Assembly: GCA_903850545.1 (NCBI GenBank)
Contig: CAINLW010000037.1
Span: 14,813 to 38,812 of the forward strand
Length of the DNA stretch: 24,000 nt
Origin: an uncultured bacterium
GTDB lineage: Bacteria > Patescibacteriota > Minisyncoccia > Phycocordibacterales > GWA1-40-21
Direction of reading: 5' to 3'
Shown here: piece after piece, positions 1-24,000 of the stretch
Numbering within the stretch: position 1 is the first letter of the stretch
How the letters are laid out: each line of letters opens with the position of its first letter
The notes under the pieces: model-generated
What the model saw: only the letters and a program-made list of their open reading frames with translations
Told to the model about the DNA's origin: nothing
Database searches by the model: none
Made by a program: the position numbers and the translations under genes

Positions 1-91
1 ACACAATCAGAAGAATAATTGCAAAAACACAAGACCAAGCAAAACTCTTGTTTGAAAAATGTTTAATATATGTTTCTTTTATAACTTTCAT
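1..91 (-). CDS. 5' end of a gene running off the left edge (partial, N-terminal 30 codons), probable membrane protein
   Basis: ATG at 91 (cat at 89-91 on +), open to position 1. Translation is MKVIKETYIKHFSNKSFAWSCVFAIILLIV, ending in a hydrophobic stretch. Too short to appear in the ORF track. Confidence 0.3.
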   Translation of the reverse strand, partial: MKVIKETYIKHFSNKSFAWSCVFAIILLIV

Positions 92-168
92 AGTGTCTTA
101 AATCTTTGAGTTCAGTCCTCACAGATTTATACAATAATACCCCGAATATGAAATTTAGTCCATACTCC

Positions 169-717
169 TTAAATAGTGCTGTCTTGTTTGTCAGCAACAT
201 ACATTGGCCATATTAATAGTAAAAAAATATTGACTATTATAAACACAATGGCAAGTAACCACATGCTGTAATTTTGATATCCAGCTAGGATTCCTCCAAC
301 AGATAATGCTCCCATCATAACACCACATAAATCTATAGTTATCTTTCTTTTTAATAATTTTGGTTGATTAATTACATTAAGTAATTGTGCATATTTTATC
401 GTCGCTACTATAAAAATAAATAGTATAAGAAAAGCAAACATTAAAGGATTGCCGAGACTAAATGCCAAACCAATATATAAAGCAACAAGAATGATATCAA
501 AAATATCTTGTTCAATCATGCCCTTAGGGATAATCCTGGTAAAAAGGACAATTGAAAAATAAGTATTTATATCTATAGTCAAATAAAAAAGTGCTAATGG
601 AAGATATTTTTTCCAATCCAAGTTAAAATATTCCCAAACAAAAATTCCTATTACCAAAAATGTAAAAAAAACTATTAATGCTCTGGTTTCGGGTTTTATA
701 TTAAAAAAATTATTCAT
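169..717 (-). CDS. Polytopic membrane protein, function unknown
   Basis: 182-aa ORF with several hydrophobic helices (ALIVFFTFLVIGIFVW, FAFLILFIFIVATI, LLAIVFIIVNIFLLLIW). Lies 8 nt downstream of the GT2 gene on the same strand. Confidence 0.6.
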   Translation of the reverse strand: MNNFFNIKPETRALIVFFTFLVIGIFVWEYFNLDWKKYLPLALFYLTIDINTYFSIVLFTRIIPKGMIEQDIFDIILVALYIGLAFSLGNPLMFAFLILFIFIVATIKYAQLLNVINQPKLLKRKITIDLCGVMMGALSVGGILAGYQNYSMWLLAIVFIIVNIFLLLIWPMYVADKQDSTI

Positions 718-725
718 AGGACTAA

Positions 726-1460
726 TTATCTTATATCTTTATATTCTTTATTTACTGGACGTTTTATCAAAACCTCGGAAATAAAATTCATTGCGTATTT
801 AATATTAGTCTTCAATAATCCTTCTGATCCAAAACGTCTGCTAGATGAATAAATATAAAAATCAATTTTAAAAGCAACCTCGCCGAATTTGGAAGCGCGC
901 CTGGCAATATCTGTATCTTCGCCATAAAATTCAATGTTAGTGTCAAAGCCATTCATCTTGTCAAGCACTTCTTTTTTGATAGCAAAATTGCCTCCGAGCA
1001 ATGCATACCCGGCAATGCGATAAGCTATCGGAGCAAAAATCCACCAAATAATATTCAGGATTATTTTTTGCAGTAAAGTTCCATCGTGATATCTGTATGG
1101 TCCGCTTATTGAAGCAAGTTTTGTATTTTTTTCAAACTCTTTTTCAACTCTATGTACCCAACCTTCGGGCATTCTTGTATCCGCGTCAATATAAGCCAAA
1201 ATATCTCCCTCTGCTTCCATATACCCTTTTTGACGCGCCCTCACCATACCCTTTCTTTCTTCTCTTACAACTCTAACATTTGGCCTTTTAAGAGCCTCTG
1301 CTTTTGTGTTATCTGTACAGACATTATCTACAACAATAATTTCATGTAATTTTCCCTGGGAATTTTTAATGGCATAATCTAGACAGTCACCAATATACTT
1401 TTCTTCATTGTAAGCAACGATTATCAAACTAATTTTTGGTTTATCTTTTTGTGTTGTCAT
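726..1460 (-). CDS. Family 2 (GT-A fold) glycosyltransferase
   Basis: N-terminal ISLIIVAYNEEKYI strand/NEE signature and YIDADTRMPEGW DxD motif. 244 aa. Confidence 0.85.
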   Translation of the reverse strand: MTTQKDKPKISLIIVAYNEEKYIGDCLDYAIKNSQGKLHEIIVVDNVCTDNTKAEALKRPNVRVVREERKGMVRARQKGYMEAEGDILAYIDADTRMPEGWVHRVEKEFEKNTKLASISGPYRYHDGTLLQKIILNIIWWIFAPIAYRIAGYALLGGNFAIKKEVLDKMNGFDTNIEFYGEDTDIARRASKFGEVAFKIDFYIYSSSRRFGSEGLLKTNIKYAMNFISEVLIKRPVNKEYKDIR

Positions 1461-1464
1461 TTTT

Positions 1465-3822
1465 TTAATTATTACCTTTTAATGCAAAATGTTTGGCAAT
1501 TCTATACTGGATATAGAATAATAAACTAAATGCTACCAAAATTATAGACAAATTTAAAGTGCTAAAACCTGGAACAATATTTGTTGTGTCAAAAAAAGTG
1601 GTAATAAAAGGAATTTTTATCATTCCAATAAACAAAATTATTTCAAACAAAGCAAATGAAAATATCTGAAGTTTTTGATTTCTGGTAATTACTCCTCGAT
1701 AAACATAGGGAGTAAAAACAAAGAATAAATAACCGGCAATAATATAAGCAATAATAACTAAAATATTTGATTGGGCTGTTTTTAAATATACTGGACTTAA
1801 AACAAAAACGATTCCGATGAAAATTGCTTGGATAATCGATGACGAAATAGCAAACGGTAATATTTTTTTAAGAAAAGGTTTTGTGTCAGGGGCTGTAACT
1901 TTATCTGCAGACATAATAGTCCAATAAGAAATCAGAATTCCAGGAAAACCAACTGTAAAATAATTGATCAAAGTAATGTTAAGCGGTGTAAGAGGATATG
2001 TATAACCGAGGGTGCTTACAAACACGAATAAAAGAAGACCCACGAAAGATAAATTAAAAAATATACTAGAGAATATTTCTACATTTCTGATAATACTATC
2101 TGCTAGAGCCACTCCACCAGGCAAGGCTGAAAAGCTGTTATTTGTTAGGACAATGGCTGCAAGTTGTCTAGTGGCAGGCGCACCATCAAACATTGCGATA
2201 CCAAGGTCAGCTTTTTTGATAGCCAGAGCATCATTTGCTCCATCCCCCACCATTGCCGTAAAACCGTCTTTTTTAAAAGCATCAATAATTTTTTCTTTTT
2301 GTTCTGGAACAATTCTGGCAAAAATTGAGTAATTACCTATTTTCTCCGTGTAATCATTCTCGCTCCAATTATCCATTTCTTTTCCAGTAATAATTTTATC
2401 TGCATTTTTTACTCCTGCCAAAGTTGCAACTGTGCGAACTGTTTCTGGATTATCTCCAGAAATTATCCTAATATTAACTCCGCGTTCTTGGAAAAAATTA
2501 ATGGTACTTTTTATTCCTTCTCTAAGATTATTATAAAAAACATATACCGCAACGATAGAAAACTTTATATTTGATAAATCATGCGGAATATTCGTGCCAG
2601 CAGATTGCATAACACACCAAACGTGCTTTCCTTCGTGCGCATGCTCATCTAGGAAATTCTGAAGCCATTTTTTTTCAGTTTCGTCTGGTAATTTCTGTAA
2701 AAAAACATCAGGCGCACCTCCAAAAACTATGATATCTTTGCCGTCTTTTTTTATTGAAACCGCACCATACCTTCTCCACGAAGAAAAAGATAAGGAATCA
2801 GTGACTTTTCCTTCATATTTTAATTCTATAAATTTTTTAACTGCATTTAGCGTCTGTGAGGAGTCGCCTGTTCCTTGAATATATGCCATCGTTAAATCCT
2901 TGGCCGATTCAATACTTATGTTTTTTGTTACATGTATATCCTCAACGGCAAGAGAATTTTCGGTCAAAGTGCCAGTTTTATCCATACATAGATTTTTTAT
3001 GCGACCGAGCTTTTCTGTTGCATTTACTTCTTGAAGCAAAACATGTTTGTTATAAAGATGCGCTGCTCCATATGCAAAAAAAAGAGTAACAGCAAAAAAT
3101 AAACCAACAGGCATAATAGCACTAGTAAGTGCTCCAATATTTTTTACAATGAGTATTGCTGGATCATGTACAACAATTCCACGTATAAGAACAAAACCGA
3201 TAACAAAAGTAAGAATGTATCCGCAGTATTTTATAACTAAATTTACTGAAGATTGAATCGGGCTTAATTTTATTGAATATTTTTTAATACCCTCAGTCAT
3301 TCTTGCTATGCGACTTTCGTGAAATACTGATTTTGTTTTAATAATACCTGAGCCAGCCGTAACAACGCTACCCGCAAGGAGGTCATCATTTAATATTTTT
3401 GAGATAGAATTTGATTCACCAGTTATAAGTCCCTCATTTATTTCAAAACTATGTTCTTTAATAAGAACGCTGTCACATGGGACTTGATCTCCTATTTTAA
3501 GTTTTATCAGATCATCTTTTTTTATTTGATCAGCCAAAATTGTTTCTTCTGTTTGATCTGCATTAATGCGAATAACGTGGGGGGCCGTCAGTAATTGAAG
3601 TCTTTTAAGTTGAACCCAAGCGTTAATTTCCTGAGCAAGCCCCATAAAAATATTAACAGCGAGAATGATTCCTAAAAACAAAGCCGAACGTGCATCACCA
3701 AAAACATAAAGAAAAATAACAACTAAAACAATAATCCCATTTGTATATAGAAAAACATTACGAGAAACAATAAACAAAAGCTCGCTTGTATTTATTTTAT
3801 ATTTTTCAAAAAAATTTATCAT
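1465..3822 (-). CDS. P-type cation-transporting ATPase
   Basis: 785 aa with TGES (LITGESNSI), the phosphorylation site CMDKTGTLTEN and the hinge MVGDGANDALAIKKADLGIAM. Hydrophobic helices at both ends. Confidence 0.9.
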   Translation of the reverse strand: MINFFEKYKINTSELLFIVSRNVFLYTNGIIVLVVIFLYVFGDARSALFLGIILAVNIFMGLAQEINAWVQLKRLQLLTAPHVIRINADQTEETILADQIKKDDLIKLKIGDQVPCDSVLIKEHSFEINEGLITGESNSISKILNDDLLAGSVVTAGSGIIKTKSVFHESRIARMTEGIKKYSIKLSPIQSSVNLVIKYCGYILTFVIGFVLIRGIVVHDPAILIVKNIGALTSAIMPVGLFFAVTLFFAYGAAHLYNKHVLLQEVNATEKLGRIKNLCMDKTGTLTENSLAVEDIHVTKNISIESAKDLTMAYIQGTGDSSQTLNAVKKFIELKYEGKVTDSLSFSSWRRYGAVSIKKDGKDIIVFGGAPDVFLQKLPDETEKKWLQNFLDEHAHEGKHVWCVMQSAGTNIPHDLSNIKFSIVAVYVFYNNLREGIKSTINFFQERGVNIRIISGDNPETVRTVATLAGVKNADKIITGKEMDNWSENDYTEKIGNYSIFARIVPEQKEKIIDAFKKDGFTAMVGDGANDALAIKKADLGIAMFDGAPATRQLAAIVLTNNSFSALPGGVALADSIIRNVEIFSSIFFNLSFVGLLLFVFVSTLGYTYPLTPLNITLINYFTVGFPGILISYWTIMSADKVTAPDTKPFLKKILPFAISSSIIQAIFIGIVFVLSPVYLKTAQSNILVIIAYIIAGYLFFVFTPYVYRGVITRNQKLQIFSFALFEIILFIGMIKIPFITTFFDTTNIVPGFSTLNLSIILVAFSLLFYIQYRIAKHFALKGNN

Positions 3823-3835
3823 TCAAGTTTTTTTA

Positions 3836-4633
3836 TTATCGAATAACTGGATAATCTTCCTCTGGGTCTCTAAATCTCCACAAAATCGATCCCCATGTCC
3901 AAATCACAAACAACTTAATCCAACCAATTTTTTCAAAACGTCTTACTGAAGTCAAAACGGCATCAGTATCAAAATAAAAAAACTTTCCATAGACGAGACA
4001 ATCTTTAATGAATTGTAAATCTTCTGCTAAGCGTAATTTTTCATTAAATTTAACCTTTTTCATTAAAGATGTTTTTGCTATCTGAATAGAATATGAGACT
4101 TTTGTATATTTGTGGACCAAATCATACATTCCCATCCACATTCTCGCCTGCCAACTTTTATTTTCAAGAGGTTTTACTGAAGTTGTCCCAACAGTTAAGT
4201 TTTTATCACTATTTTTCTGTAAAAATAAATCTAAATCTTTTAAAAAGTTCGACTCGAGAATCGTATCTGCATCAAGAAAAACAATCCAATCACTTAAATT
4301 AGAAATTTGTTTTATACCAAAATTTTTCGCTTTTGAAACTCCCTTTTCACTTTTTAATACTCTAATATTTCCACCTTCAAATTTTTTGACAATTTCAAAA
4401 GTTTTGTCAGTAGAACCATTTTCAACTACAACAACCTCGAATTTTTCAATCGGATAATTAAGATTGCTGATTTTTGTAAGCGTATTTTCAATATATTTTT
4501 CTTCATTATGCGCTGGAATTACTACTGAAAAAAAGAGTTGTTTTTGATCCATTTGATTTTCTAAATTATTTAGAAAGTTTAGCATAATTTGGCTTTTATG
4601 TCTTTCAAATACGACTGGCCGGAATTTCTCCAC
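3836..4633 (-). CDS. Family 2 glycosyltransferase (start uncertain)
   Basis: FSVVIPAHNEEKYI and VFLDADT motifs. The ORF-track start at 4633 is a GTG. In-frame ATGs at 4585 and 4552 (MDQKQLFFSVVIP) are more typical distances from the GT2 N-terminal strand. Confidence 0.8.
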   Translation of the reverse strand: MEKFRPVVFERHKSQIMLNFLNNLENQMDQKQLFFSVVIPAHNEEKYIENTLTKISNLNYPIEKFEVVVVENGSTDKTFEIVKKFEGGNIRVLKSEKGVSKAKNFGIKQISNLSDWIVFLDADTILESNFLKDLDLFLQKNSDKNLTVGTTSVKPLENKSWQARMWMGMYDLVHKYTKVSYSIQIAKTSLMKKVKFNEKLRLAEDLQFIKDCLVYGKFFYFDTDAVLTSVRRFEKIGWIKLFVIWTWGSILWRFRDPEEDYPVIR

Positions 4634-4720
4634 CTACCGTGGTGGGTACTTTTCCTCCTCGCCCTCGCTCGTATGGAAAAGTCTTTCGAATCCCGACACA
4701 AACAAAGCAGTTTGTTTGCT

Positions 4721-4784
4721 CCAGCCACGCAAAAATAAAGAAACACTGAAATTTTTCAGTGTTTCTTTATTTTTGCGCGGCTGG
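4721..4784. terminator. 64-nt near-perfect palindrome whose core is a bidirectional intrinsic terminator after tRNA-Asp
   Basis: The sequence ccagccacgcaaaaataaagaaacactga / tcagtgtttctttatttttgcgcggctgg pairs 4721 with 4784 inward, with one mismatch (4727/4778). It has A/T runs on both sides. The last 9 nt of the right arm (4776-4784) are the 3' acceptor strand of tRNA-Asp. Confidence 0.7.
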
Positions 4785-5071
4785 CCGGATTCGAACCGGT
4801 GACCTCTCCCGTGCATATTCCCCAATATTTTCATATCGGCATGGACTATATCTTCGCCATTGTTCGTCCGTTAAGACGAATTTAGGTGCTCCGGTATCTA
4901 GTCTCTACGGCGCCCCCTTAAAATAAATTAAGAGGTTCCCTCGGTATTCGCATATCTTTATAAAAAAGACTTAGCCTTCACCGATATCCCAGAGAGTTTC
5001 AAACTACCTTTCGGCAGCAAGCTGCACGTTCGTCTACAGGGGAGCGCTCTAACCAGCTGAGCTACAACCGC
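4776..5071 (-). tRNA. tRNA-Asp (anticodon GUC) interrupted by a group I intron in the anticodon loop
   Basis: 5' exon 5071->5036 reads GCGGTTG TA GCTC AGCTGGTTA GAGC G CTCCC CTGT. 3' exon 4813->4776 reads CAC GGGAG AGGTC ACCGG TTCGAAT CCGGC CAGCCGC G. Joined, they give a 74-nt cloverleaf with loop CUGUCAC, a 5-nt variable loop and G73. CCA is not encoded. Confidence 0.88.
4814..5035 (-). ncRNA. Group I intron (tRNA-type, IC3-like), 222 nt, no ORF
   Basis: The 5' exon ends in U and the intron ends in G (AATATG). The minus strand contains GTAGAGACTAGA...CACCTAA, matching the J6/7-P7-P3 core I remember from the Azoarcus tRNA-Ile intron. P7 is GACTA/TAGTC, P3 is GGTG/CACC and P8 is TTCGTC-ttaacg-GACGAA. 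GAAA tetraloop hairpins are GCC-GAAA-GGT and CCGATAT-GAAA-ATATTGG. Confidence 0.85.
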
Positions 5072-5739
5072 AATTTTATAAATTTCTCAAAAACATCCTT
5101 CTTTCTTTTGAGAAACAAACCTCCTGATTTAAGGTTATCTACATTATACATAAAATTATATAATTTCAAAGAGCTAATTACACTATATGTTAATCTGAAG
5201 TAATCACCCTGTCCTTTTCGAATAGAACCTTTCATTCCTTTTATTCTTTCTAATCTGTCATTTAAAGCTTCTAAAAAAACAAAGGAACAAGATGTAAAAA
5301 CGCACGAAATGGTATAAGATTTAATTAATCTATTTTTATGGTTAAGACCGACCCAAACATTCCCATCACCATCAAAATACCCGCGAACAAAATCAGAAAA
5401 ATACTTTTCCGGTATATTTGGAACTGCTAAACTTTTTGTTTTATTCTTATCGAAACCGAGTTTTCTCAAATCATCACACATTTCAAAGCTCCCTATCTGT
5501 AAACGATAAAGATTTTTATTATTACCCATACCAATTTTTTCACCTATTTTATGTTCAGATTCAATGCAATCTTTAATTTTACAAAGTATCTCCTTGTCAG
5601 TAATTTCTATGCACCAAAAATTTGCACCTCGTTTGTTTAATGTAATATAACCGTCAGCAGCAAAAAAACCCAAGATATAAGCCATTTGTGTCGTCCATTT
5701 TTTGAAAAAATCTTTATTTATTTTTTTAAATATCGGCAA
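5062..5739 (-). CDS. Double-motif LAGLIDADG homing endonuclease, free-standing between two tRNA genes (start uncertain)
   Basis: Two LAGLIDADG motifs (YILGFFAADGYI and FVRGYFDGDGNV). The ORF-track start (5871) lies inside the upstream tRNA, so it is not credible. Candidate starts are TTG at 5739 or ATG at 5685. The stop TAG (5062-5064) is positions 8-10 of tRNA-Asp. Confidence 0.85.
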   Translation of the reverse strand: MPIFKKINKDFFKKWTTQMAYILGFFAADGYITLNKRGANFWCIEITDKEILCKIKDCIESEHKIGEKIGMGNNKNLYRLQIGSFEMCDDLRKLGFDKNKTKSLAVPNIPEKYFSDFVRGYFDGDGNVWVGLNHKNRLIKSYTISCVFTSCSFVFLEALNDRLERIKGMKGSIRKGQGDYFRLTYSVISSLKLYNFMYNVDNLKSGGLFLKRKKDVFEKFIKLRL

Positions 5740-5814
5740 GATTATATTGTAGCACGTGACAGTGTTATATACTAACCAAAATATATAAAAATTTAGATGA
5801 AAAACAAATTTTTG

Positions 5815-5885
5815 TGTCGATGAATGGAATCGGACCATTGTCTGAGGCTTATGAGTCCCCCGTTCTACCATTGAACTACACCGAC
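5815..5885 (-). tRNA. tRNA with CAU anticodon (elongator Met or Ile2), 71 nt
   Basis: GTCGGTG TA GTTC AATGGTA GAAC G GGGGA CTCATAA GCCTC AGAC AATGG TCCGATT CCATT CATCGAC A. The acceptor has one G-U pair. Positions 31-39 are an A/G mismatch. The T loop TCCGATT is non-canonical. Confidence 0.7.
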
Positions 5886-6030
5886 ATGTTTCAAAATCAA
5901 AAATTAAATATCAAAAAGTAAAAATAAACCTATTCAGCCATTAAACACCTTGATCATTCAATCAATGATAGCAAAAACAATATAACATTTTTTTGACAAA
6001 AAACAAACAAAAAATTTGGCTGTGTGAAAT

Positions 6031-6060
6031 AAAAAATCGCCTTAAATTGGCGATTTTTTA
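6031..6060. terminator. Intrinsic terminator hairpin after the initiator tRNA
   Basis: aaaaaatcgcc-ttaaatt-ggcgatttttt, with a stem flanked by A and T runs. It begins 8 nt past the tRNA CCA end on the minus strand. Confidence 0.65.
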
Positions 6061-6067
6061 TTTTTCG

Positions 6068-6141
6068 TGGTTGCGGGGGCCCGAATTGCACGGACGTCTC
6101 TAGGTTATGAGCCTAGCGAATTACTGCTACTCTACCCCGCT
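6068..6141 (-). tRNA. Initiator-type tRNA-fMet (CAU), CCA encoded
   Basis: AGCGGGG TA GAGT AGCAGTA ATTC G CTAGG CTCATAA CCTAG AGAC GTCCG TGCAATT CGGGC CCCCGCA A CCA. The acceptor GCGGGG/CCCCGCAACCA with a mismatched 1:72 pair mirrors E. coli tRNA-fMet. G30-C40 and G31-C39 are present. The D loop lacks GG and the T loop is TGCAATT. Confidence 0.75.
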
Positions 6142-6171
6142 GATAACTATATTACAACAAAAATATCAAAA

Positions 6172-6210
6172 ACACAATGAGCGACAGGCTTCGCCTGTCG
6201 CTCATTGTGT
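6172..6210. terminator. Strong bidirectional intrinsic terminator
   Basis: The 17-18 bp perfect stem acacaatgagcgacaggc / gcctgtcgctcattgtgt has T runs on both strands. It follows the 6273..6923 gene. Confidence 0.8.
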
Positions 6211-6218
6211 TTTTGGTT

Positions 6219-6272
6219 GCATTAAAATTTTCATAGGATTTCGTTAATATTCGTAGTTTTTATTTTCGAATA
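6219..6272 (-). repeat. Copy of the TACGAA-repeat intergenic element (variant)
   Basis: The minus strand reads TTCGAAAATAAAAACTACGAATATTAACGAAATCCTATGAAAATTTTAATGCAA. It shares ACGAA repeats and the GAAAATTTTAATGCAA tail with the copy at 8400-8453. Confidence 0.5.
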
Positions 6273-6923
6273 TTAAATGATTTCAAATTCTGCAAATATC
6301 TGCTCATATAAACTAATTACTCTTTTTGCTTCTCTGTGTGTAAGAAGAAAATCCGAACCCTGGTGTGCAATAGCATTTCTTATTTTATGTGCCTCCCATG
6401 CTTCTTCTATATTTTCAAAATCATCTGGACTGATACTTTTTAATTTTTCTGCAATTCCCTCGCCCGGTAAACCAAGACTATCAAGAAGTTCACTTAGCAT
6501 TATATCTGCTTCCAGTATAGCGAGTCTCCATTTGCTAGGGTCATCTGAATTCATATGATCTTCGACAAGTTTCCATTTAGGATTATTAATATTAGTTTCA
6601 CCTGTTATTTCAACTTCCTTTTTAGATGGAAGTACCCTGTTCATTAATTTTTGTCTAACTTCCGCTTCTTTTTTCACATAAATATAAATCAGAATAATTA
6701 AAATCGTCGTTATGATCGCTGAAAAAACGACGAATTTTGCATAAAAATTTATAAAAGCAAATACAAAAGTTTCATAAGAATGTTTAAACACATCGGAATG
6801 CTTGCTTATCCAATTTATTAACATGCCACCAAGTCCAAATAAAATAACTAATATAACAATCATTTCAAGCGCTCCTAATGAAATCGCCGGTTTGGATTCT
6901 TTTTTATCTTTTTTTTCTGCCAT
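6273..6923 (-). CDS. Membrane-anchored protein of unknown function
   Basis: 216 aa with N-terminal hydrophobic helices (LEMIVILVILFGLGGMLI, VVFSAIITTILIILIYIYV) and a soluble helical C-terminal domain. I recognise no motif in it. Confidence 0.6.
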   Translation of the reverse strand: MAEKKDKKESKPAISLGALEMIVILVILFGLGGMLINWISKHSDVFKHSYETFVFAFINFYAKFVVFSAIITTILIILIYIYVKKEAEVRQKLMNRVLPSKKEVEITGETNINNPKWKLVEDHMNSDDPSKWRLAILEADIMLSELLDSLGLPGEGIAEKLKSISPDDFENIEEAWEAHKIRNAIAHQGSDFLLTHREAKRVISLYEQIFAEFEII

Positions 6924-6965
6924 ATTTTTACTCTATTATATTTAACAAGATGTAATTATACCATT

Positions 6966-8396
6966 TTATATATTTTCACCCAAGAAGCTCTTACTAACTG
7001 CAAATAATTTGTCTTCTCTACTGTGGTCAGAAATAAACTGTATTCCCATTGGCAAATCTTTTCCATCAACTTTCTTCATTCCTGAAGGGACTGAGATTGC
7101 TGGGTTTCCAGTTAAATTTACAGAGACGGTAAAAATATCTTCTAGATACATCTGGAGTGGATCAGCGGTTTTTTCACCAATTTTAAATGCAACTTCGGTT
7201 GTTGTCGGTGTTGCTATTATATCAACTTTCTCAAAAACTTTTTTGTAATCATTTTTAATAATTTCTTTAACAGTATTTGCTTTGTTATAGTATGCGTCAT
7301 AATAACCCGAAGAAAGAACATAGGTACCAAGAACAATTCTTCTTTTTACTTCTTCTCCCAAACCCGACTGTCTTGAAAGAAAATAATCTTCAATACCAGT
7401 ACTACCCGAGACTCTTTTTCCATATCTCATTCCATCGTATCTGGCAAGATTTGATGAAACTTCTGCGGGACAAAGAACATAATAAACTGCCAAAGCATAT
7501 TTTGAATTTGATAATTCAACATCTATTATTTCGTGACCCAATTCTTTTAATCTATTCAATGATTCTTCAAAATTTTTTACGACACTTTCATCTATTCCTC
7601 CCATTTTCAAAAAATCTCTTGGCACTCCAATTTTGAATTTAGACTTTGGACTTTCAACTTTGGATTTTGGACTTTCAATCGTTGTGCTGTCCATTTTGTC
7701 TTGACCTTTTATAGCATTAAAAAGAATTTCAGCATCTTCGACTGTTTTTCCAAATGGACCTATTTGATCTAATGATGATCCCATAGCTATTACCCCAAAT
7801 CTTGAAACCATTCCATATGTCGTTTTTAAACCAACTATTCCACAACGACTTGCAGGTTGACGAACAGATCCCCCTGTATCTGAACCAAGAGCTATAAGAG
7901 CCATATTTGCCGCCACAGCAGCAGCTGAACCACCCGAAGATCCTCCTGGCACTCTTTCTAAATCATAAGGATTTTTTGTTGGACCATAAGCCGAATTTTC
8001 AGTGGAACTTCCCATAGCAAATTCATCCATATTTGTTCTACCCATAAATACTACCCCTTCGTTTTTTAATTTCTTTATTACGGTAGCATCATAAGTAGCA
8101 ATATAATTTTCTAAAATTTTAGATCCTGCTGATGCAATTCTTCCTTTTATTAAAATGTTATCTTTTATTGCTATTGGAATTCCAGTAAGTTGTCCTGCTT
8201 TTCCACTTTTAATTTTTTCATCAGCGATTTTTGCTTGTTCTAAAACATCAGAAAAAACTTCAAGATACGCATGAATATCCTTATCGAGCTTATTTATTTG
8301 CTCAAGGTAAGCAGTTGCTAGATCTACAGCGGTATACTCTCCTTTAATAAGAGCTTCGTGTGCTTTTTTAATTGTTAAATTTTTTAAATCAATCAT
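6966..8396 (-). CDS. gatA: Glutamyl/aspartyl-tRNA amidotransferase subunit A
   Basis: 476 aa with the amidase signature GGSSGGSAAAVA and GSDTGGSVRQPA. It lies immediately downstream of gatC. Confidence 0.92.
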   Translation of the reverse strand: MIDLKNLTIKKAHEALIKGEYTAVDLATAYLEQINKLDKDIHAYLEVFSDVLEQAKIADEKIKSGKAGQLTGIPIAIKDNILIKGRIASAGSKILENYIATYDATVIKKLKNEGVVFMGRTNMDEFAMGSSTENSAYGPTKNPYDLERVPGGSSGGSAAAVAANMALIALGSDTGGSVRQPASRCGIVGLKTTYGMVSRFGVIAMGSSLDQIGPFGKTVEDAEILFNAIKGQDKMDSTTIESPKSKVESPKSKFKIGVPRDFLKMGGIDESVVKNFEESLNRLKELGHEIIDVELSNSKYALAVYYVLCPAEVSSNLARYDGMRYGKRVSGSTGIEDYFLSRQSGLGEEVKRRIVLGTYVLSSGYYDAYYNKANTVKEIIKNDYKKVFEKVDIIATPTTTEVAFKIGEKTADPLQMYLEDIFTVSVNLTGNPAISVPSGMKKVDGKDLPMGIQFISDHSREDKLFAVSKSFLGENI

Positions 8397-8399
8397 AAT

Positions 8400-8453
8400 T
8401 TTTGCATTAAAATTTTCGTTGACATTCGTAACTATTCGTATAATTTTCGTATT
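8400..8453 (-). repeat. TACGAA-repeat intergenic element (reference copy)
   Basis: The minus strand reads AAAATACGAAAATTATACGAATAGTTACGAATGTCAACGAAAATTTTAATGCAAAAATT followed by the gatA ATG. Confidence 0.6.
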
Positions 8454-8738
8454 TTACAATATTTTTTCAACTTTTAAATAATCATCCTGAGAATTTGGCA
8501 TGTTAGCAACAATATTTTTTGTATTTACTCCAGTTTCTGTTGGATTGTTATCCTCCCTAACCACATTTCTTAACTCCCCAGCAACTTTGTTTTCTACCAT
8601 TGAAGACGTAATATCTTTTAGTTGTGCAACGTATTCCAAAATTGAATCCGCTTCTTTTGGCAGTTTTTCTTCTTCCTCTTTTGTTAGAGTAATTCTAGCA
8701 AGTTTGGCTAATTTTTTAATATCATCTGTTCCCAACAT
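8454..8738 (-). CDS. gatC: Glutamyl/aspartyl-tRNA amidotransferase subunit C
   Basis: 94 aa. DIKKLAKLARITLTKEEEEKL...VREDN is typical GatC. It is adjacent to gatA. Confidence 0.85.
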   Translation of the reverse strand: MLGTDDIKKLAKLARITLTKEEEEKLPKEADSILEYVAQLKDITSSMVENKVAGELRNVVREDNNPTETGVNTKNIVANMPNSQDDYLKVEKIL

Positions 8739-8800
8739 AAAATAAATATAACATTTTAGAGAATAAAAGAAAACGGCATTAAAATTTTTTTATAAAATTT

Positions 8801-8833
8801 AGAAAACAAAAAGGGTCGCGTTTCCGTGACCCT
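8801..8833 (-). terminator. Intrinsic terminator closing the hammerhead operon
   Basis: The minus strand reads AGGGTCACGGAAACGCGACCCT followed by TTTTTGTTTTCT. It is preceded by a second hairpin CCTGT-tataaggaag-ACAGG (8836-8854), just past the stop of the 8868..9371 gene. Confidence 0.75.
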
Positions 8834-8867
8834 ACCTGTCTTCCTTATAACAGGATTTTGTTTAAAC

Positions 8868-9371
8868 TTACATCGCGATTGGTTTCGCGGTGTAGCTGGG
8901 AGCAAGACCAGCCGACCCCACTTCGCTCAGACCCGCCTCGGTGATTTCATATGCACCCTGACACTTATTAAGCTGGTCTAGATCCGAAAAAACAACTCTT
9001 AACTTCTTGATGTCTTCCCTGAAATGAGCCTGGTCGGGACGCTGTCTGACTGGTTTGCCCGGAGAACAACAACCTCTACTTTCGCGACCAATCATCTTGC
9101 CGGCTCGCATCTCGATAAGATCGAGGTGTTTCACCAAGCCGTCTTTTGCCATTTTGGGAAGTGCTGCCCGGACTCTCTGTTCCAGTTCAGACGCAATCCT
9201 CTGAGGTGTAATTCTCCCTTTATCAAACCCGTACCTTTCACACTCCCTCAGCATGAGGCCTTTGATCATCTTAATCGCCTCTTTCGACTGAGCTATTATG
9301 TTAGCAACTACCGGAACCAAAACCGGCCTTCCGGGATACTCAGCCAACGCCTTCAATATTAATTTTCTCAT
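8868..9371 (-). CDS. Hypothetical protein (167 aa), last cassette of the hammerhead operon
   Basis: The start is reassigned to ATG at 9371 (MRKLILKALAEYPG...), 8 nt after GAGAGGGAG. The longer ORF-track version (to 9470) reads through the hammerhead and leader. G+C is much higher than in flanking genes. A possible winged-helix-like segment (LPKMAKDGLVKHL) is only a guess. Confidence 0.7.
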   Translation of the reverse strand: MRKLILKALAEYPGRPVLVPVVANIIAQSKEAIKMIKGLMLRECERYGFDKGRITPQRIASELEQRVRAALPKMAKDGLVKHLDLIEMRAGKMIGRESRGCCSPGKPVRQRPDQAHFREDIKKLRVVFSDLDQLNKCQGAYEITEAGLSEVGSAGLAPSYTAKPIAM

Positions 9372-9446
9372 ATGTTTTCTCCCTCTCAACCTGTTCTTGC
9401 AAATCAGGAATATTTTACGAGAAGCAAATAAATCAAAGAACATTTT
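9372..9446 (-). promoter_or_regulatory. Conserved post-ribozyme leader module, copy A
   Basis: Minus strand: AAAAATGTTCTTTGATTTATTTGCTTCTCGTAAAATATTCCTGATTTGCAAGAACAGGTTGAGAGGGAGAAAACAT. It shares ATGTTCTTTGA, CGTAAA and TCCTGAYTYGMAAGARCAGGT with copies B-E. GTTCTT can pair with AAGAAC. Confidence 0.6.
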
Positions 9447-9496
9447 TCTGTTTCGTCCTTTTGGACTCATCAGTCGAAACTACACTTCGAGACAGA
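9447..9496 (-). ncRNA. Hammerhead ribozyme, type III (HH-A)
   Basis: Minus strand: TCTGTC|TCGAA-GTGTAGT-TTCGA CTGATGA GTCC-AAAA-GGAC GAA ACAGA. All core nucleotides are present (CUGAUGA, GAA, A15.1, GUC site). Predicted cleavage is between 9491 and 9490. A 5-bp hairpin GGGAA/TTCCC (9497-9517) abuts it upstream. Confidence 0.85.
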
Positions 9497-9530
9497 GGGA
9501 ATTTTATGAGATTTCCCAAACTCTTTACTA

Positions 9531-9908
9531 TCACTTTACCCACGGACACTTAACCAGCGAAGTCTTCGACGTTGACCAATAAGGCTTCGGTGCCTCCATC
9601 AATCCTAGCTTTACAAAACGCCGGTGAAGATCATCCATCAAAGACATTAGGTGTCCCCTGACAACTGTTCCATTCGTCTTGTACTCTCGCGCTATATTCA
9701 CTATTGTCATAGGGGTGGGATTGTCCCCAAAAGACTTGTAGGCTAAGTGAAATTTCAACAACTTTGCATACAACCCGTAGCCAAACTTGGTGCTTCCAGG
9801 AAGTCTTTTACCTTTTTTCTCTAAGGCACAATACTCCATATATATTACAAGCACAGCTTCCTTAACATCGGCGGAATTTACCACTTCGAACATGTTAATG
9901 TTGCTCAT
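9531..9908 (-). CDS. Hypothetical protein (125 aa), possible HTH
   Basis: The ATG at 9908 is preceded by AAGGGAAG. The segment MTIVNIAREYKTNGTVVRGHL looks helix-turn-helix-like (a guess). It lies between HH-B and HH-A. Confidence 0.65.
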   Translation of the reverse strand: MSNINMFEVVNSADVKEAVLVIYMEYCALEKKGKRLPGSTKFGYGLYAKLLKFHLAYKSFGDNPTPMTIVNIAREYKTNGTVVRGHLMSLMDDLHRRFVKLGLMEAPKPYWSTSKTSLVKCPWVK

Positions 9909-9979
9909 ATAATATCTTCCCTTTTTCTCACCTGCTCTTTCAAGTCAGGAATTATGAGAATTAAAATCAAAGAACATTT
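9909..9979 (-). promoter_or_regulatory. Conserved post-ribozyme leader module, copy B
   Basis: Minus strand: AAAAATGTTCTTTGATTTTAATTCTCATAATTCCTGACTTGAAAGAGCAGGTGAGAAAAAGGGAAGATATTAT. Confidence 0.6.
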
Positions 9980-10031
9980 TTCTGTTTCGTCCTTTTGGAC
10001 TCGTCAGTCGGAAACATATTCCGAGACAGAA
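9980..10031 (-). ncRNA. Hammerhead ribozyme, type III (HH-B)
   Basis: Minus strand: TTCTGTC|TCGGA-ATATGTT-TCCGA CTGACGA GTCC-AAAA-GGAC GAA ACAGAA. Stem I shows a compensatory change relative to HH-A. Predicted cleavage is between 10025 and 10024. The upstream hairpin is AGAGAA/TTCTCT (10031-10051). Confidence 0.85.
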
Positions 10032-10187
10032 GAGAAATTTACGTATTCTCTGTTCGCTTATGCGACGGTGAGTTTCAAACTCACAATCTAGGATTAACCT
10101 TCATCCTTGATTAGTAAGGTGTGTTAAAATTCATCTTTATAACAAGTCTTAACACAAAAAACCCCATTTTCTTAACTAGACAAACTC

Positions 10188-10607
10188 CTAGGTGATTATT
10201 TTGACCTCTCCCCTTTTGTGATCAAAAATCCCCACGGTGCCATTTTTGAAATTGACACCAGTCAAATGCTCCAACACCGGCTGATGAGAAACAACAATTA
10301 TTGAGACGCTGCATCTTTCTATCTCTCTCATTGTCTCCCAATGGTCTGAATTATCACAATCAAGATGATCGCGTGTTTCAAGAGACACTTTGCACTTTTT
10401 GTCTGACTTGATTAACACCTTTTTAATAATATCAGCTGTTTCCACCGCCCTCTGAAGAGGAGAGGTTATAATAAGTACAGTCCCTTTTATTATTTTGGCG
10501 ATATGCTCACCAGCCATTGTCGCCTGTGCCTTTCCATTATCATTCAGACCATTACCACGATCTTCACCGTGGCGAACAAGAAATACCTGCTTCAATACTT
10601 TAAGCAT
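10188..10607 (-). CDS. Histidine phosphatase superfamily protein, SixA-like (139 aa)
   Basis: The start is reassigned to ATG at 10607 after AGAGGGA. It carries the VFLVRHGE (RHG catalytic motif), SPLQRAVETA and VVSHQP motifs in the order and spacing of SixA-type phosphohistidine phosphatases. Confidence 0.75.
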   Translation of the reverse strand: MLKVLKQVFLVRHGEDRGNGLNDNGKAQATMAGEHIAKIIKGTVLIITSPLQRAVETADIIKKVLIKSDKKCKVSLETRDHLDCDNSDHWETMREIERCSVSIIVVSHQPVLEHLTGVNFKNGTVGIFDHKRGEVKIIT

Positions 10608-10674
10608 AAAGTTTCCCTCTTTCTTCAACCTGTTCTTTCGAATCAGGATTTACAAAGACCAAAATTTTAAAGAA
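10608..10674 (-). promoter_or_regulatory. Conserved post-ribozyme leader module, copy C
   Basis: Minus strand: ATGTTCTTTAAAATTTTGGTCTTTGTAAATCCTGATTCGAAAGAACAGGTTGAAGAAAGAGGGAAACTTT. Confidence 0.6.
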
Positions 10675-10725
10675 CATCTCTGTTTCGCTCTTTTGAGCTC
10701 GTCAGTCGAAGCTACACTTCGAGAC
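10675..10725 (-). ncRNA. Hammerhead ribozyme, type III (HH-C)
   Basis: Minus strand: ACTGTC|TCGAA-GTGTAGC-TTCGA CTGACGA GCTC-AAAA-GAGC GAA ACAGAG. Stem II covaries (GCTC/GAGC versus GTCC/GGAC). Predicted cleavage is between 10720 and 10719. The upstream hairpin is GGGAAT/ATTCCC (10726-10747). Confidence 0.85.
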
Positions 10726-10789
10726 AGTGGGAATTTTTATAGAGATTCCCGGAACTCTTTAGGATTTTTTGTTTTTACGCGGTAATCCA

Positions 10790-11093
10790 AACCGCATCAG
10801 ATACAGGTTCTATTAGGATAGGAGCAGTTTTGTTCGCTCACCTATACGCTTTAGTTTCCTTTACCTGCAAAATATAGTGTGATGGTCAGCTATGCCAAGT
10901 TTCTGACCCTGGAGTTTAACCGACAACTGTTCCTTGCTCTGCAGAGCTAAGGATGGCGCATTCGGCACAAGACTTCTATAGAGTCCTATGCGCACCAGTC
11001 ATCGGCCTCCCTTCATCTAACTCCCTCCATCCGAGGCCAGTTTGATGTTTGCACTTTTTAAAGTGCTGGTGCTTTAGAGATCACACGTCCCTG
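10790..11093 (-). ncRNA. Candidate structured non-coding RNA cassette between HH-D and HH-C
   Basis: No ORF of 60 aa or more exists on either strand across 10786-11048, and the minus-strand frame that I translated by hand carries 8 stops in about 105 codons. G+C is comparable to the neighbouring coding cassettes. There are many local hairpins: GGTGC..GCACC, GCACTT-taaa-AAGTGC, GGCCTC..GAGGCC, GCGCAT..ATGCGC enclosing AGGACT/AGTCTT, CCTTaGCTC-tgca-GAGCaAGG, GGTCAG..CTGACC and GCGGT..ACCGC. Confidence 0.35.
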
Positions 11094-11096
11094 CAC

Positions 11097-11171
11097 CATT
11101 TTCTTCAACCTGCTCTCTCAAGTCAGGATTTTTTACGAAGAAAATTATTAGAATTTATTCAAAGATCATTT
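11097..11171 (-). promoter_or_regulatory. Conserved post-ribozyme leader module, copy D (no strong SD, followed only by a 13-codon ORF)
   Basis: Minus strand: AAAATGATCTTTGAATAAATTCTAATAATTTTCTTCGTAAAAAATCCTGACTTGAGAGAGCAGGTTGAAGAAGAAA, followed by ATGGTGCAGGGACGTGTGATCTCTAAAGCACCAGCACTTTAA. Confidence 0.5.
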
Positions 11172-11234
11172 TCTAGTTTCGTCTTGCCACCTTGTGATGG
11201 AAGACTCATCAGTCCGACTCAGTCGGAGACTAAA
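11172..11234 (-). ncRNA. Hammerhead ribozyme, type III, extended stem II (HH-D)
   Basis: Minus strand: TTTAGTC|TCCGA-CTGAG-TCGGA CTGATGA GTCTT-CCATCACAAGGTGGC-AAGAC GAA ACTAGA. Stems I, II and III all differ in sequence from HH-A/B/C but keep their pairing. Predicted cleavage is between 11228 and 11227. The upstream hairpin is CGAGGAT/ATCCTCG (11235-11255). Confidence 0.8.
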
Positions 11235-11240
11235 CGAGGA

Positions 11241-11303
11241 TTAATTAGATCCTCGGGCGCTGTAGGGTTGTCCCCGACAGCGTACTTGGTTGTACATTGT
11301 CAT
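11241..11303 (-). CDS. Micro-ORF, 20 aa: MTMYNQVRCRGQPYSARGSN
   Basis: The ATG at 11303 lies 7 nt after GGAG. It is a paralog of the 18-aa ORF upstream. Of 8 substitutions across the first 13 codons, 5 are synonymous third-position changes. Confidence 0.6.
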   Translation of the reverse strand: MTMYNQVRCRGQPYSARGSN

Positions 11304-11362
11304 ACTATCTCCATTCTCTACCTGTTCTTTCGAATCAGGGTTTACGAGAGTTCAAAGAACGT
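11304..11362 (-). promoter_or_regulatory. Leader module, copy E (the only copy without a hammerhead in front)
   Basis: Minus strand: GACGTTCTTTGAACTCTCGTAAACCCTGATTCGAAAGAACAGGTAGAGAATGGAGATAGT. Its GTTCTTTGA box supplies the stop codon of the upstream micro-ORF. Confidence 0.55.
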
Positions 11363-11408
11363 CGTCGCCAGGTTGCCCCCGGCAACGCACTTCGTCGTAC
11401 ATTGCCAT
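11352..11408 (-). CDS. Micro-ORF, 18 aa: MAMYDEVRCRGQPGDDVL
   Basis: The ATG at 11408 lies 4 nt after AAAGGAGG, the best SD in the window. It is the first reading frame of the island operon and is paralogous to 11241..11303. Confidence 0.6.
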   Translation of the reverse strand: MAMYDEVRCRGQPGDDVL

Positions 11409-11510
11409 AAGGCCTCCTTTTCTATCTGATAACAGAATATCATTAATTGCAATAATGTGTTGTAAAATATGACTATTTGTAAAAGATAATTAAGAAAACG
11501 CAAAATAGGC

Positions 11511-11540
11511 TTGACAAATATAGTATAAAAAGTGTAAAAT
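11511..11540 (+). promoter_or_regulatory. Sigma-70-type promoter for the TrmB-like regulator gene
   Basis: TTGACA (11511-11516), an 18-nt spacer, then TAAAAT (11535-11540). It is 12 nt upstream of the ATG at 11553. Confidence 0.55.
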
Positions 11541-11552
11541 AAATTTACACTT

Positions 11553-12266
11553 ATGGAATATTCAAATGCATTACAACGTTTAGGACTATCGCTTAAAGAG
11601 TCCCAAATATACGAGACCTTATTAGATAAAGGTTCTTTAAGCATGATAAAACTATCCCAGATAACTGGAATTAACAGACCTGCACTTTATATTTTAATTC
11701 CGAAAATGATAAATAAAGGGTTAGTTATTGAGACAAAAAAAGGTAAGAGGATTGAGTATATTGCTTCCTCCCCTAATAAACTTGAGCCCTTAGTCAAAAA
11801 CGCCCAACAAAGTCTTGAAAATATAGTCACCAATTTAAATACTGAATTTTCTAAAAAACAGCTTGTTCCAAAAATTGAAACTTACTATGGTAAAGATGGA
11901 ATAATTAAGGTGCTTATGGATATTGTCACAACTCTAAATAAAGGGGATACATATTATCGTTACAGTATTAAAAAAATATCTGACAAATTTCCTTTGCCAA
12001 AAGAATATTATAGATTAAGAGATGAAAAACAAATTGAACGTTTAGTTATAGCTAGCTCCGAAGTAGCAAAAAGAAAAAAACCAGACTTAAATGAAACAAT
12101 TAAAATATTAAAAGGTAGCTATGATGGTTTTAATGCGACAAAAAACATTTATGGAAATAAAATTGCCTTTACAGATTATGAAAATGAGGTAGCTTTTATA
12201 ATCTACAACGAAAAAATGGCTAAACTAGAAAAAGAAATCTTTCTGAATTTGTACAAAACACTCTAA
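11553..12266 (+). CDS. TrmB-family-like transcriptional regulator (N-terminal winged HTH)
   Basis: LQRLGLSLKESQIYETLLDKGSLSMIKLSQITGINRPALYILIPKMINKGLV matches the TrmB-type HTH pattern. It is the only credible plus-strand gene in the window. Confidence 0.7.
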   Translation: MEYSNALQRLGLSLKESQIYETLLDKGSLSMIKLSQITGINRPALYILIPKMINKGLVIETKKGKRIEYIASSPNKLEPLVKNAQQSLENIVTNLNTEFSKKQLVPKIETYYGKDGIIKVLMDIVTTLNKGDTYYRYSIKKISDKFPLPKEYYRLRDEKQIERLVIASSEVAKRKKPDLNETIKILKGSYDGFNATKNIYGNKIAFTDYENEVAFIIYNEKMAKLEKEIFLNLYKTL

Positions 12267-12284
12267 AAGAGTGTTGTTATTACA

Positions 12285-12854
12285 TTATATTTCTTTCCAA
12301 ATAAAATAGGATGTTTGATATGGAAGCTTTTCAATGTAGCCTTTCGGATTGAATTGTTCATCATTTAATTCAACATTGTATTTATATATTGTAAATTTCG
12401 CTAATAAACCTGGGTAACTTGGTGAATCGATAGTTCTCTCAGTCAACCCGATATAATTTGATGAGATTGTTCCACTTATACCCAACTCTTCATTAATACC
12501 ACGAACTAAAGTGCTGTCAGGATTTCCACCCTTTTTTATTTTTTCGGAAACAGCCCCATCTAAATCCCTATGAAATTCATATTTATTTTTTAATACGATT
12601 TTTTCTTCTTTTAAACGATACCTTTTGCCATCTTTAGAGATATAGTATACATCCGCACTAACCCAATCAACTTTTCTTAGTAATCTGCCGTCTTTATCTT
12701 TTATTAAAACGGTTTCTCCATCCTCTATCTGTTTTTGAAGTTGTTCTACAGTCTTTGTATGGAGTCTCCCCCATGCACTAGTATTGATGCCAGCATTTTT
12801 AAGTTGGCTATTCAATGTTTCGGTTATAGATTCAGTATTTTTAGAAATTTTCAT
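12285..12854 (-). CDS. Hypothetical protein, possible degenerate Nudix fold
   Basis: 189 aa. LVRGINEELGI resembles the REUxEExGU half of the Nudix box, but the upstream G-x5-E spacing does not fit. Confidence 0.5.
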   Translation of the reverse strand: MKISKNTESITETLNSQLKNAGINTSAWGRLHTKTVEQLQKQIEDGETVLIKDKDGRLLRKVDWVSADVYYISKDGKRYRLKEEKIVLKNKYEFHRDLDGAVSEKIKKGGNPDSTLVRGINEELGISGTISSNYIGLTERTIDSPSYPGLLAKFTIYKYNVELNDEQFNPKGYIEKLPYQTSYFIWKEI

Positions 12855-12872
12855 GGTTGTATTATGTTTTAA

Positions 12873-14867
12873 TTAAAAAATTGCTTTATCAAAATCTATC
12901 AAATATACTCTTGGAATTTTGTTTAGATCCGGATTACCATTTTTATCCCTAAAAAAACGGAGACAAAAATTTCTAATATGCGTATGACCGTGTATAATGC
13001 CCTTATCCCTTAATACTACATCCTTTATTTTTTTTATTTGATTCTCAATCTCTATTTTAAACTTATCTGTTTTGCTAAGCCACTGAGACACATTTAAATC
13101 CAATACACCAGTACTAACTTCAACCCATCCTTCCTCATTCAACTTGTATGATTGTATAGGTTCAATTGGAACATAAGTAAAACCTTTTTTCTGCCAAACT
13201 GCGTATTCATCAAATAAATCTTTCCAAGCTAAAAAAGTCCTAGGTGTCATATACCTTATAATTGTTTTACCCCTCTTGTCTCCAACTAATTTTGTCGGAT
13301 ATCCAGTTTTTTCTTGGTCCTGTATATTTGGTCCTTTGTCATCATATTTATCATATAAAGGCGCCTCGATTAATTCATTTATTAACCCTTTATCTATAGC
13401 GTTTTGAAAAATCTTACTTCTTTCAGCTTCCGGGGCTGAATCTATTAATCGTGTGGCTATTTTCTTTATCTCGGGATTTGGATTATCAAGTAATTCGTTG
13501 ATATATTTTATTCTCATATCTTTTGGAATATATCTGATCATTCTAGCAGCAGATTTTTGAATTTCGATATAAGGTTTTTTTAAACCCTCTTCTACTTTGT
13601 CTAAAACGATTTTTTGAAGTTCGCTACGTTCCTCATCCGTTATTACCTTTTCTCTCAATTTTTCATCTTCAGGAATAACCCACACTTCTTTATCTTTAAC
13701 AATTGTCTTAAATAATTTAGACTCACGATGTTTAATAACTCTCTTAACCACTATAACTTCATCATCTTTTATATCGTTTAATATTAAGCCAATTGTTTCT
13801 ACAGCTAATTCTTGCTCTTTAAGTTTGCCGTATGATAAAGACTGTTTAAGTTTTTTTATAAGTTTTTTTATAAGTTTTTTCCCTATTATATCAAAATGTG
13901 ATTTTTTAATTATTTCTGCTTTTAATTTATACACATGTTCAGTTGAAAAAACATTCACCTTAAATATGTCGCTGATAGGGTAATTAAAAGCACTCGGATC
14001 TTTAGGCATATTGTATAACTGCATCATTACCGTTCTACCTTCTTCGTCCATGCGTAGAAAATTAATTTTCTTTGCAACCTCTTTAATCACTATAATATCA
14101 TTGTTTTTTAATGCCTCGGATATAAGAGTTGGATAAGGACCCTCTGTTCCAGAGTCCGACTCATATGCAAATACTATAGAGTCAGTAATGAATGTTATTG
14201 CTTCTACCGCCACACCAGCTTTTGAGCCATTAACAGCATAGATCAAATTATTATACATCTTTTGTGTTGGTAAGTATTCTGTCATTTCCAAAGCAATTCT
14301 CCACGCTCTTGAATCAGAAATTCCAAATAATTTTTCAGTTTGTAATAAATTAGATGCCTCAATTAATTTTTGAGCTTTGGGTAAAATTAATTCAGAAAGT
14401 GGTTTTTGTACCAACTTTTGTGTCCACAAATTATTAACTACTAAATATTTCGAAGCGGCTAATTGCACTTCTGGATTTTGACTATCAATTCTATCCATAG
14501 CATAATTCACAAGAAGAGGGGTTATTTTGATTCTTTCTTTTTTTGTAAGTTTTAACAACACCCCTAAAGCTAAATCTTGCTCTTGTTTATCAGCACTAAA
14601 CATACTCATCATAATCAATGGGGTTCGCTTTTCTTCTGGCATCGATAATATATTTTCTTGTGTTAAAAAAAACTTGATATATATTTTCTTATCTATTTTC
14701 TCATCGTAAACTTTACTATTTTCATATGCATTAAAAGACTCCGTTGTAATTGGATCTTGTCCAGGAACATAATACATTTCTAAATATCTTGGTAATGCAC
14801 CATTTAATTCTTCCGGCGTATCAGGATATCCTTCTGCTTTATTAAAAAAGTTTAAAAATGCTGGCAT
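12873..14867 (-). CDS. Large HEAT-repeat-like protein with a C-terminal protein-kinase-like domain (possibly inactive)
   Basis: 664 aa with HEAT-like repeats (SQNPEVQLAASKYLV, NPNPEIKKIATRLID). The C-terminal GIIHGHTHIRNFCL ... VYLIDFDKA follows the HGDxHxxN / IDF pattern of RIO/Kdo/APH-type kinases, with His in place of the catalytic Asp. Confidence 0.6.
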   Translation of the reverse strand: MPAFLNFFNKAEGYPDTPEELNGALPRYLEMYYVPGQDPITTESFNAYENSKVYDEKIDKKIYIKFFLTQENILSMPEEKRTPLIMMSMFSADKQEQDLALGVLLKLTKKERIKITPLLVNYAMDRIDSQNPEVQLAASKYLVVNNLWTQKLVQKPLSELILPKAQKLIEASNLLQTEKLFGISDSRAWRIALEMTEYLPTQKMYNNLIYAVNGSKAGVAVEAITFITDSIVFAYESDSGTEGPYPTLISEALKNNDIIVIKEVAKKINFLRMDEEGRTVMMQLYNMPKDPSAFNYPISDIFKVNVFSTEHVYKLKAEIIKKSHFDIIGKKLIKKLIKKLKQSLSYGKLKEQELAVETIGLILNDIKDDEVIVVKRVIKHRESKLFKTIVKDKEVWVIPEDEKLREKVITDEERSELQKIVLDKVEEGLKKPYIEIQKSAARMIRYIPKDMRIKYINELLDNPNPEIKKIATRLIDSAPEAERSKIFQNAIDKGLINELIEAPLYDKYDDKGPNIQDQEKTGYPTKLVGDKRGKTIIRYMTPRTFLAWKDLFDEYAVWQKKGFTYVPIEPIQSYKLNEEGWVEVSTGVLDLNVSQWLSKTDKFKIEIENQIKKIKDVVLRDKGIIHGHTHIRNFCLRFFRDKNGNPDLNKIPRVYLIDFDKAIF

Positions 14868-14957
14868 GTAAAAATTCTATCATTATTTAATAACAATGTC
14901 ATTAAAAATGAAAATACCCAAACAAATTAACATATTCTTGTATTTCTATATAATACA

Positions 14958-14982
14958 GACGAAAAAACTTTGTTTTTTCGTC
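14958..14982. terminator. Intrinsic terminator after ligA
   Basis: The hairpin gacgaaaaaac-ttt-gttttttcgtc lies 17 nt downstream of the ligA stop. Confidence 0.6.
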
Positions 14983-14998
14983 CAGTTTTCTTAAGTTG

Positions 14999-17643
<2,645 letters not shown>

Positions 17644-17667
17644 TTTGATTTGATTTAATTATCTTCT

Positions 17668-17722
17668 GTCTTTGCGAGTGATTTATCCAGAGCTTTGTCG
17701 AGAGAAGCGTGGCAATCCAGGT
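17668..17722 (-). repeat. Short GC-rich intergenic repeat, long copy
   Basis: gtctttgcgag...gcaatccaggtt shares both ends with 19890-19922. Confidence 0.5.
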
Positions 17723-17732
17723 TAAATTTTTT

Positions 17733-17774
17733 ATTTTCGTTGACATTCGTTAAAATTCGTATAATTTTTGTATT
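17733..17774 (-). repeat. TACGAA-repeat intergenic element
   Basis: Minus strand: AAAATACAAAAATTATACGAATTTTAACGAATGTCAACGAAAATAAAAAATT. Confidence 0.6.
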
Positions 17775-18404
17775 TTATTCAAAGTTCTCAGAAAAATTAT
17801 ATATGAAATTTTGAATATCTACATGTTGCAGACCTTGCGGAGCTGTCCAAGAAACACGAACATTTACAACAGCTTCATCTAGATTTCCTGCTGGATTTTT
17901 CTTTATGTTTATTTTTCTTATGAATTTTGAATCCGGTTTATTTTGAACATAATCATACTTTTCAAAACTTCCACTAGTAGATGAAATTTTCAGTGTTCCA
18001 GGATTATCTGAACCACCTGCTTTTATGTAAACACTACTCCATACGGATGCCGTAGTATCTATAGTGCAAAATTTTGGGCTTGGACTTACTGAGCCAAAAT
18101 CACAGGTGTCTGTATTAGAGTCACAAACACAAGGTGTTAATGGATCCCCCAACCAATCTGTTACACCATTCACCTTTCCTCTTAAAGCAATCTGATCACG
18201 AATATTTTTTACTGCCTCAAGACCATCTTGCGCCAAAAAAAGTGCAATCATTTGATCTTTTGATAAAGTGGCGGTGGATAAACCTTTCTGTGCTAAGGTC
18301 ATCGGACTTGCAATCGCAATCATAAGAATTGAAATAGCAACAAGAGCTTCCACTAATGTGAACCCATCATTTTTACTATTCTGTTTTATAATTTTCGTTT
18401 CCAT
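17775..18404 (-). CDS. Type IV minor pilin / pseudopilin
   Basis: The leader METKIIKQNSKNDG is followed by FTLVEALVAISILMIAI, the prepilin cleavage/methylation motif with Glu at +5. Confidence 0.8.
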   Translation of the reverse strand: METKIIKQNSKNDGFTLVEALVAISILMIAIASPMTLAQKGLSTATLSKDQMIALFLAQDGLEAVKNIRDQIALRGKVNGVTDWLGDPLTPCVCDSNTDTCDFGSVSPSPKFCTIDTTASVWSSVYIKAGGSDNPGTLKISSTSGSFEKYDYVQNKPDSKFIRKINIKKNPAGNLDEAVVNVRVSWTAPQGLQHVDIQNFIYNFSENFE

Positions 18405-18431
18405 TCGTTTTATTCGTACAATTTTCGTATC
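18385..18431 (-). repeat. TACGAA-repeat element overlapping the start codon and first codons of the pseudopilin gene
   Basis: Minus strand: GGATACGAAAATTGTACGAATAAAACGAATGGAAACGAAAATTATAAAAC. The embedded ATG is the gene start at 18404. Confidence 0.6.
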
Positions 18432-18434
18432 CTG

Positions 18435-19100
18435 TTAATTATTCTTTATTATTCTTTGCGACACGCTTGTCTGCAAATCAAAATCTGTACTTCCACCCTT
18501 TACTGATATTGTTCCTGAAACTGTTATTATTACTCGAGGTTGGGTTTTTCCGCCAGTGCATAACACTCCACCTCCCTCACATGTTGCACCGACCACGTAA
18601 AATTTCATATTGTTTATTTTAACACCCGAATCAGAAGAGATTAAATCTTCTGCTACAATAGAGCTACAAGTGGCACCCTCACACTCTTTTTTAAGTGTTC
18701 CAGAATTATTTTCAGAAATAAATTTATATATTATATTTGTTTTTTCATTATTGTTATAAAATTTAACCGCTGTGCTACCATTAGGACAATCTCCAGAATA
18801 ATTTTCTCCCGGTTGCAAACAAGCATAATTTGTTCCCATTCTCATCTCTTTTGATATATCTTCGATAGCGAAAGTTACACTATCTATCGTAGTTTTTATT
18901 ACCTGGGCTTTTCTATTTGCGTCAATTGTTGTAATTAAAACACTCAAAGCAATCGTCATAATAGACATAAAGACCGCAACAGCAACAAGCATCTCAACAA
19001 GTGAAAACCCTGACTCACGCGGACTAGACGCTGAACATACGCGGACAAGACGCGGATTTTCCATTACTAATTTATTCTGTTTTTTTATAATTCTAAACAT
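18435..19100 (-). CDS. Type IV minor pilin / pseudopilin with an extended leader
   Basis: ...ENPRLVRVCSASSPRESG followed by FSLVEMLVAVAVFMSIM. An alternative start is M13 (19064). Confidence 0.8.
   Translation of the reverse strand: MFRIIKKQNKLVMENPRLVRVCSASSPRESGFSLVEMLVAVAVFMSIMTIALSVLITTIDANRKAQVIKTTIDSVTFAIEDISKEMRMGTNYACLQPGENYSGDCPNGSTAVKFYNNNEKTNIIYKFISENNSGTLKKECEGATCSSIVAEDLISSDSGVKINNMKFYVVGATCEGGGVLCTGGKTQPRVIITVSGTISVKGGSTDFDLQTSVSQRIIKNN
19018..19055 (-). repeat. 38-nt GC-rich repeat inside the pilin leader-peptide coding region, copy 1
   Basis: cgcggactagacgctgaacatacgcggacaagacgcgg matches 19788-19825 at 37 of 38 positions. It encodes PRLVRVCSASSPR. Confidence 0.7.
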
Positions 19101-19115
19101 TTTGTTTGATTTAAT

Positions 19116-19160
19116 TATTCGTAGCCATTCGTATCATTAGTATAATTCGTATATTCGTAT
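19116..19160 (-). repeat. TACGAA-repeat element (four TACGAAT units)
   Basis: Minus strand: CATACGAATATACGAATTATACTAATGATACGAATGGCTACGAATAATTAA. Confidence 0.55.
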
Positions 19161-19162
19161 GT

Positions 19163-19864
19163 TTATTTGACATATATCTGTCCTACAGAAGTTATATTTA
19201 TTGTTGACGTCGCTCCGCCTGCGGAAGATAAGGTAATTTTAGCATAATTTAAATCACTACTCTTTGTTCCACTATCGTTCCATGAATATATTTTTGCCTC
19301 AAGCTTTGGTCTATAAAAAAGAATTGAGAGTTGTTTCGTGTTATATATTCCATCAGGACAATCTGCTACAACACCAACACACATACCAACTATTTTAGTA
19401 CCTTTTGTCATGGAATATTTTTGAATACATTCAGAGTTTGCCACATCACATTCTCTCACGTCTGAACTATTTGGAGCATCATTATATTTTTTATCTGGTG
19501 AATTTCCAGTATCATTAAAAAGAATAAAATTTTTATCACTCCCTGTGCTTGAATTTATATCAAAATAAACACCGTAACCTTGATTTACTTTATTAAAAGA
19601 TCCTGTATTACTCTCTCTCACATTCACTCCGTAAGACTGTGCTTGCCTAATAGTAAGAGCGACATCATAAGTAAAATTTTTCAAAAGTATAGAATTATCA
19701 AAATTTTTTGAATTTAACAAAACAACTCCCGTAAGAATCACAAACATAGAAATAGTAACGAGAAGCTCCACAAGAGTAAAACCTCTACGCGGACTAGACG
19801 CTGAACATACGCGGACTAGACGCGGAATTATATTTTTGATTTTTATTTTGCTAAATTTCCTCAT
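19163..19864 (-). CDS. Type IV minor pilin / pseudopilin with an extended leader
   Basis: MRKFSKIKIKNIIPRLVRVCSASSPRRG followed by FTLVELLVTISMFVIL. Confidence 0.8.
   Translation of the reverse strand: MRKFSKIKIKNIIPRLVRVCSASSPRRGFTLVELLVTISMFVILTGVVLLNSKNFDNSILLKNFTYDVALTIRQAQSYGVNVRESNTGSFNKVNQGYGVYFDINSSTGSDKNFILFNDTGNSPDKKYNDAPNSSDVRECDVANSECIQKYSMTKGTKIVGMCVGVVADCPDGIYNTKQLSILFYRPKLEAKIYSWNDSGTKSSDLNYAKITLSSAGGATSTINITSVGQIYVK
19788..19825 (-). repeat. 38-nt GC-rich repeat inside the pilin leader-peptide coding region, copy 2
   Basis: cgcggactagacgctgaacatacgcggactagacgcgg. On the minus strand it contains the internal direct repeat GCGTCTAGTCCGCG twice. Confidence 0.7.
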
Positions 19865-19889
19865 TTTTTGTATTAAATTTTATAGTTTT

Positions 19890-19922
19890 CGTCTTTGCGA
19901 GCGAATGCGAAGCAATCCAGGT
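19890..19922 (-). repeat. Short GC-rich intergenic repeat, short copy
   Basis: gtctttgcgagcgaatgcgaagcaatccaggtt. Confidence 0.5.
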
Positions 19923-19956
19923 TTGTTTGATTAATTGTTTGTAATAATTTGTATTT

Positions 19957-20748
19957 TTAACTAAATAAATAAATGATACTGTACAAATTCCATGCGGTGA
20001 AAAGTTGAATAAAAACTGCAAATATTATAAAAGGTGCAAAAGGTATTTCGCTTTTCATTGATAAATGAAATTTTCCAATATGAATCTTTTGGAAAAAAAT
20101 AAGAAGCAAACTGACAATTGCGCCTATCCAAAAAGCGAGCATTATTGCAAATATTCCTCCAGAAAAGCCGAGAAGAAAACCTACACCAATTGCGAGCTTG
20201 GCATCACCAAATCCCATCCACTTCCCACCTGATACAAGCCAAAAGAAAGCAAAGAATGCAAAAAGTAATGGTCCAGCAAACCACTCTAAAGATATGGGTA
20301 AGCTAAAAAGTTCACCTGTGCTATGTATAAGGAAAAAATTAACAAGCGAAAGAATTATAAAAGCAACAACCATGCCATCTGGAATAATTTTGTGTTTGAA
20401 ATCATAAACCGCCATCACAATAAGTATTGAGGCGATCAAAAGATATAAAAATAAAATTGGAGTCAATCCAAATCTCAAAAGCAGTCCACAAAAAACTAAT
20501 CCTGTGATAAATTCGACTGTAAAATATTGTTTAGAGATTTTACTATTACAACCAAGGCACTTACCTCCGAGCATCAAAAAACTAAAAAGAGGTAGCAGTT
20601 CATACCATTCCAAATGTCTTCCACAAGAAAAACATTTTGACCTACCTGTAACAAAAGACAGACCAGTGTTGTATCTGAAAACAACAACATTCAAAAAACT
20701 GCCAACGATTGTTCCAAACACAAACATTATAAATATATTTAATATCAT
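19957..20748 (-). CDS. pilD: Prepilin peptidase (A24 family) / N-methyltransferase
   Basis: 263 aa, polytopic. It has the CFSCGRHL...CLGCNSKI cysteine pairs and catalytic Asp contexts KIIPDG and WMGFGDAKL. Confidence 0.88.
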   Translation of the reverse strand: MILNIFIMFVFGTIVGSFLNVVVFRYNTGLSFVTGRSKCFSCGRHLEWYELLPLFSFLMLGGKCLGCNSKISKQYFTVEFITGLVFCGLLLRFGLTPILFLYLLIASILIVMAVYDFKHKIIPDGMVVAFIILSLVNFFLIHSTGELFSLPISLEWFAGPLLFAFFAFFWLVSGGKWMGFGDAKLAIGVGFLLGFSGGIFAIMLAFWIGAIVSLLLIFFQKIHIGKFHLSMKSEIPFAPFIIFAVFIQLFTAWNLYSIIYLFS

Positions 20749-20785
20749 TTGATTTAACTTTATAACATTATAACTTTCTACTAAA

Positions 20786-21337
20786 TTAAGGCATCACATC
20801 GTAAATTTTATCATTACTACTAGCATCAACTGGGGGATGATTGTATAAGGGACCACATTCAAATACATCATCTGATAAATTTGTAGAATTAAAAATTCTT
20901 CTTGAGTTTATATGTTCATTATTTCCCTCAAAAGTTGTCCAAAGCTGGTATGAAACACAATTATTTGAGCCGATTGAACCACCCGTCGTCATAGGCATTT
21001 TTGTCATAGGAAAATAATTATATGCTGTGTTTGGGGGTAAATCTGCTGGTATTTCAGGTAAAAACTTTATTACTGGCGATACATCCTTTTTTCCATCAAC
21101 TAGTTCCGACAATTGTACTGGATACACTCCATATTTTTGGAAAAATTGTTCAAGAGCAAGCTGTATTACGCTCAGATCTCCAACTCTTTTTTGATCTCGA
21201 CTATTTGCTTTTGAGGTATCAAAAGATGAGTAAATTACAGCAGTCAATATAGCCATAATAGAAATAACCACCATTATTTCTACTAGTGTATATCCTAACT
21301 TATATTGATGGTTCTTTTGTTTAATTTTCGTTGCCAT
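20786..21337 (-). CDS. Type IV pilin-like protein
   Basis: The leader MATKIKQKNHQYKLG is followed by YTLVEIMVVISIMAILTAV. Confidence 0.8.
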   Translation of the reverse strand: MATKIKQKNHQYKLGYTLVEIMVVISIMAILTAVIYSSFDTSKANSRDQKRVGDLSVIQLALEQFFQKYGVYPVQLSELVDGKKDVSPVIKFLPEIPADLPPNTAYNYFPMTKMPMTTGGSIGSNNCVSYQLWTTFEGNNEHINSRRIFNSTNLSDDVFECGPLYNHPPVDASSNDKIYDVMP

Positions 21338-21367
21338 TCGTAATTATTCGTATAATTTTCGTATATT
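21322..21367 (-). repeat. TACGAA-repeat element overlapping the start codon of the pilin-like gene
   Basis: Minus strand: ATATACGAAAATTATACGAATAATTACGAATGGCAACGAAAATTAAAC. The embedded ATG is the gene start at 21337. Confidence 0.6.
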
Positions 21368-21436
21368 ACAATTATACCTTTTTTATACAAAAAACAAAAC
21401 AATAAAACTGCAATATTGACCTAGAACAAAAAATTT

Positions 21437-21462
21437 AAAAAACCACCTTTGTGGTGGTTTTT
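21437..21462 (-). terminator. Intrinsic terminator after the first major pilin paralog
   Basis: The stem aaaaaaccacc-tttg-tggtggttttt has T runs on both strands. Confidence 0.7.
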
Positions 21463-21495
21463 GCTAAATTTTAGACAAGGTGTGGCTTAGTCTGA

Positions 21496-21969
21496 CTATT
21501 GACAAGAGTAGATGCCTTGAGGAAGATTTGAATTTTCTTGTTTAGATGCACCCGTACTATCAATACACCACATTAAAGAACCACCAACACCAGAAACAGA
21601 TCCTTTTAATGGAGTCTCCGCAGCCCATGCTGTGGGTGATTCGTGACAAGTGGTTTGATTAAAGGCACCTGCAGATCCTATTACAACAGTCATAGTAGAA
21701 AGATAGTATTTACCAGCAACGAGAAGTAGCTTACCAATAGGTTTTGCACCGTTTGGCTGTGGGTCAGGAGTGCAAACATTACGGTAATCGTTACCATTAT
21801 AAGCATAATAAAGTTCGGCTTGAGTGCGAGCAGATAACATTTGTGATTTGATAGCTCCATCAACACCCTTTGCTCTTGCATTACTTACAGACGACAGCAC
21901 AACCGAAGATAATAAAGAAATTATTGATATAACAACCAAAAGTTCAATTAATGTAAAACCTTTTTTCAT
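21496..21969 (-). CDS. Type IV major pilin paralog 1
   Basis: The start is reassigned to ATG at 21969 ([19 protein letters not shown]). It has the C-terminal WCIDSTG motif and paired cysteines. Confidence 0.85.
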   Translation of the reverse strand: MKKGFTLIELLVVISIISLLSSVVLSSVSNARAKGVDGAIKSQMLSARTQAELYYAYNGNDYRNVCTPDPQPNGAKPIGKLLLVAGKYYLSTMTVVIGSAGAFNQTTCHESPTAWAAETPLKGSVSGVGGSLMWCIDSTGASKQENSNLPQGIYSCQ

Positions 21970-22060
21970 AATTTTAATAAATATATTAATAAATAAACTA
22001 ATTAACATTATACATCACATCTATAAAAAGAAAAACCTGCTTTCGCAGGTTTTTCTTAAG
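21967..22060 (-). repeat. Pilin intergenic module, copy 1 (terminator of upstream pilin plus putative promoter)
   Basis: About 93 nt with, by eye, 3 mismatches to 22594-22687. It contains the terminator aaaaacctgc-tttc-gcaggttttt (22031-22054) and a minus-strand TATAAT (22007-22012). Confidence 0.7.
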
Positions 22061-22092
22061 ATTTAGACAAAAAAATGACTTTGTTCGATAAA

Positions 22093-22596
22093 CTATTCAG
22101 CACAAGTACCCAAAGTTGTTACTTCTAAATTTAAACCGTCTTGAGTATTAGCACTAATGGTGACTTCTTTTGATTTTCCTGAACTATCCACACACCAACC
22201 CTTAGTGGAATCCGATCTATATTGAACTACAATAGCATAGTCTCTTCCTCCAGGAGTTGAAGCACAAGAGGTATATGTTCCACCAGAATTTTTAGCTGAT
22301 GCTATAAACTCAGCTATTTTTGTTTCTGCAAAAATATTGTTTATCGCTGGTTCACACGATGCTGGTCCATAGGCGAGAGTAGCACTACAAGTAATTCCTG
22401 TTTTAGAATAACATCCTTTCATATTCTCATATTGAAGCCCTGCTACATTTTTAATTTGTGTTAGGTTAGAAATAATAGCTGTATTATTGGCTTTTGCTCT
22501 TGAATCACCCAATTTAGATAGAACAACTGATAACAATAAACCTATTATTGCAACAACAACGATAAGTTCAATTAATGTAAAACCTTTTTTTGACAT
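22093..22596 (-). CDS. Type IV major pilin paralog 2
   Basis: [20 protein letters not shown] and C-terminal WCVDSSG. Confidence 0.85.
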   Translation of the reverse strand: MSKKGFTLIELIVVVAIIGLLLSVVLSKLGDSRAKANNTAIISNLTQIKNVAGLQYENMKGCYSKTGITCSATLAYGPASCEPAINNIFAETKIAEFIASAKNSGGTYTSCASTPGGRDYAIVVQYRSDSTKGWCVDSSGKSKEVTISANTQDGLNLEVTTLGTCAE

Positions 22597-22687
22597 AATT
22601 TTTATAAATATATTAATAAATAAACTAATTTACATTATACATCACATTTATAAAAAGAAAAACCTGCTTTCGCAGGTTTTTCTTAAA
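22594..22687 (-). repeat. Pilin intergenic module, copy 2
   Basis: Near-identical to 21967-22060. The terminator hairpin is at about 22658-22681. Confidence 0.7.
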
Positions 22688-22734
22688 CTATCACTGAGGT
22701 CAAACCTCATAAAGTTAATTTGATGTAACTTTTA

Positions 22735-23196
22735 TTATGAAGCAGCTGACTCGTTACATTTTAAATTACCACTAGAAAAACCAGTGGTGATATCAGTTAA
22801 ACCAAGAGCACTTGGACCAGCATATCCTGTACTGTCAACACAAAACACGCCTCCAACAGGAAGAGTGATCGCAGCTCCCCATGAAGAAGGGGCAACACCA
22901 GTAGCAGTATCTTGTCCACAAACCAAACCTGTTCCACCATTAGAAGTAGCAGCTGCAGTTAAAGTACTTAAACTACCAACGGTTGTACCAGCTGCAGTAC
23001 AAAGATTTGCTAAATATTTACCATCAGAGGTTACGCCAAGTTCTGCTTGTGCTCTTAAAGAAGACATGCTTGCTTGGACAGATGCTGCTCTTCCTTTACT
23101 TCTAGCTGTATTCAATGAAGCCAAAACAACTGATGATAGGATACCAATGATGGCTATAACTACCAAAAGTTCAATTAATGTAAAACCTTTTTTCAT
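22735..23196 (-). CDS. Type IV major pilin paralog 3
   Basis: [20 protein letters not shown] and C-terminal FCVDSTG. Its Ala/Gly/Ser/Thr-rich body makes it noticeably G+C-richer than paralogs 1 and 2. Confidence 0.85.
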
Positions 23197-23571
23197 AATT
23201 TTTAATTTTTATCGATAAGATATTAAAATCTTAATAAACGTTAATAAATTGCTTTGGATCTTGTTTAAAATCTAACCGTAATATTATAAACTTCAATAAT
23301 TACTTATCTGCTCAAACATCTAAATTTTGGCTGCAAATAATTCACTCCTCCTCAACATATCTCGATATGCTTCGTCAGACTTCATTATTTTCGCTCAAAA
23401 TTTAGGTGTTTGTGCTAGATATTAGATTTCTCACAAGCTCCTAATATTTTTTTTGGCCATCGTTTACTTGCTCAAGGTAAAGTACTCCCAAATATAAATA
23501 CTTTTAAGCTTATGGGACTATTATACAACTTTTTAGATAAAAATGGTAAATAGAGGGGGTGTGGATAACTT

Positions 23572-23613
23572 CTTTAAACTGGCGTGGCGGTAATCCGCCA
23601 CGCCAGTTTAAAG
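23572..23613. repeat. Perfect 19-bp-stem palindrome
   Basis: ctttaaactggcgtggcgg-taat-ccgccacgccagtttaaag lies just downstream of the GIY-YIG ORF. There is no U tract on either strand. Confidence 0.7.
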
Positions 23614-23620
23614 AACCCCG

Positions 23621-23905
23621 TCAAATTGGCTTTTCATTTGACTGGGGTGTATCCATTAAATAAGCTTTAAGTCTATTTTTTATAAACAACTTTCCATAAT
23701 ATCTTTTTAAATACATCTCTCTGTGTCGTGCATCATTATTATTTTTACACGCCTCATAATAAACAAGCTCTAACGGTCGCCTGTCCTTTGTTGATTCTAC
23801 CTCCCCCTTCTTATGTTCCTCAAATCTTAACTTTAAATCTTTTGTACATCCAGTGTAAAATTCGCCATCTTTTTTTGATTTTAAAATGTAGGTGTAATAG
23901 AACAT
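23621..23905 (-). CDS. GIY-YIG (URI-domain) nuclease family protein, stand-alone 94 aa
   Basis: FYYTYILKSKKDGEFYTGCTKDLKLRFEEHKKG carries the GIY...YIG-type motifs (YTYIL / FYTGCT), followed by R...E...N. Confidence 0.8.
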   Translation of the reverse strand: MFYYTYILKSKKDGEFYTGCTKDLKLRFEEHKKGEVESTKDRRPLELVYYEACKNNNDARHREMYLKRYYGKLFIKNRLKAYLMDTPQSNEKPI

Positions 23906-23930
23906 GATTGATTTTTAATAATTGACTAAT

Positions 23931-23965
23931 ACACCCCGTCAAATATAGAGCCAATTTGACGGGGT
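23931..23965. repeat. 13-bp-stem hairpin sharing its arm sequence with the 3' end of the GIY-YIG ORF
   Basis: caccccgtcaaat-atagagcca-atttgacggggtg is followed by attttttcc. gccaatttgacgggg (23950-23964) is the exact reverse complement of ccccgtcaaattggc (23616-23630). Confidence 0.65.
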
Positions 23966-24000
23966 GATTTTTTCCTGAAAGGAAAAAATCACATTCCTCC

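Follow-up and report, generated by a model that had tools for sequence, protein, structure and literature searches.

A putative free-standing LAGLIDADG endonuclease gene that runs into an intron-bearing tRNA-Asp gene in Patescibacteriota

In phage T4, the free-standing gene for MobE lies just upstream of nrdB, whose group I intron is immobile alone, and it has no promoter of its own, relying on transcription from upstream (PMC2790892). The nrdB intron falls within the conversion tract and is inherited together with the MobE gene, a process known as trans homing (Wilson and Edgell 2009, PMC2790892). SegB, also of T4, is encoded by a free-standing gene in a tRNA cluster and its recognition site includes a conserved tRNA motif (PMC2330249), and when the SegB gene homes, the adjacent tRNA genes move with it (Brok-Volchanskaya et al. 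2008, PMC2330249). In collaborative homing, a free-standing endonuclease gene is found beside the ORF-less intron of cyanophage psbA (PMC3984707). Nearly all that is understood of free-standing homing endonucleases and of trans homing comes from T-even phages and cyanophages. The free-standing enzyme at cyanophage psbA is F-CphI, and its host phage is S-PM2. In CPR bacteria, tRNAs are often interrupted by group I introns, according to a passing remark in a paper that also notes introns in 16S (PMC8172020), and our literature search found no paper describing tRNA-abutting LAGLIDADG genes in these bacteria.

Here we describe such a gene in a window of 24,000 nt (the whole stretch of DNA analysed; GCA_903850545.1, contig CAINLW010000037.1, positions 14,813-38,812, forward strand) from an uncultured, ultra-small bacterium (Patescibacteriota; Minisyncoccia; Phycocordibacterales; GWA1-40-21). 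[quoted passage not shown] Both motifs are present and Pfam gave a match to LAGLIDADG_3 (PF14528) at E=4.6e-10. ARAGORN places tRNA-Met at 5814..5885 and, with introns allowed, tRNA-Asp(GTC) at 5071..4775 on the minus strand with an intron after anticodon position 35, and the TAG at 5062-5064 occupies tRNA-Asp positions 8-10 (U8-A9-G10). The 222-nt intron matches Intron_gpI over the whole model. The gene is intergenic, between tRNA-Met and tRNA-Asp, and outside any intron or intein, and the 74 nt upstream of its start are probably what remains of the original Met-Asp spacer.

Table 1. Features of the tRNA-Met/endonuclease/tRNA-Asp locus, in window coordinates
Feature	Position	Strand	Basis and remarks
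Second tRNA-Met(CAT)	6068..6141		ARAGORN/Rfam
tRNA-Met(CAU)	5814..5885	-	ARAGORN; Rfam tRNA 61.7 bits; conserved left flank of the endonuclease gene
Spacer from tRNA-Met to endonuclease start, 74 nt	5740..5813	-	Position check
LAGLIDADG endonuclease gene (putative), 225 aa	5062..5739	-	TTG start 5737-5739; TAG stop 5062-5064
First motif, LGFFAADGY	5647..5673	-	Catalytic Asp29 codon 5653-5655
Second motif, RGYFDGDGN	5359..5385	-	Catalytic Asp125 codon 5365-5367
Overlap of ORF and tRNA-Asp, 10 nt	5062..5071	-	G CGG TTG TAG = tRNA-Asp positions 1-10
tRNA-Asp(GUC) exon 1	5036..5071	-	ARAGORN -i; acceptor 5' strand, D arm, anticodon stem/loop through U35
Group I intron, ORF-less, 222 nt	4814..5035	-	In the anticodon loop; ARAGORN -i, Rfam Intron_gpI
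tRNA-Asp exon 2	4776..4813	-	Ends at discriminator G73; ARAGORN adds one base, to 4775
Long hairpin	4721..4784	-	Directly 3' of tRNA-Asp; 5' arm includes the tRNA 3' acceptor strand

The reading frame is open from inside tRNA-Met (5062..5871) and enters tRNA-Asp with its last codons, AAA TTG CGG TTG TAG. Two starts had been put forward at first, ATG 5871 and TTG 5739, and the alignment of homologues settles the matter for the second: the N-terminus MPIYKKVNKDFFKKW is conserved among them, the codon at the homologous position reads ATG in 59 loci and GTG in 29, TTG being confined to the window, and in the aligned loci an in-frame stop often lies 3-30 nt upstream of it, so that TTG 5739 is the start of a protein of 225 aa. 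Many of the 2267 homologues found have exactly this length. Residues D29, G30, D123, G124, D125 and G126 are invariant in 39 homologues. The AlphaFold2 model (pLDDT 87.7, pTM 0.87) consists of two repeats of helix, strands and helices, and its predicted fold is that of a single-chain homing endonuclease, pseudo-symmetric and alpha-beta, with two domains and a beta-sheet DNA-binding saddle. The best Foldseek matches are I-Tsp061I, I-AniI, the bI3 maturase and the I-OnuI family, with I-Tsp061I, I-AniI, I-OnuI and I-SceI at E 1e-10 to 1e-7 and TM 0.6-0.68, and a sequence search of the PDB returned a weak match to I-MsoI and nothing else. Because both catalytic Asp are invariant and the confident two-domain model matches homing endonucleases and maturases, the protein is probably an active free-standing LAGLIDADG endonuclease. 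About 94% of the gene copies are intact, five having internal stops, and dN/dS is 0.06-0.18 (about 0.1), with dS above 1 even in the closest pairs.

Relatives of the protein are encoded in at least 486 species genomes, and the arrangement of gene and tRNA recurs, far beyond chance, in almost every one of the roughly 100 homologous loci that were inspected. In most of them tRNA-Met(CAT) lies upstream of the gene, at a distance that ranges from 2 to 1309 nt across loci (median 82 nt). At the other end, 63 of 71 close loci have the stop codon inside tRNA-Asp, as do 13 of 20 loci from an even sample. The offset of -9 seen in the window is repeated in 45 of the 71, while other reading frames end at a TAG deeper in tRNA-Asp (offsets -14, -20 and -22). 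The stop lies either in tRNA-Asp or at most 16 nt before it, the exceptions being six loci with a duplicated tRNA 5' fragment. The fixed junction is thus on the tRNA-Asp side, not on the tRNA-Met side.

The presence of the gene is far from uniform. Of 401 class genomes sampled evenly, 26 hold the family (E<=1e-30), as do 26 of 283 genera, and it can be present or absent within a single genus. Empty alleles consist of tRNA-Met, a spacer of 2-84 nt (sometimes longer) and tRNA-Asp. The gene is an insertion into this spacer, which without it measures 19-84 nt in several related genomes (longer in others) and 2-78 nt in several genomes elsewhere in the class. Presence of the gene is hence polymorphic at a single conserved site, which stands empty in relatives. 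A decayed copy (G001/L139) keeps the N- and C-terminal gene remnants alone, and a gene-free locus (G214/L190) holds an orphan tRNA-Asp 5' fragment, a scar resembling the fragment at the gene end in L022. Paralogous clades adjoin intron-less tRNA-Cys and tRNA-Leu genes. Taken from sequence comparison, the patchy spread, empty sites, decay and scars, together with a dN/dS of about 0.1 nevertheless, fit a mobile homing-endonuclease gene. As a side observation, contigs from four lake-water DNA runs end at the borders of the intron; at one loose end exon 2 runs straight into exon 1, and others diverge at the start codon of the gene or just upstream of tRNA-Asp. These contig ends may derive from other organisms and are weak hints.

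The same distribution could in principle have come from a single early entry into the Met-Asp spacer, followed by vertical descent with frequent loss, the gene now being immobile and the overlap a product of genome compaction. The gene occupies the same position in all clades, divergence is deep with dS saturated, and some sister copies sit within one host family, as in family-f17, where two genomes hold sister copies. This last is a vertical-descent signal, which we count against a mobile gene, as we do the age of the closest gene pairs (dS above 1), among which no recent transfer is seen. A selfish gene that no longer moves would be expected to decay, however, whereas this one is largely intact and under purifying selection. 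Moreover, carriers from the taxonomic order to which the window belongs are scattered over the endonuclease tree, the other three lying in three separate parts of it apart from the window's copy, although some of the deep forks that separate them are weakly supported. Lastly, the gene adjoins very different tRNA-Asp variants, and closely related copies flank unlike tRNA-Asp genes. We regard a stranded relic of this kind as highly unlikely.

The intron was missed by a 3-kb Rfam scan at E<=1 and detected in a narrower 306-nt search, in which it covers the whole Intron_gpI model with 35.7 bits (E=9e-8), short of the gathering score of 50. The 5' exon ends in CUGU, which pairs with the internal guide GCAG of the intron, the last exon U standing opposite G; the terminal base of the intron is G, and the P7 halves AGAGACTAG and GATATAGTCC are conserved across 35 aligned introns. 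Judged by its conserved P1-P9 core and splice-site features, the element is a group I intron. It begins 27 nt past the stop codon and 36 nt past the tRNA 5' end and contains no ORF. Homologous introns are found in tRNA-Asn, Thr, Ser, Tyr, His and Leu genes of other genomes. The exon 1 D arm of the window, GCTCAGCTGGTTAGAGC, is the type present in 35 of 43 intron-bearing alleles beside the gene.

The initial annotation had also looked to a co-distribution of gene and intron in related genomes. They are indeed associated: in one even class sample, tRNA-Asp carries the intron in 5 of 21 carriers of the gene vs 2 of 380 non-carriers, and the intron, together with exon 1, is about 30-60 times enriched beside the gene. 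The association is not obligate, all four combinations of gene and intron being found. An intron-less tRNA-Asp stands beside an intact gene in 37 of the 72 close carriers and in 16 of the 21 from the class sample; within +-12 nt of the site, 11 of the 37 match spliced intron-bearing alleles exactly. One series shares an identical tRNA-Asp, with neither element in G148, an intact gene only in L025 and both gene and intron in L020 and L021, so that the uninterrupted tRNA-Asp of L025 equals throughout the spliced tRNA of the last two. On the endonuclease tree the intron state changes at least 23 times, and the D arm of exon 1 changes with it. Identity between introns correlates weakly with identity between the endonucleases (rho 0.26) and discordant pairs exist (e.g., 90% intron identity with 47% protein identity); therefore, the intron also moves, or is conserved, independently of the gene.

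These figures bear on a possibility raised by the initial annotation, namely collaborative homing, in which the enzyme would cut an uninterrupted tRNA-Asp gene at or near the site of intron insertion. In a shield version of this proposal, carriers survive because the intron, or a small change in the D arm, destroys the site. Its appeal comes from the strong enrichment of the intron beside the gene and from the D arms of carriers, whose canonical and variant types number 35 and 8 with the intron vs 4 and 42 without it. Within sister pairs the D arm shifts the same way in 3-4 of 7 and never the opposite way, and an independent-pairs test on the tree yielded 7 pairs on supported branches and is underpowered. 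There are also two phage precedents, the cyanophage psbA case among them, in which a free-standing endonuclease and an ORF-less intron meet on one site (PMC3984707). A shield, however, predicts close to zero canonical uninterrupted tRNA-Asp in carriers, whereas 4 of 46 (8.7%) are seen beside the gene and 34 of 371 (9.2%) without it (p=1), and L025 pairs an intact gene with the very tRNA-Asp that is interrupted in L020 and L021. Moreover, the D arm sits in exon 1, between gene and intron, so that transfer as a block explains its link with the intron without any shielding, and variant D arms such as GTGGTGTAGCCTGGTTAACAC are common in gene-free genomes and are therefore lineage types, not escape mutations. 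[quoted passage not shown] The intron is probably a passenger travelling with the enzyme gene rather than the target of the enzyme, and its enrichment with exon 1 fits a single block in which gene, exon 1 and intron are transferred together. Canonical-type tRNA-Asp points the same way, being interrupted in 35 of 39 cases beside the gene vs 2 of 36 without it (p ~2e-14), although Fisher tests on genomes that are kin overstate such associations, and so do the repeated changes of intron state and D arm on the endonuclease tree.

The confinement of the tRNA-Asp intron almost wholly to gene-bearing genomes might also be expected of a domesticated protein, a splicing cofactor kept by the host for this intron or a protein with some other RNA- or DNA-binding role at the tRNA locus. 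Such a protein would be made from the very transcript that it serves. Thermotoga has a bacterial intron with a known LAGLIDADG maturase (PMC3984707), and among the structural neighbours of the window protein are I-AniI, both endonuclease and maturase, and the bI3 maturase; long-lasting, strong purifying selection and the paucity of pseudogenes would agree with a host function. Yet the gene is found in about 5% of the class genomes and varies within genera, which is unlike a host function, and at least half of the carriers have no intron to splice. Conversely, homologous introns reside in other tRNAs of many genomes that lack the endonuclease family, and the paralogous clades next to tRNA-Cys and tRNA-Leu have no intron beside them. 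Dedicated maturases such as bI3 often lose catalytic Asp residues, whereas here both are invariant. We therefore hold domestication to be quite unlikely.

As a whole explanation we favour a mobile gene that homes to the short tRNA-Met/tRNA-Asp spacer with a co-converted intron as hitch-hiker, to which we assign a probability of roughly 55%. The home of the gene would be the short spacer downstream of tRNA-Met and directly 5' of tRNA-Asp, and it would spread by intron-less homing, in which, in genomes without the gene, the enzyme cuts the empty Met-Asp junction or the tRNA-Asp 5' region and repair then inserts a copy of the gene, using both conserved tRNA genes as homology arms. The intron would belong to a separate family that occupies many tRNA anticodon loops of the class; where the donor allele bears it, the intron and the intervening 36-bp exon 1 would be co-converted with the gene. 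Hitch-hiking of this sort, a form of trans homing like that of the nrdB intron with MobE, would lead to an intron that is strongly enriched beside the gene though not required there. The sequence just 5' of tRNA-Asp is A/T-rich in empty and occupied alleles alike, and thus the homing model leaves unexplained how occupied alleles escape cutting.

Having no stop codon, terminator or detectable promoter of its own, the gene is probably expressed within the tRNA transcript. Our promoter scan found nothing promoter-like above chance, such sites being fewer than in shuffles. One promoter-like site near the endonuclease gene was discarded, since transcription from it would begin past the start codon. 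The hairpin 3' of tRNA-Asp, visible in the sequence and also the source of a spurious microRNA-type match in the Rfam scan, is probably the terminator of the Met-endonuclease-Asp transcription unit; the promoter/terminator scan listed no terminator-like site at 4721..4784. Across loci, a comparable pairing between the 3' end of tRNA-Asp and what follows it reaches a score of at least 9 of 10 in 10 of 72, vs 5 in a shuffled control, and is not a general feature. The message would end inside pre-tRNA-Asp, and by logic alone a stop codon within the mature tRNA means that RNase P cleavage at tRNA position 1 would remove it and leave a non-stop message, which should hold enzyme levels low.

A broader reading extends this to a class-wide radiation of free-standing LAGLIDADG genes, with each clade docked on the 5' end of its own tRNA gene (Asp, Cys or Leu(GAG)), which would cross species by means of the tRNA homology arms, have their expression gated by a race between translation and RNase P, and seed ORF-less introns among tRNA genes. 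We offer it tentatively, as possible though not the expected outcome; if true, it would provide a natural system for the assembly of mobile introns from separate parts in cells. In any case, the locus extends the known systems to a LAGLIDADG gene of cells, and its hundreds of natural alleles cover all four gene/intron states. In them it can be tested whether the target of the enzyme is the empty junction or the intron site, whether the intron is a hitch-hiker, and how an endonuclease gene and a ribozyme come together as a mobile intron. The conserved stop inside a mature tRNA makes a clean natural case for interference between tRNA processing and translation, and the family supplies many new LAGLIDADG scaffolds with putative tRNA-gene targets. 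Such overlaps and introns explain why tRNA finders at default settings overlook tRNA-Asp, and further tRNAs, in these genomes.

Compared with the known systems, the locus shares with T4 MobE a free-standing endonuclease gene upstream of an intron-bearing gene. MobE, however, is an HNH enzyme of a phage, encoded beside a protein-coding gene, whereas the window encodes a LAGLIDADG enzyme on a bacterial chromosome beside a tRNA. The nrdB intron holds a defunct endonuclease ORF (I-TevIII) and the tRNA-Asp intron is ORF-less; unlike the MobE gene, the window ORF ends inside a tRNA, and the mobility of MobE was shown by crosses while that of the window gene is inferred. As with SegB, the homing endonuclease gene is free-standing and sits among tRNA genes, but SegB is a GIY-YIG enzyme of a phage with neither tRNA overlap nor intron, and here it is the 5' end of a specific tRNA, on the genomes of cells, that forms the fixed junction. 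The defining feature of collaborative homing is missing, as about half of the carriers of the window gene appear to have an uninterrupted, otherwise identical site. Fold and two-domain single-chain architecture are, as predicted, those of I-Tsp061I (PDB 2dch) and of the LAGLIDADG enzymes of CPR and archaeal rRNA introns, the CPR ones coming from the same host group as the window protein. The rRNA-intron genes, however, sit inside the introns that they mobilise, whereas the window gene stands outside any intron or intein and abuts a tRNA.

The free-standing LAGLIDADG gene of the window lies between tRNA-Met(CAU) and tRNA-Asp(GUC), and its final codons, AAA TTG CGG TTG TAG, extend into tRNA-Asp, whose positions 8-10 supply the TAG stop. 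This tRNA-Asp was not called under the default settings of the tRNA finder; ARAGORN reports tRNA-Asp(gtc) only when introns are allowed, interrupted after anticodon position 35 by a 222-nt intron. What the initial annotation stated about the sequence of this locus proved correct throughout when examined by tRNA finder, ORF, Pfam and Rfam analysis, but its interpretation is only partly supported, the part left unsupported being collaborative homing at the intron site.

Features of the tRNA-Met/tRNA-Asp locus in the window
Feature	Position	Strand	Basis
tRNA-Met(CAU), first in order	6068-6141	minus	tRNA finder
tRNA-Met(CAU), second	5814-5885	minus	tRNA finder
Spacer, 74 nt, between second tRNA-Met and gene		minus	
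LAGLIDADG gene, 225 aa	5062-5739	minus	start set by homologues
tRNA-Asp(GUC) half 1 (exon 1)	5036-5071	minus	ARAGORN, introns allowed
tRNA-Asp(GUC) half 2	4776-4813	minus	ARAGORN, introns allowed

The reading frame of the gene stays open back into tRNA-Met. The homologue N-terminus MPIYKKVNKDFFKKW aligns to the residues after TTG 5739, which bears out one of the two starts considered earlier, and a length of exactly 225 aa recurs in many homologues. The homologous start codon is ATG in 59 loci and GTG in 29, TTG occurring in the window alone (1/89), and an in-frame stop is frequently found a few codons upstream of it. Since N-terminus, lengths, start codons and upstream stops agree, the gene is delimited as in the table. 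The TTG start (window 5737-5739) may cause weaker translation of the window's copy.

A protein search retrieved 2267 relatives, and no fewer than 486 species genomes hold a gene for one. The loci examined were the 80 best and 20 others sampled evenly from the window's class, and nearly all keep the same-strand order tRNA-Met(CAT), gene, tRNA-Asp(GTC). The stop codon is within tRNA-Asp in 63 of 71 close loci; 45 of these use U8-A9-G10 as TAG, and in the remainder the frame is shifted by 1-2 bases, leading to a TAG deeper in the D arm. Of the 20 class-sample loci, 13 have the stop within the tRNA and 7 have their own stop 3-16 nt ahead of it. Given that stop positions cluster in or near tRNA-Asp, while the distance from tRNA-Met to the gene ranges from 2 to 1309 nt across loci, the tRNA-Asp junction is the fixed one. 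Remoter paralogues (34-40% identity) in other genomes form a separate clade adjoining tRNA-Cys(GCA) and tRNA-Leu(UAA) (loci L103-L110). The window's genome (G000) also carries a second free-standing LAGLIDADG gene of 230 aa on the minus strand of contig C63 (16293-16985; L002 1456-2148), with about 30% identity to the window's, whose stop ends 1 nt before tRNA-Leu(GAG), followed by tRNA-His(GUG).

Assignment of the protein to the LAGLIDADG family was upheld by Pfam, which returned a LAGLIDADG_3 match. Both motifs, LGFFAADGY and RGYFDGDGN, are present, and the catalytic aspartates D29 and D125 with their surrounding glycines are invariant among 39 homologues of 58-69% identity. An AlphaFold2 model (pLDDT 87.7, pTM 0.87) has two helix-sheet repeats, and the structures it matches best are those of single-chain homing endonucleases and maturases (I-Tsp061I, I-AabMI, I-AniI, bI3 maturase, the I-OnuI family and I-SceI), with low sequence identity between the protein and any solved structure. 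Pairwise dN/dS is 0.06-0.18, with dS saturated. Judging from sequence conservation and the predicted fold, the protein looks active as an endonuclease.

Of 401 genomes sampled evenly across the class, 26 carry the family, as do 26 of the 283 genera, and its presence varies within single genera. Ten empty alleles, in which the gene is missing from in front of tRNA-Asp, come from the window's own order; nine have a same-strand upstream tRNA-Met(CAT), and six have two copies. Five of those nine have a Met-Asp spacer of 19-84 nt and four one of 150-514 nt; elsewhere in the class spacers go down to 2 nt. In one genome (G001), all that is left of the gene ahead of tRNA-Asp is its first 24 codons and its last few, and internal stops interrupt five gene copies. 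The copies of the three other carriers in the window's order are scattered over three places in the endonuclease tree, none beside that of the window, although some deep forks separating them have weak support; sister copies are found in two genomes of family f17. The homing-endonuclease life cycle predicts just such a history of gain, decay and loss combined with strong purifying selection, and for the same reasons the gene does not look like a host housekeeping gene.

In seven loci the complete tRNA-Asp is preceded by an orphan copy of its first 12-36 nt. The gene itself ends in the orphan copy in L003, L022, L039 and L041, with the complete tRNA-Asp 62-297 nt beyond; in L065 and L073, its own TAA stop is followed by a shorter fragment and, 76-111 nt further, by the complete tRNA-Asp; and in L190 (genome G214) the fragment stands without the gene and looks like a deletion scar. 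The complete tRNA-Asp bears the intron in five of the carriers, the exceptions being the intron-less L073 and the gene-less L190, which hints at illegitimate insertion beside intron-bearing recipients.

The insert in tRNA-Asp matches Rfam Intron_gpI over the full model (35.7 bits, E=9e-8), below the curated cut-off and found only in a narrowed search. The 5′ exon end CUGU pairs with intron GCAG, the last base of the intron is G, and the P7 halves are conserved across 35 homologous introns; these sequence criteria identify it as a group I intron. Gene and intron are found in all four combinations: close loci with a complete tRNA-Asp (n=72) have the intron in 35 and lack it in 37, and two genomes (G235, G227) have the intron without the gene. 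The endonuclease tree requires at least 23 changes of intron state, and branches with good support account for at least 7. The proposed association of gene and intron was checked in the class sample, where strong enrichment is seen: 5/21 carriers have the intron versus 2/380 non-carriers (Fisher p ~5e-6, with kin not independent). Most other intron matches are located in different tRNA genes, including Asn(GUU), Thr(UGU, GGU), Ser(UGA, GGA), Tyr(GUA), His(GUG), Leu(UAA, CAA) and Met(CAU) (loci L113-L122 and L153-L184, from other genomes of the class), hence this intron family colonises anticodon loops across the class. These homologues, all in anticodon loops, are mostly about 170-270 nt, some being 500-570 nt, which might hold an ORF, and most are inserted after U in a YUGU-like loop. 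It has been remarked that CPR tRNAs often contain group I introns (PMC8172020).

Had the intron spread by collaborative homing, with the enzyme cutting the intron site, or by its "shield" variant, a carrier could not retain an uninterrupted tRNA-Asp target. Among carriers the intron does go with a canonical D arm (canonical versus other, 35/8 with the intron and 4/42 without), as this explanation would have it. However, in 11 of 37 intron-less carriers the 12 nt to either side of the insertion point match exactly the spliced form of at least one intron-bearing allele, and in one intron-less carrier (L025) the whole tRNA-Asp is identical to that of L020 and L021. This identical tRNA-Asp is found in three states, with neither element in G148 (19-nt spacer), with the gene only in L025, and with both in L020 and L021. 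Nor is the canonical D-arm type depleted, being uninterrupted in 34/371 non-carriers (9.2%) and 4/46 intron-less carriers (8.7%). Cleavage of intron-less tRNA-Asp at the intron site, as first suggested, is thus not supported by the natural alleles. The D arm lies in exon 1, between gene and intron, and joint transfer of the two must therefore include exon 1, a simpler cause of the D arm-intron link than shielding. Canonical-type tRNA-Asp is interrupted in 35/39 cases beside the gene versus 2/36 without it. This gene-exon 1-intron pattern resembles that of trans homing by co-conversion, as shown for T4 MobE and the nrdB intron (PMC2790892). Intron identity correlates weakly with protein identity (rho 0.26), so the intron also moves or persists independently.

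The surroundings of tRNA-Asp have features of their own. Two of them lie on the minus strand within window 4620-4790, as well as at L020 3615-3810. A long hairpin following tRNA-Asp takes in the tRNA's own 3′ acceptor strand; pairing of this strand with downstream sequence occurs in 10/72 loci and is not general. About 110 nt farther along, the T-stem and acceptor 3′ strand of tRNA-Asp recur as a near-copy (GAAATTCCGGCCAGTCGT versus CGAATCCGGCCAGCCGC), possibly a tRNA-like element or the decayed remains of a tRNA-Asp duplicate; the near-copy in L020 follows that genome's own odd T arm. In six loci (L020, L021, L025, L076, L193 and L194) an unusual T arm, GTGGG-GTCAGCA-CCCAT, replaces the GTTCRANTC-type loop. 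ARAGORN, with introns allowed, makes no tRNA-Asp call in the intron-bearing L020 and L021 and calls the intron-less tRNA-Asp of the other four, and a pattern scan requiring a TTC[AG]A T loop misses this type.

The gene, inserted immediately 5′ of tRNA-Asp, lacks a stop of its own. A promoter and terminator scan found no terminator-like site between its coding sequence and tRNA-Asp, and no promoter signal for the gene above chance. The gene would be co-transcribed with the tRNAs, its message running on into pre-tRNA-Asp and the intron as far as the hairpin at 4721-4784. By cutting at tRNA position 1, RNase P would separate this message from its stop codon, such that full-length enzyme would arise only from transcripts translated ahead of processing, keeping a potentially toxic nuclease at a low level, and a ribosome terminating at U8-A9-G10 would have to unfold the acceptor and D stems. 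The target of the enzyme is probably the empty junction, composed of the spacer end and the conserved 5′ part of tRNA-Asp, with the flanking tRNA genes offering homology for cross-species repair.

Our literature search found no paper describing the tRNA-Asp-docked LAGLIDADG arrangement. Among known systems, the nearest counterparts are T4 MobE; T4 SegB, whose free-standing gene lies in a tRNA cluster and whose enzyme recognises a tRNA motif (PMC2330249); and the collaborative homing of cyanophages (reviewed in PMC3984707). Unlike these, the present gene encodes a different enzyme family, sits in cellular chromosomes of Patescibacteria, is docked on a single tRNA, inside which its conserved stop lies, and is represented by hundreds of natural alleles.

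What the first reader, a model, noticed from the sequence alone, without database searches (positions are those of the whole stretch)
9372..11362. Modular linker (hairpin - hammerhead - conserved leader - SD) repeated five times, like a cassette junction
Each hammerhead is embedded in a larger repeated unit. Immediately 5' of stem III there is a 5-7 bp hairpin with an A/U-rich 7-11 nt loop. Its stem sequence differs in every copy: GGGAA/TTCCC, AGAGAA/TTCTCT, GGGAAT/ATTCCC and CGAGGAT/ATCCTCG. This hairpin would become the 3' end of the upstream cleavage product. Immediately 3' of the ribozyme is a leader of about 70 nt with conserved boxes ATGTTCTTTGA, CGTAAA and TCCTGAYTYGMAAGARCAGGTTGA, then a purine-rich SD (GAGAGGGAG, AAGGGAAG, AGAGGGA, GGAG) and the start codon. 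GTTCTT(T) can pair with (A)AAGAAC, and the B copy replaces one pair with G-U (AAGAGC). CCTG...CAGG offers an overlapping alternative or pseudoknot pairing. A fifth leader copy (11304-11362) has no ribozyme in front, and copy D has lost the SD and a real ORF. The variable payloads between near-identical junction modules resemble a cassette system built by recombination at the junction. No integrase or attC-type core site is visible.
Basis: seen in the sequence. Interest (0 to 1): 0.75.

Follow-up and report, generated by a model that had tools for sequence, protein, structure and literature searches.

The report
Ribozyme-punctuated operon with conserved structured leaders
A small operon in a Patescibacteria chromosome is divided by four predicted self-cutting hammerhead RNAs, each preceded by a hairpin and followed by a conserved folded leader, which probably cut one long message into separately protected and translated messages; this elaborates a layout that is common in phages rather than being a new kind of gene-cassette system.

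Summary
On the minus strand, four type III hammerheads (Rfam E 7e-9 to 6e-6, all core bases intact) each sit between a 5-7 bp hairpin and a ~70-nt leader, and a fifth leader lacks a ribozyme. All lie in one promoter-to-terminator unit (about 11466 to 8803) between a TrmB-like regulator and gatC, and this unit is richer in G+C than its flanks. The hairpin and the three hammerhead stems covary strongly across seven copies from four genomes. It forms a nested hairpin: CCUG-A-YUY-GNRA-GAR-CAGG inside a pyrimidine/purine outer stem, ending just before the Shine-Dalgarno site. Hairpin, hammerhead and gene start together are ordinary for this hammerhead subtype in phage contigs: 73% have an abutting hairpin and the start codon lies a median 28 nt downstream. 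The long leader was found only in this lineage. Payload genes differ between related genomes, but no recombinase or attC-like site is present. Most likely this is ribozyme processing of a polycistronic mRNA, with a 3' protective hairpin and an insulating, stabilising 5' leader, like a natural RiboJ. None of this has been tested experimentally. It is a new variant of a known kind.

The parts
11439..11466 (-). Promoter-like site of the operon (TTTACA-16-AATGAT). It lies in an intergenic region that carries repeated TTTTACA boxes and is conserved in relatives, and it faces away from the TrmB-like gene.
   Evidence: conservation seen by reading
11352..11408 (-). Short ORF 1 (MAMYDEVRCRGQPGDDVL), preceded by SD AAAGGAGG. 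It encloses a 10-bp hairpin (11363-11387), and its stop codon UGA lies inside box 1. Together the hairpin and box 1 look like an intrinsic terminator.
11304..11362 (-). Leader copy E, which has no hammerhead: box 1 GTTCTTTGA (11352-11360), P1/P2 nested hairpin (11316-11350), SD GGAG.
11241..11303 (-). Short ORF 2 (MTMYNQVRCRGQPYSARGSN), a paralogue of ORF 1 with the same embedded hairpin (11258-11282). Its 3' end overlaps hairpin D.
11235..11255 (-). 5' hairpin D (CGAGGAU/AUCCUCG, 7 bp), directly abutting stem III.
11171..11235 (-). Hammerhead D, type III, with an extended stem II. Predicted cleavage is 3' of C at 11228.
11099..11170 (-). Leader D: box 1 variant GATCTTTGA (11159-11167) and P1/P2 (11099-11144). 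It has no usable SD or gene.
10751..11098 (-). About 350 nt with no credible ORF, between leader D and hairpin C. It holds a promoter-like site (10871-10898) and ends with the pre-hairpin box UAAAGAGUU (10753-10761).
10729..10750 (-). 5' hairpin C (GGGAAU/AUUCCC).
10677..10730 (-). Hammerhead C, type III. Predicted cleavage is 3' of C at 10723.
10608..10676 (-). Leader C: box 1 GTTCTTTAA (10667-10675), P1/P2 (10622-10658), SD AGAGGGA.
10188..10607 (-). Payload gene C: a 139-aa SixA-like histidine phosphatase.
10031..10051 (-). 5' hairpin B (AGAGAA/UUCUCU).
9979..10032 (-). Hammerhead B, type III. Predicted cleavage is 3' of C at 10025.
9909..9978 (-). Leader B: box 1 (9967-9975), P1/P2 (9925-9960), SD AAGGGAAG.
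9531..9908 (-). Payload gene B: 125 aa, with no known family and only two homologues in 5.8 billion proteins.
9497..9517 (-). 5' hairpin A (GGGAA/UUCCC), preceded by the pre-hairpin box UAAAGAGUU (9519-9527).
9445..9498 (-). Hammerhead A, type III. Predicted cleavage is 3' of C at 9491.
9372..9444 (-). Leader A: box 1 (9433-9441), P1/P2 (9382-9424), SD GAGGGAG.
8868..9371 (-). Payload gene A: 167 aa, no known family. It is the last gene before gatC in three related genomes as well.
8803..8832 (-). Intrinsic terminator of the operon: GGGUCACG-GAAA-CGCGACCC followed by UUUUUGUUUU.
   Evidence: read directly; located
11553..12266 (+). Divergently transcribed TrmB-like wHTH regulator. It is conserved next to this variable operon in relatives of 49-78% identity.

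Best explanation
This is a hammerhead-punctuated operon. One transcript runs from a promoter beside a TrmB-like regulator gene to a terminator in front of gatC. Four type III hammerheads cut it into pieces of one gene each.

What each cut leaves (inferred from the hammerhead topology):
- Each cut falls 5-7 nt after a small hairpin that stacks directly on stem III. The upstream piece therefore ends in a hairpin plus a 2',3'-cyclic phosphate. This should block 3' exonucleases and helps the very short stem III to form.
- The downstream piece begins with a 5'-OH base that is already paired in stem I. Behind it come the compact ribozyme body, a U-rich box (GUUCUUUGA) and a conserved nested hairpin.
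- The nested hairpin is an outer pyrimidine/purine stem around CCUG-A-YUY-GNRA-GAR-CAGG. Its 3' foot sits immediately before the Shine-Dalgarno site.

Proposed role of the leader (inferred): it gives every released cistron the same folded, exonuclease-resistant 5' end and the same context for ribosome entry, whatever gene lies upstream. This is what the synthetic RiboJ part (hammerhead plus hairpin) was designed to do.

Shown here: the elements exist, the structures covary, the ribozyme cores are intact, the elements lie in one transcription unit, and the hairpin-hammerhead-start layout is general.

Inferred, not shown: that cleavage occurs, and what the hairpin and the leader do.
For: Hammerheads:
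- Four matches with E 7e-9 to 6e-6 and all core positions intact.
- Across seven copies (four in the window plus L029, L025, L036), 99.3% of cells pair.
- 17 of 23 pairs show compensatory changes, against 34-58% pairing when the partners are slid. No shuffle out of 500 reaches the observed score.

Hairpin next to stem III:
- The 5' hairpin alone has 6 of 7 pairs with compensatory change and 100% pairing.
- It ends 0-1 nt before stem III in every copy.
- Among 95 non-redundant type III hammerheads of the same core subtype in IMG/VR, 72 have a perfect hairpin ending 0-2 nt before stem III (54 at 0 nt).
- Hairpins of 5 bp or more occur in 73%, against 13% at random positions.
- 93 of 105 are followed by an ORF of at least 50 codons, with a median of 28 nt to the start codon.

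One transcription unit:
- All genes are on one strand.
- The scan finds a promoter-like site at 11466-11439.
- Within the operon the terminator-like hits are the sORF1 hairpin with its box 1 tail and hairpin D; I found no canonical G+C-rich stem followed by a U-run.
- The canonical terminator at 8803-8832 was read directly in the sequence and located.

Leader fold:
- The P2 GNRA hairpin is in the minimum-energy structure of all six copies.
- RNAalifold on an unedited MAFFT alignment predicts the same nested P1/P2, with 5 compensatory pairs.
- My structural alignment gives 89.9% paired cells against 45-51% when slid, with 0 of 500 shuffles as high.
- The loops are GAAA, GCAA or GAGA, and G-U wobbles occur in three copies. 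The signal is therefore at the RNA level.
- The leader recurs in L029 (neighbouring TrmB-like protein 78% identical) in front of a different gene. Its 3' foot and SD also recur in front of the gene A homologue in L024.

Precedents:
- Clustered hammerheads that flank single genes and cleave polycistronic RNA in vitro and in E. coli (PMC3088659).
- RiboJ, which is the sTRSV hammerhead plus a 23-nt hairpin (PMC8794103).
Against: - No cleavage, half-life or translation data exist.
- All four hammerheads score below Rfam's gathering threshold.
- The leader folds are no more stable than shuffled sequence (z from +0.18 to -1.25).
- The outer stem pairs a pyrimidine run with a purine run, which would pair about 75% of the time by chance.
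- The copies are paralogues, so the covariation counts overstate the number of independent events.
- Predicted SD accessibility is modest (0.33-0.48) and is the same with or without cleavage. This fits 'insulation' but equally fits 'no effect'.
- Typical phage versions manage with a 28-nt unstructured leader, so the long leader is not needed for the basic job.
- Box 1 also occurs in relatives without a hammerhead or a GNRA hairpin. This model does not explain it.
- A 5'-OH end can be a decay signal rather than a protection: the glmS product is degraded by RNase J1 (PMC10810187).
Confidence: 0.55

Rival explanations
1. The leader is an operator for a trans-acting factor. The invariant GNRA hairpin with its bulged A, the UAAA internal loop and/or box 1 would be bound by a protein or small RNA, possibly one of the locus's own winged-helix-like proteins. 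All ribozyme-released cistrons would then be co-regulated after transcription. The hammerheads would serve only to make each operator-bearing mRNA independent.
For: - CCUGA...CAGGU and UAA are invariant in all six copies, while the flanking spacers have diverged in sequence and length. This is more conservation than a generic stabilising hairpin needs.
- Box 1 is kept in relatives in 5' UTRs that have no hammerhead.
- The leader folds are not unusually stable.
- Phage junctions work without such a leader.
- Gene A is retained as the last gene in related loci while other payloads change.
Against: - No RNA-binding domain was detected in any locus protein.
- The structure models of A and B are too poor to use (pLDDT about 52).
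- No binding data exist.
- Copy D keeps the hairpin although it no longer precedes a gene.
Confidence: 0.2
2. One reading: the junction modules are recombination sites of a gene-cassette array. It would be integron-like but lack a visible integrase, and payloads would be exchanged by recombination at near-identical junctions.
For: - Payload genes at the same TrmB-gatC locus differ between relatives. The window has none/139/125/167 aa. The P0010 genome has 74/110/166. The P0006 genome has 69/84/166. The P0008 genome has 182/251/92/266. L036 has 65/81/Csx3-like.
- Similarity between modules is mosaic. In the hairpin, A resembles C. In the ribozyme, A resembles B. The P2 hairpin of C, E and L029 is identical, and B and D are 95% alike there, even though D's ribozyme is orthologous to that of L029.
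- The operon is a G+C-rich island, 0.38-0.46 against 0.29-0.35 in the flanks.
- Direct repeats of 60-150 nt are natural substrates for homologous recombination.
Against: - No integrase, transposase or other recombinase is found in the 24-kb window or in any relative's gene table.
- There are no attC-type core motifs. GUUCUUU is not GTTRRRY and AAAGAAC is not RYYYAAC.
- What is conserved is RNA structure: wobble pairs, a bulge and a GNRA loop.
- The same hairpin-hammerhead-start layout is widespread in phages with unrelated junction sequences. The layout therefore does not depend on repeated junctions.
- The module was not found flanking other genes anywhere in IMG/VR, the GTDB representatives or JGI metagenomes.
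- Ordinary gene gain and loss explains the turnover equally well.
Confidence: 0.1
3. The leader is a conformational switch. Box 1 (GUUCUUU) can pair with the 3' half of the GNRA hairpin (AAAGAAC), with the box in front of the 5' hairpin (UAAAGAG), or can act as a U-rich pause or termination tract after a structured element. Switching between these states would control ribozyme folding, product release, transcription read-through or SD exposure.
For: - Box 1 is complementary to AAAGAAC in 95% of cells, against 40-69% when the partners are slid.
- In copy A the two folds are nearly isoenergetic, -35.4 against -35.5 kcal/mol.
- The sORF1 hairpin plus box 1 is scored as terminator-like.
- UAAAGAG(UU) precedes hairpins A and C, the second hammerhead of L025 and the L030 3' UTR.
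Against: - No compensatory change supports either box 1 pairing.
- The variation on the AAAGAAC side is fully explained by covariation within P2.
- In five of six copies the switch helix costs 3.8-8.2 kcal/mol.
- Copy D's U-to-A change in box 1 is not compensated.
- The UAAAGAG box is absent from D, L029, the first hammerhead of L025 and L036.
Confidence: 0.1
4. The released segments become circular RNAs. Hammerheads A, B and C share the same stem III. The 3' tail of one segment (…UCUGUC>p) can therefore pair with the ribozyme body at its own 5' end. This would rebuild a hammerhead across the ends, allowing self-ligation or RtcB-type ligation, as in retrozymes and viroid-like RNAs.
For: - Stem III is UCUGU/ACAGA in A and B, CUGU/ACAG in C, and the same type in both L025 hammerheads. 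Stems I and II, in contrast, have diverged with compensatory changes.
- Tandem hammerheads produce circular RNAs in eukaryotic retrozymes (PMC5680766, listed; the link is from my own knowledge).
Against: - Identical stem III sequences are also what recent common descent would give.
- D and L036 have different stem III sequences.
- Perreault et al. looked for circular or spliced products from clustered bacterial hammerheads and found none (PMC3088659).
- No ligase gene is evident in the locus.
Confidence: 0.04

Closest known systems
Clustered hammerhead ribozymes that flank single genes in prophage-like regions (Perreault et al. 2011, PLoS Comput Biol, PMC3088659)
   Same: Several hammerheads lie in one orientation between genes of one transcript, and the flanked genes vary between genomes. 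The proposed role is processing of polycistronic RNA into single-gene mRNAs. Cleavage was shown there in vitro and in E. coli.
   Different: - Here the host is a Patescibacteria chromosome with no phage genes detected.
- All four ribozymes are type III.
- Each ribozyme is embedded in a larger conserved module: pre-hairpin box, hairpin, box 1 and a GNRA-hairpin leader.
- The 2011 paper does not mention an abutting upstream hairpin or a conserved downstream leader.
Phage type III hammerheads with the core CUGAYGAG-YYC-AAAA-GRR-CGAAA
   Same: The ribozyme subtype is the same. A hairpin ends 0-2 nt before stem III in 76% of cases, and a gene starts just downstream.
   Different: - Phage leaders are short (median 28 nt), A-rich and unstructured.
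- None of the 120 loci has box 1 next to the ribozyme or the CCUG...GNRA...CAGG hairpin.
- The phage hairpins are usually longer and richer in G+C.
RiboJ synthetic insulator: sTRSV hammerhead plus a 23-nt hairpin in front of the RBS (described in PMC8794103; the original Lou et al. 2012 paper is from my own knowledge)
   Same: The order is the same: self-cleaving hammerhead, then a hairpin, then the ribosome-binding site. Cleavage removes the upstream context, and the hairpin imposes a fixed structure just before the RBS.
   Different: - RiboJ is engineered and uses a plant satellite-RNA ribozyme.
- RiboJ has no 3'-end hairpin for the upstream fragment, no box 1 and no GNRA or bulged-A signature.
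- This is an analogy of design, not of descent.
Integron attC gene-cassette arrays
   Same: Promoterless genes in one orientation are separated by repeated structured junctions downstream of a single promoter, and gene content varies between relatives.
   Different: There is no IntI integrase and there are no attC core sites. The junction structure is conserved at the RNA level and contains a ribozyme.
glmS ribozyme 5' UTR (B. subtilis)
   Same: A self-cleaving ribozyme in a bacterial 5' UTR leaves a 5'-OH on the coding fragment.
   Different: - In glmS, cleavage depends on a ligand and leads to decay by RNase J1 (PMC10810187).
- Here the ribozymes have no ligand domain.
- Here the new 5' end is buried in stem I and followed by further structure, which suggests stabilisation rather than destruction.

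Membership tests
Hammerhead ribozyme, type III (Rfam RF00008) | Conserved catalytic core (C3 U4 G5 A6 N7 G8 A9 ... G12 A13 A14, an A15.1-U16.1 pair, and H17 at the cleavage site). | tested here: met
   All four window copies read CUGAYGAG...CGAAAC with a GUC cleavage triplet (alignments).
Hammerhead ribozyme, type III (Rfam RF00008) | Three helices around the core, with stems I and II closed by loops and stem III open (type III topology), supported by covariation. | tested here: met
   Stems I, II and III pair in 100%, 96% and 100% of cells. Compensatory changes occur in 4 of 6, 3 of 4 and 4 of 6 pairs, across 7 copies.
Hammerhead ribozyme, type III (Rfam RF00008) | Score at or above Rfam's curated gathering threshold (48.5 bits). 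| tested here: not met
   The scores are 48.3, 46.5, 38.0 and 37.9 bits, with E-values of 7e-9 to 6e-6 for the 2.9-kb search. The shortfall comes from the short stem II loop and the short stem III, not from core defects.
Hammerhead ribozyme, type III (Rfam RF00008) | Self-cleavage activity. | not testable with these tools
   This needs in vitro transcription or in vivo mapping of RNA ends.
Clustered gene-flanking hammerheads (Perreault et al. 2011) | Two or more hammerheads in the same orientation that flank individual genes within one transcription unit. | tested here: met
   Four hammerheads lie on the minus strand between a promoter-like site (11466-11439) and a terminator (8832-8803). Three of them directly precede single genes.
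Clustered gene-flanking hammerheads (Perreault et al. 2011) | Prophage or phage gene context. | tested here: not met
   - PHROGs gave no phage function for the locus proteins.
- The neighbours are gatCA, ligA, pilins and glycosyltransferases.
- blastn against phage and plasmid records gave no match.
- The ribozyme subtype itself, however, is abundant in viral contigs.
Integron / attC cassette array | An adjacent IntI-type tyrosine recombinase. | tested here: not met
   No recombinase domain was found in any ORF of at least 94 aa in the window that was scanned, nor in the gene tables of related loci.
Integron / attC cassette array | attC sites with RYYYAAC ... GTTRRRY core sites and a long imperfect palindrome at each cassette's 3' end. 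| tested here: not met
   By inspection, the nearest sequences are AAAGAAC and GUUCUUU, which do not fit. The junction palindromes are 5-7 bp hairpins plus a ribozyme.
Integron / attC cassette array | The same junction type flanks different cassettes in different genomes or loci. | tested here: inconclusive
   - Payloads differ among relatives.
- The leader precedes a different gene in L029.
- DNA of the key related contigs was not available.
- The module was not found anywhere else.
RiboJ-type ribozyme insulator (a functional class, not a lineage) | A self-cleaving ribozyme, followed by a hairpin, followed directly by the ribosome-binding site. | tested here: met
   The hammerhead is followed by the P1/P2 hairpin, whose 3' strand ends 0-6 nt before or overlaps the SD, in copies A, B, C, E and L029.
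RiboJ-type ribozyme insulator (a functional class, not a lineage) | Expression of the downstream gene becomes independent of the upstream sequence. | tested here: inconclusive
   Predicted SD accessibility barely changes between cleaved RNA and RNA with 150 or 300 nt of upstream sequence (0.33-0.48). This is a thermodynamic model only.
Dispersed intergenic repeat (REP/MITE-like) | Copies scattered over many unrelated intergenic regions, with terminal inverted repeats. | tested here: not met
   All five copies lie in one operon, in one orientation. There are no others in the 24-kb window, even with 2 mismatches allowed.

The most novel reading that the evidence does not exclude
The junction would be a self-contained 'RNA punctuation cassette' made of four sub-elements that can be exchanged separately: a pre-hairpin box with its hairpin, the hammerhead, box 1, and the GNRA leader. 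It would do more than cut.

In this reading the common leader and box 1 are bound by a locus-encoded factor, so that all ribozyme-released cistrons form one post-transcriptional regulon. The directly repeated modules would also drive payload exchange at this hypervariable TrmB-gatC locus. Together these would make a ribozyme-delimited gene-cassette array, functionally parallel to an integron but defined at the RNA level. The shared stem III might even allow circular mRNAs to form.
Probability: 0.12. Interest if true: 0.8.

Novelty: new variant of a known kind. Interest (0 to 1): 0.55.

Why it matters
The biological purpose of most bacterial and phage hammerheads is still open; the 2019 review PMC6765202 says that 'additional work is needed'. 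This locus adds two things.

First, it supplies a compact natural test bed. There are four ribozyme junctions with a fixed anatomy. Each has a 3' hairpin that should cap the upstream product and a conserved folded leader that should define the downstream 5' end. The 'processing for differential stability and translation' idea therefore becomes directly testable by mutation.

Second, comparison with 95 viral hammerheads shows a general rule for this subtype that I did not find stated in the papers I read: a hairpin abuts stem III, and a start codon lies about 28 nt downstream. If it holds up, hammerheads of this kind are gene-boundary punctuation marks, and nature arrived at the RiboJ design before synthetic biology did.

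The locus also places hammerheads in Patescibacteria. The searchable literature returned no report of this.

Tried and rejected
- **Leader-pattern scans.** I scanned IMG/VR, the GTDB representative genomes and JGI metagenomes. These gave 3, 7 and 5 hits. All lie inside coding sequence with no hammerhead nearby, which matches the number expected by chance.
- **blastn of module A** against phage and plasmid records: no match.
- **Protein route to relatives.** Genes A and B have only 4 and 2 homologues. A profile search of gene A against 1.84 billion representative proteins gave 5 hits. DNA of the most informative related contigs (ERZ1426824, ERZ1426829, ERZ1426834) was not available.
- **AlphaFold models of A and B.** pLDDT was 52.8 and 51.8, too poor to justify a fold search, so none was run.
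It can pair but shows no covariation and is energetically worse.
- **AUGUUCUUUGA as a mini-ORF start.** Rejected. The AUG is ACG in copy E and AAG in L029, and the frames and lengths are inconsistent.
- **P2 as a DNA palindrome or operator.** Rejected because of G-U wobbles in three copies, the one-sided bulged A and the GNRA loop.
- **A clamp helix (UAAAGAG with UUCUUUG) enclosing hairpin and ribozyme.** It is present only in A, C and, in a shifted register, B. It is absent from D, L029, L025-1 and L036, so it is not general.
- **The ORF-less stretch 10751-11098.** It is not similar to the ORF-less stretches in L025 or L036, nor to the 182-aa gene that follows the D-type module in relatives.
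- **SD accessibility with and without cleavage.** No difference.
- **A search for other ribozyme classes or further hammerheads in the window.** None found.

Full report
**What is there**

All features lie on the minus strand. A permissive Rfam search finds four type III hammerheads at 9445-9498, 9979-10032, 10677-10730 and 11171-11235. They score 46.5, 48.3, 38.0 and 37.9 bits (E 2e-8, 7e-9, 6e-6, 6e-6). All fall just below the curated threshold of 48.5 bits, which is why the default search lists only two tRNAs. Every core position is canonical: CUGAYGAG ... CGAAAC, with a GUC cleavage triplet.

The 19-nt leader core CCTGAYYYGNRAGRRCAGG occurs five times in the window, against 0.00 expected. 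The repeat finder recovers the same five copies.

**Anatomy of the locus**

Reading 5' to 3' on the minus strand:
- A promoter-like site (11466-11439), in an intergenic region with repeated TTTTACA boxes. This region is shared with a divergently transcribed TrmB-like regulator (11553-12266).
- A short ORF (11408-11352), then leader E.
- A paralogous short ORF (11303-11241).
- Hairpin D, hammerhead D and leader D.
- About 350 nt without a credible ORF.
- Hairpin C, hammerhead C and leader C, then a 139-aa SixA-like histidine phosphatase (10607-10188).
- A 137-nt spacer.
- Hairpin B, hammerhead B and leader B, then a 125-aa protein (9908-9531).
- Hairpin A, hammerhead A and leader A, then a 167-aa protein (9371-8868).
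- A canonical terminator (8832-8803), and then gatC and gatA.

The operon is a compositional island, with G+C of 0.38-0.46 against 0.29-0.35 around it. The rest of the window is ordinary chromosome: ligA, pilins, prepilin peptidase, glycosyltransferases and a P-type ATPase. No recombinase is present. Named homologues of the TrmB-like protein come from Minisyncoccia and Nomurabacteria, which are Patescibacteria.

**Relatives**

Scans of IMG/VR, the GTDB representatives and JGI metagenomes with leader patterns returned only chance hits inside coding sequence. Walking out from homologues of the neighbouring proteins was more productive.
- Contigs from the same species are identical to the window.
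- **L029** (TrmB-like protein 78% identical) has one short ORF of the same family, a 7-bp hairpin and a D-type hammerhead. After these come box 1, an identical P2 hairpin, SD GGGAGGAGG and the start of a 182-aa gene. Window copy D has therefore lost its gene.
- **L025** (76%) has a different short ORF, then a hairpin, a hammerhead and box 1, but no GNRA hairpin. About 290 ORF-less nt follow, and then a second hairpin and hammerhead cut off by the contig end.
- **L036/L033** (59%) have two small genes, each preceded by ACGTTCTTT. They also have a Csx3-like gene with box 1 in its 5' UTR, followed by a hairpin and a hammerhead.
- **L024** (gene A homologue, 68%) begins with GTAGAGAACGGAGAAAATATATG, which is the 3' foot and SD of an E-like leader.
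- **L030, L031 and L041** have no hammerhead at this locus.

**Structures**

I aligned seven hairpin-plus-hammerhead copies by hand, padding with N so that the columns were preserved. In that alignment:
- 99.3% of cells pair, against 34-58% when the partners are slid.
- 17 of 23 pairs carry compensatory changes, and none of 500 shuffles reaches the observed score.
- The 5' hairpin alone has 6 of 7 covarying pairs.
- The hairpin ends 0-1 nt before stem III in every copy, so it probably stacks coaxially on that short (4-6 bp) stem.

For the leader, single-sequence folds of all copies contain the same nested structure:
- An inner hairpin CCUG-A-YUY-[GNRA]-GAR-CAGG. The loops are GAAA, GCAA or GAGA. 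There is one U-A to C-G compensatory pair and one C-G/U-G pair.
- An internal loop with invariant UAA.
- An outer stem between a pyrimidine run and the purine run that leads into the SD.

RNAalifold on an unedited MAFFT alignment predicts the same architecture, with five compensatory pairs. My structural alignment gives 89.9% paired cells against 45-51% when slid.

Caveats apply to the leader:
- There are only six paralogous copies.
- The outer stem is of low complexity.
- The folds are no more stable than shuffled sequence.

However, it has no compensatory change and costs 0.1-8.2 kcal/mol.

**Comparison with phage hammerheads**

Among 95 non-redundant type III examples:
- 72 have a perfect hairpin ending 0-2 nt before stem III.
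- Hairpins of 5 bp or more occur in 73%, against 13% at random positions.
- 93 of 105 are followed by an ORF of at least 50 codons, with a median of 28 nt from CGAAA to the start codon.
- None has the box 1 plus GNRA-hairpin leader.

Hairpin, hammerhead and gene start together are therefore the standard design of this subtype. The long structured leader is a lineage-specific addition. Perreault et al. (PMC3088659) described clustered hammerheads flanking single genes and showed cleavage of the polycistronic RNAs. Their paper does not mention the hairpin or a conserved leader.

**Mechanism**

I commit to the following, at about 0.55 confidence. The hammerheads cut the operon transcript into single-gene RNAs.
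- Because the ribozymes are type III, the cut lies near their 5' edge. The upstream RNA ends with the hairpin, 5-7 nt and a cyclic phosphate.
- The downstream RNA starts with a 5'-OH base already paired in stem I. The ribozyme body, box 1 and the leader hairpin follow, with the SD at the hairpin's foot.
- The hairpin would protect the upstream 3' end and stabilise stem III.
- The ribozyme body and leader would protect the new 5' end. This matters because a ribozyme-made 5'-OH can otherwise feed RNase J1 decay (PMC10810187).
- The leader would also give every cistron the same initiation context, as the synthetic RiboJ does (PMC8794103).

Modelled SD accessibility is the same with and without cleavage. 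This is compatible with insulation but proves nothing.

**Rivals**
- The leader or box 1 is an operator for a trans-acting factor (0.2). This explains the sequence invariance and the occurrence of box 1 without hammerheads. No RNA-binding protein could be identified.
- The cassette or recombination model (0.1). Payload turnover, mosaic similarity between modules and the G+C island speak for it. Against it are the absence of any recombinase or attC feature, the RNA-level conservation, and the fact that the module was not found at any other locus in the collections scanned.
- A box 1 conformational or termination switch (0.1).
- Circularisation through the shared stem III (0.04).

**Verdict**

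This is a new, more elaborate variant of the known gene-flanking hammerhead arrangement. It appears to be the first noted in Patescibacteria, since literature searches found none. Its value lies in making the long-open question of what such hammerheads are for directly testable. Interest 0.55.

Noticed in passing
window 8411-8460, 17733-17777, 18386-18430, 21323-21372 (minus strand): A ~45-nt intergenic repeat, AUACGAAAAUUAUACGAAUAAUUACGAAUGUCAACGAAAAUU, made of four ACGAA units about 10-11 nt apart. It occurs four times: at the gatC/gatA junction and in the intergenic DNA of the pilin-gene cluster, two copies (21323-21372, 18386-18430) spanning or just inside the called starts of pilin-like ORFs. 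The copies are 85-94% alike.
   Followed up: partly
window 11352-11408 and 11241-11303 (minus strand); L029 about 175-220: - Two paralogous short ORFs with strong SD sites (MAMYDEVRCRGQPGDDVL and MTMYNQVRCRGQPYSARGSN).
- Each encloses a 10-bp hairpin with loop G(G/A)CAA.
- The hairpin covaries across three copies (3 compensatory pairs, 96.6% paired), while the peptide encoded by its 3' strand is not conserved.
- The first hairpin plus GUUCUUUG scores as terminator-like. This may be a leader-peptide attenuator.
- L036 has a related ACGUUGCCGGCAACCUG downstream of its hammerhead.
   Followed up: partly
window 9433-9441, 9967-9975, 10667-10675, 11159-11167, 11352-11360; L036 about 1253-1261, 1508-1516, 860-869; L041 5820-5829; L030 about 1105-1113: Box 1, (R)GUUCUUU(G/A)A, is older and more widespread than the GNRA leader. 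In relatives it sits in 5' UTRs that have neither a hammerhead nor the hairpin. One case is about 20 nt after the promoter of a Csx3-like gene. In the window it occurs only in this operon, apart from chance GTTCTTTAA matches. Its function is unknown.
   Followed up: partly
window 9519-9527 and 10753-10761; L025 about 45-58; L030 about 600-612: A box UAAA(AA)GAGU(U) lies directly in front of 5' hairpins A and C, the second hammerhead of L025, and a 3'-UTR hairpin in L030 that has no hammerhead. It is complementary to box 1. This allows either a clamp around the ribozyme or a 5'/3'-UTR contact within each released mRNA.
   Followed up: partly
window 10751-11098 (minus strand): About 350 nt between leader D and hairpin C have no credible ORF (the best is a 44-aa GTG ORF). 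The stretch contains a promoter-like TTGGCA-16-TATATT (10898-10871). Relatives L025 and L036 have ORF-less stretches of 290-400 nt after a hammerhead, but these are not similar in sequence. It could be a decayed gene or an unrecognised RNA.
   Followed up: partly
IMG/VR loci L042-L161: Many phage hammerheads of this subtype share a nearly identical upstream hairpin, GUGUCUUCAAAGACAC, directly before stem III. Several contigs carry two such junctions about 0.5-1.1 kb apart.
   Followed up: no
L036 482-536 compared with L033 614-670 / L034 512-568; L029 93-174: Some relatives carry probably weakened hammerheads. L033 and L034 have a 2-nt insertion (CA) between stem I and CUGAUGA (31.4 against 41.5 bits). 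L029 has a U-U mismatch at the conserved 10.1-11.1 pair.
   Followed up: no
L030 648-956, L036 about 600-800, L041 5348-5698 (minus strand): A Csx3-like gene (Pfam Cas_csx3, E 5e-8) belongs to the equivalent locus in three relatives. It is G+C-rich and has its own promoter and a long 5'-UTR hairpin. In L036 the hammerhead lies directly downstream of it.
   Followed up: partly
window 5062-5871 and 5815-5885 (minus strand): The called start of a LAGLIDADG-domain ORF (269 aa) overlaps a tRNA gene. A second tRNA lies at 6071-6141.
   Followed up: no
window about 23560-23616 and 23621-23905 (minus strand): A small GIY-YIG protein (94 aa) is followed by a long perfect hairpin, UUCUUUAAACUGGCGUGGCGG-AUUA-CCGCCACGCCAGUUUAAAGAA.
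   Followed up: no
window 9000-11400: The operon has G+C of 0.38-0.46, against 0.29-0.35 in the flanking chromosome. Metagenome contigs of this species and its relatives often break inside or next to the repeated modules.
   Followed up: partly

Follow-up and report, generated by a model that had tools for sequence, protein, structure and literature searches.

Four tandem type III hammerhead motifs that probably divide a bacterial minus-strand operon into gene-sized units

What do four self-cleaving ribozyme motifs do when they stand one after another in a single bacterial transcription unit? For bacteria, the literature still calls the biological role of such ribozymes largely elusive (PMC6765202), and the stretch of DNA analyzed here, 24,000 nt in length and called the window throughout, offers what appears to be a compact natural example of polycistronic processing, with four intact ribozymes in 1.8 kb.

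Identity and extent of the four hammerheads

A preliminary description had placed four hammerheads on the minus strand, and each sequence written out there was found as an exact substring of the window. All four (HH-A to HH-D, Table 1) were assigned to type III, and all lie on the minus strand. The catalytic core CUGAYGA ... GAA-A and a cleavage-site GUC were read in every copy, and the invariant positions were present in 4/4 copies, namely C3-U4-G5-A6-N7-G8-A9, G12-A13-A14, the A15.1-U16.1 pair and a residue other than G at position 17. The type III class also held, as both the sequence and the alignment to the Rfam model RF00008 (Hammerhead_3) showed loops closing stems I and II and an open stem III in each copy. 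The preliminary description had proposed an Rfam search, and this gave matches spanning model positions 1-54, the full length, for all four hammerheads, with E-values of 7.6e-9 to 6.7e-6 in a 3.1-kb search and of 5.9e-8 to 5.2e-5 when the whole window was searched; however, the scores of 37.9-48.3 bits were all below the curated gathering score of 48.5 bits, and for this reason a default Rfam scan lists none of them. The matches share the consensus core and all three helices with the model, but have a short AAAA as loop 2 where the model has a longer loop. The core pattern CTGAYGAG-N(4-30)-CGAAAC was matched four times in the window and not once in 100 shuffles, and the Rfam search found no other ribozyme family anywhere in the window.

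Stems I, II and III are fully paired in every copy, with compensatory differences among copies. When three window copies were aligned with 32 phage hammerheads, 98.3% of the cells were paired and 152 were compensatory, 11 of the 15 pairs had changes on both sides, and in 500 shuffles neither the percentage paired nor the number of compensatory cells nor the covariation score was ever as high as observed. The phage sequences had been chosen by having the same stem II as the window copies, and stem II is uninformative in them because the search pattern fixed it; the strain variants L025-L032 were uninformative for covariation because these contigs are 99.9-100% identical to the window. As an independent test, HH-D, which was left out of the building of model R1, scored 38.4 bits (E 1.5e-7) with it. 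The proposal that the helices vary between copies yet stay paired was thus borne out by stems that covary among the window copies and their phage relatives. The RF00008 matches, the core-pattern shuffles, the stem pairing and the family covariation exclude chance or artefact, and at the level of sequence the four motifs are genuine-looking hammerhead ribozymes.

Some details had to be corrected. The real extent of HH-C is 10730->10677, not 10725->10675, and its C17 is 10723; the predicted cleavage therefore falls at 10723/10722, 3 nt from the 10720/10719 given before, while the sites by C17 of HH-A, HH-B and HH-D stood as given. With this shift, the predicted units become 505, 698 and 534 nt, the last as first described and the others replacing 508 and 695 nt. 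Stem III of HH-C comprises only 4 bp (CUGU/ACAG). The extended stem II reported for HH-D is longer still, since it continues beyond GUCUU/AAGAC into an atypically long 10-bp helix with one bulge, and stem III of this copy includes a U-G pair. Because of these features of HH-C and HH-D, activities may differ among the copies.

Table 1. Features of the hammerhead-bearing island and its borders (positions in the window).
Feature	Position	Strand	Description and basis
TrmB-like HTH regulator gene, divergent	11553..12266	+	PF01978 2.4e-10
Promoter-like site TTTACA-16-AATGAT	11439..11466	-	putative function; consensus scan only
Leader repeat 1	11352..11408	-	SD and 18-codon ORF MAMYDEVRCRGQPGDDVL; read from sequence
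UTR-0	11303..11363	-	fifth UTR copy, without hammerhead in front; pattern match; R2 67.7 bits
Leader repeat 2	11241..11303	-	20-codon ORF MTMYNQVRCRGQPYSARGSN, paralogue of repeat 1; read from sequence
3' hairpin CGAGGAU/AUCCUCG	11235..11255	-	abuts HH-D
HH-D	11171..11235	-	type III, extended stem II; C17 = 11228; RF00008 37.9 bits, E 6.7e-6
UTR-D element	11091..11151	-	followed only by 13-codon ORF MVQGRVISKAPAL; pattern match and model R2
Non-coding cassette core	10751..11090	-	closed frames and folding energy
3' hairpin GGGAAU/AUUCCC	10729..10750	-	abuts HH-C
HH-C	10677..10730	-	type III; C17 = 10723; RF00008 38.0 bits, E 6e-6
UTR-C element	10611..10671	-	pattern match and model R2
SixA-like histidine phosphatase gene, 139 aa	10188..10607	-	His_Phos_1 1e-9
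3' hairpin AGAGAA/UUCUCU	10031..10051	-	abuts HH-B
HH-B	9979..10032	-	type III; C17 = 10025; RF00008 48.3 bits, E 7.6e-9
UTR-B element	9913..9973	-	pattern match and model R2
125-aa ORFan gene, mostly helical product	9531..9908	-	one homologue, P0019, 76% identity
3' hairpin GGGAA/UUCCC	9497..9517	-	abuts HH-A
HH-A	9445..9498	-	type III; C17 = 9491; RF00008 46.5 bits, E 2.3e-8
UTR-A element	9372..9432	-	pattern match and model R2
167-aa gene, rare family	8868..9371	-	start MRKLIL
Post-stop hairpin CCUGU/ACAGG, then intrinsic terminator GGGUCACG-GAAA-CGCGACCC and U run	8801..8854	-	sequence; terminator 8832->8801

The island, its transcription unit and its cargo

The hammerheads lie in a 2.7-kb, GC-rich island (GC 0.38-0.49, against 0.26-0.34 in the flanks) between gatC and the divergent gene of the TrmB-like regulator. 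The genes of the window include gatCA, ligA, pilins and a P-type ATPase, and the island looks to be part of the cellular chromosome of a Patescibacteria-like organism. No phage structural or integration genes were found in the window, blastn of HH-A and of the island against GenBank phages gave no match, and the cargo had no phage match and no meaningful match in PHROG; the context is not that of a prophage, and a foreign origin is hinted at by the GC content of the island alone. A defence system was rejected for lack of PADLOC support, and the BSnc120 matches between the pilin genes turned out to be ordinary terminators.

In agreement with the single orientation claimed at the outset, all elements of the unit, from the promoter-like site (11466->11439) to the terminator, lie on one strand. 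The promoter-like site is a weak consensus match (9/12), and it is faced by a stronger promoter at 11511-11540 on the plus strand, which would serve the TrmB-like gene. The post-stop hairpin and the intrinsic terminator are both kept in locus L001, with their pairing preserved. We read these elements as one minus-strand transcription unit of ~2.6 kb, roughly from 11440 to 8801, within a best explanation that, as a whole, we regard as probable. The TrmB-like gene is a possible regulator of this unit. The contigs of P0016, P0018 and P0019 were compared through their gene tables. In one relative, with a terminal protein of 74% identity, the same TrmB-like gene and a gene for a ~188/189-aa protein adjoin the island; for the closest relatives (the contigs of P0016 and P0018), the conservation of the array is judged from gene spacing.

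The leader contains two repeats. Repeat 1, which could be either a peptide-coding or an RNA element, holds a strong hairpin (11387->11363), and some of the changes that set repeat 2 apart from it preserve the pairing of a hairpin. In the non-coding cassette, all six frames are closed, and a hidden gene was therefore rejected. The segment 10731-11171 folded with an MFE of -134.1 kcal/mol (z = -5.39), the opposite strand having z = -1.99 and two coding segments of the island 0.03 and -2.76. The cassette matched no Rfam family, and searching the island for known ncRNAs in Rfam with permissive filters returned only noise besides the hammerheads. According to the folding calculations, the cassette core is probably a structured RNA, predicted to be released by HH-D and HH-C.

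Regarding the protein-coding cargo, the SixA-like label given earlier to the 139-aa gene agrees with its Pfam match and with a match to TIGR00249 sixA (2.4e-10) that is below the cut-off of this family. The protein had no homologue below 1e-8 besides itself, and its gene is missing from the array of a close relative, as judged from gene tables. The 167-aa and 125-aa proteins gave no match in Pfam, PHROG, NCBIfam or PADLOC, no sequence match in the PDB, and were not found in IMG/VR or GenBank phages; both are small, basic and helical, with AF2 models (pLDDT 52.8 for the former and 51.1 for the latter) of too low a confidence for fold searching. ORF calls showed a 200-aa frame beginning MSPKGRNRK that reads through HH-A, as had been noticed before. 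The homologues P0016-18 (59-74% identity to the 167-aa protein) all begin MRKLIL; hence, the true start of this gene is 9371 and not that of the 200-aa extension. More distant homologues of the 167-aa protein (P0020-23) occur without the UTR element or a hammerhead.

A repeated module around each ribozyme

As read from the comparison of the copies, each ribozyme forms just the middle part of a longer conserved module, a point absent from the preliminary description. The module begins with a 3' hairpin and the hammerhead, after which come a GUUCUUUGA block, a stem-loop that has a GNRA loop and a bulged A, and a Shine-Dalgarno (SD) sequence. A covarying hairpin abuts every one of the four ribozymes. 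In the UTR stem-loop, an A-rich internal loop separates the outer helix from the inner one, which has the bulged A and the GNRA loop, and this motif was found five times in the window, where none was expected; UTR-0 contains GUUCUUUGA, the outer helix, the hairpin CCUG-A-UUC-GAAA-GAA-CAGG and an SD. Among the window copies, pairing is 100% in the inner hairpin, where one pair is compensatory, and 77% in the outer helix, where three pairs covary. For these flanking elements, covariation is based on 5-6 paralogous copies only, which are 73-80% identical and retain their pairing via compensatory changes.

The module was also found in L043, an unrelated metagenomic contig of 818 bp, where hairpin, hammerhead and UTR element lie on both sides of a homologue of the 167-aa gene. 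The UTR model R2, built from the window copies only, matched this contig with 45.6 bits (E 7e-7) and nothing else in about 470 kb of other loci. The UTR element is thus far better conserved than the cargo, being still recognizable in L043 when the cargo is only 26% identical. The exact UTR pattern gave single scattered matches in 21 GTDB genomes and 2 IMG/VR contigs, and the hammerhead-linked pattern was found at 8 JGI metagenome loci, none with a hammerhead by Rfam; these were taken as chance, two further module patterns gave only chance matches in IMG/VR, and a widespread UTR element was rejected. Two ideas about GUUCUUUGA were also discarded. The window copies had suggested that it could be an alternative pairing partner for the 3' half of the hairpin, and this is unsupported because L043 retains GUUCUUUGA while the inner helix has changed; as a mini-ORF (MFF...), its start codons and lengths are inconsistent among copies.

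Transcript cutting, its precedents and alternative readings

Cutting of the transcript into gene-sized units is probably the best reading of the array. The C17-to-C17 distances have the size of the units given above, and each ribozyme is followed by its own SD and ORF. Four ribozymes of a typically phage subfamily would cleave 3' of GUC, during or just after transcription, at 11228/11227, 10723/10722, 10025/10024 and 9491/9490, and the polycistronic RNA would be divided into five pieces, namely the leader, a 505-nt structured and largely non-coding RNA, and three mRNAs, of 698 nt for the SixA-like phosphatase, 534 nt for the 125-aa protein and ~680 nt for the 167-aa protein. The 5' end of each piece would carry a 5'-OH and the compact fold of the cleaved ribozyme, followed by the conserved GUUCUUUGA block and the stem-loop directly before the SD, and at the 3' end of each upstream piece the hairpin would be followed by 5-7 nt with a terminal 2',3'-cyclic phosphate. 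By analogy, the flanking hairpins and the UTR element may insulate and stabilize the pieces: all cistrons would share one set of defined, nuclease-resistant ends and one context for translation initiation, which would make stability and translation independent of the neighbouring sequence. We consider this whole reading, a four-ribozyme unit cut into five insulated single-cistron pieces, to be likely. Since each ribozyme lies between a 3' hairpin and a pre-SD stem-loop, a logic of cutting, protection and RBS presentation can be read from a single sequence.

The preliminary description had known of no array in which each gene is delimited by its own ribozyme. Nevertheless, a 2011 paper had already described hammerheads on either side of single genes in polycistronic RNAs and demonstrated cleavage of three tandem arrangements in vitro and of one in vivo, the arrays belonging to prophage transcripts of Clostridium scindens, Azorhizobium caulinodans and Agrobacterium tumefaciens (PMC3088659); a 2019 review restates the idea of polycistronic processing (PMC6765202). 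The locus, with four same-strand copies in one unit, resembles those arrays in the common orientation, the gene-sized spacing, the polycistronic setting and the flanking of single genes of varying identity, and the role proposed for them was also the cutting of long transcripts into single-gene mRNAs. It differs in being chromosomal, without recognizable prophage genes, in adjoining the same TrmB-like and ~188/189-aa genes as in a related genome, in having one non-coding unit and in placing each ribozyme inside a longer conserved module. In addition, the same subfamily, with stem II GUCC-AAAA-GGAC, was found in 45 phage contigs from IMG/VR (L045-L089), and many phage contigs of this collection were found with the subfamily model to have 3-5 copies on one strand, spaced by about a gene length. 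The phage copies are of type III, match the window copies exactly in core and stem II, and have a loop 1 that is related (RUGWGUR-like), a hairpin abutting stem III on the 5' side, and a short leader with a start codon after the ribozyme, but their stem I is a G+C-rich helix of 6 bp, their leaders are short and A-rich, their cargo genes are unrelated, and model R2 found no UTR stem-loop in them. Because of the 2011 and phage arrays, novelty of the array is rejected, and the locus is a tidy further example of a known arrangement that is common in phages, not a new class. New features may be the 5'-UTR element, which is lineage-specific, the setting outside a prophage and the ribozyme-bracketed, structured non-coding cassette of ~440 nt. 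The arrangement would thereby be extended from prophages to an operon that appears stable in the chromosome of a Patescibacteria-like organism, and the cassette suggests that ribozymes can release non-coding RNA besides mRNAs.

The locus is also a close natural counterpart of the synthetic insulator RiboJ, in which the sTRSV hammerhead and a 23-nt hairpin precede the RBS, and a stabilizing effect on the RNA has been proposed for the hairpin that stays at its 5' end (PMC6206723). Both have the order type III hammerhead, hairpin and RBS, and would give each cistron the same processed 5' end, a likeness in the way of working and not of family membership. In contrast to RiboJ, an engineered part used in a single copy behind a promoter, the locus is natural, is repeated between cistrons and has a hairpin also on the 3' side of the upstream fragment.

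Going further than transcript cutting, the module could be a portable cassette boundary in a lineage of ultra-small bacteria, with cassettes gained, lost and swapped, the ~440-nt RNA belonging to a new class with two-ribozyme ends and the stem-loop being an operator through which one factor controls all cassettes. The exchange of cassettes between boundaries draws on the absence of the SixA-like gene from a relative, on the module flanking a 26%-identical gene elsewhere and on its outlasting the cargo, and we regard the joint proposal as rather unlikely. The stem-loop may instead serve regulated expression. In this reading it would be the operator at which an RNA-binding protein, perhaps one of the two ORFan products of the operon, jointly controls the translation of every cistron, the hammerheads merely giving uniform 5' ends. 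With its bulged A two to three pairs below the tetraloop and near the start site, the element resembles in shape the operators of the MS2 and PP7 coat proteins. The element precedes five start sites in five copies that are far more conserved than the cargo, and both ORFan proteins are small, basic and helical. However, no RNA-binding domain was found in either protein by sequence searches of Pfam, PHROG, NCBIfam and PDB, the models are of low confidence, the element is upstream of the SD and leaves it uncovered, and distant homologues of the 167-aa protein are found without element or hammerhead; an operator of this kind is therefore unlikely.

The mRNAs or the ncRNA could also be circularized, as viroids and retrozymes are, if the 5'-OH and 2',3'-cyclic phosphate ends of a unit were joined by the ribozyme's reverse reaction or by an RtcB-type ligase. 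The hammerheads of viroids, satellites and retrozymes are, like those of the locus, type III repeats of the same polarity that could in principle release unit-length RNA, and a circular outcome for tandem bacterial hammerheads was raised by Perreault et al., who sought circular or spliced products of their tandem arrangements and found none (PMC3088659). The locus has neighbouring hammerheads in one orientation and a highly structured non-coding cassette. With their CUGU/ACAG core, the strands of stem III can be exchanged among HH-A, HH-B and HH-C, so that the two ends of a unit could rebuild a hybrid hammerhead. Nonetheless, HH-D and HH-C have stem III strands that do not fit each other, and the ncRNA unit would therefore not rebuild a ribozyme. 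Viroid-like systems give circular non-coding RNAs from rolling-circle or LTR-flanked repeats, whereas the units here carry SD-led ORFs between non-identical ribozymes; the layout of 3' hairpin and 5' UTR-SD suits linear mRNAs, and the window lacks an RtcB gene. Circular products thus appear quite improbable. Finally, it is highly improbable that the island is an integrated fragment of a phage or mobile element whose hammerheads are inactive relics without a present role in the host: its GC content is unlike that of the flanks, the subfamily is typical of phage contigs and the cargo genes are ORFans, but neither window nor cargo shows the phage genes or matches sought above, the four cores are intact and the paralogous copies keep their pairing, the relative with the 74%-identical terminal protein has the same neighbouring genes, and the module recurs in the distant lineage of L043.

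Hammerhead motifs on the minus strand

The four hammerhead sequences listed in the preliminary description were each recovered as an exact substring of the minus strand of the window, and the core CTGAYGAG-N(4-30)-CGAAAC was found four times in it versus none in 100 dinucleotide-preserving shuffles. A default Rfam scan of the window returned two tRNAs alone, and the hammerheads came up with permissive filters: the covariance model RF00008 (Hammerhead_3) matched all four sites over model positions 1-54 (see table). The four motifs were missing from the default scan because their scores lie, narrowly, under the curated cut-off of 48.5 bits. None of the other ribozyme classes in Rfam gave a scoring match anywhere in the window. 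Stems I, II and III were fully paired in all four copies, and the helices, which had been described as differing in sequence while keeping their pairing, indeed showed compensatory changes in stem I (UCGAA/UUCGA, UCGGA/UCCGA or UCCGA/UCGGA) and also in stem II (GUCC/GGAC, GCUC/GAGC or GUCUU/AAGAC). Stem III of HH-C has 4 bp only, and stem II of HH-D is a bulged helix of 10 bp. The four-hammerhead layout agreed with that first described, apart from small coordinate errors: HH-C had been placed 3 nt off, its cleavage-site nucleotide C17 is 10723, and cleavage is predicted at 10723/10722. The internal units are therefore of 505, 698 and 534 nt; the last size had been given correctly, and the first two replace 508 and 695 nt. 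Judged by their sequences, the four motifs look like real hammerheads.

Positions of features in and around the ribozyme island
Feature	Position	Strand	Result
HH-A	9445-9498	minus	RF00008 46.5 bits, E 2.3e-8
HH-B	9979-10032	minus	RF00008 48.3 bits, E 7.6e-9
HH-C	10677-10730	minus	RF00008 38.0 bits, E 6e-6
HH-D	11171-11235	minus	RF00008 37.9 bits, E 6.7e-6
Promoter-like site, island	11466->11439	minus	
Terminator (clear), island	8832->8801	minus	
Leader	11241-11408	minus	
Non-coding cassette	10751-11090	minus	
Non-coding unit, fold	10731-11171	transcribed	z-score -5.39 (MFE -134.1 kcal/mol)
Non-coding unit, fold	10731-11171	opposite	z-score -1.99
Coding segment, fold	8900-9340		z-score 0.03
Coding segment, fold	10188-10607		z-score -2.76
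SixA-like gene 3' UTR	10033-10187	minus	155 nt
LAGLIDADG ORF	5062-5885	minus	269 aa
tRNA-Met gene	5814-5885		overlapped by LAGLIDADG ORF as listed
Second tRNA-Met (CAT)	6068-6141		
Weak BSnc120 matches	22009-22092, 22597-22734		rejected

Composite modules and putative processing

When the four intergenic regions were aligned, three extra elements were found to flank each hammerhead. The first is a hairpin abutting the 5' side of stem III, with covarying stems (GGGAA/UUCCC, GGGAAU/AUUCCC, AGAGAA/UUCUCU and CGAGGAU/AUCCUCG), the second is a conserved GUUCUUUGA block 3' of stem III, and the third is a stem-loop immediately 5' of the Shine-Dalgarno (SD). The motifs, their covariation, the module and its recurrence are seen in the sequences; we infer that a single transcript would be made and would self-cleave co-transcriptionally at the four sites. 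Each downstream product would then start with a 5'-OH and a folded ribozyme, followed by the stem-loop and SD, and each upstream product would carry a hairpin and a 2',3'-cyclic phosphate at its 3' end, so that all cistrons would get identical protected ends and an identical initiation context. A less likely rival is that the released units circularise; the C-B and B-A units, with interchangeable stem III strands, could do so, and the D-C unit would not be able to. Perreault et al., who suggested that transcripts are processed to mRNAs of operon or single-gene length, obtained the expected products from three tandem arrangements in vitro and one in vivo, and detected no circular or spliced products (PMC3088659). 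Polycistronic processing was again suggested in a 2019 review, which called bacterial ribozyme biology 'largely elusive' (PMC6765202). In addition, the synthetic insulator RiboJ consists of a hammerhead, a 23-nt hairpin and an RBS, and the hairpin remaining at the 5' end was proposed to make the RNA more stable and the RBS accessible (PMC6206723). The pre-SD stem-loop, which is lineage-specific, may be new, and would make each ribozyme a complete insulator-like module.

In this stem-loop, a pyrimidine tract pairs with a purine tract to form the outer helix, the internal loop is A-rich (GUAAA...), and the inner hairpin reads CCUG-A-YUY-GNRA-GAR-CAGG, a pattern found five times in the window versus zero expected. 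The fifth copy stands before the second leader ORF, with no ribozyme upstream. Across the five copies, the inner helix was 100% paired with one compensatory pair, and the outer helix was 77% paired with three covarying pairs, versus approximately 50% in slid controls. Coming from five paralogous copies only, this covariation is suggestive rather than conclusive. A rival explanation for the same stem-loop is an operator bound by protein.

The leader carries two paralogous mini-ORFs, MAMYDEVRCRGQPGDDVL and MTMYNQVRCRGQPYSARGSN, each with its own SD, and five of their first 13 codons differ synonymously only. Several of these synonymous changes also compensate one another within a hairpin whose GGGGRCAACCYU loop is conserved; the first leader hairpin, with a U-rich stretch after it, was marked as resembling a terminator. 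The region may encode leader peptides, or instead be an attenuator or an RNA motif.

Relatives of the operon and phage arrays

Contigs with identical proteins belonged to the same strain (99.9-100% identity). The family of the 167-aa protein is very rare, with four clusters in a word-indexed search and five matches when HMMER was run in full on 1.84 billion representatives. The 125-aa protein had one homologue, and the SixA-like phosphatase had none closer than 1e-8. The closest relatives were compared via gene tables, and one of them has the order 188-aa gene, TrmB-like gene, 928-bp gap, 74-aa ORF, 110-aa homologue of the 125-aa protein, 166-aa homologue of the 167-aa protein and 83-aa gene. 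Therefore, the island borders the TrmB-like and ~188/189-aa genes in this relative just as it does in the window, and the large non-coding gap is kept but the phosphatase gene is not. This is a hint of variable cassette content among relatives, which may be a new feature.

The 818-bp metagenomic contig L043 encodes a protein (P0022) 26% identical to the 167-aa protein. On the 5' side of its gene we found the 3' half of a hammerhead, GUUCUUUGA and the stem-loop, the inner helix now being CCUCC/GGUGG with the bulged A, GAAA loop and CCUG/CAGG base kept; on the 3' side, a GGGAGAU/AUCUCCC hairpin precedes another hammerhead, of which the 5' part is present and stem I has become UCAAA/UUUGA. A covariance model built from the five window stem-loops alone gave 45.6 bits (E 7e-7) for the copy in L043 and had no match in ~470 kb of other loci. 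Both ends of L043 (1-818) lie inside hammerhead cores (GACTGATGAGTCCAAAAGGAC ... GACTGAAGAGTCCAAAAGGAC), and repeated modules may break assemblies, leaving such arrays under-represented in metagenomic contigs. Three loci with more distant 167-aa homologues (L041, L042 and L044) showed no hammerhead and no such stem-loop. Two of these three have a convergent gene for an RRM_1 RNA-binding protein near the homologue gene, adjacent to it in L044 (919-1185) and one gene apart in L042 (11100-11366).

Exact matches to the core with stem II GUCC-AAAA-GGAC were found in 45 IMG/VR contigs, nearly all of type III, with a hairpin abutting stem III upstream and a short leader and start codon downstream. 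The alignment of three window and 32 phage copies was 98.3% paired with 152 compensatory cells; slid controls gave 32-47%, and none of 500 shuffles reached the observed pairing or covariation score. With the model derived from this alignment, which scored HH-D, outside the training set, at 38.4 bits, multiple copies on one strand and about a gene length apart turned up in many phage contigs: L050 has five, L077 and L061 have four each, and L087, L084, L060, L048, L051 and L073 have three each. In L050, L077 and L061 the type III copies, of one subfamily, lie within 2-4.5 kb, and ORFs of roughly 60-350 aa stand between the ribozymes of L077 and L061; the three contigs would suit comparative work on hammerhead arrays. 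Because subfamily arrays recur in this way, the window array, on sequence grounds, belongs to a common phage-type arrangement. It had been put forward that no regular gene-delimiting array was known, but arrays recur in phage contigs and tandem precedent exists (PMC3088659); the array is a known kind of arrangement, not a new kind. A less likely rival explanation is that the window hammerheads are inactive relics of a mobile element. The cargo proteins and the pre-SD stem-loop were absent from IMG/VR and GenBank phages.

The ribozyme island, its cargo and its surroundings

The window is a cellular chromosome with a GC content of roughly 30%, encoding gatA, gatC, an ORF sized like an NAD-dependent ligase, a P-type ATPase-like ORF, glycosyltransferases, a prepilin peptidase-like ORF, many type IV pilin-like genes and two tRNA-Met genes. 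These genes and the GC content suggest a Patescibacteria-like organism. The 2.7-kb island is flanked by gatC and a divergent TrmB-like regulator gene, and its GC (8800-11450) is 0.38-0.49 versus 0.26-0.34 in the flanks, consistent with horizontal origin or a high structured-RNA content. We found no relevant link between hammerheads and Patescibacteria in the literature, and the chromosomal, non-prophage setting of the array may be new.

The unit between HH-D and HH-C contains the pre-SD stem-loop and SD followed by a 13-codon ORF only, every frame being closed. The non-coding cassette folds far better than shuffles, in a strand-specific manner, and the unit matched no Rfam family. It is probably a structured RNA that two ribozymes would free, and such a ribozyme-bracketed non-coding cassette may be new. 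The 928-bp gap of the relative is of similar size and in the same place.

Among the cargo, the 139-aa protein is a histidine phosphatase (His_Phos_1, 1e-9; the sixA model matched below its cut-off), and the 125-aa and 167-aa ORFans had no match in Pfam, PHROGs, NCBIfam or PADLOC. The 200-aa ORF running through HH-A is a miscall, as proposed, since its homologues begin at MRKLIL. The 3' UTR of the SixA-like gene holds several short hairpins (GUGUUAA/UUAACAC, GGAU/AUCC, GUGAGU/ACUCAC and UCGC/GCGA), and a GCGAACA block in it recurs at the end of the non-coding cassette.

Elsewhere in the window, two weak Rfam 'BSnc120' matches were rejected as an ordinary repeated intrinsic terminator, AAAAACCUGCGAAAGCAGGUUUUU, after successive pilin genes. 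The LAGLIDADG ORF overlaps a tRNA-Met gene, and its real start is therefore probably further downstream. In the second tRNA-Met, the first acceptor pair is mismatched.

Follow-up and report, generated by a model that had tools for sequence, protein, structure and literature searches.

What fills the space between two self-cleaving ribozymes when no gene lies there? The question is raised by a minus-strand operon in the 24,000-nt stretch of DNA analysed here (the window), which comes from an ultra-small bacterium of the Patescibacteria with a genome of 985 kb (97% complete, 33% G+C). In a window of 33.6% G+C the operon forms an island of 41-47% G+C between gatC (8457-8738) and a divergent gene of the TrmB family, and it carries four matches to the type III hammerhead model RF00008 of Rfam, all on the minus strand (9445-9498, 9979-10032, 10677-10730 and 11171-11235). 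With its same-strand ribozymes at 9445-11235, the operon has three cassettes with genes of 139, 125 and 167-200 aa, each with an SD of the GAGGG/AGGGA type, and one unit of 505 nt without a gene. Comparison with PHROGs yielded two weak matches only, to families of unknown function, and the flanks of the operon are gatCA and the TrmB-like gene. A first-pass annotation, made from the sequence by eye, had suggested that the gene-less unit is either a functional RNA payload excised by its flanking ribozymes or a dead cassette.

Our own structural scan found a full catalytic core, a GUC cleavage triplet and three stems in all four hammerheads, which match the Rfam model at E-values from 1e-8 to 9e-6. 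Their scores lie below the gathering score of 48.5 bits, in part only just: 46.5 and 48.3 bits for the two sister ribozymes, and 37.9 and 38.0 bits for the two that bound the gene-less unit, HH-C and HH-D. To these two the model aligned over its full length (1-54), and both display the type III layout, in which loops cap stems I and II and stem III is left open; their cores read GUC, then CUGAUGA (HH-C) or CUGACGA (HH-D), then GAAA, as in the consensus CUGANGA ... GAAA. The body of HH-C (11227-11171) constitutes the 5' end of the unit, and HH-D opens the SixA-like cassette. Hammerhead cleavage leaves 5'-OH and 2',3'-cyclic phosphate ends, and self-cleavage of HH-C and HH-D is predicted to release a linear RNA of 505 nt. 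The annotation had placed the unit at 10720-11227 (508 nt); its bracketing by ribozymes and its high end are confirmed, whilst its low end moves by 3 nt, to 10723. All features are listed in Table 1.

Table 1. Positions of the gene-less unit, its parts and neighbours in the window, and of a family of ORF-less cassettes in related arrays.
Feature	Position	Strand	Description
HH-C, 'head' type III hammerhead with long stem II (25 nt)	11171-11235	-	RF00008, 37.9 bits, E 8.7e-6; stems I/II/III of 7/5/6 bp; predicted to cleave after C11228
HH-D, type III hammerhead with short stem II	10677-10730	-	RF00008, 38.0 bits, E 7.7e-6; stems I/II/III of 7/4/4 bp; predicted to cleave after C10723
Excised unit, 505 nt	10723-11227	-	Ends predicted from hammerhead chemistry: 5'-OH at 11227, 2',3'-cyclic phosphate at 10723
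A/U-rich spacer after ribozyme	11128-11170	-	Contains GAUCUUUGA, the local form of a GUUCUUU motif found after other hammerheads
Leader hairpin CCUG-(11 nt)-CAGG	11109-11127	-	Common to coding cassettes; blastn matches to the leaders of cassettes 2-4 and of G017
13-codon ORF MVQGRVISKAPAL, without SD	11058-11099	-	Overlaps post-leader hairpin; sits behind GAAGAAA
Post-leader two-tier hairpin	11067-11098	-	UGGUGC/GCACCA around AGGGA/UCUCU; homologue in first cassette of G005
Hairpin GCACUU/AAGUGC	11051-11066	-	MFE stem
Composite hairpin	11014-11047	-	MFE stem
Central 101-nt three-way domain	10911-11011	-	Predicted fold; 38 bp, -44.9 kcal/mol
Hairpin GGUCAG/CUGACC	10884-10908	-	Predicted fold
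Promoter-like site TTGGCA-16-TATATT (10/12)	10871-10898	-	Points to downstream cassettes; may be chance
3' domain	10777-10867	-	Long interrupted hairpin (10867-10798) and AUGCGGU/ACCGCGU hairpin (10797-10777); weak local fold signal
3' cassette module	10723-10760	-	Small GGGAA/UUCCC-type hairpin, CACUGUC, 5' strand of HH-D stem III, cleavage site
TrmB-family winged-helix gene	11553-12263	+	PF01978, E 2.4e-10; divergent from operon; conserved partner of hammerhead arrays
ORF-less cassette family, G013	L044:5058-5489		432 nt
ORF-less cassette family, G064	L047:4495-4878		384 nt
ORF-less cassette family, metagenome contig Ga0172379_10030275	L113:3013-3472	-	460 nt

The unit starts as the other cassettes do, with the ribozyme body, an A/U-rich spacer holding a GAUCUUU motif and a CCUG-loop-CAGG hairpin, so that the leader module is indeed the normal one in spacer and hairpin, its SD part being missing. 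Its 3' end resembles that of cassette 3: a small hairpin followed by CACUGUC; this 3' module is common to cassette 3 and to the array of a related genome, G017 (blastn, 88% identity over 43 nt to G017; the hairpin was read in the sequence). Within the central three-way domain, the predicted fold has a 10-bp helix with G-U pairs closing two arms, one of the GCGCAU/AUGCGC type and one in which CCUU..AAGG surrounds GCUC/GAGC. Most, indeed nearly all, of the local helices picked out by eye recur in the MFE fold, some of them shifted by 1-2 bases and three (AGGACT/AGTCTT, ATAG and GCGGT) extended; GGCCTC/GAGGCC competes with another pairing there. The G+C level had been likened to that of the coding cassettes: at 47.5% across 10786-11048 it stands beside their 40.6-46.9% and is the highest of the island.

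We examined the unit for a gene, intact or decayed. Neither strand has an ORF of at least 60 aa across 10786-11048, as had been noted, nor one of at least 50 aa. The body, earlier described as riddled with stops, contains 6, 6 and 8 of them in its three sense frames; composition predicts 6.2, so that the stops are at chance density. No codon periodicity was detected in the body (nucleotide-by-codon-position chi-square, p=0.38); the three coding cassettes reach p=4.5e-5, 0.015 and 0.012 by the same statistic. As every frame has all three stop codons, reassignment of a stop opens no frame after the leader, and a recoded gene was rejected. Searches by tblastx and tblastn against the 50-odd cassettes and proteins of 17 related arrays returned nothing in unit positions 130-460. 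Chance-density stops, the absence of periodicity and the absence of protein similarity together exclude a recently decayed gene, though not an ancient remnant; a recent pseudogene of a cassette protein was likewise rejected, no residual frame, periodicity, protein homologue or translated homologue having been found.

Folding of the 341-nt body departs from chance on the transcribed strand, where it reaches -113 kcal/mol at z = -4.96 and 0/100 dinucleotide shuffles were as good; the opposite strand gives z = -1.86, a bias that fits the 10 G-U pairs among the 105 pairs of the fold. Pieces of the same length from the three coding cassettes have z of +0.17, -2.40 and -0.12. In 150-nt sliding windows, starts from 10851 to 11001 (bases of about 10850-11150) show a continuous z of -3.5 to -4.5, level with the ribozyme junctions, and the last (3') 80 nt of the body are weakly structured; most such windows in the coding bodies range from about +1 to -2. 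In related arrays, some cassettes that do carry good ORFs fold as strongly, at z of -7.6 and -9.9, and we therefore regard hairpin richness as a trait of the arrays that does not prove an RNA gene. Across the relatives the fold z-score failed to tell coding cassettes from non-coding ones, some ORF-bearing cassettes lying at -7 to -10.

No known RNA had been recognised in the unit by eye, and a search of Rfam 15 with the whole window and with the body alone likewise gave no family at gathering score; at E up to 10 the body produced only chance matches, on the wrong strand. ARAGORN identified no tRNA or tmRNA in the unit, and no evidence of an additional ribozyme class was found inside it. A candidate decayed hammerhead with leader, seen by eye at about 10779-10830, has no Rfam match, and its local alignment to junction modules falls within the shuffle range. 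Junction modules have no significant counterpart in the interior, which is therefore not a collapsed junction.

Homologues of the body were sought widely. Its own genome contains none, the search for paralogues and antisense matches giving only A-rich 12-15-mers, and no target complementarity of the unit was found there. Apart from a 40-nt motif, none was found in 60 relatives, 400 genomes of the order and 400 of the class (about 850 Patescibacteria genomes); a single class-level match, 11 aa long and within a Mur ligase gene, was discarded as chance. Phages and plasmids yielded no homologue of the body, and exact 16-18-mers in IMG/VR were chance matches only. A model of the central domain that takes structure into account, derived from the single sequence and its predicted fold, recovered only the window's own copy from 53 family genomes and 32 array loci. 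Metagenome and genome-collection scans with a 17-mer of the head ribozyme were unspecific, with mostly chance matches and about 16 real hammerhead loci. Such orphan status is not unusual for the cassettes of this operon: its three cassette proteins have no tblastn match in the other arrays fetched, and among 5.8 billion proteins only three are related to the largest. The last cassette protein occurs in identical form on 13 + 5 public contigs, and relatives at 74, 68 and 59% identity lie on ENA contigs of 5104, 580 and 4260 nt.

The 40-nt motif comprises the first 40 nt of the body, and its homologue occupies the equivalent place in the first cassette of the closest relative, the congeneric genome G005 (local alignment z 5.3, above 60/60 shuffles); the head hammerhead of that array is 82% identical to HH-C over 76 nt. 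Both copies of the motif fold to the same two-tier hairpin with one compensatory pair, U-A to C-G, and a 1-nt indel between them breaks any shared reading frame. From two sequences, a hairpin kept without a kept frame is only a hint. After a comparable structured stretch, G005 has an ORF of 70 aa that the window unit lacks.

Similarly built hammerhead arrays are present in 12 of the family's 52 other genomes. Their first ribozyme usually has a stem II of 24-39 nt, most internal ones having 12 nt. A homologue of the TrmB-like gene lies 0.5-2 kb upstream of the first ribozyme in 15 of the 17 arrays fetched, that is, in all those with enough flank, and the window's own genome has only five paralogues of this gene; this distribution argues that the TrmB-like regulator and the array form one conserved system. 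Gene-less cassettes bounded by hammerheads recur in these arrays. One, in G017, is evidently empty (271 nt with leader and SD but no ORF), which indicates that deletion remnants do occur. The first cassettes of G005 and G064 contain 450-560 nt of strongly folded non-coding RNA, then a small ORF.

Three further ORF-less cassettes, from G013, G064 and a metagenome contig (L113), are homologous to one another across two genera (Table 1). In this family 21 of 81 predicted pairs keep their pairing through changes on both sides. It is defined by an extended CCUGCG...CGCAGG hairpin, long and with compensatory changes, followed by CUUGCAGG, which pairs with a downstream CCUGCA; the resulting long-range UGCAGG/CCUGCA pairing is invariant. 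The cassette family is present in 2 of 53 genomes of the bacterial family, and none of 401 genomes sampled from the order has it. Like the window unit, its members occupy the same slot in the same kind of array, are of similar length (384-460 vs 505 nt), lack an ORF, are hairpin-dense and bounded by type III hammerheads, and start with a hairpin of the CCUG...CAGG type. The window unit, however, has neither the extended CCUGCG...CGCAGG hairpin nor the UGCAGG/CCUGCA pairing; the defining pattern is absent from its genome, and blastn of the family to the unit found no similarity. Covariation supports the family and not the window RNA.

Taken together, these results suggest that the unit may be a structured non-coding RNA released by ribozymes from a TrmB-linked hammerhead array, a reading to which we assign a probability of roughly 45%. 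Of the two options first put forward, the RNA payload is favoured, because there is no recent gene and no Rfam family, because the fold prefers the transcribed strand, and because gene-less cassettes recur in related arrays, one of them conserved. The layout implies that minus-strand transcription of the operon would start from a promoter at about 11440-11500, with the TrmB-like gene diverging from it. HH-C and HH-D would cut co-transcriptionally, yielding the linear 505-nt RNA with its 5'-OH and 2',3'-cyclic phosphate. Ends of this kind are poor substrates for 5'-end-dependent RNases and for 3' exonucleases. The RNA would retain the standard 5' and 3' modules, with the same hairpins as those flanking the mRNAs, and the slot of SD and ORF would be filled by about 300 nt comprising the post-leader hairpin, two further hairpins, the 101-nt three-way domain and the 3' hairpin domain. 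This body would be the functional part and act as RNA; the processed species would be stable, and its binding partner is probably a protein or a second RNA of the system. As the genome showed no target complementary to it, we would sooner expect it to bind protein or to play a structural part than to regulate by antisense.

The alternative that survives best is that the cassette is dead or scrambled: its gene would have been lost long ago by deletion or rearrangement, and the remnant carried along between two functional junction modules, with a hairpin richness inherited from cassette RNAs that are structured in general. Because the body has no homologue outside the short motif and coding cassettes of relatives fold as strongly, this has to be weighed seriously; the missing SD, the empty cassette of G017 and the ORF that follows the structured stretch in G005 all point the same way. 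Yet a gene lost in this manner has left no trace of a frame, of periodicity or of protein similarity, the interior lacks significant likeness to junction modules, and the fold signal prefers the transcribed strand. The top G+C of the island, set in a window of 33.6%, argues against long neutral decay, as neutral sequence in a 985-kb genome would be expected to erode and be deleted. We consider this explanation rather unlikely.

An improbable alternative is that the unit serves the operon in cis: it might hold a promoter from which the cassettes downstream are transcribed, or might insulate the first mRNA from the regulated leader in folding or processing. The promoter-like site in Table 1 lies on the right strand for the former, but such sites number 11 in the region against 5.9 expected, about twice chance, so that a single one is weak support, and a promoter would take up about 40 nt, far short of 300 nt of helices. 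A role in cis would suit the position of the unit as first cassette behind the leader and head ribozyme, and the first cassettes of G005 and G064 also open with several hundred nt of structured non-coding RNA; cleavage by HH-D, however, severs the unit from the downstream mRNA and leaves it no 5' UTR role thereafter.

It is very unlikely that the unit works through one or more tiny peptides. The 13-codon ORF exists, as the annotation had stated, but it sits behind GAAGAAA and lacks an SD comparable to the GAGGG/AGGGA type of the coding cassettes, and its counterpart stretch in G005 is frame-shifted by the indel. The longest ORF of the unit (44 codons from a GTG start, 10995-10861) does have a GGAGG 10 nt upstream; it lies, though, within the most stable helices, its product has no match at E up to 0.001 among 1.84 billion (1.84e9) representative proteins, and the body shows no periodicity.

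The unit resembles the retrozymes and viroid-like hammerhead RNAs of eukaryotes (PMC6765202) in its length of a few hundred nt, in being structured and non-coding, and in its type III hammerhead boundaries; it differs from them in being single-copy and sitting in a bacterial operon. The ends left by double hammerhead cleavage can generally be joined by RNA ligases or by the reverse reaction of the ribozyme (PMC6765202), but an RNA that acts or spreads as a circle is hardly credible here and was disfavoured. Joining would bring the 5' strand of HH-D (CACUGU) together with the 3' strand of HH-C (ACUAGA) in a stem III of only 2 bp that cannot rebuild a hammerhead; the 97%-complete genome has no RtcB gene (the same search was positive in 10 of 14 control genomes); and no circular products were detected from bacterial clusters by Perreault et al. 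(PMC3088659).

Clusters of hammerheads that flank one gene or a short block of genes, in transcripts of bacteria and prophages, were described by Perreault et al. in 2011 (PLoS Comput Biol, PMC3088659), who reported genes, not structured non-coding RNAs, between the ribozymes. The role of such clusters was still largely elusive when reviewed by Weinberg et al. in 2019 (PMC6765202), the only proposal to date being the cutting of polycistronic mRNAs (PMC3088659). The general layout of the array is thus already known (PMC3088659), and the gene-less structured cassette is a novel form of it. The window array shares with those clusters several same-strand hammerheads per transcription unit, a long transcript predicted to be cut into single-cassette RNAs, and a variable gene content between ribozymes. 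It differs from them in that one unit is gene-less, all ribozymes are of type III, the host is a member of the Patescibacteria with a genome of about 1 Mb, no phage gene was recognised in the operon and its flanks, and a TrmB-like regulator is linked. In integron cassette arrays, too, a common promoter is followed by a series of units that vary, are mostly orphan and in some cases lack a gene. This likeness holds at the level of layout only: the boundaries in the window array are ribozymes and hairpins at the RNA level, not attC, no integrase was identified, and the partner gene is TrmB-like.

More tentatively, the hammerhead arrays of Patescibacteria might as a class be TrmB-linked cassette systems that carry both protein genes and structured RNAs of 400-500 nt released with protected ends; the window unit and the G013/G064 family would then be two members, and release of non-coding RNA one natural role of hammerhead clusters. 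Were the unit only a dead cassette, it would be an ordinary remnant in a known kind of array. If it is a folded RNA, the same hammerhead machinery can deliver non-coding RNAs, which would make it a natural counterpart of the synthetic ribozyme-guide-ribozyme design. A 505-nt candidate and a conserved sister family (G013/G064/L113) are now defined, and they bear on how fast-changing accessory genes are organised in ultra-small, host-dependent bacteria.

We identified a conserved family of hammerhead-bounded cassettes without an ORF, whose members measure 384-460 nt and come from two genera and one metagenome contig. Across the family, compensatory changes lie within a long CCUGCG...CGCAGG hairpin and a UGCAGG/CCUGCA pairing is invariant; none of the three members listed in the table received an Rfam-type annotation here. 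An 'empty' cassette was also found in a related array of genome G017, in which hammerhead, spacer, leader hairpin and a good SD are followed by no ORF and then by the 3' module, the small hairpin at the cassette end. This cassette looks like a deletion remnant. In the gene-less unit of the window, a sigma-70-like site is oriented toward the downstream cassettes. It may be a chance occurrence, as 11 such sites were found in 3 kb against 5.9 expected.

Positions of the array features in the window and in related loci (L, fetched loci; L113, metagenome contig Ga0172379_10030275)
Feature	Position	Strand	Remark
ORF-less cassette family member	L044:5058-5489	+	genome G013
ORF-less cassette family member	L047:4495-4878	+	genome G064
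ORF-less cassette family member	L113:3013-3472	-
'Empty' cassette, G017	L045:5291-5561	-	271 nt, no ORF
First hammerhead of the window array	11171-11235	-	long stem II
GUUCUUU(G/A)A motif, examples	about 10668-10674, 9969-9975, 9435-9441
GAUCUUU version of the motif	about 11160-11166
TTGGCA-16-TATATT site	10871-10898	-	10 of 12; inside the gene-less unit
Last cassette ORF	8868-9470	-	200 aa from first ATG
Untranslated tail, SixA-like cassette	10033-10187	-	155 nt, A/T-rich, ahead of next hammerhead
Two micro-ORFs	11241-11408	-	head of operon
TrmB-family winged-helix gene	11553-12263	+	adjoins the array

The hammerheads themselves fall into two subtypes, told apart by the length of stem II. A long, sequence-conserved stem II (24-39 nt, e.g. 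GUCUUCCAU...) is usual in the first ribozyme of an array, as seen in the window and at L043, L044, L046, L047, L048, L050, L052 and L056, and also occurs in some internal ribozymes, most of which have a stem II of 12 nt. The motif GUUCUUU(G/A)A lies 15-25 nt after the hammerheads of the window and likewise after those of most fetched arrays, with variant forms, among them GUUCCUU and GAUCUUU, in a few cases.

Among the coding cassettes of the window, the last probably has its true start at the ATG at 9371, behind GAGAGGGAG, giving 167 aa; the database copy of its protein and three ENA relatives (59-74% identity) span only the last 84%. The tail of the SixA-like cassette lacks the conserved 3' hairpin module that is present in cassettes 1 and 3. 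Every cassette RNA in the organism's own genome (G000) should have a 2',3'-cyclic phosphate as its terminus, yet the search for RtcB (PF01139) across this whole 97%-complete genome found no gene.

At the head of the operon, the two micro-ORFs read from the sequence share the residues VRCRGQP, and the only differences between the two sets of seven codons fall at five third positions, a pattern suggesting that the predicted peptide is under selection. Upstream of the first hammerhead, homologues of the TrmB-family gene were present at 0.5-2 kb in 15 of the 17 fetched arrays (L043-L059). The organism's own genome encodes five TrmB-family paralogues (contigs C37, C63, C30, C29 and C41), and its hammerheads occur only at C37, C29 and C20. 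The TrmB-family regulator and the hammerhead array look like one conserved system.

Follow-up and report, generated by a model that had tools for sequence, protein, structure and literature searches.

Organization of the locus

The window (the whole stretch of DNA analysed, 24,000 nucleotides in length) contains a gene island with a GC content of 40-46%, compared with ~28-37% in the flanks, and all the island genes lie on the minus strand. The island cistrons encode a His_Phos_1 protein and two further proteins, ORF B and ORF C, in which no known domain is recognised. Very few homologs of these two were found, and their AlphaFold models (pLDDT ~52) are unusable. PADLOC gave no hits in the island. 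Rfam searches showed four type III hammerheads (HH1-HH4, Table 1), all with intact cores, E-values of 3e-8 to 3e-5 and scores below the gathering score of 48.5 (38-48 bits for HH2-HH4). HH1, whose alignment spans positions 1-54 of the RF00008 model, falls below the gathering score because of its long stem II. It carries the type III core CUGANGA ... GAAA, the triplet GUC (NUH) and three stems, with stem III open, and is predicted to cleave after C11228, 13 nt beyond the stop codon of the second of two short frames (uORF1 and uORF2). The initial annotation had placed these frames at the head of a ribozyme operon, and the four hammerheads downstream bear this out.

A TrmB-like regulator gene (11553-12266, plus strand) is transcribed divergently from the operon. 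Between the two lies an intergenic region (within 11439-12266) with repeated TTTTACA boxes that is conserved in eight TrmB-adjacent loci. The promoter-like site of the operon sits in this region, the boxes of which are common to the divergent TrmB-like gene. From the sequence, we infer that transcription of the operon would start near 11432. Related loci were reached through homologs of the window TrmB, which are named Minisyncoccia and Nomurabacteria. One of them (L167, from a relative with a 78% identical TrmB) is informative for the leader, one (L168, TrmB 76% identical) has a different leader, and five (L172-L176) have no hammerhead in the stretch examined, which for L174 covers just 126 nt upstream. 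Beyond TrmB, the window, L167 and L168 have a hammerhead operon as cargo, whereas L172, L173, L175 and L176 have small proteins and no hammerheads, with a weak Cas_csx3 Pfam match recorded for L175 and L176. The TrmB-adjacent site looks like a variable cargo locus with one conserved regulator and promoter. The hammerhead-free leader of L176 (L176:3853-3900, minus strand) contains GUUCUUUGA shortly upstream of the SD (Shine-Dalgarno sequence), and this motif is therefore not tied to ribozymes.

A cassette precedes every island cistron (8800-11235, minus strand) and consists of a hammerhead, (A)UGUUCUUUGA, a GNRA hairpin of the form CCUG-A-YUY-GNRA-RAR-CAGG, a purine-rich SD and an ATG. uORF2 occupies the slot of the gene in the hammerhead cassette. 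The module hairpin is paired in every alignment cell of its six copies, with covariation at one pair (U-A/C-G). uORF1 ends in the GUUCUUUGA motif, which makes up its last two codons and its stop codon, and the copies of the motif after HH2-HH4 are read in a different frame than in uORF1 (ATG TTC TTT GA). GUUCUUU is able to pair with AAAGAAC, the 3' half of the cassette hairpin. The operon ends with a sixth, variant hairpin and a terminator-like stem (8856-8800).

Between the HH1 cassette and HH2 lies a GC-rich stretch of ~370 nt (10731-11100, minus strand) without a convincing ORF. It begins with a 13-codon frame (11099-11058), has a fold z of -3.8, matches no Rfam model and does not align with the sequence between the L168 hammerheads. 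A non-coding RNA cargo released by the ribozymes is one possible reading of it. AAAGAGUU and a hairpin GGGAAU..AUUCCC precede HH2 (10733-10770), HH4 (9500-9535) and one L168 hammerhead (L168:20-70), all on the minus strand. AAAGAG is complementary to the UUCUUU after each hammerhead, and such pairing could bring together the ends of a ribozyme-released segment or the flanks of one ribozyme. Two tRNA-Met (CAT) genes (5814-5885 and 6068-6141, minus strand) lie ~180 nt apart, downstream of gatC/gatA-like genes.

Table 1. Positions of the leader and hammerhead features in the window, with the helices of the leader as predicted.
Feature	Position	Strand	Description	Basis
Promoter-like site	11439..11466	-	TTTACA, 16 nt, AATGAT	Consensus scan; intergenic region conserved in 8 loci
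Hairpin h0	11420..11437	-	5'-proximal, UCUGUUAUCAGA core; UCUGUURUCAGA kept in L167 and L168	Leader fold
SD of uORF1	11413..11420	-	AAAGGAGG	Direct sequence reading
uORF1	11352..11408	-	18 codons + stop, MAMYDEVRCRGQPGDDVL; in repeat copy W1	Translation; model R1 match, 78 bits
Hairpin alpha, W1	11381..11406	-	GGCAAUGUAC / GUGCGUUGCC, loop GACGAA	Folds without the beta 3' strand
Hairpin beta, W1	11363..11387	-	10 bp, loop GGCAA, then ACGUUCUUUG	-18.9 kcal/mol, z -4.1
Leader motif	11352..11360	-	GUUCUUUGA, recurrent, non-coding	Follows each hammerhead; also in L167 and L176
Hairpin h1	11321..11339	-	CCUG-A-UUC-GAAA-GAA-CAGG, GNRA loop, bulged A	Five island copies and one in L167
SD of uORF2	11308..11312	-	GGAGA	Direct sequence reading
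uORF2	11241..11303	-	20 codons + stop, MTMYNQVRCRGQPYSARGSN	ORF list, translation; model R1 match, 84 bits
Hairpin alpha, W2	11276..11301	-	9/10 pairs	Folds, pair counts
Hairpin beta, W2	11258..11282	-	6 bp, C.U mismatch, 3 bp, loop GACAA	-15.5 kcal/mol, z -3.5
Hairpin epsilon	11235..11255	-	CGAGGAU / AUCCUCG; holds the uORF2 stop codon, abuts hammerhead stem III	
HH1	11171..11235	-	Hammerhead type III, core CUGAUGAG...CGAAAC	Rfam RF00008, 37.9 bits, E 2e-6
HH2	10730-10677	-	Hammerhead type III	RF00008
HH3	10032-9979	-	Hammerhead type III	RF00008
HH4	9498-9445	-	Hammerhead type III	RF00008

The two short frames and their repeat

Translation confirmed that uORF1 and uORF2, each with an SD and an ATG, are positioned exactly as initially annotated. 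The two frames are separated by 105 nt, share the same reading frame and lie in the two copies of a 50-nt direct repeat (11371-11420 and 11266-11315) that the repeat finder aligned with 76% identity. The first copy, with uORF1, is referred to as W1, the second, with uORF2, as W2, and the copy of the relative as L167. The spacings between the SD and the start codon are AAAGGAGG-4-AUG in W1, GGAGA-4-AUG in W2 and GGAG-7-AUG in L167. The peptides are hydrophilic, charged and polar, and share the core MxMY[DN][EQ]VRCRGQP. A peptide-degenerate DNA pattern of this core has only two matches in the window, which are uORF1 and uORF2 themselves, with 0 expected from 100 shuffles. The initial count of the differences between the frames proved exact: eight in 13 codons, at codon positions 1, 1, 1, 3, 3, 3, 3 and 3, of which five are synonymous third-position changes and three are conservative first-position changes (A/T, D/N and E/Q).

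Comparison of W1 and W2 gives a dN/dS of 0.08 (Fisher p 0.004, random placement p 0.06) at a large divergence (raw pS 0.63). From the excess of synonymous changes, purifying selection on the peptide had been proposed, the pattern being considered hard to explain by RNA structure. The positions of the differences in the predicted leader structure and the comparison with L167 bear on this proposal and are described below.

Predicted structure of the leader

The leader of 213 nt folds compactly (z -4.7) and ends directly at the first ribozyme; the unit occurs twice in the window and once in L167. Hairpins alpha, beta and epsilon are structure predictions from a sample of three copies. Hairpin beta is the minimum free energy (MFE) hairpin in all three copies, in identical alignment columns (for L167, -12.3 kcal/mol and z -2.7), with the consensus CGYUGYC-GGG / loop / CCY-RCRRCG. 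Its 3' strand lies inside the peptide tails. Thus, the C-terminal tails, initially described as unrelated, are so only at the peptide level; as RNA, both give the 3' strand of beta. Hairpin alpha pairs the G of the start codon and codons 2-4 with codons 7-10 (GRCAAUGUAC / GURCGYUGYC). In W1, alpha begins at the start-codon G and forms part of the MFE structure of the complete leader; in L167 a 2x2 internal loop interrupts the long alpha helix. Since alpha and beta use one and the same strand (CGYUGYC), the two hairpins are mutually exclusive, and their energies are comparable. The inner three to four pairs of the W2 alpha (alpha') are compatible with beta.

In the three-copy alignment, 96.6% of the beta cells are paired, compared with 31-59% in slid controls. 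Of the ten beta pairs, three carry substitutions in both strands and two in a single strand, with pairing kept. For alpha, 90% of the cells are paired and there are two double changes. In the column-shuffle control, 39 of 500 shuffles for beta and 103 of 500 for alpha attain the observed value; the covariation statistics are weak because there are just three copies from two genomes. RNAalifold of W2 and L167 yielded alpha', beta and epsilon with 22 pairs, three of them compensatory and none broken, and epsilon and alpha' contain one double compensatory change apiece. In a non-circular pairing test, the structure was derived from W2 only and the real substitutions were scored on it. Between W2 and L167, eight of the 16 substitutions are in paired columns and break one pair (P = 0.007, random placement), and there are at least three double compensations (P = 0.006). 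Similarly, seven of the 12 substitutions between W1 and W2 are in paired columns and break no pair (P = 0.02). The helices of the leader are conserved through compensatory substitutions in these three copies.

The eight coding differences between uORF1 and uORF2 were placed on the predicted structure. GTG/GTA is located in alpha (U-G vs. U-A). CGT/CGC is located in beta (U-A vs. C-G) and is compensated by an A/G difference in the tail. TGC/TGT belongs to both beta and alpha (C-G vs. U-A) and is compensated by a G/A difference in the tail and, within alpha, by the G/A of the Ala/Thr difference. CCT/CCC is located in beta (G-U vs. G-C). The remaining ones, GGG/GGA in the beta loop and D/N and E/Q in the alpha loop, have no effect on pairing. 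Predicted pairs hold four of the five synonymous differences with pairing kept, two of them compensated from the tails, and the fifth is in a loop. The pattern can be fully explained at the RNA level, which contradicts the main argument made for selection on the peptide. More generally, a synonymous excess between paralogous micro-ORFs can come from RNA helices that have their partner strands beyond the apparent core.

The strand common to alpha and beta, the comparable energies and the extent of the ORF, which covers both hairpins as the ORF of the pyrBI leader spans both of its hairpins, would suit a leader-peptide attenuator, with W1 beta and the following UUCUUU as the terminator and alpha as the anti-terminator, set by the ribosome on uORF1. 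W1 beta was also flagged as terminator-like in a scan, with 10 bp, seven of them G-C, followed by ACGUUCUUUG. However, the U-tract is short and interrupted, and the UUCUUU comes from the motif that recurs after the hammerheads with no terminator hairpin before it. After beta, W2 has CCCGAGG and L167 has UCCGAGA, neither with U residues. Thus, termination cannot be the conserved role, and any attenuation would be secondary and confined to the duplicated copy. Regulatory codon runs are also absent from the three peptides, and we consider an attenuator unlikely.

The leader in the related loci

L167 contains one copy of the element, which runs into a hammerhead, and its promoter region, 5' hairpin and SD are as in the window. 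The single-copy form is probably ancestral. The L167 frame (MTNHNQVHCRGRPTVSENLANSR, 23 codons) is open, with SD and ATG. Compared with the W2 core, four of the 13 residues are replaced (M3N, Y4H, R8H and Q12R, MTNHNQVHCRGRP), so that both residues of 'MY' are gone; the three copies agree at M1, V7, C9, R10, G11 and P13. Past codon 13, a 1-nt deletion shifts the frame, while the tail nucleotides remain alignable with 73% identity. In this tail, the frame shifts where the nucleotides are conserved, an outcome that the initial annotation had itself named as speaking against a selected peptide. The pairing of beta is kept by a new double change from G-C to A-U, in which the Arg-to-His codon change (CGC to CAT) is compensated downstream. 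Similarly, alpha' is kept via U-A to C-G and epsilon via G-C to A-U.

Identity to L167 is 79% in both the leader core and the hammerhead and 73% in the frameshifted tail. With the TrmB gene as a yardstick, the identity of the window and L167 is 62% at third and 91% at second codon positions. Three of the 13 second codon positions differ between the W2 and L167 cores, giving 77% identity against the 91% in TrmB. By these identities, the constraint on the leader is real and shows no codon periodicity. Its level also bears on whether the repeats are a functionless by-product of modular recombination or duplication, alike through common ancestry alone. Such a by-product would fit an island made of repeated modules and the rarity of the element, of which no more copies were found in viral contigs, JGI metagenome contigs or the 58 kb of loci scanned. 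However, the L167 identities of 73-79% exceed the near-neutral yardstick of 62%, and pairing is still preserved at the large divergence between W1 and W2, making a by-product very improbable.

The comparison with L167 also bears on the reading as paralogous functional micro-peptides (a toxin, a signal or the precursor of a modified peptide), with the MY-x-x-VRCRGQP core under purifying selection. The SD, ATG and open frame in three of three copies, the low dN/dS between W1 and W2 and the six invariant residues are in its favour. However, dN/dS is 0.37 for W2 vs. L167 (p 0.2) and 0.65 for W1 vs. L167 (p 0.4), neither being significant. Thus, the proposed purifying selection is seen between the paralogs but does not extend to L167, with its four replaced residues, its low second-position identity and its frameshifted tail, and the synonymous changes that had suggested it preserve base pairs. 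The conservation of residues with change at synonymous sites that marks a small-protein family is lacking in the comparison with L167, and neither frame nor stop is maintained, the frames having 18, 20 and 23 codons in W1, W2 and L167 with different stop positions; an SD at proper spacing and a start codon are present in all three copies.

The toxin and modified-peptide readings are unsupported. A type I toxin is a hydrophobic membrane peptide paired with an overlapping antisense RNA, whereas these peptides are charged, polar and not membrane-like. The precursor of a modified peptide (RiPP) has an adjacent modifying enzyme or transporter, whereas the island consists of the His_Phos_1 protein and the two domainless proteins. 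Pfam and NCBIfam gave no match for the uORF1 and uORF2 peptides. We regard functional micro-peptides as improbable, and a function of its own for the uORF peptide sequence as quite improbable, while some constraint on the peptide in the window genome may be present.

In L168, the same 5' hairpin (UCUGUUAUCAGA) and SD are followed by an unrelated 23-codon first ORF (MILYIVNGQVFTSRKAALEAMRD, L168:603-345, minus strand), with hammerheads further on. Its leader (z -3.3) provides ~155 nt of structured RNA before the first hammerhead cleavage site. An unrelated ORF at that place, behind the same hairpin and SD, is a further point against functional micro-peptides and favours a role for the translation of a short ORF over a role for the peptide. 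A short first ORF behind a strong SD seems, on comparison of these loci, to be an architectural feature whose sequence is free. The short ORF is probably translated, because SD and AUG are kept in all three copies, and we hold translation of the uORF frames to be probable. The initial proposal that small peptides are encoded is retained to this extent, a translated leader ORF being plausible given the SD, ATG and open frame of L167, and is not retained for the peptide sequence, which is not conserved.

The same SD bears on another reading, in which HH1 releases the leader as a trans-acting small RNA or as an RNA operator for an island protein and the frame is incidental. The compact fold of the leader, the hairpins kept through compensation and the precise release by HH1 that would follow are consistent with such an RNA. 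However, a strong SD with correct AUG spacing, found in the three copies and in L168, is needless for an untranslated RNA. Neither a target nor a binding protein can be named; ORF B and ORF C lack recognisable domains. We find this reading doubtful.

The hammerhead of L167 lies next to the element (L167:148-90, minus strand). In it, U.U replaces the G-C that closes stem II (CUGACGAU...UGAAAC), and Rfam at E <= 0.1 did not report it. By sequence, this hammerhead may be weakened or inactive.

Searches for further copies of the element used exact patterns, blastn and a covariance model, and covered viral contigs, JGI metagenome contigs, GTDB representatives other than the window's own genome, phages and plasmids. 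The peptide-degenerate DNA pattern had no matches in viral contigs and one in JGI metagenome contigs, which was rejected as a chance match in a large repeat-protein gene of a high-GC contig. An RNA-level pattern of the element had no matches in viral contigs. A hammerhead-plus-leader pattern had 105 matches in viral contigs, none adjoining a hammerhead core, and a pattern of the module hairpin had three viral and 47 single GTDB-genome matches, none beside a hammerhead. Blastn of the leader against phages and plasmids gave nothing, and covariance model R1 showed no further copies in the 58 kb of loci scanned. Nine other contigs with the island are 99.9-100% identical and therefore offer no variation.

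Proposed working of the leader

Taken together, the repeats are best read as two copies of a structured RNA leader that acts in cis and stands at the head of a hammerhead-punctuated operon, rather than as a micro-protein family, a reading to which we assign a probability of roughly 0.6. As judged from the substitutions, selection keeps the base pairing, while there is drift in the amino acids, in the frame beyond codon 13 and in the position of the stop codon. The leader is a new and narrow RNA element with a known distribution of three copies in two related genomes.

For this cis-acting leader, the following working is proposed. The 5' end of the transcript would form a small hairpin, followed by the strong SD and AUG. 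The next ~75 nt would fold into three hairpins, alpha' (or the longer alternative alpha), beta and epsilon, leading into stem III of HH1. Competition for the CGYUGYC strand between alpha, which includes the G of AUG and codons 2-4, and beta would gate the access of the ribosome. A translating ribosome would melt beta and epsilon. At the end of the ORF, the ribosome would halt 2 nt (L167) or 13 nt (window) from the scissile bond and occlude stem III. Because a terminating ribosome would block stem III in this way, translation and HH1 folding would be linked. Cleavage by HH1 would free a leader RNA bearing a 5'-triphosphate and a 2',3'-cyclic phosphate, ~205 nt long in the window and ~100 nt long in L167, and the downstream cistrons would be RNAs with a 5'-OH.

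That the leader acts as a ribosome-gated switch for ribozyme self-cleavage is a speculative proposal with a low probability. The distances of 2 and 13 nt between ORF end and scissile bond fall inside, or at the margin of, the footprint of a terminating ribosome, and the hairpins formed by the coding sequence would position stem III. If the proposal is true, whether and when HH1 cuts, and hence the processing of the multi-ribozyme operon, would depend on translation of the leader ORF, and bacteria would have a natural case of small-ribozyme activity coupled to translation.

Comparison with known systems

No Rfam model matches the leader element at E <= 10. The element is small and hairpin-based, like twister, twister-sister, pistol, hatchet, HDV-like, mini-ykkC and preQ1 RNAs, some of which occur in tandem or near hammerheads. 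Twister, pistol, hatchet and preQ1 were rejected on the Rfam result, mini-ykkC since the conserved loops of the element do not fit ACGR, and an HDV-like fold since the strand order does not fit on inspection. A template or variable repeat of a diversity-generating retroelement (DGR) was rejected as well, the differences being not adenine-specific and no reverse transcriptase being present.

Like attenuators (trpL, pyrL and the ermCL/cat leaders), the leader has a short ORF with its own SD and a coding sequence with mutually exclusive hairpins, and its peptide sequence is poorly conserved compared with its RNA, which holds for many attenuators. Unlike in attenuators, the codons form no regulatory runs, a U stretch resembling a terminator is found after just one of the three copies, none of the hairpins is seen to sequester a downstream SD, and the leader is followed by a self-cleaving ribozyme and not by a structural gene. 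RNAIII/hld and SgrS/SgrT are similar in being structured RNAs of ~100-200 nt with a translatable frame of ~20 codons. However, the 3' end of the present RNA would be made by a ribozyme rather than a terminator, and the RNA has no known target or base-pairing function.

Bacterial hammerheads occur in clusters flanking single genes in prophage-like regions (Perreault et al. 2011, PMC3088659), and the role of genomically encoded bacterial hammerheads is largely unknown (review PMC6765202). We found no description in these two papers (PMC3088659, PMC6765202) of a structured, uORF-bearing leader ahead of the first ribozyme. In general terms the element belongs with structured leaders that contain an upstream ORF, and its ribozyme cluster is of a known type, but the leader motif and its combination with such a cluster appear to be undescribed in the literature examined. 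The present locus differs from those clusters in its low-GC, Patescibacteria-like host, in showing no integrase or phage genes, and in that each ribozyme is part of a fixed module with (A)UGUUCUUUGA and a GNRA hairpin, which makes it a compact, highly modular example of hammerheads in an ultrasmall-genome lineage. In common with the clusters, it has several type III hammerheads in one transcription unit, located between cistrons in a compositionally foreign block, and it shares their proposed role, in which a polycistronic RNA is cut down to the length of single genes. Should the leader control or report this ribozyme processing, it would provide a handle on the purpose of such operons.
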